DNA of 12,643 nucleotides from a virus. Taxonomy: Duplodnaviria > Heunggongvirae > Uroviricota > Caudoviricetes. Below, in pieces: positions 1 to 12,643 of this stretch (positions within the stretch are counted from its first letter, which is position 1; every line of letters starts with the position of its first letter). The stretch is from the IMG/VR virus record IMGVR_UViG_2778261064_000023. One strand, given 5' to 3'. Both the position numbers and the translations under genes were made by a program. The notes below the pieces were generated by a model that was not told the DNA's origin, did not search any database, and saw only the letters and a list, made by a program, of their open reading frames with translations.

Positions 1-1239
1 ATGAGCAGGGCAATTCATAGACTTAGCGACACTCTTTTACGAAAATTAAGCGGATCACCAACCACAAAAAACGCCTTTTTTAATGACGGTGGCAATCTTA
101 GCGTAAGACATTCCACCAGCGGCCTGTTAACCTGGTATTTCACTTACAGGGCTGGAACTGGTAGGCAGGTATCACCGGAACGTCTGAGACTGGGCAATTA
201 TCCCGATCTGAGCCTGAAAGCAGCCAGGGAAAAAGCGGCACAGTGTCGCGCCTGGCTGGCTGAGGGGAAAAATCCGCGCTATGAACTTAATCATGCTGTA
301 CAGGACGCGTTAGCCCCCGTGACGGTTAAGGAAGCGCTCACTTACTGGCTTGAATCGTACGCAAAGGAAAAGCGCACTGACTACGAATCACTGAAAAGCC
401 GGATCAATAAACACATAATCAGCCAGATTGGCGCTATGCCACTGGAAAAATGCGAGCTACGGCACTGGTTGGCATGTTTTGACCAGATGGCAAAGCGAAG
501 CCCAGTATCTGCCGGATTTTTGCTACAGGTATGTAAACAGGCGCTTAAGTACTGCCGAAAACGACGATACGCAATCAGCAACGTTCTTGATGATATGGTT
601 GTCGGTGATGTGGGAAAAAAAGCAGAAGTGAGCGAGCGCGTACTAACAAACAAGGAGCTTGGGGAATTACTCCGCGCCCTGGATAACAAAATATTCCCGC
701 CGTACTACAGCGCCCTAATTCGCCTCCTGATTGTTTTCGGATGCCGTACCACCGAGCTAAGGCGCTCAGAGGTGCAGGAGTGGGATTTTAAAGAAATGCT
801 CTGGACAGTACCGAAGGAGCACAGCAAAACGAAGGTCGCCATATTCAGGCCAATACCGGAAAGCATTTTGCCGTTCGTCACGAAGCTGGTGGAGCAGAAC
901 AGACACACGGGCTTATTGCTTGGTGAACTGAAAGGACAATCGTCGGTAGCAGAGTACGGAAGAACAGCGCACAGACGAATTAATCAAGCACCCTGGACGT
1001 TACACGATATCCGGCACACATTTACAACCATGCTGAACGATTTAGGCGTGGATCCGCATATTGTCGAGCAGCTTACAGCCCACCAGATGCCAGGGATGCA
1101 ACGAGTCTATAACCACTCCCGCTATCTTGATGCAAAACGTGATGCTCTTAATCTATGGGTAGACCGTCTCGAGCTTCTCCAGAACAATGATGAAAAAATC
1201 GTTGTTATGACCCCGCGAATTTACACCCAAAATTCTTGA
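1..1239 (+). CDS. int: Tyrosine-type site-specific integrase (P4-like, with N-terminal arm-binding domain)
   Basis: 412-aa ORF; N-terminal region (LTWYFTYRAGTGRQVSPERLRLGNYPDLSLKAAREKAAQ) resembles P4-family integrase arm-binding domains; C-terminal catalytic signature LHDIRHT ... VYNHSRY (His-x-x-Arg and terminal Tyr nucleophile). The ATG is at window position 1, so the true start could lie upstream. Confidence 0.9.
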   Translation: MSRAIHRLSDTLLRKLSGSPTTKNAFFNDGGNLSVRHSTSGLLTWYFTYRAGTGRQVSPERLRLGNYPDLSLKAAREKAAQCRAWLAEGKNPRYELNHAVQDALAPVTVKEALTYWLESYAKEKRTDYESLKSRINKHIISQIGAMPLEKCELRHWLACFDQMAKRSPVSAGFLLQVCKQALKYCRKRRYAISNVLDDMVVGDVGKKAEVSERVLTNKELGELLRALDNKIFPPYYSALIRLLIVFGCRTTELRRSEVQEWDFKEMLWTVPKEHSKTKVAIFRPIPESILPFVTKLVEQNRHTGLLLGELKGQSSVAEYGRTAHRRINQAPWTLHDIRHTFTTMLNDLGVDPHIVEQLTAHQMPGMQRVYNHSRYLDAKRDALNLWVDRLELLQNNDEKIVVMTPRIYTQNS

Positions 1240-1245
1240 CAAATT

Positions 1246-1278
1246 ACGGCTGTTTTTTCTTTAAGAGATTACAGCCGT
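1246..1278 (+). promoter_or_regulatory. 8-bp perfect inverted repeat ACGGCTGT / ACAGCCGT with 17-nt T-rich spacer just downstream of the int stop; possible int terminator or protein-binding site
   Basis: Read directly from sequence (1246-1253 and 1271-1278). Confidence 0.3.
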
Positions 1279-1290
1279 GAATAAATCGTA

Positions 1291-1360
1291 GAATATCGGA
1301 AAATATCTGCAAATATCTTCGCTTTATATATGTCAACCATCGAAAAAATTGGAATATCTT
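1291..1360. promoter_or_regulatory. Four copies of (G/A)AATATC(T/G) in the int-alpA intergenic control region; the first three are spaced 10 bp apart
   Basis: AATATC at 1292-1297, 1302-1307, 1312-1317 and 1353-1358; 10-bp phasing places sites on one helix face, as expected for a cooperative DNA-binding regulator. Confidence 0.35.
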
Positions 1361-1657
1361 CTTCTGAATTTTTATTCTATGTTTCTTGATTGTTCCAATA
1401 CCTGATGGTTTATCTATTTGTTTTTAATGAGATAATTCAAGCAAACCGCCAAATGACGCCATTTTTTGTTGCGTCTCTGAAAAACTCGTGACACGATTTT
1501 AAACACTAACGAGCTTCTACGAACCTTAGCGAACAAAGCCTTTAGCAAGGTTGTGTTTTTAACTTAAGAGGTGAAAAAGAATCTAAGTAATATCCGGTCT
1601 CATATATCTACAGCTAAGAGAAAAGTTTATATACGTAATTTTTATGTAGGTTTTTGT

Positions 1658-1867
1658 ATGCGTGAAATAAATGAAGATCGCGTAATCCGTGAGGATGAAT
1701 GTCGTAAGTTAACTGGAGTGTGCCGCACTACACGCTACGAACTGGAGAAAAAAGGGCGATTTCCGTCACGCCTTAATCTGGGCGGTCGTTCTGTAGGTTG
1801 GCTGCTGTCCGAGGTTATGGAATGGGTTAAAAGCCGGGATCGCATTAATTCAGGCAAGGCAGCGTAA
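1658..1867 (+). CDS. alpA: AlpA-family (P4 Vis-like) HTH transcriptional regulator / excision activator
   Basis: 69-aa product MREINEDRVIREDECRKLTGVCRTTRYELEKKGRFPSRLNLGGRSVGWLLSEVMEWVKSR matches the AlpA/MerR-like prophage regulator pattern (HTH followed by ..G.RSVGW...E...W); the six-frame ORF begins at 1571 but the internal ATG at 1658 gives a typical AlpA length. Confidence 0.85.
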   Translation: MREINEDRVIREDECRKLTGVCRTTRYELEKKGRFPSRLNLGGRSVGWLLSEVMEWVKSRDRINSGKAA

Positions 1868-2047
1868 AGGGGAGTATATGGCACATAAAACAAAGGCGAC
1901 CGGGGGCGGTCGCCAGTGGGAAAACACTAAACATAAGCCCGAACATCATAGCGATTTGCTGGCTGGTGGGCAATCTGTCAGGTTTGCACCAATGACTCTA
2001 GGTTTAACCGAGGGTCATTATGGTGAATATGCTGGCTTGCTGGTGGG

Positions 2048-2248
2048 CTATTCCTGCTCTTTAATATCGCTATGTCGCGATGTTTTCCAGGTATGTGGCC
2101 CTAATTTTGTGCGCCTGTACTCTTTAAGGAACGTCTCAAGGACAAACGCACACGGCGCGAATCTGTCTGATTCATGCTCGTGCGTCATATTTTTGCGACG
2201 TCTCTTCCGGGTTGGTGATGGTATTTTTGTTAACTTTTTATTGTTCAT
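2048..2248 (-). CDS. Hypothetical small basic protein (66 aa, Lys/Arg-rich), transcribed divergently from the 2624-3923 operon
   Basis: ATG preceded by AGGAGG at a 5-nt spacing on the minus strand; product MNNKKLTKIPSPTRKRRRKN...; no recognisable family. A 35-codon ORF (2304-2411, minus) lies just upstream. Confidence 0.3.
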   Translation of the reverse strand: MNNKKLTKIPSPTRKRRRKNMTHEHESDRFAPCAFVLETFLKEYRRTKLGPHTWKTSRHSDIKEQE

Positions 2249-2478
2249 AATGGCCTCCTGCATAGCAATGCGCCGTAGTTCCTCACACCACGGCATTGAT
2301 AGTTTTTATCCTTTAGATTCTATGCCGCGTTGCTGTAATTCTTTGCGGATTATTCGCTTTATCCAGGCTGCAAGAGAATCATCGCCGTCCTGTTGTTGTG
2401 CTTTTTCCATCTTTTCCCGTAAGTCAGGATCTAAACGGAACTGGAACGGAGGATTACCACGCCTTTCGCTTTTGTGTG

Positions 2479-2536
2479 TTGACACGTCAATTACACCTCA
2501 TGTAATGTATTTATGTGTAATTACACATTACACACA
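2479..2536 (+). promoter_or_regulatory. Sigma70-like promoter (TTGACA, 18-nt spacer, TAATGT) overlapped by three ATTACAC operator half-sites including the palindrome TGTAATTACA
   Basis: TTGACA 2479-2484; TAATGT 2503-2508; AATTACAC at 2489-2496 and 2519-2526, ATTACACA at 2528-2535; palindrome 2516-2525. Confidence 0.4.
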
Positions 2537-2553
2537 ATCAGAGCAAAAAGTAA

Positions 2554-2585
2554 AGCCCTGCAAGTGTCGGTACCACTGGCAGGGC
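2554..2585 (+). other. Imperfect hairpin (GCCCTGC ... GCAGGGC) in the leader of the 2624-3923 operon; possible attenuator, RNA element or protein-binding palindrome
   Basis: Inverted repeat read from sequence, lying between the promoter and the first start codon. Confidence 0.3.
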
Positions 2586-2623
2586 CTCTAACCACCAACG
2601 ATAGCAGAAGTATCGAGGTAGCT

Positions 2624-3163
2624 ATGAGAAATCATACCACACACCCGCAAGGGCGGGACTCGCACAACCTGAATAAAGCGGGTATGAAAAACCTGTTGAT
2701 CGCCACTGCCAGCCAGGGCTATGATTTACCCGCACCAGCAAAATCTGGTGCCGGGATTGGCGTCCTGGTATTTAACGAAGCGCACAACACGCGCCCTGCG
2801 TGTTTTTTTGTGCCGGATAGTCACACCTTATCAATGGTGGGCTGTATGGGGGCGGAGCAATCCGCGCCGGGTTCTTCGTTAACCGGTTACGCCAACCCTG
2901 TACAGTCCACCGCCAGCGAAATTGGCGTTTCCTGCGGTGGGTTTATTAAACCTAACGAAGAGGCTGCCAACATGGCTACTACCCCTACCCTTGTACATTC
3001 TCAAATTGCCTTTATCTGGCGCTTTATCATCTTTGGCGCGTCAGAGTCCCAAATCATCCACGTCACCGCCTGGACGGAACGCGAAGCGCGTAACCATTGC
3101 CCGTCAGGTTGTGTCGCTGTATTCGCCGCCCGTATTCGTCAGGGGGTACGCTATGTGCAATAA
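2624..3163 (+). CDS. Hypothetical protein (179 aa), first gene of a four-gene operon upstream of the primase
   Basis: ATG at 2624 preceded by GAGG at a 5-nt spacing; the ORF extends upstream to 2513 but that part overlaps the promoter/operators; stop overlaps the next start. Confidence 0.5.
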
Positions 3164-3383
3164 AAACACGCCGGACGCAGCAGGCGAAGCACTGAAAGTA
3201 CTGATACATGCGCTTGTGGATATAAATTGCATGGTAGAGATCATGGAGAGGAAATCACAGTCGGAGTACGACAAAAGAAAATTTAAAACAATAAAAATAA
3301 TTACCAAAAACTCGCTGACAAAAGCTACAGGCATCCTCAATGAGGACACTAAAAGAATCAGGGAGAAACTGTGTGATGCATAA
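3153..3383 (+). CDS. Hypothetical small protein (76 aa), translationally coupled
   Basis: ATG at 3153 preceded by AGGGGG; overlaps the previous stop (3161-3163) and the next start (3376). Confidence 0.5.
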
Positions 3384-3603
3384 AATACCTTTTGATGTTC
3401 TTATTCATTCTGAGAATGCATTAATCCGCGCAAAGGAAATGGAGGCATTATTACTTAAGTTAATGGAAGTGCCGGAAAATGGCGATGAATCATATCCCAT
3501 GATGTTTTCTGCCGTGCACACATTATTAACGCCAGTAATTAATGAATTAAATACGGTGATGGCAATTCACGAGAATAATAAAGCGCATCACACCGGAGAA
3601 TAA
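3376..3603 (+). CDS. Hypothetical small protein (75 aa), translationally coupled
   Basis: ATG at 3376 preceded by GGGAGA; overlaps the stop of the upstream ORF. Confidence 0.5.
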   Translation: MHKIPFDVLIHSENALIRAKEMEALLLKLMEVPENGDESYPMMFSAVHTLLTPVINELNTVMAIHENNKAHHTGE

Positions 3604-3608
3604 AAACC

Positions 3609-3923
3609 ATGAAACAGAAAAATTCTGGCTTTACTGCCAGCGGCCCCGCTCGGCCTGAAATCCGCCCAGGCGATATTTTCAAAGATAAATATGGTGGACG
3701 AATAACGATAAAAACCGTTGACGATTTTCGCGTGACTTATATCCGCGAAGGTTATGCGCATCCCTGCGTGTCGTCTCATATGCGTTTTGAGAGTGAGTTC
3801 ACCCTGGTAAGTAAAGCGCCACCAGCAGAATTAAGCGACATCGACAGAATCATGCGCGTTACAGGAATGGAACGCATTAAGGCAGTACGTGAAATTATTC
3901 GTGAACGGGGAAAGGCAAAATGA
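3609..3923 (+). CDS. Hypothetical protein (104 aa), stop overlaps the primase start (ATGA)
   Basis: ATG at 3609 preceded by GGAGA; stop 3921-3923 overlaps the ATG at 3920. Confidence 0.55.
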   Translation: MKQKNSGFTASGPARPEIRPGDIFKDKYGGRITIKTVDDFRVTYIREGYAHPCVSSHMRFESEFTLVSKAPPAELSDIDRIMRVTGMERIKAVREIIRERGKAK

Positions 3924-6064
3924 AACTGGCACCGAACGTAAAAAAACAGCCTCGCGGAATAAAAAACAAAGACACAGAGGTAATTATTTTCGCGGGTAGT
4001 GATGCCTGGTCGCATGCACAACAGTGGCAGGAGAAGGACGGTCCCGCATCCGGCGATAATGTGCCGCCTGTGTGGCTTGGGCCAAATCAGCTTGCCGAAC
4101 TTGATGCGCTGAAAATTGTTCCGGATGGAAAAAAACGCGTAAGGCTGTACCAGGCCGGAGAACTGGATTTAGTGGAGATCAAAAAGATTGGTCAGAAGCT
4201 GGCGGCGGCAGATATTCAGGATGCGAATTTTTACCCTGAAGGAATGCACGGCCAGAAGTGTGAAAACTGGCGGCGCTATCTGAACGTTGAGCGTCAGAAT
4301 CTTTCTGCAGATCTGGTAATTAAGCTTCCGGTAAAGAAAAAAGCCACTACAAGCCCGGGTGATGATGAATTAAAGCCCCGCGTTGAAAGTCGCGCCGATG
4401 GTGTTTTCTGGGTAACGCCCAAAGTGGATAAGCAGTCAGGAGAAATTATCCGGCCTGAGACGTGGTTATGTTCTCCGCTTGAACTACTGGGAACTGGCAC
4501 GATTGGTAAAGAGCATTACCGCGTGATGCGCTGGAAAAAGCCAGCAAATCATGAAGTCATCACAATGGCGATTCCGTGCGGTGGCATTGGCGACCGTGAC
4601 GGCTGGCGGCTACTGAAAGACCACGGACTGAACGTAACAACCAACGGCAAATACAGGGCTATCCTGGCTGACTGGATGCAGTTAAGCGGAAGCCATGAGG
4701 AATGGCAGTTAAGCACAACAACGGGCTGGCATTTTGGCGCGTACATCATGCCGGACGGTTCGGTCATTGGTGAGTCTGAAAAACCGATTCTGTTTACCGG
4801 AAAAAGTGCCGCTGTTAATGGCTATTCGGTTGCGGGTACGGCGGAGGGCTGGCGCGACTGCGTGGCGCGGCTGGCTGGTGGCAATCCGTCCATGATGCTG
4901 GGTGTTGCCACGTCACTGGCAGCACCTTTGATTGGCCTTGTTGGTGCGGACGGCTTCGGGGTACATCTTTTCGAACAGTCATCGGCAGGGAAAACCACCA
5001 CGCAGAACATCGCATCAAGTTTATGGGGAGAGCCGGACGCACAACGGCTGACCTGGTACGGCACGGCGTTAGGCATCGCCAACGAGGCAGAGGCACACAA
5101 TGACGGGCTTTTACCCCTGGATGAAATAGGCCAGGCCGGAAACGCGCGGGAGGTGTCCACATCGGCTTATACGCTGTTTAACGGTTCCGGGAAATTACAG
5201 GGAGCGAAGGACGGCGGCAACCGGGAGATCAAACACTGGCGAACTGTGGCAATCAGTACCGGAGAAATGGACGTTGAAACATTCCTCAAAACGGAGGGGA
5301 TAAAAGTCAAGGCGGGGCAGCTTGTCCGTCTGCTTAACGTGCCGATGGAAAAAGCCACGCAGTTTCACGAATACAGCACCGGAAAGGCACACGCAGACGC
5401 GTTAAAGGATGCCTGGACAGCAAATCACGGGGCGGCGGGTCGTGAATGGGTTAAATGGCTGGCAGACCACCAGCAGGAGGCAAAGGACACGGTAAGGGCA
5501 TGCCGTGAACGGTGGCGCAACCTGATACCGGAGAGCTACGGCGAGCAGGTACACCGCGTGGGTGAGCGTTTCGCCATACTGGAGGCCGCGCTTGTGCTTT
5601 CCGGTCATGTTACTGGCTGGGATGAGCAGGAATGCCGCGATGCCATTCAGCATAATTTTTATGCCTGGGTGAAGGAATTCGGTACGGGCAACAGGGAACA
5701 CAGGCAGATTATTGAACAGGCTGAGGCGTTTCTTGCGGCCTATGGCCTGAGCAGGTTCGCCCCTGTCAATTATGACCCTGCCAGCCTGCCGATTTCAGAA
5801 CTGTACGGCTACAGGGAAAGCGACGGACGTTATGACGAGCCTGTTTTGTTTTACGTGCTGCCGGAGCCGTTTAGCTCACATGTGGCGAAGGGATTTAACA
5901 AGGATGCCGTAGCAAAGACCCTTCATGAAGCCGGAATGCTGAGAAAACCAGCCTGCGGGCGGGGATGGCAAATCAGGACACCACGACTAAAACACCTGAA
6001 AGGGGCGCGGCTAAGAGTGTATGGCCTTTTGCTGACACAGGACCACGATGCTGAAAATGATTAA
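3920..6064 (+). CDS. Satellite replication protein: primase/helicase (P4 alpha-like / D5-type NTPase) with Walker A motif
   Basis: 714-aa ORF; P-loop GVHLFEQSSAGKTTTQ; size and position (after alpA, before iterons) match PICI pri-rep / P4 alpha; iterons immediately downstream. Confidence 0.8.
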   Translation: MKLAPNVKKQPRGIKNKDTEVIIFAGSDAWSHAQQWQEKDGPASGDNVPPVWLGPNQLAELDALKIVPDGKKRVRLYQAGELDLVEIKKIGQKLAAADIQDANFYPEGMHGQKCENWRRYLNVERQNLSADLVIKLPVKKKATTSPGDDELKPRVESRADGVFWVTPKVDKQSGEIIRPETWLCSPLELLGTGTIGKEHYRVMRWKKPANHEVITMAIPCGGIGDRDGWRLLKDHGLNVTTNGKYRAILADWMQLSGSHEEWQLSTTTGWHFGAYIMPDGSVIGESEKPILFTGKSAAVNGYSVAGTAEGWRDCVARLAGGNPSMMLGVATSLAAPLIGLVGADGFGVHLFEQSSAGKTTTQNIASSLWGEPDAQRLTWYGTALGIANEAEAHNDGLLPLDEIGQAGNAREVSTSAYTLFNGSGKLQGAKDGGNREIKHWRTVAISTGEMDVETFLKTEGIKVKAGQLVRLLNVPMEKATQFHEYSTGKAHADALKDAWTANHGAAGREWVKWLADHQQEAKDTVRACRERWRNLIPESYGEQVHRVGERFAILEAALVLSGHVTGWDEQECRDAIQHNFYAWVKEFGTGNREHRQIIEQAEAFLAAYGLSRFAPVNYDPASLPISELYGYRESDGRYDEPVLFYVLPEPFSSHVAKGFNKDAVAKTLHEAGMLRKPACGRGWQIRTPRLKHLKGARLRVYGLLLTQDHDAEND

Positions 6065-6089
6065 TCTCGCGTGTAGGAGGTAAAAATAT

Positions 6090-6379
6090 GTTGTCCCAGT
6101 CGTCCCAGTAAGCAACAAGCAATCGTAACACATTGAATTACATATATTTCACTTACAAAAAGTGGGACAACAGCGGGACAATATTCAGGCATTTTGGGAC
6201 AACATAGCGGCATTTTGGGACGACACGACATGTATTTTTTACCGTGCTGGAGGGTGGGACAACACAAAAAACCTCATGTCGTCCCAAAATCGCCTTATGT
6301 CGTCCCACTTTGTGGAGTGTGTTTTTAATAAAATCAACAGGTTAACATTAAGTGGGACAACCGGGACAACTGGGACGAC
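6090..6379. repeat. Iteron-type replication origin: at least 11 copies of (T/C)GGGAC(A/G)AC in both orientations, flanked by AT-rich stretches
   Basis: Copies at 6090-6098(-), 6099-6107(-), 6163-6171, 6174-6181, 6195-6203, 6216-6224, 6255-6263, 6278-6286(-), 6299-6307(-), 6353-6361, 6362-6370, 6371-6379; TATATATATA at 6386-6397. Confidence 0.7.
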
Positions 6380-6418
6380 GTGTTTTGTATATATATACGA
6401 AAAATCGAGATCTGAACT

Positions 6419-6661
6419 ATGAAGTTAAACCGCAAACAACCACACTACCGCGCCATTGACCTTACAGAGCACTGGCTGAGGGTGGCGATAAAAATCATCG
6501 ACCGCAACGCGGGAGAAGGATACGCGAAAGCACATCCCGAACTGATAAGCGCATTCATGGCCACGGCGGCGGCAAATTTTGCCACGCTGACAGAGCGGGA
6601 GATTGCCGAAGCGGAACAGGTGACAACCATCAACGTTAAAACCGGAGAGCAGACAGCATGA
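6419..6661 (+). CDS. Hypothetical protein (80 aa) between origin and ssb; stop overlaps ssb start
   Basis: ORF with ATGA overlap to the downstream gene at 6658; no recognisable family. Confidence 0.5.
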   Translation: MKLNRKQPHYRAIDLTEHWLRVAIKIIDRNAGEGYAKAHPELISAFMATAAANFATLTEREIAEAEQVTTINVKTGEQTA

Positions 6662-7080
6662 CAGCACAGATAGCGGCTTACGGGCGGCTGGTGGCTGACC
6701 CGCAGTTAAAGACCACCAGCAAGGGGACACAAATGGCGATGGCGAGTATGGCGGTTCCCCTGCCGTGCAGCCAGGCAGATGACGGAACGGCGACGATGTG
6801 GCTATCCGTCCTGGCGTTTGGCAGACAGGCCGACGCACTGGCAAAACACCGCAAAGGCGAACTCGTGAGCGTGGCGGGTAACATGCAGGTAAGCCAGTGG
6901 ACAGGCCAGAACGGCGAAACGCGGCAGGGCTGGCAGGTCATCGCAGACAGCGTAATCAGTGCGCGAACGGCGCGACCGGGCGGCAAAAAAGGTCAACAGG
7001 GCCAGGCTACTGACGCACTGAACAGGGCAAAACAACAGGCGGGAAATGATGACCCGTACGGGGATAACATCCCGTTTTAA
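6658..7080 (+). CDS. ssb: Single-stranded DNA-binding protein (SSB-like)
   Basis: 140-aa product with Gly/Gln-rich linker and acidic C-terminal tail DDPYGDNIPF resembling the SSB C-terminal DDDIPF motif; OB-fold-like N-terminus. Confidence 0.75.
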   Translation: MTAQIAAYGRLVADPQLKTTSKGTQMAMASMAVPLPCSQADDGTATMWLSVLAFGRQADALAKHRKGELVSVAGNMQVSQWTGQNGETRQGWQVIADSVISARTARPGGKKGQQGQATDALNRAKQQAGNDDPYGDNIPF

Positions 7081-7116
7081 TTCACAACAGCGAACAGAGT
7101 AATTACAGGGGAAGGC

Positions 7117-7653
7117 ATGACAACGCTGACCATTAACCGAAAACCGAAAGGCATTTACGGCACGCAGTCAGAAACGACGCAGGCGGCACAGCAGCAGGAT
7201 AAAACCACATCGGCGCATAAAGTGATACCCGGCAATCAGAACGCACAGCAGAGCCGCAAAGGGCAGCCCACAGGGGTGACACCGTGGCGGCATATGACCA
7301 AACGCCAGCGCAAAAACCGCAGACGCGTTAACCGCCTTATTGAGCTGTGGCCTGATTTATTCAGCCGGGAAACACCGAAGCCGCTTAAGGTGGGGATATT
7401 CGACGACCTGATGCAGGATCTCGCCGTCAGGGGGCTGGCATTCGGGCCAGGGGCATTACGTGCGACGCTGGCATCTTATGCGCAGTCTCCGCGCTATTAC
7501 CGCGCCTTAATGGCTGGTGGTGCACGTTACGACCTGAAAGGCCAGCCATGTGGGGAAGTGACACCACAGGAACAGCAGGAGGCAGAAACGCGGCTGGCAG
7601 CACTGAATGAAAAGCGCAAACGTCAGGCGACAAAGGAGAGGACAGGCGCATGA
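7117..7653 (+). CDS. FinO/ProQ-domain RNA chaperone-like protein with Gln-rich N-terminal extension
   Basis: Residues about 60-178 align with the E. coli ProQ N-terminal domain as recalled (PLKVGIFDDL vs PLKIGIFQDL; RYDLKGQPCGEV vs RVDLDGNPCGEL); RBS GGGGAAGG upstream. Confidence 0.7.
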   Translation: MTTLTINRKPKGIYGTQSETTQAAQQQDKTTSAHKVIPGNQNAQQSRKGQPTGVTPWRHMTKRQRKNRRRVNRLIELWPDLFSRETPKPLKVGIFDDLMQDLAVRGLAFGPGALRATLASYAQSPRYYRALMAGGARYDLKGQPCGEVTPQEQQEAETRLAALNEKRKRQATKERTGA

Positions 7654-7937
7654 TTCGTGACAGCAAAGCGGAAGAACTGGAGACTAAAGGCCTGTACCGG
7701 AGAGCGGCGGCGCGGTGGGCTGAGGTCATGCAGCTGGTGAACACCGATAAGGAGCGCGAACAGGTGGCAAAGCGTCGCGCGGAATGCATCCGCAAGGCAG
7801 CACGCCCACCCGTTATGGCGGATAACTTCGGGGCGCTGAAAGAGGCTGTAAACCGCACTCATGCGGTGATGGGGATGGAAGACGCGGGTAAATCCGTCTG
7901 GCGGAACTACCCGAAGCAGCCTGGCAGCAACCAGTGA
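7650..7937 (+). CDS. PerC-family transcriptional regulator
   Basis: 95-aa product starting MIRDSKAEELETKGLYRRAAARWAEV, matching the PerC/Pch N-terminal signature KAEELE.KG.WRRAA.RW; start overlaps the upstream stop (ATGA). Confidence 0.75.
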   Translation: MIRDSKAEELETKGLYRRAAARWAEVMQLVNTDKEREQVAKRRAECIRKAARPPVMADNFGALKEAVNRTHAVMGMEDAGKSVWRNYPKQPGSNQ

Positions 7938-8019
7938 TGCCGGATATTATCCTGAAAAATGACCATCACTCCCGTGGGCGGATAACATAAAATTCTGCAT
8001 ATGTGCACACACACAGACG

Positions 8020-8044
8020 AAGCCGGAACACTCCGGCTTTTTTT
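8020..8044 (+). terminator. Rho-independent terminator (7-bp stem AGCCGGA/TCCGGCT, 4-nt loop, T7 run)
   Basis: Hairpin plus T-run read from sequence directly after the perC-like gene; the T-run abuts cos-like site 1. Confidence 0.6.

Positions 8045-12643: not shown

Follow-up and report, generated by a model that had tools for sequence, protein, structure and literature searches.

A probable ribbon-helix-helix gene and putative operators at the entry to the replication operon of a PICI-type satellite of Escherichia coli

In the immI region of phage P22 the repressors Arc and Mnt control the overlapping promoters Pant and Pmnt by a geometry in which a symmetric operator lies over a strong promoter, the promoter of the repressor gene opposes it and the repressor regulates its own synthesis, a geometry that is predicted likewise for the locus described here. 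In other elements, namely P4 (PLE), P1 (P51) and Gifsy-1 (PisrK), real promoters lie directly upstream of RNAs of the seqA/C4 type. Gram-negative PICIs are widespread and mobilise virulence and defence genes. They have been described as 'transcribed unidirectionally and rightward' (PMC6092414), and for the zone between alpA and icd a later survey gives only RNA repressors (PMC10111431). A literature search covering part of the journals found no paper on a ribbon-helix-helix (RHH) regulator or repressor in Gram-negative PICIs or in the model island EcCICFT073. It is because these islands are described as unidirectional and without a known repressor that an RHH candidate in one of them matters.

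The stretch of DNA analysed here (12,643 bp, hereafter the window) is 100% identical to the chromosome of E. coli STEC383 (NZ_CP091026.1) and adjoins cspD/yljB. As criteria for a Gram-negative PICI we used a length of 10-15 kb, an int/alpA end, a primase/replication module, one or more packaging genes and an attachment site, and the annotation of NZ_CP091026.1 gives int and alpA at one end, a primase, terS and the cspD/yljB flank. The window is thus a 12-kb PICI-type satellite of STEC383 with int, alpA, a DUF927 primase gene and terS, the layout of which (Table 1) matches that of the Gram-negative PICIs described in PMC6092414 and PMC10111431 and is the same as that of EcCICFT073. Two RNA genes lie beneath what is annotated as an 'ash family' pseudogene, and a plus-strand ORF of 237 aa (1878-2591) is probably spurious, being without a family match and overlying two conserved minus-strand genes.

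Between alpA and the replication genes, the initial annotation had proposed a divergent genetic switch formed by small basic minus-strand ORFs of 66 aa and of 35 codons (2304-2411). The shorter of these is no more than the tail of a 59-codon ORF, annotated in RefSeq as WP_077170361.1. The GTG start of the longer frame is correct, since PGAP annotates exactly this extent and the homologues agree both in length, nearly all of the 112 being of 59 aa, and in their common N-terminus M/V-S-T-H-K; an equivalent of its Shine-Dalgarno sequence (GGTG/GAGTG) occupies the same place in an alignment of 40 loci. A scan that sampled one genome per species found the gene at 72 loci, in genera including Escherichia/Shigella, Pantoea, Serratia, Xenorhabdus, Providencia and Citrobacter, and further in Klebsiella, Erwinia, Gilliamella/Frischella and the Pasteurellaceae. 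Among 33 window-type loci the median pS is 0.80, with synonymous sites saturated, against a pN of 0.16. The 59-codon gene is real and, as these substitution rates indicate, purifying selection acts strongly on it in the more than 70 islands, of many Enterobacterales genera, that carry it; a lack of conservation in related islands, which would have spoken against the proposed switch, is not what is found, the 59-aa gene being kept together with its repeats. At least one flanking homologue is detectable in 44 of the 70 loci surveyed, namely AlpA, on the opposite strand past the stop of the RHH gene, in 34 loci, int in 23 loci, and a homologue of the primase, DUF4222 or an 87-aa protein, divergent from the RHH gene, in 26 loci. 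DNA similar to the gene and its repeats is present in 614 of 5,426 complete E. coli genomes; in phages the homologue is rare, a tblastn search of 50,697 phage records giving four matches, none of them in P4.

The 59-aa protein shows the similarities of a ribbon-helix-helix protein of the Arc/Mnt type. It matches the PHROG family of the 'Arc-like repressor' (PHROG 228, E=2e-6), and hhalign places its N-P-P-F-Q-F-R-L on the Arc strand M-P-Q-F-N-L-R-W in register (pairwise E=0.0018). The NCBIfam model YlcI_YnfO_N (NF041551) matches over the strand and first helix with 20.1 bits, against a cut-off of 30 (E=5e-4); a Pfam scan of the protein gave no match, and the RHH alignment, used as a profile against the PDB, retrieved nothing significant. 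By the RHH fold we understand a beta-alpha-alpha unit of ~45 residues with an alternating polar/hydrophobic strand and two helices joined by a short G-containing turn, and what is predicted for the 59-aa protein agrees with this: the AlphaFold2 (AF2) model (pLDDT 79) has helices at 20-33 and 38-52 (pLDDT >90), joined by the turn D-G-D-D-S, after an extended segment at 11-19, the strand being unformed in the monomer model, as expected. In a Foldseek search of the PDB, 17 of 18 matches were RHH proteins (among them NikR, VapB, CopA_SO, ParB-pCXC100, ParD2, Arc and MazE9) at an rmsd of 0.7-1.7 Å, all with non-significant E-values (>0.9), and the helix pair superimposes on the RHH domains of NikR, Arc, CopA, ParD, VapB and MazE at 0.7-0.9 Å. 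Non-significant Foldseek E-values are usual for domains of 40 residues. For YlcI/YnfO/DUF3950, a literature search of part of the journals found no functional study.

Around the start of this gene stand the repeats from which the initial annotation had argued for an operator region, and both of its motifs are borne out. The palindrome TGTAATTACA forms the centre of a longer, perfect one of 16 bp, ATGTGTAATTACACAT (2513-2528), of which 0.06 occurrences are expected, and ATTACAC recurs at 2490, 2520 and 2527 and, inverted, at 2515-2521, so placed that four of its five copies in the window fall within 44 bp (1.4 expected in the whole 12.6 kb). The repeats can be grouped into three operator-like sites (A, M and B; Table 1). 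Across 40 window-type loci from many genera, TTGACAC, ATTACAC, GTAATGT and TTTATGTGT-(n)ATGACACATTAC are at least 95% conserved, and the 10-15 nt beside them are scrambled; within site M, ATTACAC and GTAATGT are nearly invariant, and site B combines invariant arms (ATGTGT/ACACAT) with a variable centre of 4 nt. In these respects the repeats behave like RHH operators, an assignment that is putative.

The repeats overlap two predicted promoters. The RHH promoter is confined to the interval between 2486 and 2554 because a terminator-like minus-strand hairpin lies immediately beyond it, and a promoter scan lists neither promoter because both -10 boxes are weak (three of six matches in the rightward one). 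The rightward -35 element, TTGACA, overlaps the GTG start of the RHH gene, being the reverse complement of the TG of the start codon, the Ser2 codon TCA and the following A. Among the six possible serine codons TCA is used in 39 of 42 and 17 of 23 loci, and TTGACA is kept in ~90%; this codon choice preserves the hexamer on the other strand and points to a constraint beyond coding. In this context the divergent geometry proposed initially needs to be modified: the genes do point apart and the repeats do overlap the predicted plus-strand promoter, but the promoters are predicted to stand face to face and not back to back, such that the palindrome would lie over both predicted starts and each promoter inside the leader of the other.

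Table 1. Features of the island, with positions in the window; promoters and operator-like sites are predictions
Feature	Position	Strand	Details
Tyrosine integrase (int)	1-1239		RefSeq
AlpA-type HTH (alpA)	1658-1867		RefSeq; Pfam Phage_AlpA E=2e-16
Predicted intrinsic terminator closing the RHH-orf66 unit	1895-1914	minus	8-bp stem, 7 GC pairs, T run; fold z = -4.1
orf66	2048-2248	minus	ATG 2246-2248, stop 2048-2050; AGGAGG 2254-2259, 5 nt upstream
59-aa RHH (Arc/Mnt-like) protein gene, candidate repressor	2306-2485	minus	GTG start 2483-2485; RefSeq 'hypothetical protein' WP_077170361.1, 59 aa
Operator-like site A, GTGT-N4-ACAC	2474-2485		Spans -35 hexamer and RHH start codon; columns at least 95% conserved (40 group-1 loci)
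Predicted rightward sigma-70 promoter	-35 TTGACA 2479-2484; -10 TAATGT 2503-2508	plus	18-nt spacer; start ~2515
Operator-like site M, ATTACA-N5-TGTAAT inverted repeat	2490-2508		Rightward spacer/-10 and RHH 5' leader
Shine-Dalgarno GAGGTG of RHH gene	2494-2499	minus	9 nt before GTG
Operator-like site B, palindrome ATGTGTAATTACACAT and extra ATTACAC heptad	2513-2533		Over both predicted transcription starts
Predicted RHH promoter	-35 TTTACT 2549-2554; -10 TAATGT 2525-2530	minus	18-nt spacer; start ~2518; faces rightward promoter
Conserved stem-loop in rightward leader	2555-2585		Minus-strand reading: terminator upstream of RHH promoter
Second conserved stem-loop, CGATA...TATCG	2599-2615	plus	Beside Shine-Dalgarno of first rightward ORF (ATG 2624)
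isrK-family RNA (P4 seqA relative) and terminator	2732-2808	plus	Rfam RF01394, 80 bits, E=3e-16
C4 antisense RNA (P1 C4 / P4 CI family)	2830-2917	plus	Rfam RF01695, 75 bits, E=1.4e-13
icd-like gene	2972-3163	plus	NCBIfam NF033153 E=2e-16
'ash family' pseudogene, then icd-like protein	after RHH gene		RefSeq
DUF4222, DUF927 primase	downstream of icd		RefSeq
SSB, ProQ/FinO, PerC, DUF1441			RefSeq
Small terminase (terS)		minus	RefSeq

A further indication that protein and repeats belong together comes from islands in which both are exchanged. A second RHH subgroup (group 2), which has the strand GKGNKQIALRV against RRGNPPFQFRL in the window type, keeps the leader hairpin, but its repeats differ (CAAGTGT-CAT-ACACTTG and GTGTCnGACAC) and sit in a clearer promoter (TTGACA-17-TATAGT/TAGAGT/TATTTT). 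In the islands of E. coli SA53-3 and VL40, the int and alpA of which are 98-100% identical to those of the window and the leader of which is the same, the segment corresponding to 2300-2545 is replaced by a gene for a non-homologous 59-aa RHH protein, which PGAP calls YlcI/YnfO, together with triple palindromes that are particular to it (GTGTCCGACAC in SA53-3; GTGTT[C/T]AACAC in VL40, where the operator sequence at the promoter reads GTGTTCAACAC) in the spacer and at +1 of TTGACG-18-TAATAT. EcCICFT073 itself carries on the minus strand a 59-aa YlcI/YnfO protein (C_RS30120) and a 57-aa homologue of orf66 (C_RS30800), with GTGGGCCACAC repeated on a TTGACG-18-TATAGT promoter. In sister cassettes of this kind the corresponding position is occupied by TTGACA/G followed, after 17 or 18 nt, by a canonical -10 box (TATAGT, TAGAGT or TAATAT); a first palindrome lies in the spacer and a second at +1. 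Conversely, the STEC308 island (L003) has an RHH protein and repeats identical to those of the window and an AlpA that is 43% identical, and two loci (L001 and L002) with 100% identical AlpA differ in both repeats and RHH protein. The repeats therefore travel with the RHH gene, not with AlpA, as the swap in SA53-3 and VL40 and the identical RHH protein and repeats of STEC308 together indicate, and the RHH gene with its putative operators forms an exchangeable specificity cassette.

Covariation between protein and palindrome was followed in 80 IMG/VR loci of the sister (YlcI/YnfO-type) cassette. The strand QT[VIL]AARV goes with the palindrome GTGTTnAACAC (46 loci), QALKARV with GTGGGCCACAC (15 loci), KKLEARV with GTGGCTGACAC (10 loci) and K[RK][IF]D[AV]RV with GTGTCnGACAC (7 loci), the sites standing at fixed offsets of ~24, 69 and 94 nt from the start codon. 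RHH proteins characteristically act as dimers whose two-stranded sheet enters the major groove at repeated or palindromic half-sites, and for the sister type such a pairing of strand with palindrome is the pattern that would be expected if the strand reads the bases. For the window type, the support is the invariance of the repeats and the contrast with group 2, covariation having been measured on the sister cassette.

Downstream of the predicted rightward promoter the leader and the RNAs are themselves well defined. The first stem-loop shows changes on both sides in 10 of its 12 pairs (38 loci); the second has double changes in three of five pairs (CGTTA/TAACG, CATTA/TAATG and TCTTA/TAAGA) and 92% of cells paired; and for the two together, with 87% of cells paired and 13 of 17 pairs double-changed in 38 loci, none of 500 shuffles reaches that value. 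The isrK-family and C4 RNAs follow, families that have been equated with seqA and CI of P4, respectively (PMC10111431). As in RNA immunity of the P1 immI/P4 CI type, a C4/CI-family RNA is accompanied by a target repeat before and icd after, the C4 loop UCUUCGUU (2873-2880) being complementary to AACGAAGA (2954-2961) in the Shine-Dalgarno region of icd. The genes annotated downstream in NZ_CP091026.1 encode a hypothetical protein, DUF4222 and the DUF927 primase, and the annotation contains neither ant nor eps, sid, delta or psu. The comparative evidence upholds the earlier proposal of a switch that guards the replication operon, in so far as the repeats overlap a predicted promoter that leads to replication genes. 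An obligate tie of the RHH module to the isrK/C4 RNAs was considered and rejected: Rfam found the RNAs in one of 40 other RHH loci (L073), so that the protein lock and RNA immunity are separable, and the island of the window combines both.

Taken together, these observations favour a reading, to which we would assign a probability of about 0.68, in which the RHH protein is an Arc/Mnt-type repressor acting on the repeats over the promoter of the rightward operon and over its own promoter. A dimer or higher oligomer would bind the repeats centred on GTGT...ACAC (2474-2533), which cover the -35 element, spacer, -10 element and start of a strong rightward promoter, the presumed counterpart of PLE in P4 and P51 in P1, from which a leader of two stem-loops, the isrK/seqA-like RNA, the C4/CI-like RNA, icd, DUF4222 and the DUF927 primase gene would be transcribed in this order. 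Since the leftward promoter of the RHH gene itself has its -10 element and start under the same sites, the bound protein would keep the rightward operon off and limit its own synthesis, and when it is absent or titrated the rightward promoter would fire and silence the RHH promoter by occlusion or collision, in a switch-like manner. The C4 RNA would lock icd and the replication genes a second time, at the post-transcriptional level; orf66 would be co-transcribed behind the RHH gene, the transcript ending at the terminator at 1895-1914; and one possible route of induction would be AlpA-driven read-through from alpA, antisense to orf66 and the RHH gene. In this model the binding of the RHH protein, the direction of regulation, the activity of the promoters and the mode of induction are all inferred from comparative sequence data.

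The 66-aa ORF, which had been noted as Lys/Arg-rich and preceded by AGGAGG, is confirmed in both respects (17 Lys/Arg in 66 residues, ribosome-binding site present), but the description 'small basic ORFs' applies to it alone, the 59-aa ORF not being notably rich in these residues. Its profile match, phrog_21027 (E=5.6e-31), covers residues 17-82 alone of a longer version, which supports the ATG with AGGAGG as the start; the 82-aa version itself (ATG 2296) was rejected, as the additional N-terminal codons are not in frame in SA53-3 and fall outside the span of the profile. The ORF is annotated in SA53-3 and in CFT073, falls into eight protein clusters, all from E. coli, and has a dN/dS of ~0.3; compared with SA53-3, VL40 and S. 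flexneri it differs by an indel of 6 nt that keeps the frame. The AF2 model (pLDDT 62) is a single helix with no recognisable fold, neither of the small ORFs has a match in Pfam or PADLOC, and the terminator that follows lies just before the end of alpA. The gene is missing from all loci outside E. coli/Shigella, where the slot after the RHH gene holds a small lipoprotein, a second RHH gene or nothing, and it keeps its position whichever RHH type precedes it, in EcCICFT073 as well. It is thus a real accessory gene, restricted to the E. coli/Shigella lineage and outside the core switch, and this restriction, together with its persistence, unchanged, across the RHH swap, speaks against a toxin-antitoxin pair and likewise against a dedicated anti-repressor. 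Of the repressor/anti-repressor pair suggested earlier, one small ORF does encode an RHH protein, but there is no sign that orf66 is the anti-repressor.

Could the two genes nevertheless constitute a type II toxin-antitoxin pair, with the RHH protein as an antitoxin that autoregulates at the palindromes and with a merely coincidental overlap between these and the rightward promoter? The order of the genes, with RHH first and a small basic ORF behind it, and the palindromes near the promoter would suit such a pair, as would a weak, sub-threshold match of the RHH protein to the NCBIfam VapB antitoxin profile (E=0.0099), the VapB, ParD, MazE and CopA antitoxin domains among the Foldseek matches and the HicB-like labels that JGI gives to some RHH homologues. 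Against this stand not only the lineage restriction of orf66 and its indifference to the arrival of a non-homologous RHH gene, but also the slot behind the RHH gene, which in 70 loci is variable or empty instead of holding a conserved, co-inherited toxin, the lack of a C-terminal toxin-binding extension on the RHH protein, and the lack of any toxin match in PADLOC, Pfam and NCBIfam, and we consider such a pair highly improbable. It is also decidedly unlikely that the repeats bind AlpA, a helper-phage factor or a host factor, with the role of the RHH protein unrelated or purely autoregulatory. AlpA is the sole experimentally shown regulator of Gram-negative PICIs, where it activates downstream genes (PMC6092414), and the RHH family has no characterised member in the literature searched; but AlpA of 100% identity occurs with different repeats and a different RHH protein (L001 versus L002), AlpA of 43% identity with identical repeats and an identical RHH protein (L003), the beta-strand residues track the palindrome bases in the 80 sister-type loci, and the location of the sites, within the spacer and at +1, suits a repressor and not an activator.

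The same comparisons bear on the extent of the regulation. The RHH protein might only autoregulate, because the induction of EcCICFT073 has been explained by AlpA alone (PMC6092414); in that case it would act on its own gene and on the cargo gene behind it, the rightward TTGACA would have no promoter function, and the operon would depend solely on read-through from the alpA promoter. This is in keeping with the weak rightward -10 element of the window type, with the published model of one AlpA-dependent rightward transcription unit and with a terminator scan that found no plus-strand terminator between alpA and the operon. We nonetheless think it unlikely, given that the choice of serine codon keeps TTGACA in ~90% of loci and that the equivalent site in the sister cassettes is a near-consensus promoter bracketed by operators; the counterparts in P4 (PLE), P1 (P51) and Gifsy-1 (PisrK) are, moreover, real promoters.

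Under the preferred reading, that of a repressor acting on both promoters, a leftward RHH gene with putative operators on the promoter of the replication operon, found also in EcCICFT073, would be a testable candidate for a quiescence factor, and the RHH cassette would account for the mosaic nature of the 'immunity-like' stretch that separates alpA from icd. As to annotation, the RHH gene would be better named a regulator. A wider generalisation is more tentative, and we would hesitate to rely on it: the RHH proteins of 59 aa, whether of the window type, of group 2 or of the YlcI/YnfO type, may be the missing master repressors of Gram-negative PICIs, their cassettes defining immunity groups among near-identical satellites, with induction by override through helper-phage factors or AlpA-driven antisense read-through, and the cassette perhaps serving as a portable controller for cargo, for example BREX on plasmid p95_MLI108-3.

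How, then, does the locus relate to the described systems? The RHH protein of the window resembles the small (53-82 aa) RHH repressors Arc and Mnt of P22 immI in size and in the N-terminal strand P-x-F-x-[FL]-R, but its sequence similarity to Arc is marginal, the operators of the window differ (GTGT-N4-ACAC), and the window is a satellite, not a phage; it has no ant, the operon predicted to be controlled comprising RNA immunity, icd and replication genes instead. With P1 immI (P51, c4, icd, ant) the window shares the isrK/seqA-like RNA, the C4/CI-family RNA and icd in the P1 order as well as the complementarity between the C4 loop and the icd Shine-Dalgarno region, whereas in P1 protein control at P51 is exerted by C1 at Op51, not by an RHH protein, and ant, which the window lacks, is present. 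In P4 (PLE, seqA, CI RNA) the operon runs on into the primase gene, as in the window, but P4 is without an RHH homologue. The predicted geometry is also similar to that of the P2/186 switch, in which two closely spaced promoters stand face to face, the lytic one carries the repressor sites, and mutual exclusion of RNA polymerases is expected; the P2/186 repressors are, however, HTH proteins (C/CI, with Cox/Apl as a second regulator), and in the window no second regulator has been identified. The cassettes of SA53-3, VL40 and EcCICFT073 are named YlcI/YnfO (NF041551, DUF3950) by PGAP, while the window protein falls below the cut-off of that model. Finally, in the Gram-positive PICIs (SaPIs) a repressor gene, Stl or Rpr, is divergent from the excision/replication operon at the int-proximal end, as is the RHH gene in the window. 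Stl proteins are large helix-turn-helix proteins unrelated to RHH and are relieved by helper-phage proteins, and the Gram-negative PICIs use the AlpA activator besides (PMC6092414); yet Stl and Rpr keep their islands quiescent, and it is this same role that we propose for the RHH protein of the window.

The left boundary of the swapped cassette, by which E. coli islands such as SA53-3, VL40 and EcCICFT073 of strain CFT073 carry a different RHH gene (candidate repressor) and operator, coincides with a short segment between the RHH stop codon and the start of orf66, the 66-aa minus-strand ORF. Across the window, SA53-3, VL40, S. flexneri and CFT073 the DNA of this segment is near-invariant, although the ORFs that flank it diverge; within it lies an 8-bp stem (GCCGUGGU...ACUACGGC). 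A 237-aa plus-strand ORF in this region is probably spurious, since it has no family match and overlaps two conserved minus-strand genes; the 'Icd-like' pseudogene annotated on a fragment at its position in VL40 is probably an annotation echo.

Features of the window considered here, with positions and strands
Feature	Position	Strand
237-aa ORF	1878-2591	+
Near-invariant segment	2250-2300	
'ash family protein' pseudogene (PGAP)	2513-2941	
First leader stem-loop	2555-2585	
Invariant TCTAACCA	2587-2594	
Second leader stem-loop	2599-2615	
ATG of the long ORF	2624	
AACGAAG within isrK	2775-2781	
C4 loop UCUUCGUU	2873-2880	
AACGAAGA, icd Shine-Dalgarno region	2954-2961	
Weak palindrome copy ATATTTAATTACACCT	9228-9243	

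In the leader, two stem-loops separated by an invariant octamer show clear compensatory changes across 38 loci. The second flanks the Shine-Dalgarno sequence of the first rightward ORF, while the first, read on the minus strand, resembles an intrinsic terminator and lies immediately upstream of the predicted RHH promoter.

The same RHH gene, operator-like repeats and leader hairpins also occur on the 95-kb E. coli plasmid p95_MLI108-3 (NZ_CP117003.1; region 4997-7900), where they directly precede a gene of hypothetical product, the gene for a WYL/BrxR regulator and those of a BREX system, with IS fragments adjoining the region. Immediately after the RHH stop codon, seven related loci have a position whose cargo varies: in some it is an ORF of about 50 aa resembling a lipoprotein (signal peptide and Cys), in others a second RHH paralogue. 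A weak copy of the operator-like palindrome with three mismatches, within which the fifth ATTACAC of the window sits, is found upstream of the terS region on the minus strand and may be due to chance. Eight related loci carry the Rfam 'int-alpA RNA' motif (RF02996) between int and alpA; the window has no match to it at the Rfam gathering score.

Further rightward, in window 2513-3163, the isrK and C4 RNA genes are overlain by the PGAP pseudogene. In EcCICFT073 the icd-like ORF is uninterrupted, and the first 18 residues of the long ORF opened by the ATG at 2624 are those of its N-terminus; the long ORF ends in the icd-like domain. For this reason the isrK-C4 block looks like an insertion within an icd-like ORF. 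The C4 loop is complementary to AACGAAGA in the Shine-Dalgarno region of icd and likewise to AACGAAG within isrK, the same arrangement of targets as that of P1 c4 and P4 CI.

Follow-up and report, generated by a model that had tools for sequence, protein, structure and literature searches.

Probable immunity and early-control region, with two stacked controls, in a PICI-type phage satellite of Escherichia coli

Positions 2479-3923 of the 12,643-nucleotide stretch of viral DNA analysed here (the window) form a regulatory segment in a phage satellite of E. coli and are not a plain four-protein operon. ORF1 has within it another promoter, two small RNAs and an intrinsic terminator. The segment probably serves a Gram-negative PICI-type satellite for immunity and early control, governing replication-gene expression through two stacked controls. 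Such systems are already known: work on C4/CI antisense immunity in P1 and P4 goes back to about 1990. The present copy is clean, fully intact and located in a PICI. Base-level positions can be given for all its parts, namely both promoters, the terminator, the RNA, the two target pairs, the nested genes and the ATGA coupling to the primase.

The surrounding island matches the definition of Gram-negative PICIs (Fillol-Salom 2018), that is, int, alpA, pri-rep followed by ori, packaging-related genes and a length of ~10-15 kb, with structural phage genes absent. Its landmarks outside the block are:
1-1239: Int
1661-1867: AlpA
3920-6064, plus strand: DUF927 primase/helicase (Pfam DUF927, 161 bits; PGAP annotation)
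6195-6307: inverted iteron-like repeats, taken as the ori

Further island genes encode SSB, a Nu1-like protein, DUF1441 and PerC. Neither the PGAP annotation of the island nor the Pfam matches for nine of its ORFs include sid, psu, delta or an alpha-type primase. The P4-like part of the island is the immunity cassette only, and by gene content the element itself is not a P4-like satellite. Rfam C4/isrK matches in the 'Bro zones' of Gram-negative PICIs were reported in 2023 (PMC10111431).

The first control lies at the upstream edge of the block, with these features:
2306-2485, minus strand: divergent ribbon-helix-helix (Arc-like) regulator gene, 59 aa, GTG start
2479-2508, plus strand: upstream promoter, read from the sequence, with -35 TTGACA at 2479-2484, an 18-nt spacer and -10 TAATGT at 2503-2508
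2486-2537: operator repeats, with GTCAATTACAC at 2486-2496 inside the spacer, the palindrome GTGTAATTACAC at 2515-2526 and ATTACAC at 2527-2533
2555-2601, plus strand: leader hairpin (2555-2585, 12-nt arms) and tail UCUAACCACCAACGA (2587-2601)

The ATTACAC repeats noticed in a first-pass annotation of this DNA are present as four copies within 44 bp (plus strand at 2490, 2520 and 2527; minus strand at 2515), against 1.4 copies expected for the whole window on both strands, and they form the perfect 12-bp palindrome GTGTAATTACAC. That annotation's operator-controlled promoter stands in part: the -35 is exact, the layout is conserved and a probable regulator has been identified, but the -10 is weak and a consensus scan missed the promoter, which counts against our main reading. 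Comparative support comes from the recurrence of the same layout, TTGAC(A/G), operator, weak -10 and second operator, in ~85 related loci. The 59-aa regulator matches an Arc-like repressor in PHROG (E 1.9e-6) and, weakly and under the curated cut-off, YlcI/YnfO in NCBIfam; its positional equivalent in related locus L006 is a clear YlcI/YnfO member (59.7 bits). Across the ~85 loci the operator sequence tracks the repressor type, each repressor cluster having its own operator, with at least 15 specificity pairs. Because operator and repressor co-vary, the ribbon-helix-helix protein is predicted to bind these operators and is the probable repressor of the upstream promoter. GTGTTCAACAC is a further operator, distinct from the GTGTAATTACAC of the window. 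The literature searched contained nothing relevant on a ribbon-helix-helix repressor of Gram-negative PICIs or on YlcI/YnfO function, nor did we find in it a description of repressor/operator co-variation in many specificity classes; such classes bear on how Gram-negative PICIs stay silent.

Between promoter and first gene, the leader hairpin noted earlier is confirmed, with compensatory changes on both sides in 8 of its 9 predicted pairs among 21 distinct relatives. It is present in ~95 IMG/VR loci and in EDL933 OI-51; the invariance of its tail across the retrieved loci is by construction, since UCUAACCACCAACGA was the search key. Conservation of a structured leader hairpin across such islands was not found described in the literature searched. 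As to its identity, R1162 antisense RNA was rejected (Rfam 26.8 bits versus 55, E 0.37). The idea that the tail's CCACCA pairs with the C4 stem on its 5′ strand was dropped: L007 has an altered tail and an unaltered C4.

The second control is nested within ORF1, which contains the following elements:
2624-3163, plus strand: ORF1, Eta/Ash-like frame, 179 aa, SD GAGG at 2615-2618
2678-3013, plus strand: in-frame cassette of 112 codons, with the internal promoter, isrK, C4, the downstream targets and a new SD and ATG
2696-2725, plus strand: internal sigma-70 promoter TTGATC-18-TATGAT (9 of 12 in the scan)
2732-2808, plus strand: isrK / P4 seqA-like small RNA, Rfam isrK (RF01394), 80 bits versus a cut-off of 50
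2757-2763 and 2772-2780, plus strand: upstream C4 target sites inside isrK, from complementarity
2786-2804 with its T run, plus strand: intrinsic terminator of the isrK-like RNA, from a terminator scan
2830-2917, plus strand: C4 / P4 CI-like antisense RNA, full-length match to Rfam C4 (RF01695), 75.3 bits versus a cut-off of 45
2872-2882 and 2889-2895: C4 pairing segments, a loop (UUCUUCGUUAA) and a single strand (ACGCCAA), respectively
2922-2963, plus strand: downstream target sites, UUGGCGU at 2922-2928 and UAACGAAGA at 2953-2961
2972-3163, plus strand: Icd-like protein, 63 aa, nested in the ORF1 frame and annotated by PGAP

The first-pass annotation could place none of the four products in a family. 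This does not hold for ORF1, which unites Phage_ASH and Icd-like matches with isrK, c4-a1b1 and C4, or for ORF4, a DUF4222 protein. The ORF1 frame stays open over 2624-3163, spans both RNA elements and terminates as the Icd-like protein. It matches Pfam Phage_ASH (PF10554) at 57.9 bits against a gathering threshold of 26 (82 bits for the P4 Eta ORF) and the P4 ORF by BLASTP (E 9e-7). The 63-aa protein scores 59.7 bits on NCBIfam phage_ICD_like (NF033153; cut-off 25), a model on which P4 Kil scores 76 bits; its short product is encoded directly 3′ of C4. By sequence it is a putative inhibitor, from the cell-division-inhibitor family that includes P4 Kil. PDB sequence searches gave no significant match for it or for DUF4222. 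This corrects the annotation: what was labelled an 'ash family pseudogene' or a '179-aa protein' is for the most part an RNA locus.

The internal promoter keeps its exact place in related loci L006-L009, and at the same position L003-L005 and P4 carry TTGCCT...TATTCT, TATGCT or TATAGT; it is the positional equivalent of P4 PLE. On the same strand ORF1 also contains a c4-a1b1 Rfam match of 44.5 bits, slightly under the 46.7 cut-off. The C4 RNA folds as a long outer stem enclosing two hairpins, with covariation: in 7 homologues all 27 pairs are formed in 100% of cells and 11 of the 27 have changed on both sides, a level of covariation reached by none of 500 shuffles. Each exposed segment is complementary to a site on either side, 2872-2882 to 2772-2780 and 2953-2961, and 2889-2895 to 2757-2763 and 2922-2928. 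These C4-to-flank matches are a 9-mer and a 7-mer, and each target word is unique within the window; the duplex with the downstream target has an energy of -30.6 kcal/mol, where shuffled sequences average -19.2 and 5 of 2000 attain that value. The C4 loop and both of its targets vary jointly among the window, L003, L005, L006, L007 and P4, a three-way covariation. The UAACGAAGA site extends into the icd SD GAGG (2960-2963), and in every relative compared the downstream target adjoins the icd GGAGG or GAGG. From P4 and P1, C4 is predicted to be cut out of a longer transcript by RNase P and to repress the downstream genes. The analogy with P4 that had been drawn from position is borne out by direct homologues of the CI RNA, seqA and nested eta/kil in the P4 order (C4 corresponds to CI and isrK to seqA; PMC3632133, PMC4825925).

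Relatives free of the cassette show how it sits in the gene. They encode a protein of 66-68 aa in which 18 leading residues run directly into (Y/F)IWRF...; the window protein has the identical first 18 aa and then the cassette. By this comparison the 112 codons are a stop-free, in-frame insert within the satellite's own icd-like gene. About 13 of ~95 related loci (~1 in 7) carry it, by counts made in IMG/VR loci with a covariance model; a regex search missed nearly all C4. An optional in-frame insert of this kind in an icd-like gene was not found described in the literature searched. The Eta-like frame is open in L006-L009 and P4 and closed in L003-L005 and L088, which counts against our main reading, and translation through the cassette is therefore not universally required. 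PGAP's flagging of the Ash part as a pseudogene also counts against it.

Behind ORF1 lie three genes, the last of which leads into the primase:
3153-3383, plus strand: ORF2, 76 aa, N-terminus MCN..TPDAA..AL conserved, the rest variable
3376-3603, plus strand: ORF3, 75 aa, predicted two-helix hairpin, hypervariable
3609-3923, plus strand: ORF4, 104 aa, DUF4222/RgdR family, its stop overlapping the primase start (ATGA)

All four plus-strand ORFs described earlier (179, 76, 75 and 104 aa) exist, and the last does overlap the primase start at 3920 by ATGA. Their reported tight overlap applies to ORF1/ORF2 (11 nt) and ORF2/ORF3 (8 nt), but the ORF3/ORF4 junction is a 5-nt gap. ORF2, which carries no annotation in its own genome, matches phrog_5146 (E 1e-9) and 23 protein clusters, all 'hypothetical' from E. 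coli or E. albertii, and is 30-51% identical to its positional equivalents. ORF3 matches 85 clusters, all 'hypothetical' from E. coli or Shigella. Its AlphaFold model has a pLDDT of 85, and a fold search against the PDB returned generic helical hairpins only (E > 0.4); identity to the L008 equivalent is 35%, with flanking genes 97% identical. At 36-39% GC both are AT-rich, and they are real, fast-evolving proteins. Their hypervariability and position make them the only remaining candidates for helper interaction.

ORF4 matches Pfam DUF4222 (PF13973) at 66.3 bits versus 27 and is 48% identical to EDL933 RgdR, of a family that every E. coli PICI analysed is said to carry (PMC6092414). Missing is the RGD motif of residues 20-22, reported as important for T3SS activation: RgdR has MRGD where the window homologue has R19-P20-G21-D22, and RPGD is found in most ORF4 homologues also. 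DUF4222 has no similarity to P4 orf151. A profile search of the genome contigs finds DUF4222 at 3 loci, and the ATGA overlap joins DUF4222 to replication proteins of three distinct kinds.

Some points favour reading the block as a plain four-protein operon whose products serve helper sensing or derepression, host takeover or anti-phage defence. ORF2 and ORF3 are real, AT-rich proteins, they differ to 30-35% identity between islands whose flanks are 97% identical, a pattern typical of the tracking of a variable partner, and they occupy the slot held by epsilon in P4 and by ant in P1. We nevertheless consider this reading unlikely. ORF1 is mostly RNA elements and Icd/Kil, the fold of ORF3 is an uninformative helical hairpin, and ORF4 belongs to a family found throughout the analysed E. 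coli PICIs (PMC6092414). Of the functions suggested earlier, helper derepression finds no support in the Pfam Derepression model (PF25738), which matches P4 epsilon at 170 bits and no ORF of the window; as to defence cargo, a PADLOC-DB check gave no match for any of 7 proteins.

Under the favoured reading, an immunity region with two stacked controls, the divergent ribbon-helix-helix protein would sit on the operators overlapping the promoter at 2479-2508, and the P4/P1-type antisense cassette within the icd-like gene would act behind it. The constitutive internal promoter (2696-2725) would yield a short isrK/seqA-like RNA that stops at the intrinsic terminator, and read-through transcripts would supply the C4/CI-like RNA (2830-2917). 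Complementarity and covariation show the two exposed C4 segments to pair with the sites in the isrK leader and with those ending on the Icd/Kil-like RBS. If it works as in P4 and P1, the pairing would block icd/kil translation and cause premature termination, so that ORF2, ORF3, the RgdR-like gene and the primase, itself coupled by translation, would be silent in the integrated state. A bypass can be proposed from P4 PLL/eta: on derepression of the upstream promoter, ribosomes that initiate at 2624 would read the 179-aa frame through isrK, C4 and the targets, their passage would prevent RNA pairing, and the operon could be transcribed through. P4/P1 are the source for each of the steps of repression, Rho-dependent termination and translational bypass; the P4 mechanism, including eta/kil as summarised in PMC10111431, is taken from summaries (PMC10111431, PMC4825925, PMC3632133) and general knowledge. 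Against our main reading, induction of the model PICI EcCICFT073 is attributed to the activator AlpA and not to relief from a repressor (PMC6092414).

The likeness to P4 is close. isrK/seqA, C4/CI and Icd/Kil occur in matching order and strand under an Ash-family frame, an internal promoter stands immediately before seqA, the downstream target adjoins the kil/icd SD, and the whole unit lies upstream of the replication gene. The two differ in that the window promoter is under a divergent ribbon-helix-helix protein and operators, whereas P4 PLL is Vis/Delta-controlled and follows a co-oriented alpA/vis gene. The window also lacks homologues of epsilon, orf151 and DUF5375, its replication protein is DUF927 where P4 has alpha, and its gap from isrK to C4 is 21 nt versus 107 nt in P4. 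Where P4 has sid, psu and delta, the island has Nu1-like and DUF1441 packaging genes.

In the immI region of P1/P7, a repressor-controlled promoter is followed by a1b1, c4, a2b2, icd and ant; C4 is made from that promoter's transcript and pairs with flanking sites to either side, of which the downstream one governs translation of icd and, by way of icd, the genes behind it. The window appears analogous in its upstream repressor-controlled promoter, its C4 with flanking targets and its control of icd translation, and the Rfam C4 and c4-a1b1 models are themselves built on the P1/P7 family. Unlike P1/P7, which has the antirepressor Ant behind icd and C1 as repressor, the window has small ORFs, the RgdR-like gene and the primase in that place, a small ribbon-helix-helix repressor and an extra internal promoter.

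IsrK of Salmonella Gifsy-1 suggests positive control instead: the short RNA, acting in trans, would open an RBS on the long transcript or titrate C4, making the region an activator switch and not an immunity system. The strongest RNA match in the window is isrK (80 bits), which has a promoter and a terminator to itself and, as in Gifsy-1, a short RNA and a read-through transcript (PMC4825925); that RNA bears both C4-complementary sites and could sequester C4, and in Gifsy-1 activation, not repression, of downstream translation has been demonstrated experimentally (PMC4825925), which counts against our main reading. We regard this alternative as quite improbable. Gifsy-1 IsrK activates orf45-anrP translation, whereas the window has other downstream genes and, in gene order and nested eta/kil, the layout of P4, a repressing system; the downstream C4 target adjoins the icd SD in every relative, which fits occlusion; and IsrK-like elements were required for maintenance of P4-like prophages in S. 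Typhi (PMC3632133). That the Ash/C4 segment is a decayed, non-functional pseudogene left by prophage recombination is scarcely credible, for although in the PGAP annotation the Ash family CDS counts as incomplete here and in related genomes and most related islands have no cassette, nothing is lost from the promoter, the terminator, the C4 base pairs or the two target pairs, the cassette features co-vary across lineages and the 112-codon insert is in frame without stops.

A wider interpretation, which we offer tentatively and hold to be possible but doubtful, is that E. coli PICIs have their missing master repressor in the ribbon-helix-helix protein with its operators, that this repressor falls into at least 15-17 specificity classes excluding one another, a diversity comparable to that of staphylococcal Stl, that ORF2 and ORF3 are the matching helper-interaction module, and that a P4-type RNA immunity cassette has been captured in frame in the satellite's own icd. 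If true, protein and RNA control would be combined on one replication operon.

The E. coli PICIs exemplified by EcCICFT073 and O-island 51 (int, alpA, rgdR, pri-rep) are the same island type as the window, sharing int, AlpA, an Icd-like gene, small ORFs, DUF4222/RgdR coupled to DUF927, SSB and PerC. OI-51 is without C4 and isrK, and has the leader hairpin as in the window.

The four-ORF block at 2479–3923 lies in a Gram-negative phage-inducible chromosomal island (PICI), whose gene order is that of the published definition (PMC6092414). The window is 100% identical to part of the E. coli STEC383 chromosome (NZ_CP091026.1), at a site adjoining cspD/yljB, and makes up the entire contig of a second record, IMGVR_UViG_2802429220_000023. 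The island comprises:

1–1239, integrase gene
1661–1867, AlpA gene
minus strand, between AlpA and the four-ORF block, two small genes
3920–6064, DUF927 primase/helicase gene, 3′ of the four-ORF block
6195–6307, iteron-like repeats, 3′ of the DUF927 gene
further genes: SSB, ProQ/FinO protein, PerC, DUF1441, Nu1-like small terminase, a second PerC

The island does not count as a P4-like satellite, since sid, psu, delta and alpha are all missing from it according to PGAP and Pfam.

The block itself is as compact as the first-pass annotation described it, with ORFs of 179, 76, 75 and 104 aa (2624–3163, 3153–3383, 3376–3603 and 3609–3923) and coupling to the primase, whose ATG is overlapped by the end of ORF4 in ATGA. 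The statement that none of the products could be assigned to a family does not hold for ORF1, which contains isrK and C4 RNA matches, a Phage_ASH domain (Pfam, residues 36–126) and an Icd-like C terminus, or for ORF4, a DUF4222 protein. PGAP divides the ORF1 region into an ‘ash family’ pseudogene (2513–2941) and a separate Icd-like CDS. The elements within and just before ORF1 are:

2615–2626, +, SD and ATG of the 179-aa frame, good SD
2696–2725, +, promoter-like site (internal promoter), TTGATC-18-TATGAT, directly 5′ of the first isrK base
2719–2771, +, c4-a1b1, inside ORF1, Rfam 44.5 bits, just below the cut-off of 46.7
2732–2808, +, isrK, inside ORF1, Rfam 80 bits, cut-off 50
2786–2804, +, terminator (stem and T run) at the 3′ end of the isrK match
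2830–2917, +, C4 antisense RNA, inside ORF1, Rfam 75.3 bits, cut-off 45
2972–3163, +, Icd-like protein, last 63 residues of ORF1, NCBIfam ‘host cell division inhibitor Icd-like’

Phage P4 (NC_001609) carries isrK (8615–8692) and C4 (8420–8507) on one strand in the same order (Rfam). Its frame over the two RNAs is also Phage_ASH (82 bits) and aligns to ORF1 with an E value of 9e-7, and P4 Kil, the last 65 aa of that frame (‘MATTLTPS...’), scores 76 bits on the Icd-like model that the C terminus of ORF1 matches. The internal promoter is conserved in relatives and, since P4 has TTGCCT...TATAGT at the same place, is taken to be the equivalent of P4 PLE. C4 corresponds to CI of P4 and isrK to seqA (PMC3632133, PMC4825925); the two Rfam models are known to match several Gram-negative PICIs, and the P4 eta/kil mechanism has been summarised (PMC10111431). 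The RNA part of the block thus belongs to the C4/CI family and the protein parts to the Ash, Icd-like and DUF4222 families, all above their curated thresholds, and the RNA switch itself is an already known kind of system. The earlier analogy with P4 stands for the immunity RNA and the eta/kil counterparts, which keep the P4 order, and is not supported for helper derepression, as Pfam found no homologue of P4 epsilon among the window ORFs; nor did a PADLOC search match any defence system, against the suggestion of anti-phage cargo.

The predicted C4 fold is fully supported by comparison with seven homologues, each of which keeps 27 of 27 pairs, with 11 pairs altered on both sides. Two exposed segments of C4 have exact complements on either side of it: the loop UUCUUCGUUAA (2872–2882) at 2772–2780 and 2953–2961, and ACGCCAA (2889–2895) at 2757–2763 and 2922–2928. 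The target words TTGGCGT and TAACGAAG have no other copies in the window, and the C4–target duplex energies were matched by just 4–5 of 2,000 shuffles. The downstream loop target extends into the icd SD, GAGG (2960–2963), ahead of the icd ATG at 2972. Loop and both targets co-vary across relatives (loop/target word: CGUUAA/UUAACG in the window, CCGUAUGC/GCAUACGG, CCUUUUGC/GCAAAAGG, CCUUUGAC/GUCAAAGG and CUUCAGUGU/ACACUGAG in comparison loci L003, L005, L006 and L007, and CCUGUGAA/UUCACAGG in P4), and in all of them the downstream copy lies directly 5′ of GGAGG or GAGG. Covariation of all three segments is the best evidence for a functional pairing that sets immunity specificity. Separately, the 3′ strand of the C4 outer stem, CCACCGC (2907–2913), is complementary to GCGGUGG (2934–2940) between the two downstream targets, and this pairing also co-varies (UCACCACC/GGUGGUGA in L003, CCGCCACC/GGUGGCGG in L007, CUAUCGCC/GGCGAUAG in P4), which suggests an alternative hairpin that would present the UUGGCG site in its loop.

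These parts are conserved, C4 is complementary to its targets and the downstream target lies on the icd ribosome-binding site. By analogy with P4 and P1, C4 would be processed from transcripts reading through from the internal promoter and would pair with the targets to block icd/kil translation; the untranslated RNA would then be terminated, leaving ORF2, ORF3, ORF4 and the coupled primase off. Transcripts from the upstream promoter would include the good SD and ATG at 2615–2626, and, by analogy with P4 PLL/eta, ribosomes may translate the Eta-like frame through isrK, terminator, C4 and targets, so that the RNA block would not affect these transcripts. The window, L006–L009 and P4 have the frame open, and L003–L005 and L088 have it closed, so such a translational bypass is plausible without being universal. 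In combining a repressor-controlled promoter with C4, the two-layer design resembles P1 immI; the internal promoter and nested frames resemble P4.

The upstream promoter region adjoins a divergent 59-aa ribbon-helix-helix (RHH) gene (2306–2485, minus strand):

2479–2484, +, upstream promoter −35, TTGACA, perfect
2503–2508, +, upstream promoter −10, TAATGT, poor
2515–2526, operator palindrome GTGTAATTACAC, perfect, formed by ATTACAC copies
2555–2585, leader hairpin

Three ATTACAC half-sites had been reported; there are four within 44 bp, one of them on the minus strand, against 1.4 expected in the whole window. The promoter is absent from a consensus scan, and we accept it on comparative evidence. 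A search of IMG/VR keyed on the leader tail TCTAACCACCAACGA gave 120 loci (L011–L130), about 95 of them homologous islands and about 13 chance matches. The homologous loci share one order, TTGAC(A/G), an operator in the spacer, a weak −10, a second operator, then hairpin and tail, and their divergent gene encodes a small RHH protein, either YlcI/YnfO-like in sequence or, as in the window, of the ‘...RGIEPKG’ type. When these proteins were clustered at 85% identity, each cluster had a private operator word, across at least 15 clusters and about 70 related islands (for example GTGTTCAACAC, TGTGCGCACA, GTGGGCCACAC, GGTGTACACC, GTGTCTTACAC, GTGGCTGACAC, GGTAATTACC, GGTACGTACC and TACGTACGTA, with GTGTAATTACAC for the window's type); among the 98 loci scored, 28 yielded no regulator by a simple ORF rule. 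Such one-to-one correspondence supports the operator-controlled promoter proposed in the first-pass annotation and makes the RHH protein its likely repressor and, across E. coli PICIs, a candidate master repressor. For the model island, induction has been ascribed to the activator AlpA, and whether a repressor exists has been called unclear (PMC6092414); no description of the RHH/operator pair turned up in the literature searched. Behind the RHH gene, an unannotated minus-strand ORF of 82 aa (2048–2296) matches phrog_21027 (E 5e-31).

The leader hairpin, already noted from the sequence, keeps its stem through compensatory changes in eight of nine pairs. A match to R1162 antisense RNA was weak, below the Rfam threshold, and was rejected. 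After the hairpin come UCUAACCACCAACGA and, just before the SD, another small stem, CGAUA...UAUCG (2599–2615). The leader hairpin also occurs in EDL933 O-island 51 (L010, ~3405–3460), where a 247-aa ‘hypothetical protein’ (2706–3449) that reads across operator and hairpin looks spurious.

In these islands the cassette is optional and inserted in frame. The C4 covariance model finds C4 in about 13 of the roughly 95 homologous loci, and not in O-island 51, which has the leader hairpin and Icd-like gene. In the common form the leader is followed directly by an Icd-like protein of 66–68 aa, M(R/L)[16 residues](Y/F)IWRF.... ORF1 opens with the 18 residues of this start, continues with a 112-codon insert (2678–3013) containing the internal promoter, isrK, C4, the targets and a new SD and ATG, and resumes with the icd core; in locus L014 the cassette stands between a nearly complete first icd copy and a second icd. 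Recombination within icd is therefore the apparent route by which the cassette was gained, and a repeat of the Icd-like N terminus in the N-terminal part of the L007 Eta-like frame (IPHLVHTQTAFVWRFLAL, 2417–2545) is another trace of such recombination. Two C4 copies, a strong and a weaker one, lie ~480 nt from each other in three loci (L075, L120, L124). Related isrK–C4 segments (67–74% identity) are carried by P1-like phages, by SfV and by many Stx-converting phages. The window, SfV (L132) and an Stx2c phage (L131) share ACGCCAA, the loops of the two phages differing from that of the window; the RNAs of island and helper might conceivably engage in cross-talk. In SfV the cassette likewise lies upstream of a replication gene.

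Although it has homologues in 23 clusters and matches a PHROG, ORF2 is left unannotated in STEC383. For ORF3 there are 85 clusters, all of ‘hypothetical’ proteins from E. coli or Shigella; its predicted structure, a two-helix hairpin (pLDDT 85), had no informative structural match. GC content falls to 36–39% over the two (3200–3600), against 52–57% in the cassette and 45–53% in the flanks, consistent with an exchangeable module. Compared with locus L008, Icd and DUF4222 are 97% identical, ORF2 30% and ORF3 35%, and the slot holds one to four small ORFs depending on the locus; such hypervariability would fit partner-tracking proteins. ORF4 belongs to the family of RgdR, a regulator of type III secretion and motility found on O-island 51 and all analysed E. 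coli PICIs (PMC3378721, PMC6092414); it is 48% identical to RgdR over 71 aa, with RPGD in place of RGD. In every locus examined, DUF4222 overlaps the next gene start by 4 nt, whether that gene encodes DUF927, a ‘DNA primase family’ protein or a RepA-type helicase, which suggests a native function linked to expression of the replication genes. Parts that merit experimental follow-up are the cassette inserted in frame, the many specificity classes of repressor and operator, the conserved hairpin of the leader and the hypervariable slot of ORF2 and ORF3.

Elsewhere on the island, the repeats at 6195–6307, 34-nt inverted repeats with TGGGACAAC/GTCGTCCCA motifs directly 3′ of the primase gene, are likely to be the replication origin. 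A ProQ/FinO-family RNA-chaperone gene (7117–7653) adjoins SSB; the island employs antisense RNA control, and the chaperone might conceivably assist C4 pairing. A 53-nt inverted repeat (8066–8118 and 11179–11231, 94% complementary) flanks DUF1441, the Nu1-like small terminase (9483–10067, minus strand) and several unassigned ORFs. There are two PerC-family regulator genes (7650–7937 and 12272–12643, the second truncated where the window stops); among PICI PerC homologues there are activators of the LEE island (PMC6092414), and the strain carrying this island is an STEC.

Follow-up and report, generated by a model that had tools for sequence, protein, structure and literature searches.

A candidate SaPI/PICI-type iteron origin downstream of the DUF927 rep gene of a Gram-negative phage satellite

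The window, i.e. the whole stretch of 12,643 nucleotides that was analyzed, is a PICI-type island at the known PICI site cspD-clpS. The replication origin of this Gram-negative PICI from E. coli very probably lies in the region from about 6083 to 6400, where its DUF927-containing Rep protein would act. The repeat array in this region is best read as an iteron origin of the SaPI/PICI type that would be bound by the C-terminal domain of Rep, because the Rep C-terminus was modeled as a winged helix like that of SaPIbov1 Rep. An iteron origin had been proposed in a preliminary description of this DNA. The core of that proposal is strongly supported by the layout of 12 sites, the covariation of repeats and protein, and the winged-helix model, whereas a distal binding site and the identification of the initiator as a primase are not. 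The origin is unremarkable in its design, which has already been described for SaPI and E. coli PICI origins.

The number of repeats in the window was compared with the numbers expected by chance. With up to one mismatch, the motif TGGGACAAC was found 13 times in the window and 11 times inside 6090–6379; the chance expectation is 3.1, and none of 200 shuffled sequences reached 13 matches. A twelfth, weaker copy with two mismatches (CGGGACAAT) is located at 6174–6182. At least 11 copies in both orientations had been reported before, and this count was confirmed and raised to 12. The core GGGACRA occurs 12 times, compared with an expected number of 3.3 and a maximum of eight in the shuffled sequences. 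All 12 cores are situated at 6091–6378, packed in 289 bp that begin 26 bp past the rep stop codon, and none was found elsewhere in the 12.6 kb. The consensus derived from the 12 copies is YGGGACRAC, with G2 to C6 and A8 being invariant, and this consensus has 12 copies inside 6090–6379 and none in the rest of the window. Position 6064 is the last of the rep stop codon and the array starts at 6090, which verifies its location directly downstream of the open reading frame 3920–6064.

The iterons start at 6090 and 6099 on the minus strand, at 6163, 6174, 6195, 6216, and 6255 on the plus strand, at 6278 and 6299 on the minus strand, and at 6353, 6362, and 6371 on the plus strand. The resulting start-to-start spacings are 9, 64, 11, 21, 21, 39, 23, 21, 54, 9, and 9 bp. 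The left pair (6090–6107, minus strand) consists of two abutting copies, GTTGTCCCA and GTCGTCCCA, which are inverted relative to the main block. The main block comprises the four direct iterons at 6163–6224 (plus strand), of which the last three have a phasing of 21 bp and are preceded by T-tracts (ATTTTGGGAC). It is followed by a lone direct iteron at 6255–6263 (plus strand), by an inverted pair at 6278–6307 (minus strand), in which the copies are 21 bp apart, and by an abutting direct triple with a period of 9 bp at 6353–6379 (plus strand). Together with 6195–6228, the inverted pair forms an imperfect inverted repeat of 34 nt (6195–6228 versus 6274–6307, 82% complementary), so the large inverted repeat that had been noted within the array is indeed present.

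Two AT-rich spacers are embedded in the array. Spacer 1 (6108–6162, 55 bp) is a candidate melting region; it is poorly conserved and has indels between relatives, and the iterons that flank it are invariant. Spacer 2 (6308–6352, 45 bp) harbors a perfect IHF consensus, AATCAACAGGTTA, at 6332–6344. Both spacers have a GC content of 29%, compared with 50% for the window, and both are local minima of duplex stability; other DNA in the window is less stable than either of them. Of 40 related origins, 14 also have a perfect IHF consensus, which is mostly situated in the second spacer and in about 10 cases at the same position as in the window; among coding windows of equal size, the background is 2 of 202. 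The last iteron triple is followed by a conserved TA-rich element, TTTTGTATATATATA, at 6383–6397, which coincides with the 20-mer of lowest duplex stability in the origin region and includes the AT-rich TATATATATA at 6388–6397. The presence of this element is independent of the iteron class, and it is a candidate unwinding element. A motif similar to TTTTG(N)TTATATATA is located about 10 bp past the last iteron in 23 of the 40 related origins, which have differing iteron classes. The AT-rich stretches described earlier next to the array were thus recovered as the 29% GC spacers and TATATATATA. A search for DnaA boxes (TTWTNCACA, up to one mismatch) yielded no match in 6065–6418, and the number of matches in the window as a whole equals that expected by chance.

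E. coli P393-F10 has an identical copy of the island, flanked by cspD/yljB and clpS. The early part of the island comprises a tyrosine integrase gene (1–1239), an AlpA-like excisionase/regulator gene, Ash/Icd-like open reading frames, and a C4/isrK-type immunity RNA. The order continues with genes for a DUF4222 protein and the 714-aa DUF927 protein, the repeats, an 80-aa open reading frame, and genes for SSB, a ProQ/FinO protein, and PerC. At the far end, two terS-like genes with a phage 21-like cos segment and a second PerC gene are located. The features that define PICIs were all found: int, alpA, and a rep module, unidirectional organization, a length of about 10–15 kb, and a PICI-specific att site. 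The phage genes of the island are restricted to the terS-like packaging type, and structural and lysis genes are lacking. The gene organization matches the published layout of Gram-negative PICIs, and cspD-clpS is among the PICI attC sites given in Table S1 of the same study (PMC6092414).

The origin region was matched in 107 of 5,426 complete E. coli genomes, in all cases on the chromosome, and the RefSeq annotation of the origin region is blank in every matching genome. A search of the PLSDB plasmids with the replicon yielded no match. The iteron cores and their orientations are preserved without exception in two relatives, L002 (82% identical) and L003 (75% identical). Their AT-rich spacers diverge, and the lengths of the indels are not multiples of three. 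A coding function of the region had been considered for the open reading frames 6162–6422, 6061–6267, and others; it was dismissed because the spacer indels do not maintain a reading frame, the iterons alone are conserved, and RefSeq has no annotation there. A shortened variant near yejM (L004, L005, and L007 from E. albertii) contains only the left module, so the right module may not be required in all islands; in this variant all six copies have the motif TGGGACAAG. L004 is a truncated island near yejM of strain 042. It is distinct from the named PICI EcCI042 of the same strain, which is located at tqsA and encodes a RepA-type helicase.

More distant relatives were collected by a scan based on Rep alignments with one genome per species. 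This resulted in 43 loci from Escherichia, Citrobacter, Serratia, Erwinia, Pantoea, Pectobacterium, Rahnella, Xenorhabdus, Limnobaculum, Lonepinella, and other genera. The iterons were determined de novo by k-mer counting in the 450–480 bp past each rep stop codon. Nearly every locus contains 6–13 copies, mostly 9–13, of a lineage-specific 8–9-mer. The motifs include TGGGACAAC, TGGGATAAG, TGAACCAAC, TAACCCAC, TGAACCGAC, and TGAGACAAC, and also TGGGACAAG, TGGGATAAGT, TGAACCAACA, TGAACCACG, TACCCGAC, GACCCGAC, TGAACCCA, and TAGGACAAT. In total, at least 10 different iteron motifs occur among the approximately 40 rep relatives.

The positions and orientations of the iterons are essentially those of the window, with offsets of about 27 and 36 bp (minus strand), 99, 110, 131, 152, and 190 bp (plus strand), 217 and 238 bp (minus strand), and 290, 299, and 308 bp (plus strand). 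The layout shared by about 40 relatives from Enterobacterales can be written as (- -) AT-rich (+ + + +)(+)(- -) AT-rich (+ + +) TA-run. The position and orientation of the left pair, about 27 and 36 bp past the stop codon, are kept in nearly all relatives irrespective of the motif, and the triple at about 290/299/308 bp past the stop codon is kept in most classes. The 11/21/21 spacing of the four-iteron block recurs in other iteron classes, and many relatives of other classes have a counterpart of the lone iteron, while the center of the array around this iteron (6255) varies somewhat. The large inverted repeat is not universal, because the classes of L025, L028, and L031 have a single inverted copy in the center. 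A fixed layout in which all sites are recoded together is as expected for the binding sites of a co-evolving protein.

The candidate for this protein is the 714-aa product of rep (3920–6064, plus strand), which databases designate "Pri-Rep" or "DNA primase". A Pfam search yielded DUF927 alone (residues 171–438, E-value 5e-47). A phmmer search against the PDB led to SaPIbov1 Rep (8tch, E-value 6e-14) and SCCmec Cch (5dgk, E-value 1.5e-3). A full-length AF2 model, based on 18 sequences, was poor (pLDDT 58) and was used only for a coarse Foldseek comparison, in which 5dgk and 8tch ranked first with E-values of about 1e-6. A winged helix was predicted for the C-terminus of Rep, for which the C-terminal part of SaPIbov1 Rep was the best structural match. 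The structural alignments with SaPIbov1 Rep have a sequence identity of only about 11–18%, and searching the PDB by sequence with a profile of the C-terminus yielded no match, whereas fold comparison did. The predicted winged-helix origin-binding domain encompasses residues ~613–704 (5756–6031, plus strand), with a putative recognition helix at residues 661–670 (5900–5929, plus strand) and a predicted wing at residues 681–704 (5960–6031, plus strand).

Next to the fold prediction, the covariation of iterons and Rep argues for the C-terminal domain as the binding partner. The iteron class follows the last approximately 95 residues of Rep and not the core or the N-terminus. In a sliding-window analysis, the difference in identity between pairs with the same and pairs with different iterons was 0.24–0.39 in the last approximately 100 residues, compared with 0.06–0.18 along the helicase core as far as residue ~590. 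For pairs with a core identity of 0.8–0.9, the C-terminal identity was 0.84 within and 0.54 between classes, while the respective values for the middle domain were 0.69 and 0.71. These statistics are without phylogenetic correction, and several independent contrasts agree. L013 and L008 have different iterons; their identity is 86% in the core and only 23% in the wing (residues 678–706). Conversely, L008 and L015 are only 15% identical in the N-terminus and 92% identical in the wing (residues 678–706), and they have the iteron in common. The backbone of L012 is nearer to the GGGATAAG group, yet its iteron is GGGACAAC as in the window, and L012 has the same G658/F659, A663–A665, R681/G682, and R699 as the protein of the window. 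The class-discriminating positions cluster at 681–706, the covarying residues fall into the modeled recognition helix and wing, and each of the at least 10 iteron classes has its own C-terminal Rep signature.

Other candidates for the specificity determinant were rejected. The N-terminus of Rep differs between L008 and L015 in spite of their common iteron, and it is 68% identical (first ~160 residues) to that of EcCICFT073 Pri-Rep, the iterons of which are different. The DUF4222 proteins of L002 and L051 are 83% identical and the SSB proteins of L003 and L051 are 94% identical, and the iterons of L051 are unrelated; neither protein tracks the iteron class, and both could be excluded as iteron binders. 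When an unrelated rep gene is found at the same place, the iterons are changed as well and the flanking genes stay: the D5-type rep of EcCICFT073 is accompanied by GGTAGAC, the D5-type rep of the sister island L050 by CTGTTCACC, and the RepA-type helicase gene of L051 by AAAGTGAG.

The designation of Rep as a primase did not find support. No match to Toprim, Prim-Pol, zinc-ribbon, or D5_N domains was obtained with Rep, its N-terminus included, and the relatives of solved structure are the SaPIbov1 Rep and Cch helicases. The gene upstream of rep encodes the DUF4222 protein, and a separate pri gene is not present. "Primase" is a label rather than a finding, because the N-terminal ~160 residues have no match to a known primase family and no family assignment; a cryptic primase could still reside within residues 1–160. 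DUF927 proteins have already been counted as "primases" of Gram-negative PICIs (PMC10111431).

The origins of E. coli PICIs are located directly 3′ of the initiator gene and have two iteron sets around an AT-rich region (PMC6092414). The window fits this layout, with two inverted iterons, a 29% GC spacer, and four direct iterons, and then again two inverted iterons, a 29% GC spacer, and three direct iterons. For EcCICFT073, plasmid maintenance was compared for the intact pri-rep-ori region, a rep mutant, and an ori-site mutant, and the rep mutant yielded no colonies (PMC6092414). EcCICFT073 (Fillol-Salom et al. 2018) shares with the window the order int, alpA, DUF4222, rep, origin, ssb, and perC in one direction, the location of the origin 3′ of rep, and two abutting inverted iterons right after the stop codon. 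In contrast, the helicase body of its initiator is of the SF3 type (D5_N, DUF5906, and Pox_D5) and not of the MCM-like DUF927 type, and its iteron is GGTAGAC instead of GGGACRAC. None of the four named PICIs that were compared has a DUF927-type initiator: those of CFT073, IHE3034, and ATCC 25922 are of the D5 type, and that of EcCI042 is a RepA-type helicase.

The Rep proteins of SaPIs are self-loading helicase-initiators with a C-terminal winged helix that recognizes 6–12 iterons 3′ of rep, and the SaPI origins have an AT-rich center with opposed iterons, at least two, on either side (PMC9371898; PMC7581432; for the Rep-ori system, Ubeda 2007 as cited in PMC7581432). The window is similar in its number of iterons (12), in the opposed sets around both spacers, in the homology of its Rep to the AAA+ helicases SaPIbov1 Rep and Cch, and in the matched specificity groups of Rep and origin. 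It differs from SaPIs in the Gram-negative host, the iteron length of 9 bp instead of 5–6 bp, the two tandem iteron/AT modules, the class-independent TA-run, and an additional N-terminal domain of ~150 residues, and it has neither an upstream pri gene nor a detected fused primase. SCCmec Cch (5dgk) is also a DUF927 helicase, but it belongs to a cassette chromosome element; in one SCCmec study, the helicase assayed for origin binding was the unrelated Cch2 and not the DUF927 protein Cch (PMC7581432).

Iteron plasmids like pSC101, R6K, RK2, F, and P1 share with the window the phased sites next to an AT-rich region and the IHF site. In contrast to these plasmids, the window encodes a DUF927 AAA+ helicase as initiator and not a winged-helix dimer of the Rep_3/RepA type, its origin is devoid of DnaA boxes, and its replicon is found on no PLSDB plasmid. 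The satellite phage P4 has a multi-domain initiator, alpha, that binds octamer iterons by a C-terminal winged helix. The P4 iterons form two clusters, ori and crr, that are kilobases apart, and replication is independent of DnaA. In the window, the two modules are adjacent, the iteron is GGGACRAC, and no D5_N, Pox_D5, or primase domain like those of alpha was detected in Rep; D5_N and Pox_D5 were found in the Rep proteins of CFT073 and L050. The P4 type I iteron, TGTTCACC, was found only in L050.

Based on these comparisons, the following mechanism can be envisaged. After induction and excision of the island, the DUF927 Rep would act at ~6083–6400. Rep, a homolog of SaPIbov1 Rep and SCCmec Cch, would function as a self-loading helicase-initiator of the MCM-like AAA+ type and would bind the 12 YGGGACRAC iterons by its C-terminal winged helix (recognition helix ~661–670, wing ~681–704). 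The opposed iteron sets flanking an AT-rich spacer would set the hexamers head-to-head. Melting would take place in an AT-rich spacer and/or in the TA-run, perhaps aided by IHF-mediated bending at 6332–6344, and the helicase would load without DnaA or DnaC. Binding, melting, loading, and replication are deduced from the homology with SaPI Rep and from the parallel with the EcCICFT073 pri-rep-ori region. The two tandem modules might load two pairs of helicases, or they might represent an origin plus an enhancer similar to ori/crr of P4.

Plasmid iteron initiators often autoregulate via inverted repeats, and an alternative function of the array could be mainly that of an operator or regulatory region for the downstream 80-aa open reading frame, ssb, proQ, and perC, with Rep or another island protein controlling read-through or a promoter at the TA-run. 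In accordance with this view, the iteron triple adjoins a conserved TATATA-containing element that is located 22–30 bp before the next ATG. A scan of 6065–6418 for promoters and terminators, however, did not reveal any site above chance, the 12 sites, which are helically phased, extend over 290 bp, and enclose two AT-rich spacers, have the layout of an origin and not of an operator, and the homologous arrays of SaPIs are origins. A role as operator only is therefore unlikely, while a regulatory role could exist alongside the origin function.

Even less probable is that the inverted repeats operate as structured nucleic acid, i.e. as RNA in a rep-ssb transcript, as a cruciform, or as a single-strand hairpin. 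The predicted folding energies are far below those of shuffled sequences (z-scores of -4.0 for DNA at 6150–6320 and -6.9 for RNA at 6065–6418) and, taken by themselves, would be compatible with a structural role of the DNA or the transcript; the arms of the inverted repeat co-vary across lineages. But the direct copies, which are unable to pair with one another, are recoded just as the inverted ones, the classes of L025, L028, and L031 have only one central inverted copy, no Rfam match was found in the origin region, and the motif class goes with a winged helix that is predicted to bind DNA. We regard it as similarly improbable that the repeats bind another protein of the island or of a helper phage, e.g. 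for packaging, partition, or recombination, and are merely adjacent to rep. The island must carry other cis-acting sites, given the terS-like genes and the cos-like segment that it possesses. The homology to cos/terS is located elsewhere, at 9750–10260 and 10990–11250, and a packaging or recombination site within the array is therefore unlikely. In addition, neither DUF4222 nor SSB covaries with the motif, and replacement by an unrelated rep changes the iterons while the flanking genes remain constant.

Beyond the origin of this single island, a wider reading can be put forward tentatively, and as a joint claim we consider it rather doubtful. According to this reading, the DUF927-Rep satellites of Enterobacterales have one common scaffold of about 12 sites in two modules with a class-independent TTTTGNTTATATATA element and often an IHF site, on which the iteron would have been rewritten at least 10 times, each time matched by a few winged-helix residues. 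Possible examples of such matches are R681E with a C-to-G change at iteron position 9, and G658/F659, R681/G682, and R699 with GGGACAAC versus GGGATAAG. The literature searched did not yield any paper describing such recoding for DUF927-type Rep proteins; a search by motif string retrieved only unrelated primer sequences, and only one paper, on SCCmec, was found to mention DUF927 together with iterons. If the reading is true, these satellites would offer naturally occurring rep-ori cassettes that are orthogonal to one another, together with a code of protein-DNA recognition that can be read.

With this analysis, the cis-acting origin is annotated for a rep type that is widespread in Gram-negative phage satellites but unstudied. 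The practical value is modest, and the general principle dates back to the work on SaPIs and EcCICFT073; the family-wide picture, in which a scaffold of ~12 sites is combined with at least 10 recoded iterons and with corresponding wing residues, might merit a short note. Islands with common integrases and cargo, such as the perC virulence regulators, seem to be able to exchange their rep-ori cassettes as modules. Matched variants of iteron and wing could explain the compatibility of co-resident satellites, and the cassettes could supply orthogonal replicons for engineered PICI "drones".

In the preliminary description, the sequence TGGGACA next to a palindrome at 12241–12259 had been taken as a hint that the initiator also acts as a regulator at a distant promoter. 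The heptamer is indeed present at 12245–12251, but this single 7-mer compares with 1.6 copies expected by chance, and it does not contain the RAC (3′) half of the iteron (TGGGACAGT). The site itself is a 30-bp palindrome (12238–12267) between a divergent 96-aa open reading frame and a PerC gene. A distal Rep site was rejected because the palindrome, TTATTGTGGGACAGTACTGTCATACAATAA, is identical to the letter in L050 and L051, two islands with unrelated rep/iteron cassettes. The palindrome is part of the PerC cargo module and not of the replication system.

The sister islands share DUF4222, SSB and PerC genes, whereas their rep-ori cassettes differ. In L050, an island with another rep type, CTGTTCACC iterons (4046-4322), the P4 type I motif, accompany a D5-type rep. 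L051 combines AAAGTGAG iterons (3104-3349) with a RepA-type helicase, and EcCICFT073 (L052) has GGTAGAC iterons (6248-6535). Judged by these sequence comparisons, rep and origin are swapped as one unit among E. coli PICIs.

In the DUF927 Rep, the first ~160 residues (window 3920-4400) share 68% identity with the N-termini of both the D5-type Pri-Rep of EcCICFT073 (L052 4493-4980) and the L050 protein. Beyond these approximately 160 residues, the DUF927 Rep is unrelated to both proteins. Among close DUF927 relatives, the same part is the most variable of the whole Rep, with identities of 24-70%. A search of Pfam and PDB yielded no assignment for it, and the structure prediction gave an alpha/beta domain in a confident model (pLDDT 80-93). 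The N-terminal part of Rep is a shuffled module.

One element of the origin region was observed with any iteron class. In 23 of 40 origins, TTTTG(N)TTATATATA follows the final iteron at a distance of about 10 bp (at 6383-6397 in the window and at the corresponding places of the related loci L002-L047). Its TTTTG start is the same TTTTG that is found before 21-bp-phased iterons. The element is a candidate for an unwinding element, a priming site or a promoter.

The origin is directly followed by an 80-aa ORF (6419-6661, phrog_1231), which overlaps the start codon of ssb; in L003, a related DUF927-rep locus, an unrelated ORF takes its place. Both this ORF and the right origin module are absent from the islands situated close to yejM/yejO in E. 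coli 042, ET896 and E. albertii (L004 2999-3234, L005 and L007), which lack the equivalent of window ~6245-6620. Every remaining iteron copy in these three islands is TGGGACAAG, and the wing of their Rep carries R681E compared with the window Rep. They could be decaying elements or represent a minimal origin.

The island cargo located 3' of the origin includes one gene of the ProQ/FinO family and two genes for activators of the PerC family (7117-7653, 7650-7937 and 12272-12643). PerC-family activators regulate the LEE pathogenicity island. Between a divergent 96-aa ORF (11936-12226, minus strand) and the PerC-like gene starting at 12272 there is an imperfect palindrome of 30 bp, TTATTGTGGGACAGTACTGTCATACAATAA (12238-12267). 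It is unchanged in islands of other rep types (L050, L051) and probably serves the PerC cargo module as an operator.

The Nu1-like small terminase ORF (9483-10067, minus strand) adjoins a segment that is 75% identical to the cos/Nu1 region of phage 21 (within 9483-10259), and a second segment (10988-11252) matches the genome termini of the phages cdtI, Tritos and HannyBb at 88-90% identity. Together with a DUF1441/terS-like ORF (8229-8777), they probably form a packaging-hijack module of the island.

At 2719-2917 (plus strand), Rfam matches were obtained for isrK (80 bits), C4 antisense RNA (75 bits) and the c4 a1/b1 target (44.5 bits, slightly below the family gathering score of 46.7). They lie 5' of, or overlap, Ash/Icd-like ORFs, and the region is an immunity RNA module of the P1 c4/P4 CI type. 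Matches of this kind have been reported for Gram-negative PICIs (PMC10111431).

Follow-up and report, generated by a model that had tools for sequence, protein, structure and literature searches.

A FinO-like gene and a PerC-family gene that presumably close the replication operon of an Escherichia phage satellite

Bacteria have three major classes of RNA chaperones, one of which is made up of the FinO-domain proteins; the PerC family includes activators of LEE1. A gene of each family is found, one directly behind the other, in a stretch of viral DNA of 12,643 nt (IMG/VR record IMGVR_UViG_2778261064_000023; hereafter the window). In our analysis the sequence corresponded to the IMG/VR contig UViG_2802429220_000023. 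The initial annotation of this sequence proposed that the pair could reprogram the virulence and sRNA regulation of the host. This raised the question of whether the two genes form a unit at all, and whether they serve the host's virulence programme or the mobile element in which they reside.

The element in the window is a cos-type PICI (phage-inducible chromosomal island) of Escherichia, inserted at tRNA-Pro adjoining yejM. It encodes an integrase, an AlpA-family regulator and a pri-rep gene with a putative iteron origin behind it, its insertion is site-specific and it is devoid of capsid, tail and lysis genes. Gene annotation by Pfam and PHROGs detected no capsid or lysis gene in the window, and two TerS-like genes were the sole packaging-related genes (PHROGs). 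Together with DUF4222, DUF927 and SSB, this gene content confirmed the earlier description of the pair as satellite-encoded. Induction, replication and packaging with the aid of a helper phage are predicted from sequence. DUF1441 matched a terminase small subunit in PHROGs; a PDB sequence search with DUF1441 revealed no match, and homology to Rpp was not demonstrable in this way. A second PerC copy of the window is solitary (Pfam). E. coli STEC316 carries a locus 99.5% identical to positions 6400-8800 of the window, located on an island of ~14 kb with tRNA-Pro/yejM on one side and yejO on the other. The features of the window are the following.

1-1239: integrase
1661-1867: AlpA-family regulator (60.3 bits)
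minus strand: YlcI/YnfO-like gene
2732-2808: isrK-like RNA (80 bits, above the Rfam gathering score), just upstream of the Icd-like ORF
2830-2917: C4 antisense RNA (75.3 bits, above the Rfam gathering score), just upstream of the Icd-like ORF
3609-3923, plus strand: DUF4222 gene (Pfam PF13973, 66.3 bits), which opens the conserved replication block
3920-6064, plus strand: DUF927 primase/helicase, a replication initiator of the Pri-Rep type (Pfam PF06048, 161.4 bits)
6083-6404: putative replication origin with at least 13 TGGGAC(A/G)AC iterons in both orientations and an AT-rich stretch
6419-6661, plus strand: 80-aa hypothetical protein (hyp80; phrog_1231, PHROGs 162.5 bits; no Pfam match)
6658-7080, plus strand: SSB, single-stranded DNA-binding protein (Pfam SSB 59.6 bits, TIGR00621 61.7 bits)
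7117-7653, plus strand: FinO-like gene (178 aa, pI 10.6)
7633-7653, plus strand: candidate FinO-like/PerC coupling junction, a Shine-Dalgarno sequence inside the FinO-like ORF followed by ATGA
7650-7937, plus strand: PerC-family small regulator (95 aa, pI 9.8)
8019-8045, plus strand: intrinsic terminator closing the operon, GAAGCCGGA-ACAC-UCCGGCUUU followed by a U-run

The replication operon runs in the order DUF4222, DUF927 primase/helicase, iteron origin, 80-aa protein, SSB, FinO-like, PerC and terminator. A repeat search of the putative origin returned the repeat families D1-D3 and the inverted pairs I1-I20, and its placement corresponds to that of the PICI origin described downstream of the pri-rep gene (PMC6092414). 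RNA folding of positions 7930-8060, which include the terminator, gave a z-score of -3.4. The segment with the FinO-like and PerC genes would represent the promoter-distal end of the PICI replication (early) operon, a placement that forms part of an overall explanation which we hold with moderate confidence.

The pair of ORFs reported for 7117-7937 could be reproduced. Both lie on the plus strand, and the stop codon of the FinO-like gene and the start codon of PerC overlap as ATGA at 7650-7653. The FinO-like gene starts with an ATG and has a GGGGAAGG Shine-Dalgarno sequence upstream, and a further Shine-Dalgarno sequence (AAGGAG/GAGG) is located at 7633-7641, within the FinO-like ORF. We surveyed this junction with our own ORF and BLAST scripts in 80 IMG/VR loci and annotated genomes, which were de-duplicated to 34 lineages. 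The arrangement AAGGAG-N11-GCGCATGATTC (AAGGAG-N11-xTGA) was kept in 24 of the 34 lineages, even with PerC sequences of only 58-61% identity. The locus thereby displays the sequence signature of translational coupling, that is an overlap with an internal Shine-Dalgarno sequence which is kept in relatives. Co-expression of the two genes is plausible from these features, since they share the operon end, have a conserved AAGGAG-N11-ATGA junction and are followed by an intrinsic terminator. They would form a co-transcribed and probably translationally coupled end of the operon. However, an ATGA overlap is found three times in this operon, and because the DUF4222/DUF927 (3920-3923) and hyp80/SSB (6658-6661) junctions have it as well as the FinO-like/PerC junction, it represents a general style of the operon. 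The coupling and co-expression proposed by the initial annotation thus gain support from the conserved junction and the terminator, but the overlap is nothing particular to this pair, and the two genes are also found apart.

This was seen in the other lineages of the survey. Two of the 34 show the inverted order SSB, PerC, 80-nt spacer, FinO-like, with the spacer and a separate Shine-Dalgarno sequence in place of the overlap. One lineage has a 138-aa ORF inserted between the FinO-like gene and PerC; this ORF has no Pfam match and corresponds to the anti-repressor Ant in PHROGs, and was rejected as a cryptic PerC relative. Capsid-forming PICIs, accounting for five lineages, carry the FinO-like gene with an unrelated 82-aa ORF and without PerC. 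The 82-aa ORF, which occurs also without the FinO-like gene, was likewise rejected as a cryptic relative of PerC (no Pfam match; hhalign probability 0.15%). The remaining two lineages are a plasmid pseudogene fragment and a Serratia locus. The FinO-like gene and PerC are therefore separable, since the capsid-forming PICIs lack PerC and the island EcCICFT073 lacks the FinO-like gene; they are frequent, tightly packed neighbours, neither of which requires the other. Moreover, PerC is far more diverged than the FinO-like gene (dS of 0.84 versus 0.24), which implies recombination near the junction. A terminator is present 3' of the unit in nearly every lineage, with varying hairpin sequences. As a FinO-specific element this terminator was not discriminating, because the hairpins differ and EcCICFT073 has a terminator even without the FinO-like gene.

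Across 24 lineages the median dN/dS was 0.24 for the FinO-like gene and 0.29 for PerC; purifying selection therefore acts on the two genes, and they are not chance ORFs. The FinO-like gene was detected in approximately 347-412 of 5,426 complete E. coli genomes (~6-7%), always on the chromosome. The region of the pair matched 347 of these 5,426 genomes, with at least 80% of the pair covered in 227 matches. E. ruysiae and E. albertii carry relatives of the FinO-like gene, and a more distant one occurs in Serratia. Searches of sequenced phages by blastn revealed no nucleotide homologues; the protein matches there were distant, with 31-40% identity. PADLOC returned no match for the FinO-like protein or PerC that would indicate a role in a defence system. 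The carriers of the pair include EAEC 042, 55989, O104:H4 and urinary isolates, pathotypes which we take to be LEE-negative, and some carriers are STEC.

The initial annotation had assigned a ProQ/FinO domain and a PerC domain and suggested confirming them by HMM search. Both assignments were upheld well above the Pfam cut-offs. The FinO-like protein matched ProQ/FinO (PF04352) over residues 68-171 (E=1.2e-24; 86.9 bits versus a cut-off of 27), and a phmmer comparison with PDB sequences identified the ProQ-NTD (4e-12) and FinO (8e-12), as well as NMB1681 and RocC. Its scores in the more specific NCBIfam models remained below the respective cut-offs, both for FinO (NF010317; 65.6 bits, cut-off 136) and for the ProQ equivalog (NF003434; 58.3 bits, cut-off 127). 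An AlphaFold2 model showed pLDDT values of 85-96 for residues 56-178, whereas residues 1-55 were disordered. The FinO domain comprises approximately residues 62-176 (AlphaFold2/Pfam), with predicted helices at 62-77, 94-105, 111-122, 125-133 and 150-176 and strands at 136-138 and 144-147, and the model displays the helical bowl and two-stranded beta-hairpin of the FinO fold. All 26 significant Foldseek matches in the PDB were FinO, NMB1681, RocC or Lpp1663, with FinO (1DVO; rmsd 2.1 Å) at the top. An alignment with ProQ showed that K91, Y127, R137 and D139, which correspond to K35, Y70, R80 and D82 of ProQ, are invariant in 19 family members; R115 (R58 in ProQ) is replaced by C in three of the 19. 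Judged by this model and alignment, the protein is a bona fide FinO fold with intact RNA-contact residues.

The sequence in front of the domain is an extension of ~60 residues that is predicted to be disordered. This extension, which had been described as Gln-rich, is real; its composition is not simply Gln-rich but rich in both Q (15%) and T (17%), and it ends in the basic stretch KRQRKNRRR (residues 62-70). Selection constrains the N-terminal arm no less than the domain (dN/dS 0.25 versus 0.23), and the arm is restricted to this clade, with nine matches among 1.84 billion representative proteins. At the other end, nothing comes after the FinO domain, since the protein stops at residue 178; ProQ's C-terminal domain, which is Tudor-like, is absent. 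We also considered FopA as a possible orthologue and rejected it: BLASTP aligned the FinO domain alone (38% over 89 aa), and the N-termini do not align.

PerC matched PF06069 over residues 1-89 of its 95 residues (E=4.4e-36; 123.5 bits versus a cut-off of 22.6) and phrog_994 in PHROGs (140 bits). It stayed below the cut-off of the ANR (AraC negative regulator) model NF033650 (17.7 bits, cut-off 32), and no solved PerC homologue was found in the PDB. PerC variants are recognised as a common gene of Gram-negative PICIs (PMC6092414, PMC11773190), and an ANR-like mode of action has been raised for the PICI PerC-like proteins (PMC11773190).

FinO, FopA and PcnR, FinO-domain proteins of mobile elements, act on RNAs of their own element via terminator hairpins (PMC9977716). 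By analogy, the FinO-like protein would be a binder of RNA hairpins with a 3'-tail, most likely serving the life cycle of the satellite. Upon induction by a helper phage the operon would be transcribed as a unit, and translation of PerC would be at least partly coupled to that of the FinO-like protein. The latter may then bind terminator-type RNAs, consisting of a hairpin plus a 3'-tail, that originate from the island or from the helper phage, and may stabilise or anneal them as FinO and FopA do with their ligands. The outcome would be a tuning of the satellite's own life cycle and not of a virulence regulon of the host. In PICIs, PerC would generally occupy this slot of the operon, with the FinO-like gene as an optional and separable accessory beside it. 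The explanation that the segment is the end of the PICI replication operon, encoding an RNA binder that serves the element next to a PerC slot occupant, appears to us the best overall and somewhat probable.

The alternative put forward by the initial annotation, an accessory virulence cassette in which PerC activates LEE/ler-type promoters or modulates them and sRNA-mRNA networks of the host are rewired by the FinO-like protein, is unlikely. It could draw on the LEE1 activators within the PerC family and on the STEC among the carriers; against this, the pair is common in the presumably LEE-negative EAEC 042, 55989, O104:H4 and a urinary isolate. The two genes are located inside the replication operon and outside the accessory region, they are separable, and the identity between the PerC of the window and its plasmid homologues does not exceed 65%. 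In favour of the cassette, the chromosomal ProQ of EHEC is reported to control virulence genes (PMC12426089). For the PerC-like proteins of PICIs, the published effects on LEE1 are inconsistent: those of EcCICFT073 and EcCIEDL933 left LEE1 unaffected, whereas the EcCIMP1 homologue (EcCIMP1_025) repressed LEE1 and had a strong effect on LEE1-lux in Citrobacter rodentium (PMC11773190). The LEE-negative carriers, as we take them to be, these inconsistent effects and the separability of the genes weaken the host-virulence model, and the claim that the pair reprograms virulence and sRNA regulation of the host is unsupported.

We regard it as quite improbable that the FinO-like protein is an accessory factor of replication which acts at the origin, together with SSB and the primase/helicase of the island, on structured single strands or on primer RNA. 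Its gene lies downstream of DUF4222-DUF927 in every locus with enough sequence, always immediately behind DUF4222, DUF927 and the origin and often directly after SSB, and FopA and PcnR are regulators of plasmid replication (PMC9977716). The primases of the islands, however, share between 43 and 100% identity, whereas the FinO-like protein remains steady at 83-92%. Only some of the FinO-carrying islands have an SSB gene. The conservation of the FinO-like protein across primases of 43-52% identity, with or without SSB, argues against a co-evolution with determinants of replication specificity, and its link to replication is therefore positional only. EcCICFT073, moreover, replicates without the FinO-like gene (mobilisation in PMC6739421), and the search for an antisense RNA against the rep leader was negative: no convincing antisense promoter/terminator pair was detected opposite the replication genes, including the DUF4222/primase leader.

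An action in trans, for example as a FinO substitute that stabilises FinP and represses F-like conjugation, or as a binder of helper-phage antisense RNA that biases the lysis-lysogeny decision, is very unlikely. FinO (1DVO) has the most similar fold, but the identity to FinO is only 31-39% and confined to the domain. The duplexing activity of FinO comes from its N-terminal arm, and the arm of the FinO-like protein is unrelated to it in sequence. Recognition by the FinO family relies on structure (hairpin and 3'-tail) and is not sequence-specific, and RNA mimicry across elements is documented (PMC9977716), which would be compatible with ligands from outside the island.

Least probable of all is a dedicated chaperone of P1-type immunity RNAs (C4, isrK-like) that controls the repression/induction switch of the island. 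The window does encode both RNAs above the Rfam gathering scores, and its isrK-like RNA, with a promoter-like site and a U-tailed terminator hairpin, is of the ligand type preferred by FinO domains. Co-occurrence fails, however: nhmmer detected C4/isrK in no more than 7 of 88 loci, Rfam at gathering score in only one of 19 representative FinO-carrying loci, and a scan at permissive thresholds in none of three further FinO-positive loci. C4/isrK was rejected as a universal ligand because it is missing from most FinO-carrying islands.

A conserved cis-antisense RNA overlapping the pair was also considered as a partner of the FinO-like protein. Depressed dS was seen in neither the FinO-like gene nor PerC, so that no overlapping antisense RNA gene is indicated, and the terminator-like sites on the minus strand were weak; this candidate gained no support. 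Among the C4/isrK, cis-antisense, rep-leader antisense and terminator candidates, none was identified as the cognate RNA.

The reading that the FinO-like protein serves the satellite itself can be carried further. It may constitute a fourth, satellite-specific class of enterobacterial FinO-domain proteins after ProQ, FinO and FopA/PcnR, whose arm captures RNA of the helper or the island and which, with the co-translated PerC, forms a two-layer switch that times satellite development or biases lysis-lysogeny of the helper. We consider this extension speculative and rather unlikely. If true, the switch, transcriptional and post-transcriptional at once, would amount to RNA-level piracy by an E. 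coli phage satellite.

The pair is real, widespread and already annotated, its members belong to known families and its carrier is a known kind of element. RefSeq labels the genes as 'ProQ/FINO family protein' and 'PerC family transcriptional regulator'. To our knowledge, a dedicated antisense-RNA circuit has come to light with each FinO-domain copy of a mobile element that was characterised. For PICIs, a ProQ/FinO gene is mentioned merely as an annotation, in a 2026 survey of Enterobacter (PMC13612085), and a review of FinO/ProQ proteins mentions phage- and chromosome-borne copies in general terms only (PMC9977716). A literature search found no paper analysing the FinO-like/PerC pairing. The FinO-like clade is present in approximately one in 15 complete E. 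coli genomes and has a fixed place in both cos-type and capsid-forming PICIs; the standard model island EcCICFT073 lacks the gene, which is probably why the clade has been ignored. Being common and conserved, the clade should be of moderate interest to those who study RNA or satellites, and its ligand, if found, could reveal an RNA layer in the conflict between satellite and helper.

Comparison with known systems places the locus among relatives of several kinds. The island ROD34 of EAEC 042, at tRNA-Pro, carries the same combination as Ec042-2429 and Ec042-2430 ('similar to proQ' and 'PerC-like'), which the genome paper of 2010 listed as island cargo only, their function, coupling and distribution not being analysed (PMC2808357). 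EcCICFT073, the model cos-type PICI of E. coli, shares the succession of Icd-like gene, DUF4222, primase, hypothetical gene, SSB, PerC and terminator with the window, but is integrated at another site and has PerC directly after SSB, without the FinO-like gene. The PerC of the window resembles PerC of the EPEC plasmid pEAF, Pch of EHEC prophages and the PICI PerC-like proteins in having PF06069 over the full length; it is nevertheless a distinct allele with at most 65% identity to the plasmid copies and ~40% to the phage copies over the N-terminal half.

Among the FinO-domain proteins, chromosomal ProQ of E. coli (5NB9) has a FinO domain with the equivalent residues K35, Y70, R80 and D82. In contrast to ProQ, the FinO-like protein has no linker and no Tudor-like C-terminal domain, and it is island-borne and present in ~7% of genomes. 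FopA (YafB) of the IncI plasmid pCol1B9 is similar in architecture, with a disordered N-terminal region, two basic patches and a FinO domain with nothing after it, and its gene, too, has replication functions as neighbours on a mobile element; the 38% identity is however restricted to 89 domain residues and the N-termini are unrelated. The ligand of FopA is the Inc antisense RNA of repZ, of which no analogue was identified for the FinO-like protein. FinO of F-like plasmids (1DVO) is the best structural match, with the FinO-domain fold superimposing at an rmsd of 2.1 Å over 106 columns. It has FinP as its RNA, whereas a FinP-like cis-antisense RNA was not found for the FinO-like protein, and the two share 31-39% identity in the domain alone, with unrelated N-termini. 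Both are encoded on mobile elements, have a basic N-terminal extension and lack a C-terminal domain, but they differ in location, FinO lying at the end of a tra operon and the FinO-like gene at that of a satellite replication operon.

The block encoding the 80-aa protein hyp80, the SSB, the FinO-like protein and PerC (window 6400-7900) has a GC content of 57-59%, compared to 49.7% for the whole window, and its bases are strongly skewed towards A over T (+0.3 to +0.4). These two compositional features suggest that the block has an origin distinct from that of the remaining island. A comparison of FinO-carrying loci revealed an inverted gene order in L085-L088, a divergent lineage with a FinO-like protein of 57% identity. 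There, the SSB gene is followed by PerC, an 80-nt spacer and the FinO-like gene, which has a Shine-Dalgarno sequence of its own (e.g. L085 7078-8062). Although rearranged, the FinO-like and PerC genes are still neighbours.

Among 404 E. coli and more than 5,000 plasmid matches, only one plasmid site resembled the satellite clade. This site (L005, 8998-9509) lies on the IncI-gamma/K1 NDM-5 plasmid NZ_OP290546.1 and holds a FinO-like fragment that lacks annotation and appears to be split (identity 47-68%). The fragment adjoins AlpA, YfjI and inovirus-Gp2-type genes.

Another PerC-family gene lies at the right end of the island, its end coinciding with the window edge. It has no FinO-like neighbour and is 39% identical to the first PerC.

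12272-12643, + strand: second PerC-family gene (81.1 bits)

In the stretch that separates the primase gene from the following ORF (window 6083-6404), the motif TGGGAC(A/G)AC occurs in at least 13 copies in both orientations, and this iteron region includes an AT-rich palindromic stretch (6383-6404). The region is a putative replication origin of a kind typical of PICIs.

Directly after the PerC terminator begins the left copy of a 53-nt inverted repeat (CCTTACCGCGGGGCGACGGACGCGCGG...; window 8066-8118 and 11179-11231; 94% complementary). As they enclose a 3.1-kb segment that contains both TerS-like genes, its two copies may represent cos-like sites in opposite orientation. The two TerS-like genes are convergent in the window:

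8229-8777, + strand: DUF1441, terminase-small-subunit-like (phrog_141 TerS, 188 bits)
9483-10067, - strand: Nu1-family protein, terminase-small-subunit-like (227.6 bits)

In relatives, the orientation of the Nu1-like gene is reversed compared to the window, and DUF1441 is absent. An Rpp-type redirecting role is conceivable for DUF1441, although a search among PDB chains revealed no sequence match for it. The 3' end of its gene reappears 376 nt downstream as a 29-nt direct repeat (window 8745-8773 and 9121-9149; 97% identical), possibly a remnant of cassette exchange.

Several related islands carry the int-alpA RNA motif (Rfam RF02996, 45-50 bits) between their integrase and alpA genes:

L003, 318-385
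L006, 3442-3510
L035, 2870-2937
L069, 2869-2936
L074, 2869-2936

No such motif was found in the window. Closely downstream of alpA, the window displays two minus-strand signals, which could point to a bidirectional terminator or to an antisense transcript of very small length:

1973-1945, - strand: promoter-like site
1914-1895, - strand: GC-rich hairpin with T-run

An RNA module, carried by only a minority of related islands, is located closely 5' of an Icd-like ORF (about 2972-3163):

2719-2771, + strand: c4-a1b1 target sites (44.5 bits, slightly under the gathering score)
2732-2808, + strand: isrK-like sRNA (80 bits)
2830-2917, + strand: C4 antisense RNA (75.3 bits)

The isrK-like sRNA has a promoter-like site (2696-2725) and a terminator of its own. 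The module (2719-2917, + strand) is of the P1-type immunity RNA type.
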